Part shown: one piece after another, positions 1-64,000 of the stretch
How the letters are laid out: each line of letters begins with the position of its first letter
How positions within the stretch are numbered: position 1 is the stretch's first letter
Assembly (NCBI GenBank): GCA_937625935.1
Contig: OW569376.1
Span: 186,001-250,000 of the forward strand
Length of the DNA: 64,000 nucleotides
Origin: Tetramitus jugosus
Lineage: Eukaryota > Protista > Heterolobosea
Direction of reading: 5' to 3'
The notes under the pieces: model-generated
What the model saw: only the letters and a program-made list of their open reading frames with translations
Database searches by the model: none
Told to the model about the DNA's origin: nothing
Program-made: the position numbers and the translations under genes

Positions 1-341
1 TTCACCAATCGCAACGTTTGACGTGAAGAATTGGCCAAATGATTCTTCACCCTTTTACATTGATGTTTGGGCAACTGATTCATTAGATGCACATTCATTT
101 GGACGCACATCTCGCTCGAGAATTCTCTTTCCAGTGTCTGTTGTGTTTGTGCTCATGTTCATACTAATGTACATGAGTTTATCGAAAAGACGATATATGA
201 TTCGACAGCATGTGAGACCTCATACGGTTTAAGGTGGCGCAACTCCCACGAATATTTGGCCGAATTTTGTTGGTCTAGAATGCACAGAATGGTAACGGCC
301 GATGACTCCCGCCAAATCACAAGTACAATAAAAACAAGGAG

Positions 342-1298
342 ATGAAGGACAGTTCGTGGCATTGGGAAACATCATATCTGAGAGCTGTTGAAAGTGCTCC
401 TAGCTCAAGACAAAGTAACATATCCAAAAGATCTCAATTGAACACTATTGATATTGATGGAGCTCAACCACGTCCATTTTCCAAGGCAACAGAACTCTGT
501 TTGCCTAATTTTCACTCAACATTGGATATCGAGGGAGGTCAACCACGCAAGTTAATTCCTACGGTCGTGAACAAACCAAATGATAGAAATTTGCGGAATG
601 ACGATATTGAGCACAGTCGACCCTACGTGAACCGAATGATCACCAATCGAGTGGTTGATCCGTTGAATCCAGACTATATGCTTCCCTCCACATCGATTAG
701 AGCTATAACACCACCGAGATTCTTGAGAGAGACGAATAGAGTTCAGGATATTAACAATGATCCTGATTACCCCACTCTGAAAAAGCCCTCTGAGTTCGCC
801 ACAAGAAATCACATGGACTACAAAGATGCAGTAGGAACACAAACTGCTGTTGCGCGACTGAAGCCTAGACAATCCAAGCATTTTGGTCCATTAGAAGTAA
901 CAGATATCAATAATGACAGAATATTTCGTACAAGGAGAGTTGGAAATCCTTTGTCACCAAGATATACCTACGATACTCCACAAGAGATGAATGAAAACCG
1001 CAGCCAAAGGAAGGAGAGTAATCATAACATTGGAGTGATTGCAGGTAATCATCCCAGGAAGTTGCCTCCTATGAGAAATGATCGACCGCTGCTATCGCTC
1101 AAGACTGACGATATAGAGAATATGAAGAGAACTGTGCTGCACTTTGTTCCTCCATCCTTCCCAGTCAACCGTCGGCAATATCGTCAAATCAACAATATTG
1201 ACGACATAGAGAAGGTCCATCCATCAAATAAGTTTACAACTTTTGCAAAGACAACACAACGAAGTACAAACCCTTTGAATCCAGTTTATAAATTTTAG
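342..1298 (+). CDS. Hypothetical protein with internal repeats (DIxGxxP and NPLxPxY motifs)
   Basis: 318-aa ORF; recurring motifs DIDGAQP/DIEGGQP and DPLNPDY/NPLSPRY/NPLNPVY. Confidence 0.7.
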   Translation: MKDSSWHWETSYLRAVESAPSSRQSNISKRSQLNTIDIDGAQPRPFSKATELCLPNFHSTLDIEGGQPRKLIPTVVNKPNDRNLRNDDIEHSRPYVNRMITNRVVDPLNPDYMLPSTSIRAITPPRFLRETNRVQDINNDPDYPTLKKPSEFATRNHMDYKDAVGTQTAVARLKPRQSKHFGPLEVTDINNDRIFRTRRVGNPLSPRYTYDTPQEMNENRSQRKESNHNIGVIAGNHPRKLPPMRNDRPLLSLKTDDIENMKRTVLHFVPPSFPVNRRQYRQINNIDDIEKVHPSNKFTTFAKTTQRSTNPLNPVYKF

Positions 1299-1531
1299 TC
1301 CGAACCTCCCTAACGATTACTTGTTGGTGCGTCATTGAGACAATGGAACTATCCAACGGGCCGTTTGTCGGATGAGGTCTTTTTTTGGACGTTTGATTTC
1401 ATCGAATGAGTAGAATGAGCAGATCGGCCACTCACCCAAAACGACTCGGTTTTTACTGCGGTTGTTGATTTAACACCACCGACACAACGAACCACGCACT
1501 CACACAACTAAAGCAAGAACCTCAACTCACC

Positions 1532-2434
1532 ATGCAATTGTCTTCCCGCTCACTTAAACAAGTGATTCTCTTTAGTGTCATCTTCTTTAGCTTCTTAGTG
1601 GTCATTTATTGGGCGGTTGTGAACAAGAACAGCATTAGTGGTGATGATATCCAACATCCTGTAGAAACTCTCGTGGCAGACCGAGATGATGTCAATGCTA
1701 GAGCGATCGAAAATCAATATCGCGGCATTACAAAACAGGAATTCCTACAAGCCAGTCAACTTGCAAGAGATATTGAAAAAAAGTGTAGATCAAACATTGG
1801 ACAATCTGGTTGCGTCACGGAAGCTTGTCCTACTCTTCCATTTGGTTTCAATGCCAGACCAAAGGGTCACACTGAAGAGCTCGTTGGCAACAATTGTGAA
1901 CCATGGATGCGTCGTGATGTTGTCTTGTTGCTCAATCAATTGGTAAAGCCCTATTTTACAGTGTTGGAGTGGAGCTCGGGATCGAGCACCATTTGGACAC
2001 TGCCAAGAGTCGCTCGGTTGATTTCTGTGGAGGACAATGCTGAATGGGCACGTTCAGTCATTAAAAAGGTTGAATCCATGGGATTGAGTCACAAGTCTGA
2101 ATTTCATATCATTCCAGGAACGAATGAGGGACCAGAGTGGGCCAAATCTTCAACAGGAAAGTTTTTTGTTGATTATGTGGGAGTTAAGTTGCCCAAGGAA
2201 CTTCATGCAAAGTATGATATGATTATTGTGGATGGAAGAGCGAGACCTGCTTGCTTGCACAGAGCAGTATCGTTGTTGAAACCAGAGGGAGGCATTCTCG
2301 TGTTGGACAACTCTGATAGAAATTACAAGAGGGATTATGTGCCTGCTTATTGGCCACGCTTCACTTCGATCGATGCTCGGCCAACTGAAACTACTGTTTG
2401 GTTGTCTCAATTGCCCAGTAATGAAACGTTGTAA
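1532..2434 (+). CDS. Type II membrane class I SAM-dependent methyltransferase (Methyltransf_24-like)
   Basis: N-terminal TM helix; VLEWSSGSST motif I, ISVEDN, YDMIIVDGRAR, GGILVLDN. Confidence 0.75.
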   Translation: MQLSSRSLKQVILFSVIFFSFLVVIYWAVVNKNSISGDDIQHPVETLVADRDDVNARAIENQYRGITKQEFLQASQLARDIEKKCRSNIGQSGCVTEACPTLPFGFNARPKGHTEELVGNNCEPWMRRDVVLLLNQLVKPYFTVLEWSSGSSTIWTLPRVARLISVEDNAEWARSVIKKVESMGLSHKSEFHIIPGTNEGPEWAKSSTGKFFVDYVGVKLPKELHAKYDMIIVDGRARPACLHRAVSLLKPEGGILVLDNSDRNYKRDYVPAYWPRFTSIDARPTETTVWLSQLPSNETL

Positions 2435-2558
2435 AGAAGAAATCGAGAAACTAAAATGTTAATTATTGTTCGAAGCTAGCGTGTTCGTTTGGACTTTATG
2501 CTTTCAGAAGAACTTTAATGATGGGAAAGTGCGAGAGCTCAACGATTATATTTATTCA

Positions 2559-5500
2559 TTACTTGTTGTTGCCTGAATCGAATACATCCTTCGAATGAGT
2601 AGCCGAGACTGGTGTGTTGACTTCTGACCGTATTTTTTCAATCTTGTCAGCATTGCTTGCCATTATGGAGTTGAAGCGATTCAACAGCAACTTGGCAGAC
2701 TCGACAACATTCGGGAAGCGACCAGTACAGTACTTAATTGAGTTTTCAACCATTCTTTCGAAATCTATCCTAAATGACTTATCATCCATGTATGCTAAAT
2801 TAGCGACCTTCTTTGACATTGTTGATAGATCCATCGGATGCGAGATAACTTTCCTATAGTCTGCAAATTGTTTGGGATCTACAGGCTGTTTGAACGGATT
2901 GGAGTTCAAATCATTGTTCACCTCGGTTAGAACATTTGACAACACTTCTGCCAACTGATCTCCAGTTGTTTTGCGCCTTCGACTTGTTTGAGGCTTAGGG
3001 GACAGATACTCCATGTATTCTTGTTCCTTCTGAGCACTCACTACTGGCTTGGCAATCGGTAGTGCTGGCGGCTTGGTCGCTGTCGTCTTTGGTTTTTTTG
3101 GTGGGCGAGCAGTCGAGGCTGATGCCGATGTCTTTGCTGACTGTTTTCTCTTCTTTGTAGGTTTCTCGTCAGTGGATTGTTCAATTACTGATGCTGGTAT
3201 CTGAATCTTTAGGCCTTGTGATTGTGCAGGGGTGTCCTTTGTTTTTGGAAGTGGTTTTTCTGAATTCTTGCTGAGCTTAATCTTGAACTTGGTACCACCC
3301 TCCTCTGCCACAGCAGTGTTTCCCTTCTTTTGTTTTGTCTTTTTCTCTTTGGCCTTTTCCAGTTTTTGTAATTTCTTGAGTCTCTGCTTTTCTAATCGCT
3401 CCTTCTTCCTCTCATTCTGGGATGTTGATTCCTGATATGATTGTTGAGCCAAGGTCGACCTTCTCTTTTTCTTGGAATTTGGTCCATCAGCACGATATGT
3501 TTTCATGTATCTACGATACATGTCCTGCAATCTTCTCGCTTCTTTACCTCCAGACTTGAACGATTCGTCATCAAATGCAGAGAGTCTCTTACCCTTCTTC
3601 TTATTCTTGTTTTGCTCCTGCATTCTCTTCTTTTCCATATAGAAATTAACAAGAGTTGGATCCTTGATAATTTCTTCCTCTGTTCTTGTCGTGCCATCAT
3701 CCAGCTTGATTGTCTTTGTTTTTCGTACAATGTATCTCTTCTCTGGCGGAGCTGGTACTGCACTTTCAGTCGTGCTCTTCTGAGCAACCTTCTCAAGAAG
3801 ACTTTTTTGCAATAACTTCTCTGAATCACTCTCCGAATCAGTTTCCATCTTTTGTTCCTTCATCATATCTTCGAACAAAGCTTCATCGTCCTCATCATCA
3901 GAGTCACTCATTGCGTCACCTTTGCCTGCAGATGATGAATCGATCATATATCTCGATGGATACATTGCTCTCATTGCCTCCTCTTCTTTTATGTCAGTGT
4001 AATACTCAACTCCACTTGACAATTTGTATGCTTCAATAGTGAAAATGTTTTGCAGTACTTGACGGAATTTAGCATTTCGTGCAATTTCCTTGGCATCCTT
4101 CTTATTAGCCGCATTCTGTTTCAAATCTGTAGACTGACTTCCGTCCGGGGCGTTTGCATCTGTACTTCTCGTGCCTCGCTCTGCTAATACCTTCTTGGCA
4201 GTTATTCTTCTTGCTGCCTTTGTCATTGCATTGATCTTCTCGTCAGACTCACCACTCTCAGCCAAAATCTTTCTCGCTTCAGTATCTGTAATGGTGGGCA
4301 AGATACTCTCGGCTTCTGACTTGACAGCTGCTTCAGTTTCTTTGGATAATCGATCAATGTCTTCCTTCTTCAAGTTTTGATTGACTACACTTAGAATATG
4401 CAACGAAGCGTTTTCCTTGCCGCTGAGCGCATTCAAGAAATTAGTTGTCTTGTTCCAAGGTGTGTCAATCTCCTCCTTCTCCACGAAGCGAATGGCATCT
4501 CGAATTCTTCCCTTCTCTCGAATAGCAGGTGAATACTTGTAACTGGCCATACAAGCCATCTCATTCACACCAGCTTCTTGCAAACGGAGCTGACCGGAAG
4601 ACATGCTCTCATTCAGACAAACCATTTCGGGTGTGACCATGGCTTGTAGATCCTCCTCACTCGGAATGACAAAATCCGGTTTGGCGTACCACCAACCACT
4701 GTCACCACCGCCACGCTTGAAATGTGCACATTGTTTCAAACATTTTCTAATTGTTGTCTCTGGCATGGTAGGGAATGCTTCCTTCACATCATCAATCTGA
4801 AGCTTCATCGGTTTTCCTTTCTCCTTCAACTCCTTAAACCGTCGATAAATAAATAAATTCAGCCTGTTTTTGCAAAAATTGACATGCGCACGCGAATTGG
4901 GTGCAGGAACATCGGTATTCGGTTGCGTATGACCTGCTGTATAATACATTGGAATGGGACGAATATAAAACTTTAGCCCGCCGCTAGTCTTTCTTGTTGT
5001 TAACAAGAAATCAGTGCTAGGGGGTTGATGCTTATGCAATTGAGCGCTAAACATTGAATTCTCTGTACTTGTGAAGAATTCGTCATTCTTGAGCGGTCCT
5101 AGCAAGGGTAAGGAGTCTTGAGAGTCTATTAAATAAGGAACACCATCCTCACACTTTGACACCAAACTTGTTTCATCTCCTTTCTTGAAATAGTTACAAA
5201 TCTTTGTGCCCATTCCAGTGTTATTCAAAACTGATGGCTTTTGCTCAATATATTCAACTAATATCAATCGATGATCATGAGCAGACAATTCCATCTTCTT
5301 TTCAATAATCTTTGTTTTTCTTCTGCTCTTCTTCTCCTTCTTTGGAGCTCTGTACAGTACGGGCATGATTTGATCTGTCTTGAACTTGATTCTAGGTCGA
5401 TGAAGTCGTCTAAGTTCTTCATCTTTGAGTTGCATCTTAAAGTAGCTCTTATCGAGCTTCAGTGCTGGAATGGAATGTCTCACAATGTGTCTACCCTTGG

Positions 5501-7460
5501 CCATTGATGATCCTAATGCTAATTTTGTAGAATCTGCATATTCAGAATCATTTGCCACATTGTATCTTCGTGCATTTTGAAGAGTTTCAGCCTTCTTTGC
5601 TTCGGTGGATTGGAGAGCTGGACTTTCACTAGGATTGATTTCTTCAAATATCATATCAGGATCATTCAAATCAAACACCAAGTCAGAACAGAGCGGTTTC
5701 TTTGGACCTTCATCATTGTCCCACGTTACTCGATCAAGCCACTCACAACTTAACAACTCTTCATTAAAAATGTGCTGTAAATGTTGACTGCCAACAGTTG
5801 GAAAATTGGTCGTATTCGATCGAGCAACAGGAGAAATAGTTCCACTCTTTGGATCGAACAAGGCTTTGATATCGTCCTTCTTCTTTTTCCGCGTGTATTT
5901 TTTTCTCGGTTTTTTGCCATCGGGCCCGACTGCCGTTTCACTAGCATCCGTGTGCACTTGTGATGAACCCAAATCACCGCCCGGCGCAGGTGCACCATCT
6001 GATGCTTGTTGTTGGGCGACCCGTTGTGCCTGCTGTGCACTCCTCTGCCTCATGAGCAACTTTTTGAATGCGAGTAACTCAGCTTCTTCATCTGGTTGAT
6101 TCCTAACATCTTCTTCTGTTTGACCCCATTTGACCTTTGCCTTCTTTTGAACTGCACCCGAATGAACGTACAGTGGCGCAGAAGTCGCATGAGTTACAAT
6201 CGGTGCCGTAATTAGGTTTAGTGCATCGAAATCAACATTGGACGATCCTTGTGTCAACTCATCGACATCACCATTCATATTTGAAAAGTTGTCCATAAAG
6301 TCCAACGAGTGCGAGTCAGTCACCACCAAACCACTACCACCACTCACCACCAAATTCTTCTTATTGCTATCCACGTCTGCCTCTGCTCCAACAGCCATGG
6401 GAAAAGTGGTCATATCACTTGAGATTGAGTGCAAGTTATCAGAGATCATATCAATGGACACTTGTTCATGATTTTCATCATCAATGCCCATCATGGCATG
6501 CTGATACGGTTCATTTGCATTGCCCCAGATGATATCTCTCTCCCATTCAATCTGATCAAACGGAAGCAGACCAAAATTACTTGGATCATTGATCAATCGA
6601 TCCTCATCGTCCACAGCGTCCTGTACCTGTGCACGTCGCTCTTCATGTCCCTTTCTCCATCCCTCCTCTTCTTGTTGCTGCTGCTGTTGATACAACTGCT
6701 CTTGTTGTTTTTCTTGTTGTTCTCGAAGTTGTTTGCGCCTCATAATATCAACATATGTCTCCTCGCGTCGCCTAATCTCCTTATCATAAAAACTCTTTTC
6801 AATGTTAAAGTCTTGAAACATGGGTTTGTACTGCGAAGACGACTGCGCTGCAAAACTTGATTTTTTTCTTGCCAATCTCTTCTTTTTCTGCACCTTTTTT
6901 CGTTTCAACTGCAGAGCAGGATCATTGACTGACAAATCATATTGTTTCGGTCCAAACAAGTCTGTAAATTTCAGTACTTGACCCTCTCGGGGATCCGTGT
7001 AGAGCACAAGGTGATCCGCATGTTTATCAACCACTTTTTTCTTTTTTTGAAGCATTGCTTCTCTCGCTTTTTCAAACAGAGCTCTCTGCTCTTGAATCAT
7101 CTCTTCTTCCTCCTTTTCTCTCAGCAATGTTTTTGTTTTTGTTGATGGTACCATCGACGCGATTGATGCTTTTGTTGTCTTTAAACCACCACCACCACCA
7201 CCATTCAATGCATCACCCCCGTCGTCCAAATCATCATCATCCAAATCATCTTCACCGACCATCATGTCTTCAGTAATGTTGGATGCTTGATATTGTTCAT
7301 TTTCATCATCATCATCATCAGATGGCGGTTTCAAATCATTTTCATCAATGTAGTCACTGAGACCACCGAGTGAGCCCAATGAGGAACCACCAACGTTGCT
7401 GGGTAGGTTCAATAGACCACTCATAATGTCATTGGCCGATTTTTTTGTCGTCAATGACAT
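2559..7460 (-). CDS. TAF1: Transcription initiation factor TFIID subunit 1
   Basis: 1633 aa; DUF3591 core (HSIPALKL, LHRP, EYIEQKP..GMG, TDFLL, VTPEMVCLNESM, TPWNKT) and C-terminal bromodomain (PFKQPVD..YRKVISHPMDLSTM..NSIKY). Confidence 0.92.
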   Translation of the reverse strand: MSLTTKKSANDIMSGLLNLPSNVGGSSLGSLGGLSDYIDENDLKPPSDDDDDENEQYQASNITEDMMVGEDDLDDDDLDDGGDALNGGGGGGLKTTKASIASMVPSTKTKTLLREKEEEEMIQEQRALFEKAREAMLQKKKKVVDKHADHLVLYTDPREGQVLKFTDLFGPKQYDLSVNDPALQLKRKKVQKKKRLARKKSSFAAQSSSQYKPMFQDFNIEKSFYDKEIRRREETYVDIMRRKQLREQQEKQQEQLYQQQQQQEEEGWRKGHEERRAQVQDAVDDEDRLINDPSNFGLLPFDQIEWERDIIWGNANEPYQHAMMGIDDENHEQVSIDMISDNLHSISSDMTTFPMAVGAEADVDSNKKNLVVSGGSGLVVTDSHSLDFMDNFSNMNGDVDELTQGSSNVDFDALNLITAPIVTHATSAPLYVHSGAVQKKAKVKWGQTEEDVRNQPDEEAELLAFKKLLMRQRSAQQAQRVAQQQASDGAPAPGGDLGSSQVHTDASETAVGPDGKKPRKKYTRKKKKDDIKALFDPKSGTISPVARSNTTNFPTVGSQHLQHIFNEELLSCEWLDRVTWDNDEGPKKPLCSDLVFDLNDPDMIFEEINPSESPALQSTEAKKAETLQNARRYNVANDSEYADSTKLALGSSMAKGRHIVRHSIPALKLDKSYFKMQLKDEELRRLHRPRIKFKTDQIMPVLYRAPKKEKKSRRKTKIIEKKMELSAHDHRLILVEYIEQKPSVLNNTGMGTKICNYFKKGDETSLVSKCEDGVPYLIDSQDSLPLLGPLKNDEFFTSTENSMFSAQLHKHQPPSTDFLLTTRKTSGGLKFYIRPIPMYYTAGHTQPNTDVPAPNSRAHVNFCKNRLNLFIYRRFKELKEKGKPMKLQIDDVKEAFPTMPETTIRKCLKQCAHFKRGGGDSGWWYAKPDFVIPSEEDLQAMVTPEMVCLNESMSSGQLRLQEAGVNEMACMASYKYSPAIREKGRIRDAIRFVEKEEIDTPWNKTTNFLNALSGKENASLHILSVVNQNLKKEDIDRLSKETEAAVKSEAESILPTITDTEARKILAESGESDEKINAMTKAARRITAKKVLAERGTRSTDANAPDGSQSTDLKQNAANKKDAKEIARNAKFRQVLQNIFTIEAYKLSSGVEYYTDIKEEEAMRAMYPSRYMIDSSSAGKGDAMSDSDDEDDEALFEDMMKEQKMETDSESDSEKLLQKSLLEKVAQKSTTESAVPAPPEKRYIVRKTKTIKLDDGTTRTEEEIIKDPTLVNFYMEKKRMQEQNKNKKKGKRLSAFDDESFKSGGKEARRLQDMYRRYMKTYRADGPNSKKKRRSTLAQQSYQESTSQNERKKERLEKQRLKKLQKLEKAKEKKTKQKKGNTAVAEEGGTKFKIKLSKNSEKPLPKTKDTPAQSQGLKIQIPASVIEQSTDEKPTKKRKQSAKTSASASTARPPKKPKTTATKPPALPIAKPVVSAQKEQEYMEYLSPKPQTSRRRKTTGDQLAEVLSNVLTEVNNDLNSNPFKQPVDPKQFADYRKVISHPMDLSTMSKKVANLAYMDDKSFRIDFERMVENSIKYCTGRFPNVVESAKLLLNRFNSIMASNADKIEKIRSEVNTPVSATHSKDVFDSGNNK

Positions 7461-8067
7461 GGTTTGACTAGTGAGTGAGTGTGCGTGTGCGTGTTGTTGT
7501 TGTTGATGTTGTGGTCAAGTCAAACCGTTTGATTGCGTTTTTTTTTTCAAAGTTCTTTTTTTGAATGGCGCAAAAAAAAATTGGAGATCGGGAATTTCAG
7601 AAGCAACTCGAAGTTTGTACTCGAATACAATACCATCGATACTGTCCAAGACCCTCTCAAACATGACAGTGAAAGAATCGAAGAAGAACCAGGCGTACTT
7701 TATTTAGAGAGATGTCTGCTGATGAGGAGTTGGTTGAGAAGCGACCCAGTTCTCTTCACATCTGAGCATTCAACAGAGATATGTGTCGATTGGCGCACAC
7801 TGGAAGTCATGAGGCCTTCATCCTTCATCCACCATAAATGTCAGAGGCAATGGTCCCCAAAGCGTTGTGGAGAGTTGGCCATGAAAATCCACGCAAGTTA
7901 CAGTCAAGGAGTTTGGCTGTGAGCAGCTCGATCCTTGCACGAACATGAATGTGGTATTTGAGGGACCCAAAGGACACTGCCAAGATTGAACCAGTGCGAA
8001 GAAAGCGTCAAGCGATTCGACCTAATAAACATAGACTCAAACCTAGGTTTAACCATAGAAGCAACAG

Positions 8068-9192
8068 TTACTGATCGATTGTCTTCATTGATGTTTCGGA
8101 CAGCATTGAATTGTTCCATGGTCTGCTCATCAGAAAACTCCATCCACCACTCAAATCCACAAACATGGAATCATATTTGTCAGGACAAGATTTCAATCCC
8201 AGCTCTCTCAATCTGTTCCACTTGAGACCGTTCGTGATACCTACCGGAGAACTCTTGGCAGATATCGTGTGCTCCATTCCACTTTGATCCACTTTGCCGT
8301 ACTCTGACCCCTCAACACCGACCAGTATACCACCATGTCTATGCGACGCTGAAGACATGTAGTACATGTAAACATGGCCAAACTCCCCATTTGGCTCAAT
8401 CATTCTGTTTGACTTGTAATTTCCGCATCCTCCCATACTAATATTCATGCCCCAATGCCGATGATGTTGCAAGAGCTTGTTGTGCAAACCAATTTTGGTA
8501 TCTCGTAAGCTAAGTCCCAATTTTGAGTTTTTCTCAAACATGAACTTTTGTCTGACCGTATTATCATATAACTTTATCGGACGACACTCATCGTAGTTCC
8601 AATAGGAAATGGCATGTGTTGCAGCCAAACGTCTAAAAACAATCTTTTGTTCCTTCATTGCATCGTCGCCATTGGTACTCGTTGAAACCATGGATGTCAC
8701 AGATCCTTGCATTCTACCTGTGAGCAACCAAGTCCAAAACAAGTGACAATGATCTGCATCATTGTTGTTCGATGTCGTGCTCAGCACATTATCAATCTTA
8801 CGATTCAAAACAGAAACAATGCTAGACTTTTGTTGCTTCACTGTTGGATTGACCTTTGGCAACTGAATCAACACCCGGGAGCCATGACTCAGTGCAGTTG
8901 CAATGGGCAACCCCGTGTCATGCCAATACTGCCAACCCTCATCATCATTCCTATCATTGCGATACAGCAACCCACCATACCGCAGCACCTTGAACAAGCG
9001 AGATAACACCTCTAATCGTGCTCTGTCATTGTACCGATCCACAACACTTGACGAGGAAGGCAACAATGGTTCCATGGTTCGCTTCCAGCAAGTCACATCC
9101 CGAGTCACCTGTGGATAAAAACCATTGTCTCGAAATTCTTTCTCTAGGGCAGTGTGCTTGGATGGTAGGACCGGTAATGGGGAGTGTGACAT
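8068..9192 (-). CDS. Ntox11-like (polymorphic-toxin family) domain protein
   Basis: Motifs in the order described for Ntox11: GxR (HGSRV), RxxxoH (RLAATH), H (GHVY), GxE (GVE), GxxH (GMEH); likely ATG at 9192. Confidence 0.65.
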   Translation of the reverse strand: MSHSPLPVLPSKHTALEKEFRDNGFYPQVTRDVTCWKRTMEPLLPSSSSVVDRYNDRARLEVLSRLFKVLRYGGLLYRNDRNDDEGWQYWHDTGLPIATALSHGSRVLIQLPKVNPTVKQQKSSIVSVLNRKIDNVLSTTSNNNDADHCHLFWTWLLTGRMQGSVTSMVSTSTNGDDAMKEQKIVFRRLAATHAISYWNYDECRPIKLYDNTVRQKFMFEKNSKLGLSLRDTKIGLHNKLLQHHRHWGMNISMGGCGNYKSNRMIEPNGEFGHVYMYYMSSASHRHGGILVGVEGSEYGKVDQSGMEHTISAKSSPVGITNGLKWNRLRELGLKSCPDKYDSMFVDLSGGWSFLMSRPWNNSMLSETSMKTIDQ

Positions 9193-9363
9193 ATCGACTA
9201 TTCTTGTTTGTGTTTTCTGTTTCTTTTGTGTGAATGTTCCGAAAAGCAAAGAACCCATCATCAATCACCATAGCATATGTCCAAATCCAAAAAAAACAAT
9301 TTGATCGGACAACAAACCAACAAAAAGCAACAAACAACGAACAACAAAACATACACATCAACA

Positions 9364-9861
9364 ATGTCTCAGCACAGCTTACCACAAGGATGGAGAATGA
9401 AGGAGTCATCAAGCAGAGCAGGCCTCTTCTATTATATTAACACTGAGACCAATGAATCTCAGTGGGAAATTCCAACGGAGCCAACCACTGGTGGCGCCGC
9501 CTCCGAACCACAAAATATTCGCGCCAGTCATTTGCTCGTGAAACATAACGGATCTCGCAGACCAAGTTCTTGGCGCGAAGCCAATATTACGAGATCAAAG
9601 GAAGAAGCTCGTTTGATCCTACAGTCGTACTATGATCAGATACGCAACGCAGACAACGTTGCAGAGAAATTTGCAGAGCTAGCAAGTCAATACAGTGACT
9701 GCAGCAGTGCAAAGAAGGGTGGTGATTTGGGTGTTTGGAAGAGAGGTCAAATGCAAAAAGCTTTTGATGATGCTGCCTTTAATCTCAAGATTGGCAAGCT
9801 CAGTGGTCCAGAATTCGTGGACAGTGACAGTGGTTTGCACATTATTTACAGAACAGGCTAA
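9364..9861 (+). CDS. PIN1: Peptidyl-prolyl cis-trans isomerase Pin1 (WW + parvulin)
   Basis: LPQGW..YYIN..SQWEIP WW domain; ASHLLVKHNGSRRPSSWRE, SDCSSAKKGGDLG, GLHII. Confidence 0.95.
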   Translation: MSQHSLPQGWRMKESSSRAGLFYYINTETNESQWEIPTEPTTGGAASEPQNIRASHLLVKHNGSRRPSSWREANITRSKEEARLILQSYYDQIRNADNVAEKFAELASQYSDCSSAKKGGDLGVWKRGQMQKAFDDAAFNLKIGKLSGPEFVDSDSGLHIIYRTG

Positions 9862-10537
9862 TCGCACTTGTCAATAATTTTTATAAATGTATTTACGAAG
9901 AAACGCATCACGTTGATTTCATTTCGGTTTTTTTTCTAGTTCTCAGTTCCCTTGTTGTCGTTTTTTGTGGCGTATTGACGTGCCCAAAGCTTGCTCATAA
10001 ATGGATAGGGCGAGTTGGCAAGTGGTTCAGTCACACGCTTCTCATAATAGGAACCAAAATAGATGACTGGTACACTGAGGAGAGCGCATGAGATCAAGCC
10101 AATGGCGAACCATCTGGGTCCACTCTTTGTCTTGGCATACTGTTTTTGCCATCAAACAAACAAAAAAAATGTCGAAAAAAATGAGCATTTTTCTAATCAA
10201 ATAACGTTACAAAAAAGAAAAGGATATGGTATTGGATGTGATAACTTACATGACCTCCAGCTGGCCAATATGTGTCCTTTGGATAATCAATTCTTGTTGC
10301 ACCACCCATGTTGTGATTTGAATAACTTTGTTTTTGCGTTTTGTTGGCGCGGCGAAAAAAATCACATTACCGCGCTCAACATTTCTCCTTTTGACGTCGT
10401 CTGTTATCTTGGATGTGTGTTGCGTTAGTTTGGAAGCTTACAACATTATTCGAGTTCCAACCACCCAGCACACAAGAAGAAGAGCTAGCGTGCAACAACA
10501 AAACACTACTTTTTTTTGGATCTCATTCATCACACCA

Positions 10538-13500
10538 ATGGTTTCACCCAACTGTTCAACAACCTCAAGAAGCTGCAACAAACACTTTTCACTCAGTGTT
10601 TTGTTCTTGTTGTGTTGTTGTTTCTTCTTCACTGCTCCCAACTTGTCCTCCTGTACTCCAATAACAACAAAATCACTAACAACAACAAATCATCGTCGTG
10701 ATCAAATAGTGAGCAATAACAATAACAACAATCATACGTTCTCATTGGCATCCTATTGGAACAAAAATGAAGTTCTTGAGGAGAGAATTGCTCTGAATGC
10801 TCCCTATTCTTTCGATGTCCTAGAGGAAGGATACTTTGCACCCATGATGATACATGATGACATACCCAACTCTCCCTACTTTTACTTGTTGTTCACTGAT
10901 AGTGCCGATCCAAGTGCACCTGTCCCAGAAGTGTCCGTACTCAAGGTTCAAATCAGTACGTTTACAATTGTGGAACGATTGAGTTTGATTCATCCCTTTT
11001 TTTACTCTTCTTCGTCACATCGATTCGAGTGTGCCATTATGACATCGACCAAATCTGTGGCTGCCAAGAGACTAGTGTGTGGAAATTCAGTCTTTACGTT
11101 CAGTTTTCGGTTGCAAGGTGATGTGTTGTTTGAACCGTTGATTGATCAAGATATCAATTTTTTGGCAATGGATCACGATGGAGAGTATGGATATGTTGTG
11201 GGTGACGATATTGATGATTTCATATGGATCTTTCGTATTGATCTCGAAACGGGACAAGTCGTGAATCGAAACCGATTTTTATTCAAGGCCTTCTCCATAT
11301 CTGCTCGATTAAAGTGTGAGAAGATGAGTGATGGATCGTGGAGTCCAAACCTGATCTTGTTCAGGACCGATGTGGATACTCGAGAGCTTCAAATGTACCA
11401 TATTTCAAAATCGACACTCAAGTTGGTGAATGGGCCCATTCCGTTGGGAAATACTGATTTCTTAGCTCGGTCACAAGTCCTGCGATTCAATAATGACTAT
11501 TACATTGCACATACGCCCAACACGGATAATCCAAATTTTAACTCTACTATGCTCATTCGCTCCTCAGTGCGCGTCACTAGAATTCGTGTCAATGAATCAA
11601 TGGCGATTACTGATCGAGAGACTGTCACCATTGCTCCTAGTGTTGTTTTCAGTCCGTCTAGCATCAAATACACGCACGTCGTAATGATACCCAAGGGAGA
11701 TACTGGTATTAGTATTTCCGTTGCGTGTCCAGGTAATGTTCTGGTGGCTGTTCAAATCGATCGATACAATTTGTCCATTACCAACACTTTTTTCAACGGT
11801 ACCAGTCCGTATAGAGAAAGCATGATACAGTACTTTGCAATATTATCTGACTCAACAATGATATCGGTCATTGATGAGACTACACGTCAAATAGTGAATA
11901 TGAACACTGTCAGATCACTATCGATCGATCGGATAGCAAAACCAGGAGTACTAACACAGTCAAAGATATGGGAGAAGAAAGATTCGAAAGGACTCGTCTT
12001 ATATTCAATGCTTTTGTTTGGAACGTTCGAAGGAGAACTAATTCTGGTGTCTACATCATATCCTTTTCCATTGTATAAGGTTGTCGCTGTGTCTGACAGT
12101 AAGATTGTTTCTTTTGATATTGATCAGAGCACTGATTCGCTGTATATTGTGTCGGGAAGTCATCAACCCAAAGTCAGAAAGTACAATCTAGCTACAATGG
12201 AGTTCGATAGCTCATTTGCACAGTTGGATATTCAGCAGAGATATCCTGAGAATTTACTATTTTTGAATGATCGAATTTTTGTGACAACTAAAGGTGAGTT
12301 TCACTGCTCCACAGAGATGTAAGCTCCCATGGTCTCTTTATTAACACATTTTTATTGATTATAGAGTCAACAATCATGTTGAATTCGGTAGGAGAATGGA
12401 TCGGAGAGCGCATTTTGCCTGATGTTAAAACGTACAAGGGTGGAGCTGTGAAGTTGGGCAATGACAAAATTGTTTATGGAACAGATATGGGAAGTATGTA
12501 TTCATTACCTTACGTTTTTATGTTTGGTTTGATCATTATTAATCACATTTTTGCGCATAGTCTATCTGATTAACATACCTCGTTCAACCAACGTACCGGA
12601 GGTTTCTCGAGCGATTCAGTCCGAAAAAGCTGTCATCCTTTTTAAGAGCAGTGATGATAATTGTGTTTATTATGCAAGCAACACAGCTGTTAAGAGACTG
12701 GATGTGCGTTCCTTTGCCAGATCCACTGTGATTGATGTGTCTCGTCATTGCCATCCATTGGTCAATCAGATTACTGGTGTTCCTTTTGGTGACAGTAATT
12801 TAGCTTATATTGCATGTCAATCAAAGTCAGCCGAGTACCACAACATATTGTTAGTTAATCTCAAAACAGGGGCAGTTCTCAACGGTACATATGTTAACTT
12901 TTTGACATATAAGATGCAAGTTTTGGATATGTATGAAAAAATTTTACTCGTTTCCAGCTATGGACAAGTGAGAGAAATCTACCCACTAGCATACAATGAT
13001 AATGAGCCAGAAAAGAACTCTAATAGCCCAACAATTAGAATCATCATTATCGCTACAACGAGCTCTGTCGGCGGATTTTTATTACTATGTGTGCTCTCAA
13101 TGTTACTAGTGATGATTGTTGTTGCTTGTCGTAAGCGCAAGAGCAACTGGAAGAAGCTGGTGGATGACAATCCGTGTGATGACATAGAAGTTGGAAACTC
13201 AATAATAATGAATGACAGTGAGTTAACATACCGTAACGAAGAGATTTCCAAGAGACTACTCGAGTCACACACATCATGCGACAATTCAAAGCAATCTGTT
13301 GGTTGCTCCCAAAAACTTTTATCAAAATTGGAGGGACTCAAAATCCCACGTGTGATCTTGGAAGAAATCGAGATGAGTCGTGAGGTTGAATTTGGATCAT
13401 TGATTGGTCTTTGGCGTGGTACATTTATTCATGCAAAGAAGATTCAAAATCGAGTCACTGATTCATTCCTCAATAAGTTAAATCCTATATCCACCATTTC

Positions 13501-14233
13501 TCATCCGAATCTGAACAAGATTGTAGGGTATGCCTTGAGTGACAACAATGATTTTTATGTCGTATCTGAGAGAGAAGATGCCATCAGTTTGTACGATTGG
13601 CTCTATTCCGAAGAGTACCGAGATTATCCGCGCGAGTTCTCACACAAGCGAATGATATTGACCGAAGTTTGTAGAACACTCAATTTTTTGAGTCAACAAC
13701 AACCACCCATCCATCATAACAACATACGTGCTCAAACGATTTTAGTTGAGGAGGACTTGAGCATCAAGTTAATTAATTGGTGTAGTTGCTACAAAGCGTC
13801 AGAAAGTGCACGTAAGATTGCATATGTCGCACCCGAGGTACTCAAACAACCGAATGCATGCTCCTCGAAGAGCGATGTATACAGTATTGGTATTTTAATG
13901 TGGGAGCTGTTCTTCATGTGGAAACCATTTACCCCTCTGCCTGTTCTGGGGACACCTGCTAAACAGACAGACCAAGCGACAAAGTCAAGGATGAATCTGT
14001 TTACGTTGGGCATGTGTGTGATGAATGGAAGCCGGCCGGATCTTCCTGATTTTGCCGAAAGTTCCTCTCTGTTCGCCTGGTACTACAGATGCCACCGTGG
14101 CTCGGAAGAGGATGTACCTGAACCTGTTCTGCGCAATTATTTCTCGCTCATGCAACGGTGTTGGCACGAGAATCCAGAGTTGCGTCCCTCGCTTTTTGAA
14201 CTGCTGGACGCGCTTGATCGTGATTTTGAATAA
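10538..14233 (+). CDS. Single-pass receptor-like TKL pseudokinase (3 exons)
   Basis: Signal-like hydrophobic N-terminus, large beta-rich ectodomain, TM helix, kinase fold with YVAPE/SDVYSIG/CW..RPS but HNN for HRD and no DFG; frame-consistent introns 12294-12364 and 12494-12560. Confidence 0.8.
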
Positions 14234-14629
14234 TTTTACTCCGACTGACAGTTGACAAATTGCGTCGTTCCAACTTTGGCCATAACGCTTTATTTGGTCA
14301 CATCTCACCGACCACATTTACCAGGATAATTTACTTGGTGACCGCGGTCGATAGGAAACCAAACATCCAATTCTCCACACTCCAAATACCACAGGTATCC
14401 TCCGACGGATAACAATCCTTTGGGGCCCCAATTCATAGACGGTTGGTCTCCTCACACAGGGAACGAGAAACTAACCTAGGGAAATCGCCATACTGGCCAC
14501 ACACCGCCCGCACCACAAGCACACAACAGTCAATTTTCTCAAATCGAATCCACTCTTAGAAGAAGAAACCAAAACAACAAAGAAAGAAATTGAACCTCTG
14601 AGTGAACAGCTTTGTCGACAGCATCATCA

Positions 14630-16138
14630 ATGGCCTCTCACTCTACAGCTATAACACTTGAAACAGTGCTAGATGACTATGAGAGCACCCTCTTTTTAGA
14701 ACGATATCTTTCGTTGACGCGCAACGTCGAACCTCTGCACTTTATTCAACAAGTAAATGATTATTCGTCACTGCACTCTCACCACAACCGATACGTCAAG
14801 GCACGAGAGATGATTGATGGCTATGTTCGGAGTCAATCGAAATCTGAGCTAAACATTGCCTCAGATGTGCGTCAAGAGATTATTCAATTGTTTGACACCA
14901 AGTGTTCACTCTATTACTGTCCAAAGTTGTTGTTTGATCGATGTGTAGGTCTTGTGATGCTAGAGCTAAAGGAGGACGTTTGGCCTCGCTTCATCAAATC
15001 GTTGGAATACCGCCAATGGTACGAAGGGGTGTACGGCTCTACGACGGAGCTCGAGGTCGAGGCAGTGCCCAACGCCGGAGAAATTAGCTCACCCACCAAC
15101 CAAACAATTACGAGTGATGGAGGAGGTGGTGAGTTCAATGTTCATTCGGAAGAGACTGGTTCGGATGAGTGCCTCGACCGTATCACATTTTCTACTGCTT
15201 CAGCAGCAGCTTACTTGAAGCCTGATGACAATGAAAATAATTATGGCCTACTGAGCAGTGCGGAGACGTTGGATGCTCAGTTGAATCTGGTCAAGGAGTG
15301 GAGCTTTGGAACGACACTGAGAGGTGAAGAATTAAAGCTCACACAAAAAACGAGTCAATACGAGTGTTATGTGACCAAGAGAGGTGTCAAGTTCAACGAA
15401 GAGGACAAGGCTCTCAAAATGTGGAAACTTCGGTTGAATCTCAATCATTCCATTGACACTGTGTTTCGGTCTGCTGTCATGGCATCGCTTCGAAATGCCA
15501 ACGACGGTAACTTGTATGAATCGTATCAAGTTGATAGCTATCAAAGTTATGATCCTAGGTATGCGATTACTGTGACACGTGAACTGTATCGATTCGGTTA
15601 TGGATTCACTGATAGGGACGCAGTGTTTGCTCACACGGCGCGTGAAGAGGTGAACGAGAAGGGACGTCGCCGCATTATTATTGTTTCTCGTGGAATAAAG
15701 CATGAGAAAGAACCAGTGTACAGTCGTGCGTGCGTATCGCAGATGGCGAAGCAAGGTGGCAGGAACACGAGTAGTGGCTCGAGTAAATTGAAGCGATTTA
15801 TTCGATTAGAAGTGATTGCGACAAGAATATTCGAAGAGGTTGAAGACAATAGGACATATTATTATGAGACGGGTTACATGGACATGAAGGGTAATGTTCC
15901 TGCATTCCTGTGGAACATTTTGGTTGGTAAGAGAGGTGCTACGTTGTACGCTGGAGTGAGTCGCTCTTGTAAACAGTTTGAAAAGATGATTAAGGAGAAT
16001 CCAAACATGGAAGTGGATTCACTGGGCACGATACAAATTGTGGAGCATAATCGAAAGTACATGGCGAACCTAAAGAAACAAAAAGAGGAAGCAGAACAAG
16101 AACTCTTTTGTCAGCACAAGAGAACTTATGTCCAGTGA
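14630..16138 (+). CDS. RGS domain + START-like lipid-binding domain protein
   Basis: N-terminal RGS (LETVL..FLERYL..NVEPLHF..ELNI..LF..LKEDVWPRF); C-terminal START-like segment (TDRDAV..RIIIVSRGI..DMKGNVPAFLWN). Confidence 0.75.
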   Translation: MASHSTAITLETVLDDYESTLFLERYLSLTRNVEPLHFIQQVNDYSSLHSHHNRYVKAREMIDGYVRSQSKSELNIASDVRQEIIQLFDTKCSLYYCPKLLFDRCVGLVMLELKEDVWPRFIKSLEYRQWYEGVYGSTTELEVEAVPNAGEISSPTNQTITSDGGGGEFNVHSEETGSDECLDRITFSTASAAAYLKPDDNENNYGLLSSAETLDAQLNLVKEWSFGTTLRGEELKLTQKTSQYECYVTKRGVKFNEEDKALKMWKLRLNLNHSIDTVFRSAVMASLRNANDGNLYESYQVDSYQSYDPRYAITVTRELYRFGYGFTDRDAVFAHTAREEVNEKGRRRIIIVSRGIKHEKEPVYSRACVSQMAKQGGRNTSSGSSKLKRFIRLEVIATRIFEEVEDNRTYYYETGYMDMKGNVPAFLWNILVGKRGATLYAGVSRSCKQFEKMIKENPNMEVDSLGTIQIVEHNRKYMANLKKQKEEAEQELFCQHKRTYVQ

Positions 16139-16150
16139 GAAAATTGTAGT

Positions 16151-17005
16151 TTATTGCGCGGTTATTTCTTGCAATTCAGGTCTCTTATTGTTTGGGTTGA
16201 CCCAAACTTCATTGAAACCTCCATGACCAAACTTTTCCAAGTAAATAAAGCCTTGCTCTCGTAACAATTGACGACATTGTTCGTCCTTTTCTTTTGCTCC
16301 CTCTCTTCCGTTCAATTCAATCAAAATGGCATAGACAGGAACGGAGTCGAACGGATAGGTGGCCAACACTTCATACTCTGCACCCTCAACATCGACTGAG
16401 AAAAAGTCCACTCTCTTCAAGTTGGCTGCTTCCACATACTTTCGAATGGGACTGCATTCAAGCTTCCAAGTCTTCCCATCTTTCCAAATTCTCTGATGAA
16501 TAGGGTCCAATGTATCCTTCCTACCTGCCATCGCTCCATGGCCAACCATCTCAATCGTTCTTTCTTGAACACACACTGCTCCTTGAATTGTAAAAACCTT
16601 GGGTCGATTGAGTTGAAGCTTAGCAAAAGTGTCTGGGTGAGGTTCAATCAACAAACCGGTCCAACCCAATGAATCCTCATAGAATTTGGAGTTGGAGAAT
16701 TTCAGGCCATCAAAAGCTCCAATCTCAATAAATGTACCGTGATGCAACGGAGTTCCATCCTTCTGCAGAAAGTACTTTAGCATCATTTGATCTTCCTTAC
16801 CTTGCCCATAAAAAATGTACTGCTCCTTTGTTCCAATGTCTTCTTTCAACAAAAGGTTCTCGACTAACAATTCATCGCAACTGATTGGATGTTTCTCAGA
16901 CACCATCGTAGTCGTAATGATTAGATAGTAACCAATCAGAATGGCGATCACAAAGAAAACCAAGAGTTTGAATCGGGAGGTGGGCATCTCATAAAATCGT
17001 TTCAT
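16151..17005 (-). CDS. FkbM-family (Methyltransf_21) methyltransferase, type II membrane
   Basis: TM anchor; GTFIEIGAFDG..SNS..GWTGLLIEP, DFFSVDVEGAEYEVL. Confidence 0.85.
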   Translation of the reverse strand: MKRFYEMPTSRFKLLVFFVIAILIGYYLIITTTMVSEKHPISCDELLVENLLLKEDIGTKEQYIFYGQGKEDQMMLKYFLQKDGTPLHHGTFIEIGAFDGLKFSNSKFYEDSLGWTGLLIEPHPDTFAKLQLNRPKVFTIQGAVCVQERTIEMVGHGAMAGRKDTLDPIHQRIWKDGKTWKLECSPIRKYVEAANLKRVDFFSVDVEGAEYEVLATYPFDSVPVYAILIELNGREGAKEKDEQCRQLLREQGFIYLEKFGHGGFNEVWVNPNNKRPELQEITAQ

Positions 17006-17344
17006 TTGTCTATGGTTATGGGAAAAGAGAGAAACATCGAGAGTGTATCTCCCCTTTTGATCTTCAATCTTGGGATGAAATCATTCCCTGACAGAGCTCA
17101 AAGCATGCGTCAACTTCAGTTATCATGTGGGTGGTGCTTCTAAAATAGTTGTCAATATAATGACAATATTGTAAACCCTTCTTTTTTTTGGCCAACCAAA
17201 ACGATTTTGTGATGGACTGTTGGCGACCTAAACATTGGCACTCATGGATAAATCTGTCGAACCATCATGAGGAATGTGTTGGTATTTAGAAGATAATCCC
17301 TTTCACTCCTGTCACTTCTCTTTGGTCAAAAACAAGAGAGGATC

Positions 17345-18541
17345 ATGAAAGCGTTAGATGTTAGAATTTTCATCGTCATTCTTGTTGCTGTTTGGATGAT
17401 ATTCTCGATCACAGTGTTATTCAATCGTTCACCCGATATCATAATGCACCGTCTTTGGTCACATGAGACATGTTTGGAGCTGGAAAACACGGAAGAGTGT
17501 TTCAAAGTGTATCCCAGTGCTTTTAACCTGCACAAGAACTATGAATACGTTCGGGAGGAAGATGGAATCCCAGCGTCATTACATCAATTTTCGGTTGTGT
17601 TGAGCTCTCAAGCATCTCTCAATAGATTGTTTCGTATTCGCTCACTATTGATGAACGAAGTTCCAGACATGATCAAGCAGTCCAACATCTCAAAGGCCAA
17701 TGTTTTCTTGTCCATTACCGTGTACACTCAGAACTTTGAAGAAGATTGGTTGACACTTAACGATGCCATCTATGCCAATCAAACAGTTTGTCCAGATAAA
17801 CGATGGTGTTACTCCAACTTCCATATTCACATGGTTTACAAGGAACAATTTTTGCCCTATCCCATCAACTTCCTTCGGAACATTGGATTCCAATACTCGG
17901 AAGCAAAGTGGATGATGCTCTATGATATTGACTTCATTTTGAGTTCTTCATTGATTGAGGATCTCAAAAATGCAACTATGTCCAAGGAGTCTGAAGAAAA
18001 GATGTTCATTGTTCCAGCATTTGAATTCCATTCAAAAAGGAGCGAATGCACAGACAAAGAGGCCAAGAATCTAAAAATTAACTGCAAACATGGTATTCCT
18101 TCAATGAAGACAGATTTGCACAGAGCTTATGACAAAAAGTTTGTTGGGATCTTCCATGCACTACGCTATCTCAATCTCGAGAAGTCTGGTCACGGACCAA
18201 CAAACTATACTCATTGGTTTTCGACATCTGAAGAGTATCGCGCGGGCCATAGCCACTATTATGAGCCTTACGTCTTTTTCTCTCGAAATTCATATTTAGC
18301 AAAGTATTCTGATGGTAAGTTGTGTCACGAAGGATTTTACAATAGAGGATACAACAAGATTGTGTGTTATGCAAAGTTGAAACATCACTTGAAATTAGAA
18401 CCGTTGGTCTTACCTCATAGTTTTATGATACATTTCAACGAGCCAACTAACAAGCCAAAGAAGTACCTGAGTCGCATGACAGCTCCTAAACTACTTTATG
18501 CCAAAGTGTTGAGAACTTTCCGACAAAAACTAAAGAAGTAA
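17345..18541 (+). CDS. GT49-like glycosyltransferase (LARGE/B4GAT1 family)
   Basis: TM anchor; YPINFLRN, DIDF (DxD), FIVPAFE, YEPY, GYNK motifs. Confidence 0.8.
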   Translation: MKALDVRIFIVILVAVWMIFSITVLFNRSPDIIMHRLWSHETCLELENTEECFKVYPSAFNLHKNYEYVREEDGIPASLHQFSVVLSSQASLNRLFRIRSLLMNEVPDMIKQSNISKANVFLSITVYTQNFEEDWLTLNDAIYANQTVCPDKRWCYSNFHIHMVYKEQFLPYPINFLRNIGFQYSEAKWMMLYDIDFILSSSLIEDLKNATMSKESEEKMFIVPAFEFHSKRSECTDKEAKNLKINCKHGIPSMKTDLHRAYDKKFVGIFHALRYLNLEKSGHGPTNYTHWFSTSEEYRAGHSHYYEPYVFFSRNSYLAKYSDGKLCHEGFYNRGYNKIVCYAKLKHHLKLEPLVLPHSFMIHFNEPTNKPKKYLSRMTAPKLLYAKVLRTFRQKLKK

Positions 18542-19117
18542 TTCATCCTCCACAATACCAGTGACTTCGTCTGAAGGAAGAACTGCCTTACATCAACGAA
18601 ACCATTGATTCATAACAGTAATTACTGCGCAGCAAAACAAGTTCGAACCAAGATTTGTGTTAATAAGCGGTCGAACTTTCCATTGACGACTTTCAGCGTT
18701 CGTACCCACATGTATAATCCAAGAACACTCATTTCTAGTTCATGGTTTTTCACCGTATGTCTTGCCAATAGGGTGTTGTCAGTAGAGGTGAATAAAAAAA
18801 ACCCTTGCAGTTCATTGATTGTAAAGATATCCTTTCGCGAAATTCAAGTCTTTTGCTGTTAAACACCAGAAGGAATTCGAGGGAAGATAATCCGTCGTTT
18901 CTTTTTTGGTCCAACGGAAACTGGAGGGTTGATTTCGATGAATCGAAACTGATTCCTCCGCGAACCATTATTATTGTGGTTAGAGACACACCAATACTGC
19001 TCGTTAGTTACCTATTCTTATTCTTGCACAGGGAGGCAACACAAAAGTTATAGTTTTCACAACAACAACCCCAATTCACACCAACATTCCCTAACAACAA
19101 CAACAACCACCACCACT

Positions 19118-20083
19118 ATGAAGATTACTTCCACACAGCCAAGACAACGGACCTTTCTATGGTTCCTCATCATTAGTCTCATTCTGTTCTCTTCGCTAAC
19201 AGTTGTCTTGTTTCGTCACCCCAAGATGTCATCTACAAAACAACAAGTTCACAGTAGGGACTCATTGAAAAATCAAGGAACGATGAACAATGGTGATTAT
19301 GCTCACTATGTCGACGAAGATGATGTCGACCAAGAACCACAACTAGTTCAGAACAATCCAGTTCATTTGTTGACACAAAACAAGGCATTGTCCTTCCCCA
19401 TTAAAACCTGTTCTCCACTAAAGCAATACATTGGTCGAAAAGAGTATGGTGGTTGGATGATGTGCCCCTTGGGATTAAACTCGGAATCGATCGTCTACAG
19501 TTTTGGTGTCGGAGAAAATGCAGAGTATGATCAGGAGATGATTCAAAGATTTGGTCTCAAGAAGTTGTATGCGTTTGATCCAACTCCCAAAGCGATTGAC
19601 TATGTCAAGAGATCAAAGGAAAAGAGAAAGCTAAGTGAAAGATTTGAGCTCTATCCAATTGCTCTGACCAGTGATCCTCAACAAACCAGTACTCAATTCT
19701 TCCTGCCCAAGAACAAGGATCATGTGAGTGGAACGGCAATCAAGGGAGTGAGTCACGTAGAAGAGACGGAGCCAGTGACTGTACAGACGATGGACCTGCT
19801 CAGAATCATGAAGATGTTGGGTCATGACCACATTGATTTGCTAAAGTTGGATGTAGAGGGCTCAGAGTTTGAAATTTTTGAGAAATTTTTGTCAGATCCA
19901 TCAAAGTTCCAGTACTGTAATCAAATTTTGGTAGAGCAGCATGCACGGTTCTTTGCATCAGAGCCTACAAAGCAAAAAGAGATTGTTGATCGAATGGTTG
20001 AGTTGTTCCGTACGAATGGTTTTGAAGTGTTGCACATTGAAAAAGGACAAGAGTACTCTTTTGTGAGAGAAGTTCGTAACTAA
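19118..20083 (+). CDS. FkbM/METTL24-like methyltransferase, type II membrane
   Basis: TM anchor; YGGW, IVYSFGVG, AFDPTP, IDLLKLDVEGSEF, QILVEQH. Confidence 0.8.
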   Translation: MKITSTQPRQRTFLWFLIISLILFSSLTVVLFRHPKMSSTKQQVHSRDSLKNQGTMNNGDYAHYVDEDDVDQEPQLVQNNPVHLLTQNKALSFPIKTCSPLKQYIGRKEYGGWMMCPLGLNSESIVYSFGVGENAEYDQEMIQRFGLKKLYAFDPTPKAIDYVKRSKEKRKLSERFELYPIALTSDPQQTSTQFFLPKNKDHVSGTAIKGVSHVEETEPVTVQTMDLLRIMKMLGHDHIDLLKLDVEGSEFEIFEKFLSDPSKFQYCNQILVEQHARFFASEPTKQKEIVDRMVELFRTNGFEVLHIEKGQEYSFVREVRN

Positions 20084-21030
20084 ACTGAATTTTTAATGTT
20101 GTATTTATTGATTGTTTTGGTGAATTACAAAACTTGGTTATTGCTACTTGAACGAATGTGTCAATTTGTTGAGGGTTATTTTCGCGAGTTTAAGGCAACA
20201 AAACACAATTGAACGCTCGTAAACAAGAGAAGTATTTGGGACAGAAGCACTATCAGTACAAACTAGGGAAAGAACTTGAATAACAATGAGAGGATGCATT
20301 CACAGATGAGTTTGGTGGACGAAACTTAAAATGACGATTAAAACAGGAAGTAAGAATTCTGAGTGGTTAACATTGATACAACATTGAATGACCGAAGAAA
20401 ATGCAACATAACATCTGCAGACAGAAAATGAATAGATGGGTCAGAAAGGGAGATACTCAACGGCATTGTGTCACTGTGGAAGAAAATGATACATGTCGAG
20501 AGAGCTTGCGAGCTCAAAAAACACATATGAGCTAGTGTTACATACCCCTCAACGCACCTAGAATTTCTTTGGTTGTGTACAGTGTAATCTCGAGTGATTC
20601 ATTGCTGAGTTGAATTTGTAGGAGTGGTTATAAAAGTGCTGAACCGAACCAAAGTGTCACATAAGCGTTACAACATCAACGAACAACTTCAAAACATCCA
20701 ATACAACTCTCAAGCAAGTTTGTATCATCTTTTACCAACATGATCATCATTCATGTTTCACCAGAAGTTATCAATCCAATTCAATTGCTCGATGTGGAGT
20801 CTACAAAAAACTGAACTCGAGCGTATCCTACCTCTCCGACCACTTCAACAACAAGTGATCAAAAGAGCTAGGATGTCATGATGGAGATATGAACCTCGAA
20901 TCAAATGGCAATACGGTGGGAAACGCAATCAATTTCCAACGCAGAAAATTTCTCAAATAATCGAAAAAACTGGACATGTCGAAAATGATTGGTGTCGATT
21001 GGCAATGGGAACTTTCCAAATGGTTCTTCT

Positions 21031-22119
21031 TTATTCTGATTGAATGTACGGGACCGAAGTTTGAGCTCCTGATATAATATTGAACCCTCTGCCATGAGTT
21101 TGACAACGTACAATGTGCTCTAATCTCTTTGGGTTCTGTTCCAAGTTAGTAGAGCTCGTCCATGCATCCAACACTCGGTGCGAGTCATACATCCTATTTG
21201 AAATATCCGTTCGTTTCTTCGTTCGAAACAACTTATCCTGAGCAAACTCAAGATGAGCATTATGGAGTATTGTTCCTGCATTAGAAGCAGTTAAGCTTCC
21301 CAATCGCTCTTTTCTCTTGTTGCGCACGTTGGTTCGGATCGCCTGCAAACTCATGTTTTGCTCCTGCATATCTTGATAAATTGGAGAATCGTGAGGCTCT
21401 TCGATAGTACCACCTAGCAGAATTCCCGTCCGGTAGCCATTCTTGAGATGTTTCTCCAACTTTATCTTCTTGGACAGGGCCTCTCGCATGGACTTGTCAT
21501 ATCTCTGCTCCGAGAGTTCATCTTCAGCAGCTGCTCTTCTCTGATACGGAAGGAGAACAAACTGGTTGTCCACCGATTTCTCAGACTTCTTCCTCTGGAC
21601 AAACTTTGCTGCCGGAGGAAGAACCGTGGAGCTAAAGAGCCCTCCTCTATCCATCATGTACCTTCCACCCTCCGGTGCTGTGATCATTCTTTTGTACTGC
21701 TCAGCAGCATCGGCGATTGACGGGCTCAGCTTTGCTCTCCATAAATCATCGGTAGACATTTTAATCGATGGTTTGTTGAAGAGCATATAATCATTGGCGA
21801 CGCTCGATTTCGAAGAACCATCAAGGATGGGAGATTTATCTTTCCCACTATTAGAAGCAAATGTAGCAGTTAAATGAGGTGATTGATTCACAGACGTTGG
21901 AGTAGTCATGAATTCCCTAAAATCATGTCTCTTCAGAGAAGAGTTGAGTTGAGAGGATGCTGAGCAATAATGAAGCGATTTGTTCGATAATACATCATGA
22001 TTCCGGTTGGAACGAACGGAAGACGATATCCGAAGAGTATTGACTTCATGTGGCTGTTGAGTTCCATATCTATTTCTTTGCAAAAACTGATCCAGATCAC
22101 GAGGATTGCTGCTACACAT
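21031..22119 (-). CDS. Hypothetical protein
   Basis: ~360-aa ORF with natural composition; no family recognised; start uncertain. Confidence 0.6.
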   Translation of the reverse strand: MCSSNPRDLDQFLQRNRYGTQQPHEVNTLRISSSVRSNRNHDVLSNKSLHYCSASSQLNSSLKRHDFREFMTTPTSVNQSPHLTATFASNSGKDKSPILDGSSKSSVANDYMLFNKPSIKMSTDDLWRAKLSPSIADAAEQYKRMITAPEGGRYMMDRGGLFSSTVLPPAAKFVQRKKSEKSVDNQFVLLPYQRRAAAEDELSEQRYDKSMREALSKKIKLEKHLKNGYRTGILLGGTIEEPHDSPIYQDMQEQNMSLQAIRTNVRNKRKERLGSLTASNAGTILHNAHLEFAQDKLFRTKKRTDISNRMYDSHRVLDAWTSSTNLEQNPKRLEHIVRCQTHGRGFNIISGAQTSVPYIQSE

Positions 22120-22211
22120 GAAGAACACTGGTAATTTTGCTGTACACTGACTTTCGGGAAAATGATGTCAACGACTCCATGATAGATTTTAGATGAGCTA
22201 GCTACAAAGTC

Positions 22212-23513
22212 TTATGACTCTATTAAGATGCTCCAAATGCTACGAGCGATCTTTCTCAGTCGTAGCGTCGTCGTTTCCATGAAAGCCTTTCGACCATTAT
22301 ACCGACTGAGCGTGTGGACACGAGTCAAATTAACATACGCTTTGTCAGTGATTGATTCTTGGTTACAATGATTCATATTGAGTGTATGAACACCGTTCAA
22401 ATAAGAGAATGCTTTGTCCGTGATTGTTGATTGATTGCACCCACTCATGATGAGCTCATGAATACCTTCTAGGTGCGAAAAGGCCTCATCTGTGATGGTT
22501 CTTTGAGAACAATTACTCATATTGAGTGTGTGAATGCCCTTAAGGTGTTTAAATGCTTCATCTGTTATTTGCTTGCAATCAAACATTGAAAGTGTGTGAA
22601 TGCCAGTCAAATGATAAAACACTTCGTCTGTGATGGATTTTTGAGAACATCCACCCATATGGAGTGTATGAATACCTGTCAAGTGTTTAAAAGCTTCATC
22701 TGTGATTGTTATTTGATTGCAATAACTCATAGTGAGTGTATGAATTCCAGTTAAATGAGAAAAGGCATTGCTTGTGATTTGGTAGCAACCACTCATAGAG
22801 AGCGTATGGATACCAGTCAAGTGAACGAAAGCGTCGTCTGTAAAATTCACACAATAGCTCATATTGAGAGTGTGAATGCCAGTCAAATGAGAAAACGCAT
22901 TGTCTGTAATGGATGGTTGACTGCAATGACTCATATTGAGTGTATGAATACCTTGTAGATGCGAAAAAGCCTCATCTGTAATTGTTGTTCGATAACAATG
23001 ACTCATATCAAGTGTATGAATGCCCTTCAAATGGTGAAAAGCTTGGTCTGTGATCCTCCTACAAAAACTCATATCAAGTGTATGAATTCCAGTTGTATGA
23101 GAAAAGCCCATGTCTGTGATTTGATTGCAACCACTGATGTTGAGTGTATGAATGCCAGTCAAGTGAGACAATGCATTGGTGGTTATACTCATGCAACCAC
23201 TCATATCAAGTGTGTGAATGCCTTTCAACAATTGAAAATGCTGATCACTTACAGAGAGATTTGTATTCAAGTCCACATTGAACAAGGTTCCTTTTCCCAA
23301 TGCAAACAAACGTTCAATCTCTTCGGAATTCAACTGGACTTTCAGTGTTTTTCTCTTGTTGTGCATGACTTGTCTGTTGTACTTGAATTGGTTAATTCCT
23401 TTGCAAGTACAACTCAACTGCAACCATTCTCGAGTGTCACAAAACTCAATAATATTCGACCATGTGTCCTTGCAGAGCCGAACAGTCGAACAAATCTCGA
23501 TCTCATTTGATGA
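22212..23513 (-). CDS. F-box-like/leucine-rich repeat protein (GIHTL-type LRRs); start codon unresolved
   Basis: About 12 tandem 24-26 aa repeats GIHTLxMSxC..ITDxAFxHL; open frame extends to 23513 with F-box-like LCKDTWSNIIEFCDTREWLQLSCTCK. Confidence 0.75.
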   Translation of the reverse strand, partial: SSNEIEICSTVRLCKDTWSNIIEFCDTREWLQLSCTCKGINQFKYNRQVMHNKRKTLKVQLNSEEIERLFALGKGTLFNVDLNTNLSVSDQHFQLLKGIHTLDMSGCMSITTNALSHLTGIHTLNISGCNQITDMGFSHTTGIHTLDMSFCRRITDQAFHHLKGIHTLDMSHCYRTTITDEAFSHLQGIHTLNMSHCSQPSITDNAFSHLTGIHTLNMSYCVNFTDDAFVHLTGIHTLSMSGCYQITSNAFSHLTGIHTLTMSYCNQITITDEAFKHLTGIHTLHMGGCSQKSITDEVFYHLTGIHTLSMFDCKQITDEAFKHLKGIHTLNMSNCSQRTITDEAFSHLEGIHELIMSGCNQSTITDKAFSYLNGVHTLNMNHCNQESITDKAYVNLTRVHTLSRYNGRKAFMETTTLRLRKIARSIWSILIES

Positions 23514-23670
23514 TTACCACTTGTCACACGTTTGTTCTTGTTGAGGAGGGTAAGATGTGCTTCCGGGAAGTTCGAGTTCTGATTCTTCTCGGACTTTTGA
23601 GGTGCCCAACAAAAACCTTGTGTGGAATATTTATTATCAAACAACAAAAACGATTGCCCGTTATACCCCA

Positions 23671-26600
23671 ATGAGACCACAACTTTTCATCTCTTTGTTG
23701 GTTTTGCAACTACTCCTACTGGGGGGAGTAAGTCCTAAAATGATTGAATCGTCCCTGTACACTTGGGAGAGCAGAAATCCAGCTGCGCCTCGTGATGATT
23801 TGGGTTTTGGAGTGATGACCGGCAAAGTTGTCATCCAAGTTTGTACCGGTGCCGATCATACGATGGTACTGACTGACGATGGCAATGTGTTTGCCTGGGG
23901 CGGGAATCAGTTTGGCCAAGTGGGAGATGGGACAAACATTGATCGACAAAGACCTGTTGCCGTTCGAATCCAAAGCAATATTACGTTTATAGCGGCAGGG
24001 TATTGGCATTCCATGGCTGTTTCAAACGATGGTGAAGTCTATGTTTGGGGGAGCAATCAGCAAGGCCAACTCGGAACGAATTCGTTGCTTGACCATCGGA
24101 ATCTGCCTGTTGTTGTATTATCGCGGAATAACAATGCAACCCAAGTTACAGCTGGCGAAAAGCATTCCATGGCCCTTACAAGAGAAGGAACACTTTTTGT
24201 TTGGGGAAATAATAAGGAAGGTCAGTTAGGCAATGGTACAACAGTGGAGAGTTTAATTCCCATGAGGAACACCTTCATTGACAAACCTGTGAAGCAAATC
24301 GCTGCGGGACAGGCTCATTCTATGGTCTTGATGTATGATGGTATCGTTTATACGTGGGGTACTCCGAATAATGGTCAATTAGGTCGATTCAGTGATAATA
24401 GAGTACCGATGGCTGTTGATTCAGCACCCTATGGTATAATAAGCAAAATTGCAGCAGGAGATCAACATAATGTAGTTCTTACCCATGATGGAAAGCTTTA
24501 TTCATGGGGTCTCCAACTTCAAGGTCAAATAGGAGACGGCAGTCCTCCCAACCCACATATGCCTTCTACTTCTCAACTTACGCCCGTTTATATGGACGGA
24601 GTGTTGCTCAGAAAGAATGTGACCAATATCGCAGCAGGTTTTCGGCATACATTAGCGATAACGGATGATGGAGAGATTTACTCCTGGGGAGATAACCAGC
24701 ATGGCACACTCGGAGATGGCACAAACATCGAACGACGTGCTCCCACAGCAGTTAATATGAATGGAGTCTTGCGGAACAAGGTTGCAATGACAATCGCAGC
24801 TGGCAAAGAAAATTCTATGGTTGTAACTACAGATGGGATGATGTATTCTTGGGGCAATAATAACTTTGGCAAACTTGGTGATGCAACAATGACAAACAGA
24901 TTCCTTCCAGTTGATGTAAATACAGATGGTGTATTAAAGGGCAAGACCATTACTCGAGTTGCAACAAACGAAGATCACACAATTGTATTAACGAGTGACA
25001 ATCTGCTTTTCTCTTGGGGTAATAATGCTAGGGGACAGCTCGGTGATGGCAGTAATCTCGATAGAGATTTCGCGGTATCGATAGATATGGGAGGTTCTTT
25101 ACAAGGCAAGAGTATACTCCAAATAGCTGTTGGAAAAGAACATTCTCTAGCTCTAACCACTGATGGTATGGTGTATTCTTGGGGCTCGAATCTTCTTGGT
25201 CAGCTGGGGGCTGGAATTTCTCGAGATTCCCCTGTTCCGGTGCCTTTTTACTTCCAGAAGACTCAAGGGCATGTAACAAACATAGCTGCCGGAGGTTGGC
25301 ATACTGTGGTACTAACAAGTGAGAATGTGCTCTATGCTTGGGGTGGAAATGAGTTTGGACAGCTTGGTGATAGTACAACAGTTAGTAGAACTGTTCCTGT
25401 TTTGGTAAATATGACGGGAGCTTTGCATGACAAAACAATTGTGCAAATTGATGCTGGTGATATTCATACTGTTGTTTCAACCAGTGAGGGAAAAAGTTAT
25501 AGCTGGGGAGGAAATGAAAAAGGACAATTAGGCTATGGCCCTGTAGTATCAAAGATTAATCCTTATCCTGCCCCTATTGAGATAGATGGTGGCAAGGTGA
25601 CCAAAATTGCTGCGGGTGCCGGTCGTACAGTTGTTGTCACAAGTGATGGTATAGTTCATTCATATGGAGGGATAATGTCTGTCTTTCATCGCAAAGAGTT
25701 AGTTGATCATAAGATCACACACATTGCTACAGGTGATATTAATATAGTTCTCGTAACAAATAATTCCCAAGTATATGCTTGGGATTTAGGGGTCTATCTA
25801 GTCAACATTTCTAGTGTAAGCCCTAATCAAACTATCTTTCATCCCTATGCCTTCTCATATACTGTGAAGGTGGGGACTCTGAATTGGAAGAATGGTTTTC
25901 TAGGAGTGAGCTGTGAGAACGGCTATTATGGAGACACCTGCAAGTCATATAACTGCTACAATATAGGATCAACAAGCGATAGTGTTTGTTCGGGAAGAGG
26001 AAAGTGTGTCTCCATTGATACTTGCGCATGTAACAAGGGATTTACTGGAATTGATTGTGCTGCTCCAGTCTGTCAAGGATTGTCCAGTAGGGATAAATCT
26101 GTGTGTTCTTCTCGTGGAATTTGCACTGCACCAGATGAGTGTACTTGCAATTTTGGTTACTATGGAGCTACTTGTTCGAAGAACTTGAGATCACTCGGTT
26201 ACCTATCACTACTCAGTGCTCCGCTCGTATTATTTCCAGTTGTCATCATTGTACTGGTCGGCTTCATCTTCCGAAGAATCAGAAGGGATAAGAAGATTGA
26301 ATCAGATTTGCGGGCTTGTTTGCTCGAGGAAATGGCTGAATTTGAGACAACTCCTGATGAAAGAACATTCTTTATCGATATGAAAGACATCAAGTTAACC
26401 AATCGGCTTTCTGAAGGAGCTTCTGGTGTTGTATTCAAAGGAAAATGGAAGAGTAATGCAGTTGCAGTGAAGAAGATGAAGGTTCCAGATGATACATCAT
26501 TCCTGAAGGAAATATCAATTCTCCAGAGTTTAAGACATCCAAATATCCTCTACCTGTATGGATATTCCTCCAATGACAATGGTGACAAGTTTGTTATCAC

Positions 26601-27343
26601 AGAGTTCGCTGCTGGAGGCAGTTTAGATAAGGTAATTTATGGCCAAGAGCCACTGCGAGATTTTAGGAAGAAAGTAAGTATTCTATCCCAGATTGCAGAC
26701 ACGATGACTTATTTGCACGAAAGGAACCCTCGTATCATACACAGAGATTTGAAACCTCAAAATATATTGTTGGATGAGAGAGGAGACGTGAGAATATGTG
26801 ATTTTGGTTTGAGCAAAGCGGCCAATACTGCATTTACGATTGGAGTCTCTTATGGAACGATTGGTAAGTCATGTGTAATTTTGAATTTCCTTTCAATTTT
26901 TCGAAAGTATTCTTCTTATTGACCACAATGCTTCTCCTCCACAACACACAGAGTACTCTGCACCTGAGCTCTTGACTCGAAATGGGCACGATGAAAAGTG
27001 CGATGTGTACAGCTTTGGCATCATGATGCATGAAATTTTTACTGGGCAACATCCATACTCGCGTCATCATGACGGCCTGGCTATATTCTCTCTTGGAATT
27101 GAGATTGTGAGTGGTTTGAGACCATCCGTGCCATTTGATGTCCCAAGCAATGCAGATCCAAGCGTGTTAAACCAATTTTTTGCTCAGAGCAATGACGATA
27201 TCCACAATTCTTCTGCCAATGTCGCTCACATTGTAGAAGCTTTTTATGAGTTAACAACGAGTTGTTGGCAAGATGATCGACACAAACGACCCACTTTTGA
27301 GCAAGTCGCCACCAAACTTGCTGAGATATCAGCACGATTATAA
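23671..27343 (+). CDS. Receptor TKL kinase with RCC1-repeat and EGF-like ectodomain (2 exons)
   Basis: Signal peptide, about 12 RCC1 repeats (WGxNxxGQLG), EGF repeats, TM helix, intact kinase (GASG, VAVK, HRDLKPQN, DFG); intron 26864-26951 restores GTIEYSAPE. Confidence 0.9.
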
Positions 27344-27431
27344 CAGTGTCTGACAGAATACATAAAATATACAGTCATCAATAACAATTAGAGCTCAAAT
27401 CAAACACCTAAAATGAATTTACAACAGCTTG

Positions 27432-29342
27432 TTAACGCTTTCTCTTGTTGCCCGGTTTCACTTCTGACAGTTTTGTTTGTTTTGAATGATAGTAGGGCTT
27501 CGAGAATTTCTTCTCAACGGCTGTAGAATCCTTGTCAGATCTTGCACTTACTACATCTGCTTTCAACTTCTGTTTGACTTGTGCCATGAAAGCTTCGTCA
27601 TCATCGTCACTGACATCGTCATTCGAATTTTGGAACGACAATTGAGGATTTCTAGCTTCTTTATCCTTTTCATACACGTGTTGTATGCCTTGCTTCAGCT
27701 TTGTCCTCCAATTGTTGCCACTCTTCAATTGATTCAGATATTGCTTTTCATAAAAGACTGAGGCTTGCTTCAACAAATCATCTGTTAGCTTTTGTTTGTT
27801 CTTCACGTTTTCGAATGCTTCCTGGAATCCATTCTGGAGCATTTCAATCTTGGCATGACAACGCTTTTCAGAGACCAAGTACAGTTGATCTTCAACAGCT
27901 TCCTTGTTCAAGAATTCCTTGTCTGTCGAAAAGTCTTTTAGAATCAATTTTGTGTCAGCTTCAATTGACTTTAGGCGAGTGATTTCATATTGAGAAACGA
28001 GAGAAATAGCGCTTCCTCCGCGACCGGCACGAGCCGTACGACCCACTCTATGAACATATCGATCCGTCGTTTCAGGCAAATCATAATTAATCACAAAATT
28101 GACACTAGGAATGTCTAATCCACGATTTGCAACATCAGTAGAGAACAGAGCCTTGATCTTTCTGGCTCTATATCTTCCGAGAACAGAACTACGTTCTCTT
28201 TGAGGTTTTGCACTGTGAAGAGATGCGCAATCAATTCCCAATTGCCTCATGGTTTGACATGCCAACTCACAGTCCTTTGTGTTCTGGAAAAACACCATAC
28301 AAATCACAGAATTGTCCACATTGTCCTTATCATTCTGCATCCATTCCAACAGTGCATACAAGTAACAATCTTTAACAGCATGAGGAATAAACATGTAATA
28401 TTGATCCAGATTGTCTGCTGTGTCATAGAGACGGCACGCATCATACAGGAACAAACTGTCATCTGTCCGCTGATCCTTCTTCAATGTCATATTGGCCAAT
28501 TTTTTCACATGAGAGTTCATTGTTGCAGAGTAGAGCAACGTTTGACGTTCACTCGCAGGAGGCAAATGCTTCAAAATGCACTCCACGTCGAGAGCAAAAT
28601 TTGAGCTCAATAAACGATCCGCTTCATCAAACACCAAGAACTTGATTCTCTTAAAGTAATCAAATCTAGAGAATGTGCGCAACGCATGCTCTATTCTACC
28701 CGGTGTTCCCACAACCACATGAGGAGCACTTTCCAATAGCTCTGCCTGCTTTAAATAATCCATACCACCAGTGATACAGACACATCTCAATGGAAGATCA
28801 CCAGACAAAATCTTAAAATTGTCCTTGATTTGCAGCGCTAGCTCTCTAGTCGGAGTAATTACAAGTGCAAAAACTCCGTACAAATCGCGCGCCAAAAGCT
28901 CAATAATAGGCAAAGCAAAAGCAGCTGTTTTTCCTGAACCAGTCTTACTCATGGCAATCACATTCTTCTTGTGCTTTAACGTGGCTGGAACACACTTTTG
29001 TTGAATAATGGTTGGAATGTTCATTTGCAGTTTGGACAAGTGAGCACACAGCCATGGAGATAGGCCAATTTTCTTGAAACTTGGTTGGTCAGTAGAATTC
29101 TCATCATCACCATCGTCCTCTTCAGCATCTTCGTCTTGTGCACTGGTGGATGCCTCCTTTTGGAAAATACTTTCATCAAATGTGCTTATTTTTGGTCGTT
29201 TGGACTCTGGTTCACTCGACGATTGGTTGTGATTGAGTGTAACATCGAGAGATGTATTCTCGTCGTCATCATCGTCATGTTGTTGTTGCTGTTGTTGTTT
29301 CTTTTTGCCTTTGCCTTTGCTGAATAGCGTAATATCACTCAT
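27432..29342 (-). CDS. DBP8: DEAD-box RNA helicase DBP8/DDX49
   Basis: GSGKTAAFALPI, YGVFALVITPTRELALQI, DEAD, SAT, HRVGRTARAGRGG. Confidence 0.85.
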   Translation of the reverse strand: MSDITLFSKGKGKKKQQQQQQHDDDDDENTSLDVTLNHNQSSSEPESKRPKISTFDESIFQKEASTSAQDEDAEEDDGDDENSTDQPSFKKIGLSPWLCAHLSKLQMNIPTIIQQKCVPATLKHKKNVIAMSKTGSGKTAAFALPIIELLARDLYGVFALVITPTRELALQIKDNFKILSGDLPLRCVCITGGMDYLKQAELLESAPHVVVGTPGRIEHALRTFSRFDYFKRIKFLVFDEADRLLSSNFALDVECILKHLPPASERQTLLYSATMNSHVKKLANMTLKKDQRTDDSLFLYDACRLYDTADNLDQYYMFIPHAVKDCYLYALLEWMQNDKDNVDNSVICMVFFQNTKDCELACQTMRQLGIDCASLHSAKPQRERSSVLGRYRARKIKALFSTDVANRGLDIPSVNFVINYDLPETTDRYVHRVGRTARAGRGGSAISLVSQYEITRLKSIEADTKLILKDFSTDKEFLNKEAVEDQLYLVSEKRCHAKIEMLQNGFQEAFENVKNKQKLTDDLLKQASVFYEKQYLNQLKSGNNWRTKLKQGIQHVYEKDKEARNPQLSFQNSNDDVSDDDDEAFMAQVKQKLKADVVSARSDKDSTAVEKKFSKPYYHSKQTKLSEVKPGNKRKR

Positions 29343-29478
29343 TGTTCTCTTGTTGTTGCTGAGTTTGAATTGTTTTATGCGTCTGTGAATTTGTTGAAAG
29401 TTCAATCATTTTTAGCGCAATATGTCGGGGAAACACGGATTGGAATGGGAATACAATGCAACTTTGCGAGTTGTTTAT

Positions 29479-30765
29479 TTAATCTTCCCACAACTCAATT
29501 TCTACAATGTCGATTCTATCTCGTTCTGAAACACTGCACCTCACATTGACAACATCAATTCTGAATCCGTATAGCTTATCCATTCCCTTTTTTCGGACAT
29601 AGACTGGTCTTGGATCTGTCTGCAACACCTCGATAATTGCCTCTTTAATCTCATCCAAGGAATTGTAATACTTTAGCTTTTTGGAGTCCACAATTTGTTG
29701 TAACTGATCCTTGGATTCATCACTCCACACAATGTTGTCTCTGTTGATCTTTGCTACGAACTTGTCCTCACCAATCCACTCTGGAACTCTTGCATTGATT
29801 GCAGGTGCACAATCATAACGTGGAATTACAGGCTTAATGTCCAAAATAGGAGTTCCATCCACTAGATCCACGCCACTCAAGAACAATTCATGTTTTTCAA
29901 TGCGTTCAATCGTAGCCATGGTCAATCCGATTGCATTTGGTCTATGCGGTGTTCTCGTTGCATACATTCCCACTCGTTCATTACCGTTCATTCTAGGAGG
30001 ACGAATTTTTGTTCTTTCGACACTGCAAGGAGTGTTCTTATGAAAGACAAAAATGAGCCAAACAAACTCGAATTGCGTCAGAGCATCAATGGCTTGATGA
30101 CCCTGTGGAATGGTCAATGATACTTTTCCACGTGACATGGGCACTAGATTGCCTTGTCTCGGCGTTCCATTCTTCTCTGGAAAACAACTGTGAAAAATTC
30201 CAATCGATTCCATTGAGAATTGATAAGTGTCCGTCTTTGCATTGTACTGAGCAAGGTCCATAATTGCCAATTTTTGTTTCGTCGTGCCGCCTGTAGCCGA
30301 AGATGCATGATTGGAGCGTCTATAGAATGAATCATCTTTTCCACTGTGATGTGCCTTAATGTATCCCGTAAGTACTCTTGTCTTTGACTCGTTTTCCTCC
30401 TCTTCTTCTTCTTCTTCTCGTTGTTGTTGTTGTTGTTGATCATGGTCATTTCTCTGATGCTCAGTCGCAGCAGTCGTTGTGTTGTTATTCGATTGAATTT
30501 CTCCGTCATTGATGATTTTCTCTTCGACAATGACTTTTCGGTATTCCACATGGTCCTCCAACACACATATTCTCATTCCCTTGCGCAATCGAGTGTCATA
30601 CATGGGAATGTCCTTTGTGGAATAACCAGTGGGAAGTTGAGTGAACAATGGAGCATTGTCCTTTGTGCAAATATGAGTAAATTGATGATGACTGCTGTCA
30701 ACGATGTTGTCGTTGTTCACTTTTTGTTTTTTGGGTGGTGGTTGTTGTTGTTGATTGTCTGCCAT
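29479..30765 (-). CDS. TRMO: tRNA m6t6A37 methyltransferase TrmO/TsaA
   Basis: SCFPEKNGTPRQG, WLIFVFH, GMYATRTPHRPNAIGL, DLVDGTPILDIKP. Confidence 0.9.
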   Translation of the reverse strand: MADNQQQQPPPKKQKVNNDNIVDSSHHQFTHICTKDNAPLFTQLPTGYSTKDIPMYDTRLRKGMRICVLEDHVEYRKVIVEEKIINDGEIQSNNNTTTAATEHQRNDHDQQQQQQREEEEEEEENESKTRVLTGYIKAHHSGKDDSFYRRSNHASSATGGTTKQKLAIMDLAQYNAKTDTYQFSMESIGIFHSCFPEKNGTPRQGNLVPMSRGKVSLTIPQGHQAIDALTQFEFVWLIFVFHKNTPCSVERTKIRPPRMNGNERVGMYATRTPHRPNAIGLTMATIERIEKHELFLSGVDLVDGTPILDIKPVIPRYDCAPAINARVPEWIGEDKFVAKINRDNIVWSDESKDQLQQIVDSKKLKYYNSLDEIKEAIIEVLQTDPRPVYVRKKGMDKLYGFRIDVVNVRCSVSERDRIDIVEIELWED

Positions 30766-30874
30766 TGTTGTTGTTTTTTCTTGCTGTGTGGTTTTCTGTG
30801 AACGAAGAGCTAAAAATCCGCCTTTTTCCTGGGCGTTTTCGATTTTTACGGAAAAGTTGAGCGAACAGCGCAGA

Positions 30875-31323
30875 ATGGATATTGTTCAGGTAATCACGAC
30901 ATTGGACACACATTGGACAGTGATTCATGCTGAAATAGGGGAGATAGAAAAGGATTTGAACAATTGTTATCAGTTTCAGAGACGGTATGGTTCGCAGTTT
31001 TGGCAGAAAGCAGTCAATAACCTTTTGAGACTTAAAGGGGAAAAAGAATCATCGGTATGTCGGGCTACTCTATACTATAAAATCATCTGAAGTTAGTACT
31101 GACAGAAGAGTTTGTGCGCATGTTTCACCAGCTGCGGGACATAAAACTACAAATGGAACTGTTCCACTTGCATGTTGAGAGTGGAAGGGACTTGTGCAAG
31201 AAACTGGAAAGGTTTCAACCAATCCACCGAGCTAAACACACTCAAGCTACAACAGATGAGAACTCTCCTGAGAACACATTTGCCGTGTGGAGCAGCATTT
31301 TGGCCAACGCCGCGCCAGAATAA
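30875..31323 (+). CDS. Possible small two-exon hypothetical protein
   Basis: ATG 30875, GTATGT donor at 31055, TACTGAC branch site; the acceptor needed to join the 31114-31323 frame is ambiguous. Confidence 0.3.
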
Positions 31324-31334
31324 AGTCCGCATCC

Positions 31335-31354
31335 TTCCCGCGTTTTTTTGGCGC
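31335..31354 (+). promoter_or_regulatory. Putative E2F-binding sites upstream of RNR1
   Basis: TTCCCGCG (31335-31342) and TTTGGCGC (31347-31354), ~140-160 bp before the RNR1 ATG; TTTGAA at 31375-31380. Confidence 0.4.
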
Positions 31355-31493
31355 TCAGATCGTTCCGTTATCCGTTTGAAACTCGAGAATTTGATGAAAC
31401 TTTTTCGTTTAATTTTCATTTTCAACAACACAAAACAGATCATTCCAACAACAAACCACTCCTAAAGAGATTTTTTTTAACCAGGCATTCCAG

Positions 31494-33929
31494 ATGATCA
31501 CATCCAGTGCCATTCAAATTATCAAGGCAAACAACCAGCCTCAAGCACTCGATGAGAGCAAGCTGAGAGCTAGACTAACTAAGCTTATCGATGGACTTGA
31601 CACTGTCCATTTGAGTATTGATGACCTCGTGGCAAAGATTGTGACTGGTCTATCTGATGGTATCACCAGTCAACAATTGGACAATTTGGCCGCAGAGACC
31701 TCCATGTACATGTCCATTAAGCATCCAGATTATGCTACCTTGGCTGGTAGAATCAAGACATCCAATCTGCACAAGCTCACCTTGGAAAAATTCTCAGATG
31801 TCATCTCTGGTCTTTATCACTATGTCCACCCAAGAACCAATCTTCCTTCTCCATTGATCTCGGACGATGTTTACAAAATTGTGATGGCAAACAAGGAAGT
31901 TTTAGATGCTGCTGTCGATCACACTCAAGATTTCAAGTTTGACTACTTTGCTTTCAAAACATTGGAGAGAAGCTATCTGTTGAGAATCAATGAAGAGCCA
32001 TTCGAGCGACCTCAACACTTGTTCATGAGAGTGTCTGTCGGTATTCACCAAGACAATATTGAGTCTGCTCTTGAGACCTACAAGCTCTTGTCTACTGGCA
32101 TGTTCATTCATGCGTCCCCAACTCTCTTCAACGCAGCTACTCCATCACCACAAATGTCTAGCTGTTTCCTAGTTGGTATGAAGGATGATTCAATTGAAGG
32201 TATTTATGATACCTTGAAGACTTGTGCTCTCATCTCAAAGAGTGCAGGAGGCATTGGCCTCGCTGTACACAAAATCAGAGCCAGTGGCAGTTATATCAGA
32301 GGTACAAACGGAACATCAAACGGATTGGTACCAATGTTGAGAGTTTTCAATGATACTGCTAGATATGTCGACCAAGGAGGTGGCAAGAGAAAGGGTGCTT
32401 TTGCTTGTTATTTGGAACCATGGCATGCTGATGTGTTTGAGTTTATTGAACTCAGAAAGAATCACGGTAAGGAAGAAATGAGAGCCAGAGACTTGTTCTT
32501 GGCACTCTGGATTCCAGATCTATTCATGGAGAGAGTTTCTCAAGATGAAGAGTGGAGTTTGTTCTGTCCAAATGAAGCACCAGGGCTGGCTGACGTTTGG
32601 GGTGATGAATTTGTGGAGTTGTTTACCAGATATGAGAGAGAAGGAAGAGCCAAGAGAACTTTGAGGGCTCGTGAGCTATGGTCTGCAATCATGGATGCCC
32701 ACATTGAAACCGGTGTTCCTTACATGTTGTACAAGGATGCCTGTAACAGAAAGTCCAATCAACAAAATCTCGGAACGATTCAATGCTCCAATCTCTGCAC
32801 AGAAATTGTTGAATACACAGCCCCAGATGAGGTTGCTGTCTGTAATTTGGCTTCTATTGCTCTTCCAAAGTATATCAATGAAGAGACTGGAGAATTCGAT
32901 TTTGACAAGCTATTGGCTGTCGCCAAGGTTGCAACCAAGAACTTGAACAAAATTATTGACCTGAACTACTATCCTGTTCCAGAAGCAAGAAAGTCTAACA
33001 TGAGACATAGACCAATTGGTATTGGTGTGCAAGGATTGGCTGATGCCTTCATGAAGCTTAAGATGCCTTTTGGAAGTCCTGCATCAGTTAAACTCAACAA
33101 GGAAATTTTCGAAACCATCTACTTTGGTGCCGTGACTGCCTCGAATGAGATTGCAAAGGAGTTGGGTCCATATGAAACATTTGAGGGATCACCTATGAGC
33201 AAAGGAATTTTCCAATTTGATATGTGGACCCAACAAGGTGAAGTCTTTGAGGGAGAAACCTTGACATCTGGTCGCTGGGATTGGGAATCCTTGAGACATG
33301 ATGTTGTCAAATATGGTGTTAGAAACTCTTTGCTCGTTGCTCCTATGCCTACAGCAAGTACCGCTCAAATTTTGTCTAACAATGAAAGTATTGAGCCATT
33401 TACCAGTAACATTTATGCTCGAAGAGTGCTTTCTGGAGAATTCCCAGTGATTAACAAGTATCTTGTGAAGGATTTAATCAAGCTTGGACTCTGGAACTCT
33501 CAGTTGATCAATCAAATTGTGGCCAACATGGGTTCTATCCAAAACATTGATGCCATACCAAATGATTTGAAAACTCTTTACAAAACAGTCTGGGAAATGT
33601 CACAGAAGATCTTGATTGACATGGCAGCCGATAGAGCTCCATTTATTGATCAATCTCAATCGATGAACCTTTTCATGGCAGAACCTGAAGAGGAGAAAGT
33701 GACCTCCATGCATTTTTATGCATGGAGCAAGGGATTGAAGACTGGATTGTACTATATGAGAACTCAACCAGCAGCCGCCGCAATTCAATTCACAGTTGAC
33801 CAAGAAATGTTGAAGAATGCACAAACGAAAACCCAAGAACCAGTCGAGGACGACCCTTCACAATACCTTGTTTGTAGAAGAAGAAGAGCTGGTGACGATG
33901 GAGAAGAGTGCTTGGTTTGTGGAAGTTAA
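31494..33929 (+). CDS. RNR1: Ribonucleoside-diphosphate reductase large subunit
   Basis: ATP cone, [50 protein letters not shown]-terminal CLVCGS. Confidence 0.97.
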
Positions 33930-34004
33930 TTCTTCTGACAACAGCAGTACATTTTGTCAATAAATATTTAATGTGAAAATGAAATTTCAGACCTTTCTAC
34001 TTTG

Positions 34005-34991
34005 TCATTGGTGGCCAAAAGTGTGATCCAGAAAAGATGAATAATATGGGCTCGTGTTGAATGTCGAAACACGAGTTTTGGCTAGATCCATGATCACTTT
34101 CTCCACTGCAAAAAGAGTGTAATTGTCTTCAATCTCTTGCAACTCTGGGAAATCTGCGGCGAGTTTCACAGTGCGTCCAGGTATGTTTCTCAACGATTGT
34201 GTGTACTCTGGAGAGTTGTCATTGGTCATAATGTACACTGTCTTTGGGCAATTTGGTATTCTGTCTAGAGCAACAGCAATGTTTTTTGCTGTGGTTGATT
34301 TTTCTAGAGTGGGAGTACTCGCAAGTCTGTCCCCTCTTCTGCTGTGTACGCATGTATAGGTTCCCAACTTTTTCGCTATTCCTTCTCCAAGAGCTACTAG
34401 ATGCTTGGCCTGTTTCATTTCGAATGAGGGAGGGTTGTCCAGTATTCCAATGAATGGTTTGCACTTACGAATCAAAGTGCACCTTATGCGTGGGATACGT
34501 ATCACACGTTTTTGTTCACGAGCTTCTGGGGGAATTTCATCTTCAGAGAAGAGAACTCGAAAGGGCTCTCCACCAATTTTTATGCTCGACAAGTCGTTGT
34601 ATTCGGACAAATTCGACGTAAAGTCCTTTTTGCTCTTGACGTGAACTCCAGCAAGTCTCCATTTTGGCAACACGGGCACAAAACCCATCTTATTGGCATA
34701 CAACAGGTAAACTTTCAGATTCGATCTCTGATGGGAAAGACCGCCAGGCTCCTTCAGTTTCGTTGAATCACCGAACACAAGGAACTTTGTGGTTTTGTCC
34801 ACCTCGTCGTTCTTTGGGCCACTGGGCGGAAATTCTTGGATGTTGGCCTTTTGTAATGCAGTTCCTTGATCCTTGTTCAAATGATACAAACAAACCAAGA
34901 CAATGACGATGGTGATGACAGTAAGTAAAAGTGACTTTCGATACTCTGTTTGATTGGATCGTGTACTCTTTAATGTAAAATCGTTCGACAT
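34005..34991 (-). CDS. Type II membrane O-fucosyltransferase-like (GT-B) protein
   Basis: TM anchor; GGLSHQ, CVHSRRGD, VYIMTND, FAVEKVIM motifs. Confidence 0.6.
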   Translation of the reverse strand: MSNDFTLKSTRSNQTEYRKSLLLTVITIVIVLVCLYHLNKDQGTALQKANIQEFPPSGPKNDEVDKTTKFLVFGDSTKLKEPGGLSHQRSNLKVYLLYANKMGFVPVLPKWRLAGVHVKSKKDFTSNLSEYNDLSSIKIGGEPFRVLFSEDEIPPEAREQKRVIRIPRIRCTLIRKCKPFIGILDNPPSFEMKQAKHLVALGEGIAKKLGTYTCVHSRRGDRLASTPTLEKSTTAKNIAVALDRIPNCPKTVYIMTNDNSPEYTQSLRNIPGRTVKLAADFPELQEIEDNYTLFAVEKVIMDLAKTRVSTFNTSPYYSSFLDHTFGHQ

Positions 34992-35349
34992 GTTAGTATG
35001 TGTCGCAGTGGTTGGTTTTGTTGTTTGGGTTCGGTTGACAGATGCATGATTCAAGATGATGGGTCTGTTTCTTCGTCATGTGGCAACCTTTGGGTTTCTT
35101 GAAATAGAGATCAGCAACAAAAATTCGGAACAAGTTACTACTCTTCATGCATATTTTTGCAGAGTGTGCCAGACACATCAATTACAGATTTCCTGATTCC
35201 ATTTGCCAACTGTAGATGTTCCCGCTCCAAAACGCACCTGATAAATCTCCGAGAGAACGCAATAGTCACACAAAAAATCACACACCATTTCGCGAACAAC
35301 TAAAAAGCTTTTGGCATACAAAAAAAACAGCAACAAAAAAACAACGAAG

Positions 35350-37083
35350 ATGACAGAGGATCAACAACAACAACAAGTAGAAAACACGACTGTTCCATCA
35401 TTGGCAGAAGAGACTGAAGAAGATCGTCTCAAGAGAGAAAAAAAGGATAAAAAAGAAGCTGAAAAAAAGAAGCGACGTGAAGAGCAAAAGCTCAGAGACA
35501 AGGAGAAGAAGAAGCTCAAGAAGCAACAAAAAAAGGACACTCCTTCCACTGCTAGCACCACTTCTTCTTCAGGAGCCAATAAAAAAGTCAACTCTGATGG
35601 CATCACCATCAAGAAGACTGAAGATTTTGGTGAATGGTTCACTCAATCCATTACCAAATCAGAAATGATTGAGTACTATGATGTCAGTGGATGTTACATT
35701 TTGAGACCATATTCGTATGAGATTTGGGAACAAATCAAGTCATTTGTCGATGGTGTCATTAAGAAGATGGGTGTCAAGAATGCCATGTTCCCACTGTTTG
35801 TCACCAAGAGTGCACTTGAGAAGGAGAAGGCTCACGTGGAAGGATTTAGTGCTGAAGTCGCTTGGGTCACCAAATCTGGTCAAAGTGATTTGGCTGAGCC
35901 ATTGGCCATTCGTCCAACAAGTGAAACCATCATGTACCCTGCATATTCCAAGTGGGTTCGTTCCTACAGAGACTTGCCACTCAAGTTGAACCAGTGGACC
36001 AATGTGGTTCGTTGGGAGTTTAAGCACGCTGTTCCATTTATTCGTTCGAGAGAATTCTTGTGGCAAGAAGGACACACTGCATTTGCAACTGAACAGGAAG
36101 CAGGTGAAGAAGTGTATCAAATCTTGGACATGTACAGACGTGTGTACGAAGAGTTGTTGGCCGTTCCTGTTGTCAAGGGAAAGAAATCAGAGAGTGAAAA
36201 GTTTGCTGGTGGATACTATACTACGTCGGTGGAGGCATTCATTCCAACCAATGGACGTGCTGTCCAAGGAGCCACTTCTCACTGTCTCGGTCAAAACTTT
36301 TCCAAAATGTTTGACATTCAGTTCGAATCCGAACAGGGAGGTGAGAAGCAATACGCTTGGCAAAACTCTTGGGGTCTCACTACGAGAACCATTGGTGTCA
36401 TGGCCATGGTTCACGGTGATGACGACGGTGTCGTATTCCCACCAAGAGTCGCTCCAACACAAGTTGTTGTTGTTCCATTGTACTTTAAGGACCGTGTGGA
36501 CAATGACACATTGAACAAGAAGGCCAAGGAGATTTATGATGCATTGATTGATGCAGGTGTGAGAGCTGAGCTTGACACGAGAGACTACAAGAACCCAGGC
36601 TTCAAGTTTAGTTATTGGGAAGTGAGAGGTGTTCCATTGAGAATTGAACTCGGTCCAAAGGACTTTGAACAAGGTCAAATCACATTGGTCAAGAGATATA
36701 ACCGTGAGAAGTTTACCATGTCATTGAACGAATTTAAGGGAGCTGATGTTCAAGCTGTCTTGGACAACATTCAACACGAAATGTTTGAAAAGGCAAAGGC
36801 TGAGAGAGACAACAGAATGCCAAACGTTCACACATGGGCCGAGTTTATGGCCGAGTTGAACAAGAGCAATATGTGTTTGGCACCATGGTGTGACAGACCA
36901 GAATGTGAAGAACAAATCAAGCAAAGATCCAAGCGTGACAGCAATGAGCAAGAAGCTCTCTTGACTGCCAGCGCAAAGAGTTTGTGTATCCCACTGGAAC
37001 AAAAGGAATTGCCAGCCAATCAAAAGTGTGTCAACTGTGAACACGATGCCAAGTTGTGGTGCTTGTTCGGTAGAAGTTATTAA
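35350..37083 (+). CDS. proS: Prolyl-tRNA synthetase (eukaryote/archaea type)
   Basis: IEYYDVSGCYILRP, IRPTSET, REFLWQEGH, QGATSHCLGQNF, QNSWGLTTR, C-terminal FGRSY; TAA stop 37081-37083 abuts the transposon TIR. Confidence 0.96.
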   Translation: MTEDQQQQQVENTTVPSLAEETEEDRLKREKKDKKEAEKKKRREEQKLRDKEKKKLKKQQKKDTPSTASTTSSSGANKKVNSDGITIKKTEDFGEWFTQSITKSEMIEYYDVSGCYILRPYSYEIWEQIKSFVDGVIKKMGVKNAMFPLFVTKSALEKEKAHVEGFSAEVAWVTKSGQSDLAEPLAIRPTSETIMYPAYSKWVRSYRDLPLKLNQWTNVVRWEFKHAVPFIRSREFLWQEGHTAFATEQEAGEEVYQILDMYRRVYEELLAVPVVKGKKSESEKFAGGYYTTSVEAFIPTNGRAVQGATSHCLGQNFSKMFDIQFESEQGGEKQYAWQNSWGLTTRTIGVMAMVHGDDDGVVFPPRVAPTQVVVVPLYFKDRVDNDTLNKKAKEIYDALIDAGVRAELDTRDYKNPGFKFSYWEVRGVPLRIELGPKDFEQGQITLVKRYNREKFTMSLNEFKGADVQAVLDNIQHEMFEKAKAERDNRMPNVHTWAEFMAELNKSNMCLAPWCDRPECEEQIKQRSKRDSNEQEALLTASAKSLCIPLEQKELPANQKCVNCEHDAKLWCLFGRSY

Positions 37084-37096
37084 GGTGGCGGTCTAC
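37084..37096 (+). repeat. Left terminal inverted repeat
   Basis: GGTGGCGGTCTAC, exact reverse complement of 39755-39767. Confidence 0.9.
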
Positions 37097-37099
37097 CAA

Positions 37100-37130
37100 C
37101 TCCTCGTATAAATAGGGCTCCTCGTATAAA
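37100..37130 (+). repeat. Subterminal direct repeat 2 x CTCCTCGTATAAA
   Basis: Exact 13-mers at 37100-37112 and 37118-37130. Confidence 0.85.
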
Positions 37131-37698
37131 ATGATTTTTGTTTGAGAAAAAAGAAGCAAGATGTGGGTCGATCAAAAAACATCAGAATCCATACACAAGT
37201 GTTAATCATCCACAATACTGTGAATTCTCGGTTACAAGCAACACTTTCGTGCTTTGTGATTTCTCTGCGGCGGAGGTTCGGGCTTCTTTATTTGGGCCAG
37301 TGGACAGGAACATTGAAGCTCTCTGGAGAATACAAAAACACACTTGGATGATGAGTCATCCACACGTTGTCATTAAACAAGTTCTGAGTCAAAGATGCAA
37401 TACTTGGTAGAGTTTCATATTGGAGTCTCCTCCAGTAGATGATTTCGGTTGTTGTGTGTATTGGTTCAGAGGATGGACGATGGACGTTTTCTTTCAAGAC
37501 GCGAGATTGAACCACCCAAGAAGAAATAAAGCATTTGCCAAACGAGTAACGTCATCTTTCTGTTGCCTAAATCTCAGTTTCCTCTAAGCTGCGGAATTGG
37601 TGCAGTTGTAAAAATTTCCGTTGAGACTGTCTTTACAACGGCAACGGCCATCTACCTCGGTTTAAAAAGCGCTGTCTTTTTCGCTGTTTGATTCAACT

Positions 37699-37746
37699 CA
37701 CACAACAAATACAACACACAACAAATACACCACACAACAAATACAA
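37699..37746 (+). repeat. Tandem 16-bp repeat x3 (CACACAACAAATACAM) in the Fanzor leader
   Basis: Units at 37699-37714, 37715-37730 and 37731-37746, directly before ATG 37754. Confidence 0.85.
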
Positions 37747-37753
37747 TAACATT

Positions 37754-39682
37754 ATGCCACGAGGCGTGCCTAAGGACGGCAAGAGAAAGAGGAAGAGAAA
37801 AGCTGTCGAAAAGGACAAATACTCATCACACTATGTGGTCAAGGTCGGTCTGAAGTCTCTGTTGTTGCATCATCCAACTCTGTTACCAATCATACAAACT
37901 CAAGCTCTGGAGATTACAAGGATTGCTCTTCGACTCACAAGATTTATAAACATATTTGTTTTGAGGCACTTGGAGAACAATTGTGATATCCCTCTCTTGA
38001 ATCAAGGATTTATTCAACGAATCGGTTCAGTGTTGTTTGGACGCAAGTCGAAGACAAGAGACGATAATGTCAACCTCATCAACGGGTCTGTCAACATGGA
38101 TGACGTAACAATCAAGCTAAGGAAGATTTATGAGAAGATTTCCAAATCCATCAATTACGTTGCCAAGTCTCTCAATGTCAATATTTCTAACATGCTCAAG
38201 TTCACATTGGAACAAAGACTGAGAAAGTATTTGAGAGTGAGGATGAATCAATTGCACAATGACCAATCAATCCCAAGGTCTGAATACAGAAGAGTCATAG
38301 AATACATCATCAGAAAGTTGACATTCGCCACTCCAGTTTATGATTTTGTCAAACTGCCTCCAAAAGAGTTGATAGAGACTATTCCTGTGTTGATCCGAGA
38401 GGTTCGAACACTTGTTGGTGCTAAAGCTGACGAAGTGATTGATGAATCTTTTGTGAACAACAACACCAACAACATGCTGAAGTTTTACTGGCATGTTCAA
38501 CAGTTTCTGATTGGCAATGGAGTGAAATCATTTGCATTGTTGCCCTTGTCCCACTTTAAATGTAGATGCATGGAGATAGGTACGACGGACCTGATAGACA
38601 TGCTCCAACAGAAGAAGAAATCTGGAGGACAAAAGAAGGGAAATGTACAAGTAATTGAACCCATTGAATTGAAATACAATCTCGAGTGTTTGAATATCGG
38701 AACAAAGAAGATTCAAATCGACTCTATCAGAACTGACGGTATTCAAGCCTCAGTTGTTCTCAGACATCAACTCGTTGGCAATCACAAGAACAATAAGGCA
38801 AAAGAATCCAAGGGCCAGAAAGAAGCAAAGAAGAGAAAGAAAGAAACAAGTATGAACGAAGGTGCTGAATATTTGGTTGGGATTGACCCGGGTATTGTTA
38901 CGTTGGTGAGTTGTGCTGATTCAGATGGCAAGAAGTGGGAGTTGTCTAACAAAACATATAGACATCTGTCCCACCATTCAAAAAACTCCAAGCGATTGTT
39001 GAAATACAAAGCAGAATGGAACGAAATGAATGAGAAGAACTTGGATGAACTCCAAAACTCAATCAAACAGGCCGGTGTACCAACAAGTGGTCTGTTCCTT
39101 GAACACATCAATTCTGTAATGAAAGTCGAGGATGATTTGTTGAATTTTTATTGCACCCCAAAGGTGAAGAGACTGAATTGGGATAGCTATATAATGAGAG
39201 ATAAGACGATTGCCAATGTTATGAATGACTTTCGAAAGAGAGCAAATGGAAGAAGCATGTTAATTGGGATGGGCAATGCTGGTTTTGGTCATTGTTACAA
39301 AGGACATGCTCCAACACCAAAAGGAAAGCTATTGAAAAAGTTGAATGAGCACTTCAAAGTGAAAATGATCGACGAATTCATGACAAGTCAGAAATGTCAT
39401 CATTGCCATTCTCACATGAAGCCAGTCAAGCATAAGAGAATAGACAAGAATGGAACGTTGAATGTCTCTGTCGTCCGAGGAGTTAAACAGTGTGCAACCA
39501 CTAAATGTTTAGTGACTCACAACAGAGACATCAATGCGGCCAAGAACATGCTCCATCTACTGAGAACAGAAATGGATGGACAGTCACGTCCCGATGCCTT
39601 CAAGAGGAAGAAAAAGGTCGCAAAAGAATTAATCAAAATGGTGGAACACCTCCAAGGCTCACTCCATCAAGCTGCTATGTAA
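37754..39682 (+). CDS. Fanzor (Fanzor1-like) RNA-guided endonuclease, eukaryotic TnpB homologue, 642 aa
   Basis: N-terminal NLS-like KRKRKRK; RTDG motif; RuvC-I VGIDPG (codon 38885); RuvC-II strand LIGMGN with Gly at the usual Glu position and relocated Glu in IDEFMTS (39374); Zn ribbon CHHC...CATTKC; RuvC-III NRDINAAKN (39527). Confidence 0.92.
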   Translation: MPRGVPKDGKRKRKRKAVEKDKYSSHYVVKVGLKSLLLHHPTLLPIIQTQALEITRIALRLTRFINIFVLRHLENNCDIPLLNQGFIQRIGSVLFGRKSKTRDDNVNLINGSVNMDDVTIKLRKIYEKISKSINYVAKSLNVNISNMLKFTLEQRLRKYLRVRMNQLHNDQSIPRSEYRRVIEYIIRKLTFATPVYDFVKLPPKELIETIPVLIREVRTLVGAKADEVIDESFVNNNTNNMLKFYWHVQQFLIGNGVKSFALLPLSHFKCRCMEIGTTDLIDMLQQKKKSGGQKKGNVQVIEPIELKYNLECLNIGTKKIQIDSIRTDGIQASVVLRHQLVGNHKNNKAKESKGQKEAKKRKKETSMNEGAEYLVGIDPGIVTLVSCADSDGKKWELSNKTYRHLSHHSKNSKRLLKYKAEWNEMNEKNLDELQNSIKQAGVPTSGLFLEHINSVMKVEDDLLNFYCTPKVKRLNWDSYIMRDKTIANVMNDFRKRANGRSMLIGMGNAGFGHCYKGHAPTPKGKLLKKLNEHFKVKMIDEFMTSQKCHHCHSHMKPVKHKRIDKNGTLNVSVVRGVKQCATTKCLVTHNRDINAAKNMLHLLRTEMDGQSRPDAFKRKKKVAKELIKMVEHLQGSLHQAAM

Positions 39683-39771
39683 ATCCCGATTATGTAGGAG
39701 CGTTAAGGTGTCTTATCGGGAAACCATAATGTTTTTATTATGGCTTGATGGACAGTAGACCGCCACCTTAA
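39663..39771 (+). ncRNA. Predicted Fanzor omega-RNA scaffold (guide would continue from 39772)
   Basis: 10-bp stem 39663-39672/39743-39752; hairpins 39684-39690/39715-39721 and 39724-39730/39737-39743; 8-bp pseudoknot 39703-39710/39764-39771; position at ORF 3' end and element right end matches TnpB/Fanzor architecture. Confidence 0.75.
39755..39767 (+). repeat. Right terminal inverted repeat
   Basis: GTAGACCGCCACC followed by TTAA. Confidence 0.9.
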
Positions 39772-40058
39772 GGTATCAGAGTACAACTCGAAATAAAATA
39801 ACTAGTCATATTCATCAAACATTACACTTTCAGAAACAATAAAAACTTGCAGCAACAATTCTTACAAAATCGTTTGAACATTTCCTTTACATATTAACTT
39901 GAAGTCATCGGAAAACATATATGGTTTCCCTCGCATCCTATCGCAAGATTTTTCCCTCCCTCATACAGAGAGAAGATCACATAATAATCATCCAGAATAT
40001 AATAATAATAATAGCCATAATCACAATGAAAATAACTAGTCGTTTCGCCCTTCTCTCT

Positions 40059-41086
40059 CTATTCCATCTTCTTTCCTACAGCAGCCTTCTCCTTCAACTT
40101 GCGCTCCTGCTTCTTCTTTGCTTCGAAATAAGGCTTTGCTGTACCGAACAAGACATCCCACCAGATAAAGTTGCTCGAAAAGGCGCCATTGTACGTTCTG
40201 TGATGGTAATCATGCAAATCAGCACCTCCGAAAAAGTGGAGAATATTGTTGGGAGACAGTGGGAAATCATAGCCAGAGTGCGTCTCAATGGCAGACAATT
40301 GACGAACATTGACCCAAATGTACAACACGAGAACATGAGGTCTAAACAGCATTGGTCCACTAAAGGTAGCCATTCCCTGCATCAAAATCTCAATTGGATG
40401 AGCATAACTAGCTGCGAGAGCACTTGGATAGGTGAATTCATGATGAACGTGATGAACGTTTCGGTAGAGCCATGGTGTGTGCAACAATCGATGAATCCAA
40501 TAATGAGAAAAATCTTCACTCACAGAAAAGAAGACGAGTTGAGCAATCATGGTCCAAATACCGGGCAATTCCTCTACGGAGACCTTTAGGAATTGAATGG
40601 ATGGATGAGTAAAGAACATGAAGGCAACAAGGTACAGTGGCCACATGACCAAAAAGTAGCTCTTTAGCAAATGAACCACGGCTTTCATGAGCATTTTTGA
40701 GTCATTCTTCTTGTTCTTCTAATAAGCATAGAGCAGCAAAAAAAAAATGGCAAGTGTTAAAACAACAACAACAATAAACAAACAACAAACAAACGACATA
40801 ATTAAACAGAACATGATAAACAACATACTTGAATCTTGTACTTTTGAATAAATGGTAAATCAGCCATCTCTAACAAGTGCATGAGACCACATGGTATGAC
40901 ATAGCTCAAGATGAGACTGAGAAAAGGGAAGAGAATGGTGACCAACCATGGGTGATACTGGTCGAGCATATAGGACCAAAAAGCGATCACTGCTTCATTG
41001 CACGCAACAGTAAAGGAACTGTTGGCAATGGATTGAACAATGGGTAACTGAGAGAGTACTGCAGTCATTGTGCTGTTATTGCTCAT
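40059..41086 (-). CDS. ERG25: Sterol C4-methyl oxidase-like / fatty acid hydroxylase family (2 exons)
   Basis: His boxes HYWIHRLLH, HHVHH, HDYHH; YAHPIE, HSGYDFP; in-frame intron 40719-40828. Confidence 0.75.
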
Positions 41087-41535
41087 GAGATATGTGTGTC
41101 GCTATGATGATGCGTTTGACAACAACTGTTGTGTGTTTTTTGCTTTTTATCCTTGTTGTTGGCGACAAAATTGGAGTTTTTGTTGTGCCTGTGAAAAAAA
41201 GGACGACGGAGTAACGTTGGTTGGCGGGCTTTGCTACCTTTTCGGGAACGTTTTGGAACAAAGGATGACAAGGTGTTGACCAGGAATGAGATAGATCATT
41301 CTCCGAGAGACAATGATCATCCGGATTGAATAGCCGCGAGGTACCTCTACTTGAGTATGTGAATTCGAATCGGTCTTTGAATGAAACAATACAACAATGA
41401 GGGGTACCTTGTTCTTGTTCTCTTGGGCGAGATACTGTGCTTACATCTCAACTCAAAGTTTTCCCCATCGATTACGATGACTCTTCCAATGAACCATTGA
41501 ATTTGAAAACAGACGGTTTGGTCATTTCCATTTGT

Positions 41536-42492
41536 TCAATCATAGTGCTTTCTCATACGACGACTTACTTCGAACGTTGTTTTGACTTGATAACTTGGAA
41601 TGAGCATATTGCTCGTTGTTGGTAGTCTAGCATCCGCGCCAACCACTCTCATGTTCTTAAATTTGCCCATATCTCTGCGATAGCGTTCAATTGCGAGATA
41701 ATCTTTCAAAAACAAGTCATTCTCATTGAATTGTTGTCCATCAACTGCAGAAGAGCTACTGGCACTCAAACGACGTTCAATAGCAGATCGCATAAATGGT
41801 GGTAACCATTGTAATTGATCCGAATTTAAAATAGAGCTTAAACCTCCCATACGCTGAGACACTGCTTGCCACAAGAGACCAACAAGTGAAACACTTGAGC
41901 GATCGGACATGATTGAACGCATGAGCGATGATTGCCGAGTATCATTACCCTCCATCCTTAACCTCATCATATCATTCTCATCCTCATCAGTGTCAAACAA
42001 TTTCATTTGATCACGAATGACCTTTTCAACCAATTCTTGTCGAAGGACGGATGACGATGTTGGTGGTTCATATCCACTCTCACCCAAATCATACATTTCA
42101 CCATCTTCACCCTCATCACTCTCTTCTTCGTCATCTTCATCATCATCTTTGTCATTTACTTCATTTTCGTTCTCTCCTTCATTTTCTTCATCACTTGCTT
42201 GACTTTCCTCTCTATTGTGCTCAGTTTCTTCAAGTTCTTCATCATTCGTTTTTTCGAAGTCTTGATCAATCTGCTCTTCATCTAGAGATTGTTCCTCATC
42301 ATCGGTCACATGGTCATCATCTTTGTCCGCTTCATCATTTGTACTGCTCTCATCATCGCTACTGCTGCTGCTGCTACTGTCACTATCACTTTTGGTATCC
42401 AAGTTCCATGGATCCCGCTTACTCAATAATGTGTCATGATCAGTGTCTTGTAAGCTATTGTGGTCATCATTGGATGGGTCGATTTCGTTCAT
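41536..42492 (-). CDS. Hypothetical highly acidic protein
   Basis: 318-aa ORF with D/E-rich N-terminal half; a GTAAGT near the end may indicate a further exon. Confidence 0.6.
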   Translation of the reverse strand: MNEIDPSNDDHNSLQDTDHDTLLSKRDPWNLDTKSDSDSSSSSSSDDESSTNDEADKDDDHVTDDEEQSLDEEQIDQDFEKTNDEELEETEHNREESQASDEENEGENENEVNDKDDDEDDEEESDEGEDGEMYDLGESGYEPPTSSSVLRQELVEKVIRDQMKLFDTDEDENDMMRLRMEGNDTRQSSLMRSIMSDRSSVSLVGLLWQAVSQRMGGLSSILNSDQLQWLPPFMRSAIERRLSASSSSAVDGQQFNENDLFLKDYLAIERYRRDMGKFKNMRVVGADARLPTTSNMLIPSYQVKTTFEVSRRMRKHYD

Positions 42493-42977
42493 TTTTTGGT
42501 TGGAGACGGCAAAAAAAATCGACGGAGAAATAATATCGGGACAAGAATGTTCACTGGTCAGACCAAGTACGATGTTCGAGGAAGCTCATTTTTGAAGTTA
42601 TCCAGGGAATGAAAAAGTCACCCTACAACTGGTCATTATAAATGACAATAATACCCTAGGGTGCTCATAAAGGAAATAGAACCTAAATATTAGCGTGTCC
42701 TCCACAGAGTTCGATAAATTAACGAGCCCAGCAAAGGAGCAGAGGAATGGTGGTTCTCCAGTGGGAATTCTTCATTCTTTATACTCTCACACCCAAAATA
42801 CTACCTCTGGAATTGAAAAAGAGAGAGTGGCAATTCTCTGCGAAGAACCATATAAATTGAATACACCTAAAAATTGAAGACAACACCCACAACAATACAC
42901 TACTCTGAAGAGCCAACCTCAACAACAAATAAATTTTCCAACACTCATTGAGAAAATATTTGCTCAGTACATTGATA

Positions 42978-44177
42978 ATGAGATTTGAAATACCATCAGT
43001 TCAAATTGCCCAGGTGTTAATGCATTATTCTTCATGCTTGGAAGACATGGGTACTGAAGGATGTGTGACCTCTGTTCCAATATCCTCCTGTTTCCAATTT
43101 AAAGCTGATTACCCCGTCCAGATGGATCTCACCGCTACACAAGTTCTTGTTCGACTGGAAGCTTCTGGTCTCAATCCTTATGATGTAACAAGAAGAAAGG
43201 GACAATCCACAAGTGTTCTAGAACCAAATCCACCAGCTGTGTTGGGTACTGATGGAGCAGGTGTGATCGTTAACATGGGAGAGTTGGTCGACGAAAGCTT
43301 ATTTGATTTAGGTGACAAAGTGTTTGGAAGAACATCTGTTGTTCACACTGGCACCAATTGTCAATACGCTGTATTTGATGCAATGGACTTGGCACATATG
43401 CCTGATGAGATGACATTTGAAGAGGCTGCATGTATTCCTACAAGTGCACTCACTGCATGGCAGAGTATTCATTGTGTGGATGACGCTCAAGAGAAACTCA
43501 GAGGAGCCAATGTCGTTGTCGTAGGTGGTCCAGATCATGTAGTTTCCTGGGCTATCCTTCTCTTGAGCAAAATGTTTCAGGCAAATGTGCATGTTGTGTG
43601 TCACGACATACAACAGAATGAAGAATACTTGAGAACACTAGGAGCAATTCATGTGATGGATTATGAAAGTGGCCAAAGGGATTATGCACTCGAATTGACT
43701 GAGAAACTAGGAGAACGATGCGTTCGATTCGCAATTGATTGTATAGGAGGAGAACACGATTCACAAAGATGCTGTTCATTGCTCACTTTAGATGATGGAC
43801 ATTATGTTTCTAGTTCTAGCAACAATACCGCTACTGTTTCATCTATGCTTGGATTCAACTACCTTTGGTCGAAAGCGATCTCAATGATCTCCAACAATTC
43901 TCCCAGATGTCACTCTGTTCGTCCAGTCTCTTCTGGAAAGAACTTGCAGATTTTAGTCAATTGGGCAGAGGAAGAGGGAGAAGTGTACAAGACCATTCGA
44001 TTCTCTAAGTTTGATCTCAAGGATTTAGATTTAGCCCACACAGAGTACGAGAAGGAAGGATTGAGATCACATGTTGCCCTTACAATACCGAAGAAGATCA
44101 AGGAAAATCCTTCATTGACTTTGAAGGAAAACAAGGAAAGAATATCAAGGAGAGACATCGCTCGAGCCGATCTCTAA
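42978..44177 (+). CDS. Zinc-independent medium-chain dehydrogenase / quinone oxidoreductase-like protein
   Basis: VLVRLEASGLNPYD, VLGTDGAGVI, GDKVFG, FEEAACIP..LTAWQ; start uncertain. Confidence 0.8.
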   Translation: MRFEIPSVQIAQVLMHYSSCLEDMGTEGCVTSVPISSCFQFKADYPVQMDLTATQVLVRLEASGLNPYDVTRRKGQSTSVLEPNPPAVLGTDGAGVIVNMGELVDESLFDLGDKVFGRTSVVHTGTNCQYAVFDAMDLAHMPDEMTFEEAACIPTSALTAWQSIHCVDDAQEKLRGANVVVVGGPDHVVSWAILLLSKMFQANVHVVCHDIQQNEEYLRTLGAIHVMDYESGQRDYALELTEKLGERCVRFAIDCIGGEHDSQRCCSLLTLDDGHYVSSSSNNTATVSSMLGFNYLWSKAISMISNNSPRCHSVRPVSSGKNLQILVNWAEEEGEVYKTIRFSKFDLKDLDLAHTEYEKEGLRSHVALTIPKKIKENPSLTLKENKERISRRDIARADL

Positions 44178-44237
44178 CAAATTTTGCAACCAATCATATT
44201 ATTAAACCAATTCATTACAAATAACATCATTTTATAC

Positions 44238-45284
44238 TTATCTTTGACCAGCAAACATAAAGTTGGTTTGATGTGGCAAATAGGTAACATTTTGACTCTT
44301 GGCCAACAATTGGGCAATGTCTCTACTGGCTTGAATCTTTCTCAGAGCAATTAGACCATAGCCATGCTTTGCCAACGAATCACTAATCAATCTTGCACTC
44401 TCAGCTTCACCAGAGGCACGAGTCACAGCAGCCTCTCTCTCGAAATTGGCCTTTGTCACCAAAAACTTTGCTCTTTCAGCAGCTTGTTGAGCAACTTGCT
44501 TTTGTTCGACAGCATTGGTAAATTCCTTGCTAAAGCTCAAGTGAGTAATAGCAACATCAACAATGTCCAAATTGTACTTGGTAGAAGCCAATTGCTTAAT
44601 TCTGCCAGTAATTTCATGAGAAACAACAGCACGTTGAGTAATCAACTCAACAGCATTGTATTGAGCGACAACAGCCTTCATGACTTCATTTCCAATCGAA
44701 GGAATAATTCTCTCATCATAATCCATACCATACTCCTTGTAAATGACTGGGAGTTTGTTGGTAACAGGACGGTACAACACTCTCAAAGTAATGTTCACCG
44801 TTTGTTGATCTAATAATGATCATGATGAAAATTCAAAAAAAATTGTAAGTTTTTGGCGCGTTTTCAAATCAAGAAAAAAGCTGGGCGCGATTTCACTCAT
44901 TGATCGCTCTCAAAAGAAGACTGTGTCACACAGTCATTCCCAATCGCAAACAACAGGAACAACAACAACCAGCAACAACAATTGAAACAAATCAAAATTC
45001 AACAACAACAACGACATACCCTTTGTTCCAGTAGCTGTTGGAATGCTTCTAAACTTTGTTCTCACATCAAAGATAATTGGTGTTTGGATGAGTGGCCATC
45101 TGATGTGAGTACCCTCATGCACAACATCGTCAAGAACTCTACCTCTTGCATAATCCATAATAATGGCACGTTCTCCTCCATCTACAGTGAACAAAAATGG
45201 GTATAGGAGAGCTGTGGCTGGAACGACGGCCAAACTGGTAACTGTCACTAATCGAAGGAATTTATCGGCTACTCTTGCGGCCAT
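44238..45284 (-). CDS. PHB1: Prohibitin (PHB1-like), 2 exons
   Basis: VDGGERA, EGTH; spliced TKDQQTVNITLRVL; YDERIIPSIGNEV, AVEQKQVAQQAAERA; intron 44810-45019. Confidence 0.88.
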
Positions 45285-45472
45285 TTTTTTGCAATATTGG
45301 AATGATGTGCTTTGTTTTTGATCCAAGAAATTTTTGTTTGATTTTTTGTTTGCGCAATATTTTTACCGCACTTCAATCTGTTAGGTGAAACGGAAAAACA
45401 ATTCACAAGGGGACAGAAAATGAAGCAAGGAGTTTGTTCAATTGTAATCAAAAACAATTTTCGTGCATTTTA

Positions 45473-47848
45473 TCACTTTGCTGCTGCTGCTGCCGCTGTT
45501 ATGGCAAGCTTCTTGGTGGGATTTTCCTTCTTTTGTTTGCTGTGAACGAGATAAGTATTGGGAGATTCCCAAATCACCTTCTCCTCAGTCCAATCAGTCT
45601 TCCACAGATTCAGGATGTAGTCACTGAATAGGAAGTGGTGCCAAACCTTTCTTGCTTTTCTCCAACCAAACTCAAATAGGTATTGAGTAAATCCCAAATC
45701 ATAAGCAGCATACTCTCGTTTGTCATTCAACATTTCGAGCATAAATTCTCTAAAGTCACTGCTGAAACTGTAGAGAGCATTTCCGTTGACGTGAACATTC
45801 ATTGCGAGTGATCCTAGATCTCCTCCAGAAGGATCATCAGCGGATTTGCCTTCTGGATTGATGAATGCCACCTTTCCTCTGTAAATGGAACCACTAACCC
45901 ACCATGGCGTATCGGGTACGTACGCTTGATCCAAGATTCTTGTGAGCCAGCCGTCTCGGATCGGAAATGTGTCTGGTTCTGCATAGAATTGATACCTATA
46001 TTGCGTGTACACTGTGTTGTCAAACATCAGTCGATAGTACATGCGATTAGCAGAACTAGGGTAGCTGTCTTCTTCTGGCAACAGATTCGTGTATCTAAAC
46101 TGAATAACAGGATTAATACAATGTAAGTCAGCCCTCAGTGGTCCATCTACTTTTCCATTGGTACTCAAGTGAGCAAGTACCATCTCCTCCAATCGTAAAT
46201 ATCTTTGTGTGTGATAGTAGAAGATGAGATCGGTTTTTTCATGATACAGCTTTGGTTTGCCAACACAAGGCTTGTGCTGTCCCCAACGTTTCAATTGATT
46301 CATAACCTCTGGAATTTGCACACGAGGGAATGGAACAACCAGAGCAAACTTTTTGTGTACTAGTGATCCTTCACACTGATTCATATTCATGTGCAATTCT
46401 TCTCTAATGACATTCAAGTCAAACAAGTTTCTCTTGTTTGCCACGACATATGCCAGTGGATTCAATTCTGATTCCTTCTTTAACAATCGGAACCGTTTGT
46501 TCACATGTCTCAATATATAGACTTGAACAATTTGCTTGTTCATGGATGGCTTTGCTGTGAGCGCGTTCGAAACGATACGATCCATTGGCAAAGTCACCAA
46601 ATCGAAATACTTCCAATTCTCCATCTCTTTCATATACTTTCTGTCCATATTCAAAGAATAGAGAATAAAAGTGATTTGAGCTTGTTGCTCCAACGTCAAA
46701 TCCTTCATGTAATTCTGCACACAGACAGCAAATTGAGACGCCTCCCTCAATGAGTTTTCGTCGTACACTGGAATTAAAAAAAGTTTTTTGGCGAGAACTT
46801 CATCCGTCGTAGCTGGCATCACATATGACACAAAAGTCAATCGAGCTTGTTCCGTTGGTGAGACACCGGTTCGAAACGCTTGTTTCTCATCTTGATCCGC
46901 AAACAGCGCATCATCATTGTCTACACCATTGAATCGAAATGCAAGTAAATTTCTTCTCTTGCTCTCCATCTCTTGCTCCAACAACTTTTTTTGCTGTTCC
47001 AAGTAGGCGACTCTCTCCACAGTTGATTTCTCTTTGGTTTCCAGCTCTGTTTCCAACTCTTGAATCTTGCTCTTCATATCCAACTCTTGTTTCTCCAGTA
47101 TTTGTCTCTTTGACTCAAATTCTTGCTCCAATTGCAATCTTTGCTTTTCCAGTTGTTGCTGTAACTCTTGTTGAGCAAGCTCAGTGGCACGTTTTTGCTC
47201 CTGTAATTGTAATTGTAGGTACAAGTGTTGTTGTTCCATTTGAGTGAACGAGGATGACGATATGTATTTATCGATGGGTTGTGGTGTCATTGATGTAGAT
47301 CCCTTGGAGTCATCGTGATTGTTGTTGTTGGATGATGATTTTTGTTGTTGTCGTCTTCGAGAGAAATGAGTCAAGAGAAGAAGAATGTAGCATGTAGCTA
47401 CCATGGAAAAGGCCAAGAAAAACAGTGTTTTCTTATTCCACTTTTTGGAGAGGTAAAACTTTGCATTTTTTACGAGACTTGAGAAAGATGTTGTTGATGT
47501 TGTTGTGGTGGTGGTGACAGTAGCTCTCTTCTTCTTGTTGGGCGTTGTAGGAGTAGAAGGTGTAGGAGTAGCTTTGTGATTCAATTGACCGTTTCGTGTA
47601 GGTGAAGAGCCCTCTTGAGAGGTCAATTTGATGGAGGAATCAATATCGCGGTTTAGTTTTTGACTGATGACTGTTCCTGTCAGTGTCGATAGTGAAGTTG
47701 TGGCGGATGTGGGTGTTGTGGGAATAGAAGAAGGAGGTGATGGTGTTTGGTAAAGAGGAGATGACCTTGCATTTTCTTGTTGAATGAGAATAATGGTGGG
47801 ATTGGGAGAGTTATTGTGATTGTCATTGGTTATTGTAGCTACTTCCAT
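45473..47848 (-). CDS. Type II membrane protein with coiled-coil stem and putative luminal glycan-modifying domain
   Basis: Low-complexity N-terminus, TM helix, Q/E coiled coil, C-terminal globular domain with AEPD and HVNGNALY; function inferred only. Confidence 0.6.
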   Translation of the reverse strand: MEVATITNDNHNNSPNPTIILIQQENARSSPLYQTPSPPSSIPTTPTSATTSLSTLTGTVISQKLNRDIDSSIKLTSQEGSSPTRNGQLNHKATPTPSTPTTPNKKKRATVTTTTTTSTTSFSSLVKNAKFYLSKKWNKKTLFFLAFSMVATCYILLLLTHFSRRRQQQKSSSNNNNHDDSKGSTSMTPQPIDKYISSSSFTQMEQQHLYLQLQLQEQKRATELAQQELQQQLEKQRLQLEQEFESKRQILEKQELDMKSKIQELETELETKEKSTVERVAYLEQQKKLLEQEMESKRRNLLAFRFNGVDNDDALFADQDEKQAFRTGVSPTEQARLTFVSYVMPATTDEVLAKKLFLIPVYDENSLREASQFAVCVQNYMKDLTLEQQAQITFILYSLNMDRKYMKEMENWKYFDLVTLPMDRIVSNALTAKPSMNKQIVQVYILRHVNKRFRLLKKESELNPLAYVVANKRNLFDLNVIREELHMNMNQCEGSLVHKKFALVVPFPRVQIPEVMNQLKRWGQHKPCVGKPKLYHEKTDLIFYYHTQRYLRLEEMVLAHLSTNGKVDGPLRADLHCINPVIQFRYTNLLPEEDSYPSSANRMYYRLMFDNTVYTQYRYQFYAEPDTFPIRDGWLTRILDQAYVPDTPWWVSGSIYRGKVAFINPEGKSADDPSGGDLGSLAMNVHVNGNALYSFSSDFREFMLEMLNDKREYAAYDLGFTQYLFEFGWRKARKVWHHFLFSDYILNLWKTDWTEEKVIWESPNTYLVHSKQKKENPTKKLAITAAAAAAK

Positions 47849-48187
47849 TCTTTTCTGACGACGTGTTGGCCAAACAAAGGAAAGTGTAGTGCTCGTGTTG
47901 TTATTTGTTGTTTTGGTGGTGATGATGTCTCAGGACACGAAAGCAGCAATATAGGAAATAACGTGTGGAATGTGAAGCAACCGGTACTTCCTGGTGAATT
48001 CAGAAATGGTGATGTTCGTCAACTGGTGACATGCAGCCGGAACGGAATATGGGCTGTTCGTTGCTGAACAGGCATTGATGGGCCCAGGAGATGCGGAGTT
48101 TCTACCAGAGAGCCAAAAAATGCGACAACACATACCGTGAAGTTTGAACAACAGGAACTTTTCAATTTCCATCAGAAAAAAGTTGTT

Positions 48188-49147
48188 TTACTCCTCTTGA
48201 GGCGTTTTGTACGCAACGAGAAAGTTATTACGATCGGACATGACACATTCATCATGTGTCATCTTCTTGAAAACCTGTGAATCGTCGCGTATCCTAGTGT
48301 GCAAGAACAGTGTCCAACCCATGTACTGAAGCACTTCCCTGCTCATACCGTGAATATTGGCATCTTCACATATCGAAGTATCCTTGCACATTTCATTCAG
48401 TGCTCTATTGTCATCAGTCTCATGCAAGCAACATGGCGAGAGTGCCATACCTACAATGTTGTCCATTTGATTGAACACATTGATGAAAATTTCACTCAAA
48501 TAAATGCACAAATGAACTCCGACGCATATACCAATCACCTCACCATCATCATCATCACCATCATTCTTTTGTTCACCATCATCACTACCACCACTTGAAC
48601 CATTAGTACTCTCAGTACTACTACCATTTGTCTCATTATTATTTTTATACTTGTTCATGAGACGATTCAAATCACTCATCAATCTCTGCGTTCCATTCTT
48701 CTTTTCCGGAAAAATGCAAAAGTGCTCAAACACAACCGATCCGTTCAACGGTTCCAAATGACTCAAATTCATTTTCGTCGTCTTGTCCAGCATAATAATT
48801 CTAGATTTTGTTCGAATCCACTCGGGCAACGCAGAATAGAGCACAACAGACGTGTAGCCCTTACCGGAGCACATGTCAAAAAAGAAGACTTGTTTCGCCT
48901 TTTGTATCCGAGCTTTCAATTTTTCACAAATTTCCATGACCAAATTCACTACGCCATAACACTCTGTCACTTCTTTTTTGAGAGTGTTCTTGTTGAGCAG
49001 AGAGTGCCATTGTTCTGCATGTTTCAAGCGAAATTGTTTAATGAGGGGGTCGTTGACAAATTGGATCACATAGGGATTATCCACTTTTTCATTGTGCACA
49101 TTCTCGCACAGGAAATCATACACGGTCGATCGGGAACGAATTTTCAT
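48188..49147 (-). CDS. SAM-dependent methyltransferase-like protein (Methyltransf_32-like)
   Basis: FFDMCSGKG motif I, GVHLC..LS, SPCC. Confidence 0.65.
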   Translation of the reverse strand: MKIRSRSTVYDFLCENVHNEKVDNPYVIQFVNDPLIKQFRLKHAEQWHSLLNKNTLKKEVTECYGVVNLVMEICEKLKARIQKAKQVFFFDMCSGKGYTSVVLYSALPEWIRTKSRIIMLDKTTKMNLSHLEPLNGSVVFEHFCIFPEKKNGTQRLMSDLNRLMNKYKNNNETNGSSTESTNGSSGGSDDGEQKNDGDDDDGEVIGICVGVHLCIYLSEIFINVFNQMDNIVGMALSPCCLHETDDNRALNEMCKDTSICEDANIHGMSREVLQYMGWTLFLHTRIRDDSQVFKKMTHDECVMSDRNNFLVAYKTPQEE

Positions 49148-49314
49148 TTTTTTTTGTTTTCTTTCTTTTGTTTGGTTTTTCCTTGAACTTTCAAGAATAA
49201 TTTCACCGATTTTCGGAAAAATAGAGGAGATGGTGGTGGAAAGTCTTCTAAAGTATATCACGGCCAAGGACTAGCTCAAACTGTTTTTGTTGAAACTAAG
49301 ACAGTTTCAGACAA

Positions 49315-50453
49315 ATGAAAGTAGTTTTCAACAAGAAACTGGGATTCATACTCCTCACAGTTCTGACTATCTGTTCCACCTATTTTCTCAACCTGTCAAA
49401 TCAATTCATCAATAAACAGCAGCTCACAGTCAGTAGCTTCATATCTTCCGAACCACCATCTATCCACCAGAATGTAACATCCCTGCCGAACGGAAAGAAG
49501 AGATGTGCCTTGATTGATTGTGACAAAAACAAGAAATGGATGGAGGACTCACAACTCAATTATCACTACTCCAAGCCTCACAACACATTGTACTATCATG
49601 TGTATTGGAAGGGAGATTCATTGGATGCTTCCACTATTGATCAAGTCATACCTGGTCACTCAACAGTTGAACATTTCAAAACTTATTGTCTGGTCACCAA
49701 TATCGTTGGAAGAAGAACCAAACAAGAAGGATAGAGTCCACGATCAATCATTGAAACGCGAGCCTCTAAATGAATTACAAGAATTAAGAGACAAGTTTCC
49801 TGATAACATAGAGTTAAGAGTGTTCGAGAGAGAAGAGTTGATCAAGGGAACCTGCGTGGAGAAGAATGAGGTCTTCAATCAATTTTTGAAGAGCATGAGA
49901 CCTCAATTGGAGAGTGATGTTGTCCGTGTGTTATTGCTCAATCGCTTTGGCGGTGTTTGGATGGACAGTGATATCTTACTGATGAAGGATTTGATGACTC
50001 TCATTCCTGCTGCTCGAGAGTTCTCCACTCATTTGAGGAAATACCATGAACAATCATATCCTTCACATTAACAGAAATTCAGGTGCGGGGAAAAAGTTAA
50101 CAGAAGCCTTGTGTGGAATGATTCAACCCAATCCTCCTGTAAAACCCTCTGTTCCCTCTTGGATACTCAATGATGCATTATCTCTATATTGCAACAAAAT
50201 TTTGAAATGCGAATTGACAGGGGTACACCGCTGCCTGACTGATCCCCAACGGCTCTACGGATTTTCATCCTGTAGACAGCCATCGAATCTATCTGAAGCT
50301 TACCAGAAATTATCTGCTGCTTTTGTGTTACATCATAGATTGGACGATTGCAAGGATTTGCTTCCATCCCATTATATATTCAGATACATCAATGTTACGA
50401 ACGAAAAGATGGATAACTATCACCCAAAGCTGAGAAAAGTTAAAGGGCGTTAA
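49315..50453 (+). pseudogene. Frameshifted GT32-like (DxD sugar-binding) glycosyltransferase
   Basis: Three overlapping ORFs (49315-49734, 49514-50071, 50046-50453) form TM + YHVYW + SDVVRVLLLNRFGGVWMDSD + NN; no usable GT-AG intron seen at the shifts (~49615, ~50040). Confidence 0.65.
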
Positions 50454-50806
50454 CAGGTTGAAGAATGGATAATAGGCAGAATCTTGGCGAGATGAGTATC
50501 TCTTAAGTAGTTGCCAACTATTCCACAACTGAATTGTTTACAATGATACGTGAATGTGTCCTTCAACAATGAGACATAGGCCTAAATTTGAAAAGTGGAT
50601 AGTCCAAACAGAAGCGCAACGGGTGCTCGATTTATTTACTAATTTGTTGTCAAGCGACGACACAATACAAAATCATCCCTGTTTATCTCCAAAACGCCGT
50701 CGGAGAAAAATGTCAGGGAGAAATTCGAGCTTTCGCAGTCATTAAATTCAATCGTTCGCATTCACATGACACCAAACCAAATCATTCACATTTTTGTCAT
50801 CCCTGA

Positions 50807-52030
50807 ATGAGATACAGATTCCTTTCACAATCTCTCGAGAAGCAAACTTTCAGATCTTCCTTGTTTTTGTGCTTGATTGTCGTGGGATTTCTTCTCTTTG
50901 GAGGTCTTGTGCTGGATGATCGCTTGTTACGGTCGTCATTGTCGTCGTCGTCCAACAACAACAACAACAACAACAACAACAACGAATCAAGTACGAAATA
51001 CATCATTGTTCTGGGTTTGCGCGGACTCAACAATTATATTTTGGACATGAGCAATGCTGGAATGATGGCCAAACGGTTAAAGAGAACTCTGTTGATTCAT
51101 CCATGTGTGCAGAATGAGCACCTACACATGGAATCATTCCGGTACAATCGGGCAGAACATCGCTTGATCCGGAATTTCAAATGTAAGACACATGTTGACT
51201 TTAAACGATTGTATAGAGTGAGTGAAGGTGTACCGTTTGAGATGGTGACAGAGTCGCATCCTGTGTGGAACTATTCTCAATCAATTAACGAGTGCAGTGG
51301 AGGAAGAGGACAGTCAGATTCCAAACAAATTCGTCGATTAATCAATTGTGTCAACAGGAGGAACAGCGACCCATATGTCTTTTTCACTTCAGGACTGTTT
51401 TACTTGGGAACCAAAAATGTTTTTGACTTCTCTGAGCATGTCTATCGACTTGTGAACACTGCATTCGCTCATCGAAAGATAAATCTTCAACAAACGATGG
51501 TGGTTCATGTTCGGCTTGGAGATTATGATCATCATTGTAAACACTTACAATTGTCGTACAATGACTGTTTTATTCCCTTGCCTGGCATTGAAGCTCTCTT
51601 ACTTCAATTTCAGGCGAAGTTTGACGTGAAGAATGTGATTGTGATGACAAATGGGCAACTTCCTCAAGAGTTATTGTCTCGCAACAACTGGATTGCTGTG
51701 AGTGACATTATTGAGGAGTTATCAGTGATTGAGAAAGATGAACCCATGGATGGAAACATGAGAGTTGTGTTGGAGATGGCTACAGGGGTGTTGTCCAAGT
51801 ATTTTGTTGGCAATCGATACTCAACAATGTCAGGAAGCATTGCTGCGTTGAGAGAGAGATCTCATCCAGATTTCATGAACACAACAACATCAATCTCAGC
51901 TCTCATGGGTCTCCGGAAGGAAACCACTTATGTCAATCATCTCGATTACATCAAAGAAAACGGACTTTGGGACTATGTGGGCTTTTGTAACAAAAACCTG
52001 TTTAGTGCAATGGATCCGTACCCACCATGA
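50807..52030 (+). CDS. O-fucosyltransferase family protein, type II membrane
   Basis: TM anchor; GLNN..AKRLKRTL, VHVRLGD, FVGNRYSTMS. Confidence 0.75.
   Translation: MRYRFLSQSLEKQTFRSSLFLCLIVVGFLLFGGLVLDDRLLRSSLSSSSNNNNNNNNNNESSTKYIIVLGLRGLNNYILDMSNAGMMAKRLKRTLLIHPCVQNEHLHMESFRYNRAEHRLIRNFKCKTHVDFKRLYRVSEGVPFEMVTESHPVWNYSQSINECSGGRGQSDSKQIRRLINCVNRRNSDPYVFFTSGLFYLGTKNVFDFSEHVYRLVNTAFAHRKINLQQTMVVHVRLGDYDHHCKHLQLSYNDCFIPLPGIEALLLQFQAKFDVKNVIVMTNGQLPQELLSRNNWIAVSDIIEELSVIEKDEPMDGNMRVVLEMATGVLSKYFVGNRYSTMSGSIAALRERSHPDFMNTTTSISALMGLRKETTYVNHLDYIKENGLWDYVGFCNKNLFSAMDPYPP
50954..50983 (+). repeat. (AAC)10 coding microsatellite (poly-Asn)
   Basis: Directly visible; encodes N10. Confidence 0.9.
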
Positions 52031-52184
52031 CCAACCAAAGCGAATTATAAACAGCGCTAGTTCTATCTCATCAGGTCGAGTGCAGGTATTGGTATGGAAA
52101 CGAAATCGAACATTCTGAACGAATACAATAGAGTTTGGATATCCTCTTATCAAGCATGATTCCAATCTGTTCGAGAAGCCACAT

Positions 52185-52847
52185 CTAATAAACAACTATA
52201 GTCATATCTGAAAACTTGACAAGCCCAGCCATCAAAAATAAATTCTGTCTAAAGTTTGCCACATGTCTTGCATCTGTTTCAACATGGAAGGGTCTGAATT
52301 GATCATCTGGTAACATAACTGCAGATATCCATATTTTACAAACCTGATCGTTCTTACAACACTTAATCAATTCCGCTTGCCATGGTTCGTTGACACAATC
52401 ATCCAATAGCTTTAATGTCACATCTTTTACCGACAAACATCGATCACATGGTGAGACCAAAATTTCTTGATTCACTAGTGGTTTTCTGTTGTACAACAAC
52501 GTCACTATTTGATTCCTCGGCACATAAACAGTGATTCCATGTTTTGCTGGGATCCTAAGGGTGAGTGTTTTCCCTGATCCAGCTGATTTCCCCATAAAAA
52601 ACATGAGGGCATGACTTCCAAACCCTCTTTTGATCCGAGCTGATACAGGTAAAATGAATGATGTCTCATTGATTGTCCATTCCCTCGAGTGTATTGTCAG
52701 AAAACAACCATCCTCTTCTTCGACAAAGATGGAGTGGTTCACTTGCACATCAAGGGCTGGAAGTGTCACCGAGACTCTACCATGAATGACAGGCTTGATT
52801 ATATTTTCTTTGTTGCACGATTTGAGATGGATCAATCTTAGTACCAT
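52185..52847 (-). CDS. Hypothetical protein
   Basis: ~220-aa ORF from ATG 52847; no family recognised. Confidence 0.55.
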   Translation of the reverse strand: MVLRLIHLKSCNKENIIKPVIHGRVSVTLPALDVQVNHSIFVEEEDGCFLTIHSREWTINETSFILPVSARIKRGFGSHALMFFMGKSAGSGKTLTLRIPAKHGITVYVPRNQIVTLLYNRKPLVNQEILVSPCDRCLSVKDVTLKLLDDCVNEPWQAELIKCCKNDQVCKIWISAVMLPDDQFRPFHVETDARHVANFRQNLFLMAGLVKFSDMTIVVY

Positions 52848-53168
52848 TGTTGCTGGGGTGATTATTTTGTTAGTTTCTGGAACTTGCTTTCCAACAAAAA
52901 TATTCAATAACCCTTTCCGAGGAAATCACCACCCGGAAGTTCGAGAGGACTGGAAAGCCCATTTACAAGATAAAGACGGATGATTGAACTTCTTCATTCA
53001 GGGATGTCATTATTATTTCATATCCAAAGATTTTCCTCCAATCTTCGCTTCCGAGCCTGATAAAATCTCGCTTCCGAAGCAAGGAGGAGCTTTTCAAGAT
53101 CTCGTTTTGTGCGCGCACGTGTCACGATGGGCAATCATTGGAAACAAGAAAAAGCAAGCATTTCCATC

Positions 53169-54352
53169 ATGGATAGCCATCTACAAAATCAAGAGAGTCA
53201 TATTCTGACACTGCCCCTTCATCTCCCAGAGTATCAACACGAAGAAGAAGACGACTCCGAAGAAGATGAAGAGCCACAAAATTTCACACGCGAAGAATTG
53301 GAGCGGGAAATTTATGACCGCTCAGAAATGTTGAGCTACGATGATCAGCGCCACACCATTGATGATGAGCAAGTGCTCAATGACACGAGTGATAATGATG
53401 ATCTTGTCCAACAACAACAACAAAATCATGGTTCGCATATCCTTCCAACAATTCTGTCCCATCCATTCCATCATCACTCTACAACAAGTCTCCAGGATAT
53501 CAAGATGAGTGGTGATTCAGAGCTTGGAGATGTCAAGCCGTTGGAAACTATTGTGGTGCAACAACCGACAACTACGGTCAACATGGAATCGCCCCTTCAG
53601 CCACCGGAGAACACTCAATCGGAGAAAGTTGAGGAAGTCCGACCTAGAAAAAGACGGCGCCTACGTTACAAATCCGTCAAAGCTCACACAAAAAGATACA
53701 TGAAAAAATGGAGCGGTGTTCCAAAACAAGAAAATTTGTATCGGAGGCCTCCGCTGTGGTACATGATTGTAGCTTTTATTGCTTCCTTTACAGGAATTGC
53801 AATTGTTTGTGTCATTCATTATTATGCAATGGACAATTATCATCCAAACAGCAACAAGAAGGAACATTTAGGTATGTTGATTGGTTCTTTCGGAGCCTCT
53901 GCAGTGTTAATTTATGGCGAGTTGAAGAGTCCTTTGGCTCAACCACGGAATTTTGTTGGTGGTCATCTCTTCTCTTCGATTGTTGGTGTCATTATCAAGT
54001 TGGTGTTGACTTACACGGGCAGGGCACAAGAGTGGCTGCAACCATGGGCGTGTGCACTCTCGGTCGCCACTGCAATCTTTGTCATGCACTTGACTCGGAC
54101 TACTCATCCACCAGGTGGTGCGACTGCATTGATTGCTGTCACCTCTCCATTGGTATGTTAAGAAAACTGTTGCATTTGTATCAGCTTGTGTTTGTGTAAT
54201 TTCACTTAACTAATTCATTTCTGTAGTATCCTTGGTATGGATTTCAATATGTGTTTATGCCAGTGTTGGCAGGATGCTTTATCATGCTCACGATAGCACT
54301 GATTGTTAACAATATTCGACCTTCCAACTCGTATCCACTGTATTGGCTCTGA
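53169..54352 (+). CDS. HPP family integral membrane protein (2 exons)
   Basis: SFGASAVL..SPLAQPRN..GGH, HPPGGATAL; intron 54153-54226 gives exon 2 ending YPLYWL-TGA. Confidence 0.88.
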
Positions 54353-54434
54353 GACGGAAGAACAATCATAAGGCAGAGCAAGAGAAGATTTACTACAAAT
54401 AAAGTTTTTGTTACGTAGTCAACTTCTATGGATC

Positions 54435-55421
54435 TTAATCTCTAACATATTTTAGAGGAGTAAGAGGATAGATAAAGTTGGGATCCTTGGAAACGGATTG
54501 ACCATTGAGCTCTAGTGTCTTAGTATTCATTGAGAAAAAGAAATTCTCGCCAGTGTGCAAGATTGCAACATCCAAGTACAGATTGTGAGTCACTGGATCA
54601 ATGACAAAATCATTTGAATCGTCAATGTTCGTAAATGAATCAGGAACTACTTGAACTTTTTGTACAATTTGCCCATTGTCATGTCGAAATACGTACACGT
54701 CATGCTTGAATGTTGAAAAGACGAGTGGGATTCCGTTGAGAGTAACACTAGGGTCCACCCCAAAAGTGAAGAAAGGAACATCAATGCTGACAATCTTTTC
54801 AACAATATCAACTTGATTCGGTCTCTCAATCACAGCTGGAATCTTTGCGAGATTCAGTGTAACCAGACGACTACTGTCTGTATAGTAAGTAAAAGTTCTA
54901 TCATGAGGTAAATAGTATCCAGAGCGTACCCTTCCAGATGCCTCCTTTGTAAAATTTGCTACAATATACTTTTGCTGAAGCGTGTCTGTGTCGTATTCCA
55001 AGAGCGTCACAGAGACTCCAGATCCTGATACCAATCCATACAATCGATGACTCGTCTGGTCAAAGAGCAAACAATCAACACTATAGCTCAATATTTGAGA
55101 GCTTTGCATCACTTTCTTCTCATTGACTCGGTAACTGTACAGAACAGTATACACATTGAAATCCACCCAGGTGCCATAGTTTCCAAAAGATCCATAGATG
55201 ATTTGATTGTCTTGGTCAACGACCTGAGATCTCAATATCTTTGTCTTGTATTGGCTAGGCACATCCATGTGGAATGGTGCTTCCTTTGTGAAAACAGCTG
55301 TTTTCATGTCGTATTGCATCACAGAGTGTGCATTGACAGAGTAGTAGGAACATTGAGAGAGCACTAAAAGCGAGAGAAGGTTCAGGACAATGAGCAGGAT
55401 GATGCAGTTCAGGTTGGCCAT
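54435..55421 (-). CDS. Secreted beta-rich hypothetical protein
   Basis: Signal peptide MANLNCIILLIVLNLLSLLVLSQC; propeller-like motifs (FDQTSHRLYG, IDPVTHNLY). Confidence 0.65.
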   Translation of the reverse strand: MANLNCIILLIVLNLLSLLVLSQCSYYSVNAHSVMQYDMKTAVFTKEAPFHMDVPSQYKTKILRSQVVDQDNQIIYGSFGNYGTWVDFNVYTVLYSYRVNEKKVMQSSQILSYSVDCLLFDQTSHRLYGLVSGSGVSVTLLEYDTDTLQQKYIVANFTKEASGRVRSGYYLPHDRTFTYYTDSSRLVTLNLAKIPAVIERPNQVDIVEKIVSIDVPFFTFGVDPSVTLNGIPLVFSTFKHDVYVFRHDNGQIVQKVQVVPDSFTNIDDSNDFVIDPVTHNLYLDVAILHTGENFFFSMNTKTLELNGQSVSKDPNFIYPLTPLKYVRD

Positions 55422-55550
55422 TTTCTTGTGTTGCTTTCCAACAGGAAGCGGCAGCAAGAACTTGGAAATGTTTTCGCTCACAACGGGCAATTTCATAGAA
55501 CTCCGTGGTGGATGCTTCTGGAGTTAAGGTTCCCAAAACGAAAAGGGTTG

Positions 55551-55623
55551 CTCCTCCAGTTGGGCTCGAACCAACGACCTGCAGGTTAACAGCCTGACGC
55601 TCTACCAACTGAGCCATGGAGGA
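55551..55623 (-). tRNA. tRNA-Asn (GTT)
   Basis: TCCTCCA/TGGAGGA acceptor stem, TGGCTCAGTTGG A box, CTGTTAA anticodon loop, GGTTCGAGCCC B box, downstream TTTT. Confidence 0.95.
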
Positions 55624-55677
55624 TCTTACAACACAATAAATTCACCATTTCAGCCAAAAATAATTTTTCACCGGGTG

Positions 55678-56334
55678 CAAACACCCCATGGTATAGACAG
55701 GAAGTTGGAATGGTTTCATGCACAGGTACGCAGTGGAACACTCCACACAGCAGAAGTTGTACGATATCTATTCAACACTGGTGAGGAACATGTCATGTGC
55801 TGCTGGTGTCAGGGTGAGCCCGAAAGTGTGCTACATTGTTTGATCAGGTGTCCAAGGGCCATTATGATTAGAAGGCAATTGGCTGTGAAAGTGGGGCATG
55901 AGCTCAAGAATATGGGTATTCCGGATTCTGCCTACGCCGATGTTTGGTTTGATGAGGTGCGACTGAAGGAAGGAAAGGTTGTGAGGCAACCACTCAAAAA
56001 GTCTAGCCGTGAACTGCTGCAAGGAATGATGGGCATAGAAACGGACGCCATCATGGAGGTCGCTGAGGGTTGTATCTGGAGGAATGAAGAAGCCACTGGC
56101 ACAGAAGAAAGCCAAAACGTATGTGAATAGTGTCAAGAGGAGATGTCTTAAGACTCTCCACCATCTGTTCACTACAACGAAGGATAAATGTAATCAACGG
56201 CAATGACGCTCTCCGAGAATCATGCCTAACAACTGGTAACTAACCAGGGCCTACGCTCTTCGAGCGTAGGCAAGTGAATAAGCAAGACAATAAAAAGGGC
56301 AACCGAAATGGTTGTATTTAAAAAAAAAAAAGAA
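55678..56334 (+). mobile_element. 5'-truncated non-LTR retrotransposon (LINE) 3' fragment
   Basis: ORF2 C-terminal CCHC zinc knuckle CWCQGEPESVLHCLIRCP; 3' hairpin 56249-56271; A-tract 56320-56331; 14/16 direct repeat 55662-55677 vs 56335-56350 (putative TSD). Confidence 0.72.
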
Positions 56335-56404
56335 AATTTTTTATCGGGTGTTACGGAGTTGCGCTCCGAAAAAAAAGAACAAAATCTATCGACGACTAAC
56401 AAAC

Positions 56405-58249
56405 ATGCAAGATTACACCGGTAATGATACCATCACACCATTGTCTGACGGTATCCGCCTAGTACACCTACCCAGTGATACCATCCCACTGATTGCCCAA
56501 TATTTGGACACCTTGAAAGATCGCTTGCATCTTCGTCATACGTGTTCCTTCTTGTACGACGTATCCAACATGTTTGCCTCCCAGTTTTTCAATGTTTCAG
56601 ATGGATATGGAGAATCGTTTGTTATTGTGTCGACTGACACGGATCTCATTGTACAGTACTTTGCTACATTGTCAGATGTTTTACGCTCCGAATGGGAATC
56701 ATCTGGAAAGTTGGAAGGCAAGGACAGTAAGAGTTACGGTAGTGATGGTAGTGGTAGACAATTGCGACCGTTTACAAGAATGTTGTTGTCATGGATTGTT
56801 CGTGGTAGTAGTCGACTCATGGAACAATATGGCTTCTCGTTTAGTAAGCATGTGACTGATGGTTTCTTCTATTGCATGATGCGTAACTTGTTGGATGAAA
56901 CGACACCGAGGGAAATAGTGGACTTGTTTCTGAGTGAGTGTCGATTCAATAGTAGTTTCTGGAATACGATTGATCGTATCGTTGGTTACGTTTATCCCAG
57001 GACACTGTTCTATGAGGCGTTTGTCAGATTATCCAAGAACAAGAGATTGTCTCAGATGCTGCCACTATTGCACAATGAGGCAGGCATTCAATTGTTTGCC
57101 ATTGACTTTTATCCGAATCAGGAACTGATTCAAAATTCATCTGGCCTCATTTTCAATCATTCTGTATCTTCATTTACAGTCGTTCATCTGGCTGCATGGT
57201 TAAGAGATTGGGATGCACTCAAACAGATGCACAGTATAAATGAAGGTGTCCTCAATACGCAAACACATCAACGCAGAACAGCACTTGATTTGTGCTTGGA
57301 AGATTCCAGCATGTATGATGTGGCACTCTTTCTCCTTGAAAAATTTCCAGCTGTGCCAAGGAGAATGATTCCTTTAGATGAAACTCATCCACTTGCCTCA
57401 AGAATAGCTGAAATAATTATTGAAAGGGGAGAAACATTGAAGAACTCATCTGAGGAAACCACTCTTGAAGATTTGGATGCTTTGGAAGAGGAGGATCTTG
57501 AGTGTCTGAGATATCAATATGATCGTAACAATTCGATGCGTCAGGATCGCTTGAAATGCTTACAAATCGTTGAAGATTACAATAGTGATGAGGACTCCAT
57601 CGAATTGAGAGATGAACAAGGTTTAGATATTCAAGATCTGATTGATGATGATATTAATACCATCGAGAAGTTAGGTCAAAAGTTTGAAACTCCTTTGGAA
57701 GAGGATTCGGAAGACGGTTATGAAGACTGGTTTAAGAAGAAAAATGTTTTGATTTTATCTCGAAAGCCATATTCTACGGAAGATGAGTCATTTCCATCTA
57801 CTACAAATGATGAATCATCAGAAGAGGAACCTAAGGCCAAGAAGCCAAAACTCGTGCATGGTATTGTATCGCGAGAGGAATTGGTAATTCCTAAATCAAT
57901 TTTTCGTCAGATTGCACGTGAGACTCTGTGGAATTATTCCACGGACTCTACGTTATCACCTGCAGCTCTCTTGACAGTCCAGCATGGATGTGAACTGTTC
58001 CTTTCCCGTGTAATTGAAGTTGGTCAGAAGTGCAAGCACATCGACACGAATCGCCCCGAGCTTCAATGTGCCCAGGTCACATTGGAACATAAGAACTGGA
58101 ATATGAGAGACGTTTGTGATGTTGTACAACCGGCTCAATCCGAAGATGACAGTGAATTCGACTCGGATTTTTCGTCTATCTCGAGTGATGCTTGTCGCGA
58201 TATCTATCATGAATCCTCTGACGACGAGGAATGGACTTACTATCAATAA
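56405..58249 (+). CDS. F-box + ankyrin + acidic region + C-terminal histone H3-like fold protein
   Basis: F-box LVHLPSDTIPLIAQYL..LRHTC; ankyrin-like TVVHLAA..RTALDLC; H3-like ELVIPKSIFRQIARE..AALLTVQHGCELFLSRVIE. Confidence 0.7.
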   Translation: MQDYTGNDTITPLSDGIRLVHLPSDTIPLIAQYLDTLKDRLHLRHTCSFLYDVSNMFASQFFNVSDGYGESFVIVSTDTDLIVQYFATLSDVLRSEWESSGKLEGKDSKSYGSDGSGRQLRPFTRMLLSWIVRGSSRLMEQYGFSFSKHVTDGFFYCMMRNLLDETTPREIVDLFLSECRFNSSFWNTIDRIVGYVYPRTLFYEAFVRLSKNKRLSQMLPLLHNEAGIQLFAIDFYPNQELIQNSSGLIFNHSVSSFTVVHLAAWLRDWDALKQMHSINEGVLNTQTHQRRTALDLCLEDSSMYDVALFLLEKFPAVPRRMIPLDETHPLASRIAEIIIERGETLKNSSEETTLEDLDALEEEDLECLRYQYDRNNSMRQDRLKCLQIVEDYNSDEDSIELRDEQGLDIQDLIDDDINTIEKLGQKFETPLEEDSEDGYEDWFKKKNVLILSRKPYSTEDESFPSTTNDESSEEEPKAKKPKLVHGIVSREELVIPKSIFRQIARETLWNYSTDSTLSPAALLTVQHGCELFLSRVIEVGQKCKHIDTNRPELQCAQVTLEHKNWNMRDVCDVVQPAQSEDDSEFDSDFSSISSDACRDIYHESSDDEEWTYYQ

Positions 58250-58325
58250 GTCACGTCGCAGGCTGATGATACAAAACTATACCACTGTATTGTAGTTGCA
58301 ATGGAGATTTATTGATGTATGATAA

Positions 58326-60752
58326 CTAAAACCAGGCACCACCAATGTTCTTCGACTTTTTCTTTTTCTTACTGGATTTCTTGGTGATAGATCTGAATTC
58401 TGTGTCAGGTTCGATCGATCCTTGTTCTAGAACTGAGTGTAGCTTTCTTGTAGTTTCCTTGTCGAGATCGTACTGCAAAGTCAATTCTCGCATTAACACT
58501 CTCCGTTCTGCTCCAGGTTTGAGTTCATCTGGAGCTGTTGGATCATCCAACCTTGCATCAAAGTAAAAGGTGAACGCTGGTGCATAGCGGAGTGCTGCAG
58601 TTTGCCCAACTCTTGACCCAAGGAACCCTGCCCTTTTGTTCAATAATTTGTTTACTTCGTTCATTTCGGCATATCTCATCCTTTCATTTGACGACTCCCA
58701 CTTGACAGAAGCTGTTCGTAGATCTTTTGCCACTTCGACATAGGTAACTTCCACACAATCTGCTCTCGAGTCTTTAAAATCGTGCAATAATACATGATTG
58801 AGTGTCTCATGAACCTTCTTACTGATCGACCGCTGTCTTGGAGTCATGTGGTCATACTCGCGCTCAAGATTCTCTGGATCCTGTTCGTTGTTTGATTCTT
58901 GACCAGTAAAATTGAACAACTTTAAGGAACTTCTTGCTCCTCTCCGTTTCCTGTCCTCTTTTCTGACAGATTCCACCATGGCCTCACGAATTCCAAGACG
59001 ATTTTGTCTCTTGATTCTCAGAGCCTCACGCTTTGACTCTTCCTCCTCTCCCTTCTTATCTCGTATCTCCTTCATACGATTCTTCATATTGACAAATGAT
59101 TTTAGGTCGTTAAATACTTCTTTGGCGGCTTCCTTTGTTGCAGAAGCTGCAGCTTTTTCATCATCGAAATAACCAGAATCTCCTTCCTCTAGTTCGTTAT
59201 CTTCATCTCTCTCATCTTCATTGCTTTCTACGATTTTTGGTTTTTTAAGAGTGCTCGCTAGAGAAGCCTCGTGCATGTCCTTTCGGAGCTTCTTCCTACG
59301 AGTCTTGAGTACATTCTGTTGCATTTTAGTGGCATAATAATCTTGTTGGATTCTAATTTCTTCATTGTTGTTGTTAGAAAACATAATTTCATGATCAGCA
59401 TTATACGCACCTTTTTCATAATCTCCACCTTCTTCCTCTGTTTGCTTCTCTGATTTGGCTAGAATAACTTTGTTATCCTTGTTTTCCTCTGGTTCATCTC
59501 CCTCCGCCTCGGCATTTCTCTTGGCCTTTCTCTGATCTTCTTCGATATCTTTGGCGATATCAGCGTTCAACTCTCTTTCGAATTCGTCCCAATCCACATC
59601 CAAATTGTCGTCTTCGTCCTCCAAGTCATCCTCTTCGGCACCAACCAACTCATCTGCTTCATTCTGTTGATCATTCAAGTACTTGTCAGACAAATGACCC
59701 AAGGAGGATAAAAGATCGTCAGCAGGCAGTGCACTCAACCGGAGTTCCTCCTCTGAGAACAAGCCATCTTCAGCCAACAACTTGTCCAACTCTTGCTCCA
59801 TTCTCTTCTCAGCCTCTGTTAAACCACTCGAATCATTCTGTTCCTGAGAAGTGTTCATAAAATTCGAATACCGTTCCATCATTTTCTTTGTTGACTCCTC
59901 TGTAAACTCATAATTATTCACAAAGTCTTCAATCTTCTCCGGATGAGCCAACAAATCAGCAATTGTCTCATCTGACATGTCATACAATTCCTTCATGAGT
60001 TCTCGTGGATCCCCGCCCATAACCTTACTCTTCAATGAATCCGGTATCAATTCTTCCAGTTGTTCCATTGTATCGGCAATGCCCATTCGACTAGACATCT
60101 CCAATAGCTCCTTTTGCTTCAAATCAAGGTCCTTGATCATTCTGGTCATATCATCCGTAGTCTGAGCTTCTTCATCAGCAGAGTACTGATAGCCACCAAT
60201 ACCTGAATCCTTCATCATCTCTTCCAACTTTTTCTGAATGTCCCTTGTTAGATTCCCACCTGCGGATGACTCGAAAAACTCGTTAAATTTCTTGAATTGC
60301 TCCTCCAGTTCAGCAGCCTCAGCAGCAGCATTCGACACTGTGGATTCGTGTGTGGCAGCAGTGGCGGCAGAGGCAGCAGCAGCCGTAGAAGAAGAGGTGT
60401 TTGACGATGAAATATCACCACTTTTTTTGGAACGTTTTTTGCCCCTTGCTTGTTGCTTGTATGCAATTTGATGATCTGGATCATTTGATGATGTTTTTGC
60501 ATTGTGCTGCTGATCAAGTTGATGGTCAGCAGAGGAACCGTCTGGAAATAGGTTGTATCCTGATTTTCGATCCACTCTCAAAAAGGGAGAAAATGTGGAG
60601 AATGGTGATGATGATGATGATGATTTGAGCGAAAATAATGATGATGTGGTTGGGTGGTGGTGATGAAAAATGGGTATCATGACTGATGGGAGTCTTGTGA
60701 CTGAACTCATGTTTGGTTTCAGTGCACATCCTGTGAAGCGAGCTCTCAGCAT
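58326..60752 (-). CDS. RBFA: Mitochondrial ribosome-binding factor A-like protein with long acidic N-terminal extension
   Basis: R/S-rich presequence; C-terminal RbfA domain RQRSISKKV..VEVTYVEVAKDLRTASVKW..LRYAPAFTFYFD. Confidence 0.75.
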   Translation of the reverse strand: MLRARFTGCALKPNMSSVTRLPSVMIPIFHHHHPTTSSLFSLKSSSSSSPFSTFSPFLRVDRKSGYNLFPDGSSADHQLDQQHNAKTSSNDPDHQIAYKQQARGKKRSKKSGDISSSNTSSSTAAAASAATAATHESTVSNAAAEAAELEEQFKKFNEFFESSAGGNLTRDIQKKLEEMMKDSGIGGYQYSADEEAQTTDDMTRMIKDLDLKQKELLEMSSRMGIADTMEQLEELIPDSLKSKVMGGDPRELMKELYDMSDETIADLLAHPEKIEDFVNNYEFTEESTKKMMERYSNFMNTSQEQNDSSGLTEAEKRMEQELDKLLAEDGLFSEEELRLSALPADDLLSSLGHLSDKYLNDQQNEADELVGAEEDDLEDEDDNLDVDWDEFERELNADIAKDIEEDQRKAKRNAEAEGDEPEENKDNKVILAKSEKQTEEEGGDYEKGAYNADHEIMFSNNNNEEIRIQQDYYATKMQQNVLKTRRKKLRKDMHEASLASTLKKPKIVESNEDERDEDNELEEGDSGYFDDEKAAASATKEAAKEVFNDLKSFVNMKNRMKEIRDKKGEEEESKREALRIKRQNRLGIREAMVESVRKEDRKRRGARSSLKLFNFTGQESNNEQDPENLEREYDHMTPRQRSISKKVHETLNHVLLHDFKDSRADCVEVTYVEVAKDLRTASVKWESSNERMRYAEMNEVNKLLNKRAGFLGSRVGQTAALRYAPAFTFYFDARLDDPTAPDELKPGAERRVLMRELTLQYDLDKETTRKLHSVLEQGSIEPDTEFRSITKKSSKKKKKSKNIGGAWF

Positions 60753-60907
60753 CTTTCTTACTTGTTATTTGTTGTTTGTGTGAATTTTTTGAATTTCATT
60801 GTAAAGTTCGGGGAAAAGTAATTATACTCCGACAAGGTCTGAACTTCACTCTTCATACTTGAGAAAAAAAGAACACGAAGGTCACACCGACAAAAAGATC
60901 AACAACA

Positions 60908-61438
60908 ATGAGTGGCCTCAGCATTGTCGACAACCAACATGGCGTATATTTGAAAGCTCTCGAACTATTGTTGTCCAATCGTTCTGAAAGTGAAGTAGAG
61001 CTTGAGAAATTGTTGGAGAAGCAAAAAGTGGCAGTCAAGAATCCAAAGAAACAAGCTCATTCGCTCGATCTGAAAGAGAAACCGAAACCAATGACCGGTA
61101 TGATCAGTACCGGTAGTAATTCATCATCTTCGTCATCAATCAGTGGGATTCAGAGAACAACAGCCTCGCTCAACAATCCAGTGCCGATAAACTCTGTTCA
61201 CATTGCTTCCAATTCAACATCGTCGACCATGATGAACACAGGCGCGATGAAACGGCGGCCATCCTCGGAATCAACCACGGCTAATCCAAAATCTCTTCCA
61301 CCAACGAAGAGGGTCAAAATGATGAATGACATGCAACCAATTAATGGTGCTGCGAACACTAATCCGCGGACAACACAACAAACACCCATTATGACAACGA
61401 GAAGCAATAGCACCGGTTCAATCAAGAAGATTCCTTGA
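60908..61438 (+). CDS. Hypothetical low-complexity protein
   Basis: 176-aa ORF after a CAA-rich leader; AATAAA downstream. Confidence 0.55.
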   Translation: MSGLSIVDNQHGVYLKALELLLSNRSESEVELEKLLEKQKVAVKNPKKQAHSLDLKEKPKPMTGMISTGSNSSSSSSISGIQRTTASLNNPVPINSVHIASNSTSSTMMNTGAMKRRPSSESTTANPKSLPPTKRVKMMNDMQPINGAANTNPRTTQQTPIMTTRSNSTGSIKKIP

Positions 61439-61584
61439 GAGAGCCGATACTCTTGTGAATTGATCATAGAAAGACTCACAATGCATTTTAAGAATGCAAT
61501 GTTGAAATAAAATTTGTAACATAGAACAAAAGTATGGATTAAGAAAGTTGTTTACTGAAAAAACCTTGCAACCAATCACATAGT

Positions 61585-62087
61585 TTAGGATTGTTGTTCT
61601 TCTTCTGGTTGTTCTTCTTGTTGTTGAGCGATTGGCAAGTACTTCAAGACATATCCTCTCTTCTTTGGGTGGGAGATAACTCTCAACCAGTCACCCAACT
61701 CTTGCTTCTTCAAGTATCTCTTTGACAAGTACTTCAAGTATCTTTGGGAAATCTTTACCTTAGTGTTAACATAAAGCTTGTTGTTCTTCTTGAAAACAGA
61801 AACCTTGTCGGTCAAGTTTCCGGTCTTTCCACCGACCTTGTACTTTTCCAAAATGTACTTTTCCTAAACATAGATCAAAGGTGTGAGAAGATGCATTTTT
61901 TAAACGGAAAAAACGAAGTTTGATTGGATGTGTGAATAATACGTACGAAGTTGTCTAGGTCAAAGATACCATCAACAACTGGGACAGCAGCATCAATGAA
62001 GTACTTGTAGGTAATCTTTCTTTGTTGCTTGACACCCTTTGCTTTAACGATGCCTGGTTTGGTGACGATTGCTCCCTTTCTGACCAT
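61585..62087 (-). CDS. RPL22: 60S ribosomal protein eL22 (2 exons)
   Basis: ID..PVVDGIFD; spliced NFEKYILEKYKVGGKTGNL; RYLKYLSKRYLKK..DWLRVI; intron 61864-61946. Confidence 0.93.
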
Positions 62088-62418
62088 TTTAACTATGTTA
62101 TGTTTTGACGTGAGTTTGTTGTTTTTGTTTTTTTGTTGCTAAATTTCGTGAGTTGACTCGCGGTTTCATTGAAGTCAACCAACTTCACTGAAGAAATTGA
62201 ACTCAACAAAACACCGACACAACAAAAGCTCAAGCCCACAAGCTGAGAGCATGCATATGACTACGAGTATGGTAACAAAATGATCAATGAGCCAACGTCG
62301 AACCATCAATCATCTTCTACAACTGCTCACTGCTGATCGAATGACAAATGATAACGATTTTTTTGGAGCGGATATTGTCGCGCGTTTCTGCCGCCAAAAT
62401 TCTTGCAGACAAATCGCA

Positions 62419-63700
62419 ATGATATTTACAGCTGCTGAGCCCTCATTGTTTGTGTATGGTTGTGGTAGCTCTAAAGATGGAGAGCTAGGAGTTGCATCCA
62501 CAACACCCATACTACAACATTTGGACTTTAGAAGTGTGTTTGGTCACACAGACAACATACGTCAGATCACCTGTGGAGGTCAATTCACCTATCTGCTCAC
62601 CAATGACAATAGAGTCTTTTGTTCAGGTCGATCAAACCTTGGACAGTGTGGTAGCTATGTGAATCGACCCAAGTTTGAAGAGTTGTCTCTGAGCTCCACT
62701 ACTCTCTCTGGGCCCATTATTCACATGGCATGTGGAGAAAATTTCGTAACTATTGTCACGGGTATGTCACGTCTCTTCATATCAGCTCATTATCATAACG
62801 ATTGGTGTGTTTAATGTTGACACAATCAAACAAATAGATGATATGAGATTGTTCCTCTGTGGTGTAAAGTTCAATGGGCAGAGCACAAGCCAATTTGAAG
62901 AATATCCCATTCCGTTGGATGGAAGAACAGACAAGATTACAAAGGTCTGCTGTAGTGCCTTCCATATACTCCTTGTTGTCAATGATGTGGATGTGTACAG
63001 TCTGGGATGCAATGTTTGGGGCAATTTGGGTCGAAATACGAGCGGACAAGATGAATTGCCTTTCGGAAAAGTTCATATCAATGACTTGCAAGGAAATTCC
63101 AAGGTAAAGACAATAGGATGTGGTGGAGTTCATAGTTTGATTCATTTTGAGAGTGGAGAGCTTTATACTTGCTACAACTCTTATTTAGAGCCCAAGAAGA
63201 CAATTGCTTTCGAACGAGTGAAACTTCCATTCTCTGATCCTGTTCGAGATCTCATATTTTCTCCACTTGGTACTCATATGATGCTTAGAACAGAGAAGGA
63301 TTTATGGGCCAGTGGATCGAATAAGTCTGGTCAATTGCTCACCGGAGACTGTAAGCAGGTGAATGGCATACAAAAGTGTAACATTGAAAGCATCGTGGGC
63401 AATGAAGAGTATCGCTTGTTTTTGGCCAGAGGTAGGACCTTTATGGCCACAAGAGACAATCTTTATTGTGTAGGGGAGAACAGGTACGGCCAACTTGGTC
63501 TCCTCGACAACATTACGAATTACAAGGTACGCAGAGTGCCGATTGATTTCAGTGACAAGGAGCTTGTTGGCGTGGAGGGGGGCTACGATTACACATTCTT
63601 TATTTGCAGACGAACAAACTGTTATCGTTTCATGAACAATTTACATCGAGGTTTATCGCACAGTGGCTTTGTGGATATTGAGATGAAGACTAAAGAATAA
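62419..63700 (+). CDS. RCC1-like repeat protein (2 exons)
   Basis: GSSKDGELG, CGGQFT, GRSNLGQCG, GCNVWGNLG, GENRYGQLG; intron 62762-62837; start uncertain. Confidence 0.8.
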
Positions 63701-63709
63701 GCACAAAAT

Positions 63710-64000
63710 TTATTCATGTGGCATTCCTACGAAGCTATCTACTCTCCAGAACGCAAGGATCAAGTCTCTCAAATGGTCTTGATCGACCTCTTGGAGAAGT
63801 CTCTTCCATCTCCTTCTTAGATTAAAACATGTATCGAGAACGGTGACACCTTGATTGCCATTTGTTTTCCTCAACCCTCTGCCCATTTGCTGAACAAACA
63901 CCAATTCTGATTCTGTTGGTCTCGCCAGTACAACACAACCAATATCCTTCACATCGAATCCCTCATTCATCATCATAACGTTGATAACAATTTTAATGTG
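63710..64000 (-). CDS. SF2 helicase C-terminus (IRC3/YejH/ResIII-like), partial at window edge
   Basis: NEGFDV..CVVLARPTES..FVQQMGRGLR (motifs V-VI). Confidence 0.75.
   Translation of the reverse strand, partial: HIKIVINVMMMNEGFDVKDIGCVVLARPTESELVFVQQMGRGLRKTNGNQGVTVLDTCFNLRRRWKRLLQEVDQDHLRDLILAFWRVDSFVGMPHE

Follow-up and report, generated by a model that had tools for sequence, protein, structure and literature searches.

A multi-copy Fanzor1 element at a TTAA site in Tetramitus jugosus, probably mobilised by a Kolobok transposase

The locus analysed here carries the gene for a predicted RNA-guided nuclease between short inverted repeats, directly behind a prolyl-tRNA synthetase gene. In the window, by which we mean the whole 64-kb stretch of DNA analysed, the element spans 2684 bp (37084-39767; features are on the forward strand unless stated otherwise). 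It is enclosed by TTAA on either side (37080-37083 and 39768-39771, unstranded) and by a perfect 13-bp TIR, GGTGGCGGTCTAC, with arms at 37084-37096 and, on the reverse strand, at 39755-39767. The pair of element ends was the sole non-microsatellite perfect inverted repeat of at least 17 nt with arms no more than 10 kb apart in the window. These boundaries, already proposed in the preliminary description, were borne out by public sequencing runs. A contig of run X1 joins 37079 to 39768 and holds one TTAA only, and in a contig of run X15 positions 37086 and 39796 are joined, the initial guide bases lying between them. An empty site with a single TTAA thus occurs in two public runs, which identifies TTAA as a genuine target-site duplication and the insertion as polymorphic.

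Inside the left TIR lie two subterminal direct repeats of 13 nt each (37100-37112 and 37118-37130), common to the related contigs L025 and L001, which are probable transposase-binding sites, and then a non-coding left region (37131-37753) upstream of the nuclease ORF. No transposase remnant turned up in 37084-37753 when the region was translated in six frames and compared with relatives, and neither a second copy of the element nor a transposase was found within the 64-kb window. The element is non-autonomous and its mobilising transposase is absent from the locus, so that the locus, once described as complete with all its parts, is complete for the nuclease and the predicted omega-RNA only. 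Another candidate end, TTAAGGTGGCG at position 229, was rejected: it had no partner end, and the adjoining ORF had no Pfam match.

The nuclease ORF (37754-39682) encodes 642 aa without a break or an intron, as had been reported. Its N-terminus contains a basic run (residues 10-16; 37781-37801) that may act as an NLS. D378 in the IDPG of RuvC-I (38885-38887), invariant in 91 sequences, E541 in the IDEF of RuvC-II (39374-39376) and, as sequence motifs, D592 in the NRD of RuvC-III (39527-39529) and the CxxC...CxxxxC zinc ribbon of the TNB domain (C548, C551, C580 and C585; 39395-39508) all stand where they had first been placed. A common variant at 39376, in the E541 codon, is synonymous. SpuFz1 was the only sequence match in the PDB (E 4e-14), with every catalytic motif aligned. 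The protein model reached a pLDDT of 91, and Foldseek ranks 1-7 were all Fanzor1 structures (E 1e-24 to 5e-16, TM 0.56-0.72); Fanzor2 and TnpB were weaker (1e-4 to 1e-5), with the first Fz2 at rank 43. The protein combines a split RuvC bearing the DPG motif and a D-E-D triad, the TNB zinc ribbon, an alternative RuvC-II glutamate (six residues separate E541 from C548), the Fanzor1 hallmark TDG in the WED domain (T327-G329; 38732-38740), an enlarged REC lobe and a fold nearer to Fz1 than to Fz2 or TnpB. It is encoded in a TIR/TSD element amid eukaryotic genes that is non-IS607 and lacks a serine recombinase. A Fanzor2 of the IS607EU type was rejected on the length of 642 aa, a TM of only 0.22-0.29 to ApmFz2 and the missing IS607 serine recombinase. 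Judged by sequence, motifs and predicted fold, the protein is a Fanzor1, in agreement with its first assignment. In addition, dN/dS was 0.115 against L001 and 0.16 against L005, indicating purifying selection, which was seen even between copies 98.5% alike, and the catalytic triad and zinc ligands were intact in all close full-length relatives. These properties suggest an active nuclease.

The right end of the element is predicted to encode the omega-RNA. Stem-loop 1 (39676-39696) has 7 bp, with arms at 39676-39682 and 39690-39696, and overlaps the stop codon of the ORF; its pairs are retained in L001 despite base changes, which are compensatory. The RNA probably begins a few bases upstream of 39676. 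A predicted linker of 6 nt (39697-39702), the length found in SpuFz1, leads to predicted stem 2 (39703-39771), in which the internal TTAAGGTG (39703-39710) pairs with CACCTTAA (39764-39771), that is, with the TIR end and the duplicated TTAA, the final bases of the predicted scaffold; an apical hairpin lies at ~39726-39745. The internal GTTAAGG is retained in L001, L003 and L007. The same two-stem fold was obtained for the window (39670-39771), L001 and L003, with z scores against shuffles of -2.8, -3.0 and -6.9, respectively, and the terminal UUAA was paired in all three predictions. Pairing of the scaffold to TTAA was retained across relatives with 37-76% protein identity, the covariation comprising three or four distinct sequences. 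Rfam gave no match. The predicted fold of the right end thus resembles that of the SpuFz1 omega-RNA, which would place the guide start at 39772; both the structured right end and this guide start had been anticipated. The predicted guide (39772-39786), whose 15 nt are set by analogy to SpuFz1, differs at every other copy. By published Fanzor1 rules (PMC13565253, PMC10711439), the left TTAA would be the TAM or the 3' part of it, and the TAM would end in TTAA.

Which transposase moves the element was approached through its ends. In metagenome contig L025, an identical 17-nt end and the subterminal repeats stand in front of a transposase. The subterminal-repeat score of L025 was 33, against no more than 10 for chance matches to the same 17-mer, and none of 5000 shuffles reached it. 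The transposase matches PF20700 (E 1.3e-5), and its sequence is frameshifted and stops at the contig end just past the first catalytic D; a complete autonomous element with both of its ends did not turn up. Its relative L034 (46% identical) contains D1, an S-x-x-ME-like motif, D2, DxxH, H-x3-H-x2-C and a terminal E, arranged as in the Kolobok alignment of PMC9587614 when compared by eye. L025 thus holds the N-terminal part and the first D, and the remaining Kolobok core with DxxH is read from L034. Pfam and Atlas matches of the transposase carry the label 'Mutator-like', and a single-sequence fold of transposase P0274 was poor (pLDDT 44). TTAA duplication together with RR..YY ends is the defining feature of Kolobok elements; the GG..CC termini here fit 5'-RR..YY-3', and the empty allele with one TTAA shows the duplication. 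In L025 the very same terminus and subterminal repeats precede a transposase with Kolobok motifs, so comparison with L025 and L034 indicates that the mobiliser is probably Kolobok. Kolobok was not found among published Fanzor carriers in the literature searched.

The same element might instead owe its mobility to a different transposase specific for TTAA, either piggyBac or the unassigned family that carries the insect-virus Fanzor1 elements, with L025 sharing its ends by descent only. PiggyBac duplicates TTAA as well and has been published as a Fanzor carrier, no transposase is known for HAmv-1 and its relatives, which have 13-bp TIRs and TTAA/TTAN duplications, and the L025 transposase is known from a metagenome contig. 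However, the GG..CC ends are of the RR..YY kind by which Kolobok is told apart from piggyBac, whose termini are pyrimidines, and the linked transposase had no piggyBac Pfam match; L025, unlike the chance 17-mer matches, has the full TIR and both subterminal repeats. We consider this alternative improbable. The element is likely to be a non-autonomous DNA transposon of the cut-and-paste type that has Kolobok-type ends and carries a Fanzor1 and its omega-RNA.

The same ends occurred at more than 10 unrelated TTAA flanks, and in run X3 the contig depth inside the element was ~4-30x that of the flanks. In a scan that itself required TTAA, every right end and almost every left end had it; the left end of L001 is TCAA. 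About half of the 24 metagenome 17-mer matches were chance matches in bacterial genes. In viral contigs, 70 single 14-mer matches came without Fanzor or transposase and were read as chance, and no relative of the transposase was found there. Together with the empty alleles, these data support a multi-copy element that is still spreading and, as its first reading had supposed, recent.

In the mechanism that we propose, a Kolobok DDE transposase encoded elsewhere, its identity suggested by L025 and L034, would bind the TIR and subterminal repeats, excise the element and insert it at TTAA, which is thereby duplicated. A transcript across the right end would yield an omega-RNA of ~110-120 nt, its predicted structure partly covarying, made up of stem 1, the linker, a stem 2 that the duplicated TTAA closes and, last, ~15 nt of flank as guide. 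Fanzor1 with this RNA would recognise TTAA and then the flank, a junction that exists only at an empty site, either after excision or on a homologue without the insert; the filled allele would be spared, its left TTAA running into the TIR. Repair of the break from a filled copy could restore or spread the element, as in TnpB homing. Strong homing should remove the empty allele, so its presence beside the filled allele in X1 counts against this explanation. In run X2 the Fanzor contigs had a depth of 11-45 against ~1300 for the prolyl-tRNA synthetase (ProRS), which we also counted against it. Alternatively, Fanzor may be a passenger, cutting ineffectively in vivo or binding and repressing without cutting, while the transposase alone spreads the element. 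The empty allele persisting in the organism's own run and the low X2 depth would fit such a passenger, as would the spread of deletion derivatives without the ORF and most of the scaffold (L008, L016 and L026). Intact triad and zinc ligands, selection acting between nearly identical copies and the retained TTAA-scaffold pairing argue against it, and we hold it to be a poor prospect. That a Kolobok transposase moves a spreading Fanzor1 family with a TTAA-built omega-RNA, and that Fanzor converts empty alleles by homing, is in our judgement about an even chance.

The insertion site itself is of interest. The host ProRS gene (35350-37083; 577 aa), whose best named matches are heteroloboseans (61-62%), ends in a TAA that coincides with the final three positions of the left TTAA, a point that the preliminary description had missed. 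Since the stop codon lies inside the left TTAA, the insertion leaves the ProRS protein intact. An X2 contig covers 36733-37108, from the ProRS end into the element, and in this RNA-like run a poly(A) tail is joined near 37554, where there is a loose contig end. The left region (37131-37753) may thus provide a replacement 3' end for host mRNAs reading in. With the element on the stop codon and a probable new polyadenylation site, the cost to the host would be little. It is conceivable, and in our view unlikely, that the element actively seeks out the 3' ends of genes or their stop codons as safe harbours. TTAA was the stop codon of a frame of at least 331 codons in 5 of 17 flanks; for one-sided TTAA sites in the window the figure was 6 of 318. 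However, of the 11 contigs in the series that supplied most flanks, 10 have a host ORF that ends 0-76 nt ahead of TTAA and reads on into the element, as is expected from RNA-derived contigs, which makes the flank sample a biased one. Selection against coding-region insertions would also enrich such flanks, and L001 and L025 lie ~1 kb from the nearest gene end. Stop-codon targeting, which at first looked strong, was accounted for by transcript sampling. A palindromic CC-TTAA-GG target preference, hinted at by three flanks, disappeared with more flanks.

The enzyme type is known and transposase-less TIR/TTAA Fanzor1 elements have already been published, so the suggestion of a possibly undescribed system was overstated: Spu-1 and the insect-virus elements have the same layout. 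Spu-1 of Spizellomyces punctatus (SpuFz1; PMC10432273, PDB 8gkh) likewise carries a lone Fanzor1 ORF of ~640 aa between TIRs without a transposase, a two-stem omega-RNA (here predicted) with a 6-nt linker and right-flank guide, many near-identical copies and the same fold (TM ~0.7). In contrast, the proteins share ~18% identity, Spu-1 has 30-nt IRs and a CATA TAM where we found a 13-bp TIR starting with GG and a TTAA duplication, Spu ghosts keep a working omega-RNA whereas the short derivatives here lose most of the scaffold, and a candidate for the mobilising transposase came to light here but none for Spu-1 (PMC10432273). The insect-virus elements HAmv-1, SFav-1, HVav-1, HAgv-1 and PUgv-1 also contain Fanzor1 only, 13-bp TIRs and a 4-bp TTAA/TTAN duplication, with the TIR and duplication forming part of the RNA scaffold as predicted here; they are viral, ~1.95 kb and unassigned to a superfamily, and are likened to our element by TIR length, not TIR sequence (PMC3627910, PMC10711439). 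Unlike them, the present element lies in a protist chromosome and has a linked candidate transposase. GtFz1 of Guillardia theta is a Fanzor1 with a TTAA(N) TAM, as predicted here, but has N as third catalytic residue where D592 stands here and a longer omega-RNA of 150 nt, and inverted repeats or a transposase association are not reported for it (PMC10432273, PMC11423790). Kolobok-1/2_TV and KolobokE/H/P share the TTAA duplication, RR..YY ends and short TIRs with the element, and, compared by eye, the DDE-core motif order with the linked candidate transposase; unlike the element, they have a transposase of their own (PMC9587614). Kolobok occurs in protists including Naegleria, and the accessory genes reported for it comprise KolX, a lambda-exonuclease-like nuclease, a RecQ helicase and a His-Me finger endonuclease, with no Fanzor (PMC9587614).

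What is new here is a Kolobok-motif transposase linked by sequence comparison, through a metagenome contig, to Fanzor1 ends, a probable carrier that the preliminary description had not raised. Kolobok would thus be a probable new carrier superfamily for Fanzors. The nuclease is divergent and intron-less at 642 aa; its TAM is predicted to be TTAA, and its predicted scaffold can be read from covariation. Homing has been shown for bacterial TnpB, and for a Fanzor in its eukaryotic host excision, cutting and homing each become testable with a young polymorphic family, a public empty allele of this very site and a candidate transposase. If true, a Kolobok-Fanzor1 partnership would unite the transposase, the nuclease, the guide RNA and a natural target in a single system, and Kolobok might name the unassigned carrier of other Fanzor1 elements with TTAA duplications and 13-bp TIRs.

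The preliminary description had delimited a transposon with terminal inverted repeats (TIRs) and TTAA on both sides, enclosing an uninterrupted 642-aa ORF with its catalytic residues, and both proposals held. The element spans 37084-39767 (2684 bp), with perfect 13-bp inverted repeats and TTAA outside each; apart from microsatellites, the 64-kb window has no second perfect inverted repeat of 17 nt whose arms lie at most 10 kb apart. The left TTAA provides the final base of a Tyr codon and the stop codon of the prolyl-tRNA synthetase (ProRS) gene. Among named organisms, heteroloboseans have the best-matching ProRS, but a tree of the protein gave no firm placement. The ORF occupies 37754-39682, and D378, E541, D592 and four zinc cysteines are present. 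Immediately 5' of its ATG lies a 16-nt tandem repeat in three copies (37699-37746), whose copy number differs among sequencing runs. Additionally, a stretch at 229-260, TTAA followed by GGTGGCG, loosely resembles the left end of the element; no partner end was found for it, and the neighboring ORF (342-1298) had no Pfam match.

The 642-aa protein is a Fanzor1, as had been proposed. Pfam detected a TNB domain with a score above the cut-off, and among solved structures the sequence matched SpuFz1 alone (E 4e-14), the TDG, DP, DE and NRD motifs being in register. Published signatures of Fanzor or Fanzor1 proteins include a DPG motif, a glutamate near the zinc finger, and TDG; all 91 relatives compared have D378 and D592, and almost all have E541, the cysteines and TDG. 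In a structure search with the AlphaFold model (pLDDT 91), three Fanzor1 structures ranked first (E 1e-24 to 5e-16, TM 0.56-0.72), and Cas12f, TnpB and Fanzor2 ranked far below them. A small clade unites the close relatives (98, 76, 61-63, and 43% identity), with the remaining ones at approximately 25-30%. Since dN/dS was 0.115 in comparison with the relative on contig L001 and 0.16 with L005, which is 98.5% identical, the protein has been maintained.

A recent, probably active system had also been inferred, and a search for further copies by their ends bore out a recent, mobile element: identical ends were found beside more than 10 unrelated flanks (L005, L008, L016, L019-L021, L024, L026-L029, and L032), and empty alleles of the site exist. 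Run X1 has contigs in which 37079 is directly adjacent to 39768, giving a site with a single TTAA and without the element, with differences at 8 of 115 positions; run X15 displays the same empty site plus a 14-nt deletion further along. In the DNA-like run X3, contig depth, which is no copy number, was ~50-320 within the element versus 8-14 in the flanks, which fits a multi-copy family. We conclude that the element is real, intact and recently active as a transposon. Several copies are internal deletion derivatives. A widespread short form (L008, L016, L026) has kept, besides the left region, ~80 nt that encode part of RuvC-I and only the terminal 56 nt at the right. Stem 1 of the predicted omega-RNA and the 5' arm of stem 2 are missing from this form, which is mobile, though probably guide-less. 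The copy on L001 has TCAA (395-398) at its left flank and TTAA at its right, either a mutated duplication or a non-canonical insertion site.

In run X2, RNA-like but with no library type on record, a contig continues from ProRS into the left end of the element at ProRS depth, and a poly(A) tail is joined near 37554; the left 470 nt of the element therefore probably replace the ProRS 3' end. TTAA served as the stop codon at 5 of 17 flanks, which could indicate stop-codon targeting; in this contig series, almost every flank is the end of a gene that reads into the element, which points to transcript sampling and selection instead. Two unrelated genes, RCC1-like (L028, 1677-1687) and DAP3 (left flank of L032), both terminate in TGTACCA-TTAA right before the left TIR, a possible sign of an extended TAM or a left-side-only target preference (n = 2). 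On L016 and L024, host mRNA-like contigs enter the right end antisense from a stop-codon TTAA.

No transposase was found within the element. TTAA duplication and RR..YY ends separate Kolobok from piggyBac, and protists with Kolobok include Naegleria. A metagenome scan with the terminus retrieved contig L025, which shares an identical 17 nt and both subterminal repeats (end score 33, reached in none of 5000 shuffles; chance matches at most 10). Behind the shared end, a frameshifted ORF matching PF20700 (E 1.3e-5; Atlas 0.95) stops at the contig edge directly after LDFRWSQRRNALNG. L034, a relative of this transposase whose nearest Atlas cluster is mostly parabasalian, also has the LDFRWSQRRNALNG motif, followed by AAKNME, FVHDQD, LDIGHVAKN, a His-His-Cys cluster and RIESGNNS. 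Compared by eye, these motifs match in order and form the Trichomonas Kolobok-1_TV and Kolobok-2_TV rows of a published alignment (PMC9587614). Judged from sequence, the carrier is quite probably a Kolobok, a call kept at this level because the match was made by eye and L025 is not placed in this genome. Published Fanzor carriers are Mariner, Sola2, MuDR, Harbinger, IS4-like, Helitron, Crypton, hAT, EnSpm, piggyBac, and IS607 (PMC3627910; PMC10530073; PMC10711439; PMC13565253, a 2026 review), and in the openly accessible literature searched, a single paper mentions both Fanzor and Kolobok, without linking the two.

The final 100 nt are predicted to form two stems separated by a 6-nt linker. 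The first is a 7-bp stem-loop across the stop codon; at the base of the second, internal TTAAGGTG would pair with terminal CACCTTAA. The SpuFz1 omega-RNA is likewise built of two stems with a 6-nt linker; in each of the three Fz1 structures, stem 1 comprises seven pairs, and the scaffold includes the 3' duplication. In L001, stem 1 is preserved even where one or both of its sides have changed; L003 gives the same fold (z -6.9), and internal GTTAAGG and terminal CCTTAA are conserved even in L007. Because the duplicated TTAA is paired in this fold, the guide is expected from 39772, in agreement with the start predicted earlier; structure and guide start should be taken as predictions from three or four distinct sequences.

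A putative transposase supplied in trans would excise the element and insert it at TTAA, whose duplication is observed; the right end would yield the omega-RNA, with the guide replaced at every new site. The nuclease would require TTAA plus the guide sequence, a junction confined to the empty site: where the element is present, its TIR follows the left TTAA (6 of 15 mismatches to the guide), and all remaining TTAA sites of the window have more than 4 mismatches. If the empty site were cut and then repaired with the filled copy as template, the element would be restored or would spread, as demonstrated for TnpB. Counting against strong homing, the empty allele is still present in X1, and Fanzor contigs have low depth in X2; the X1 allele, with its differences, may escape the guide. 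The 14 nt missing from X15 (39782-39795) are positions 11-24 after TTAA, the region of the expected Fanzor1 cut. They could be a repair scar resisting the guide, a reading weakened by the numerous indels of this strain in the same intergenic stretch.

A sister Fanzor1 family (L002, 2344-4568; L004, 1725-3897), 62-63% identical to the Fanzor of the window, has a different right end (..CTACTCTAT) without TTAA or a matching TIR. L002 lies between the copies of a 15-bp direct repeat (2344 and 4554; one mismatch), a sequence composed of the last element bases and the first guide bases and resembling the long duplications of CRe-1; no flanking direct repeat was found at L004. A quick tree suggests that this lineage left the TTAA carrier.

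Spu-1 shares the layout of the element, as do insect-virus elements with TTAA/TTAN duplications and TIRs of 13 bp; GtFz1 of Guillardia theta provides a precedent for a TTAA TAM. What goes beyond the searchable literature is the probable link of a Kolobok-type transposase to a Fanzor1 element, together with natural empty alleles of this site, which make homing testable.
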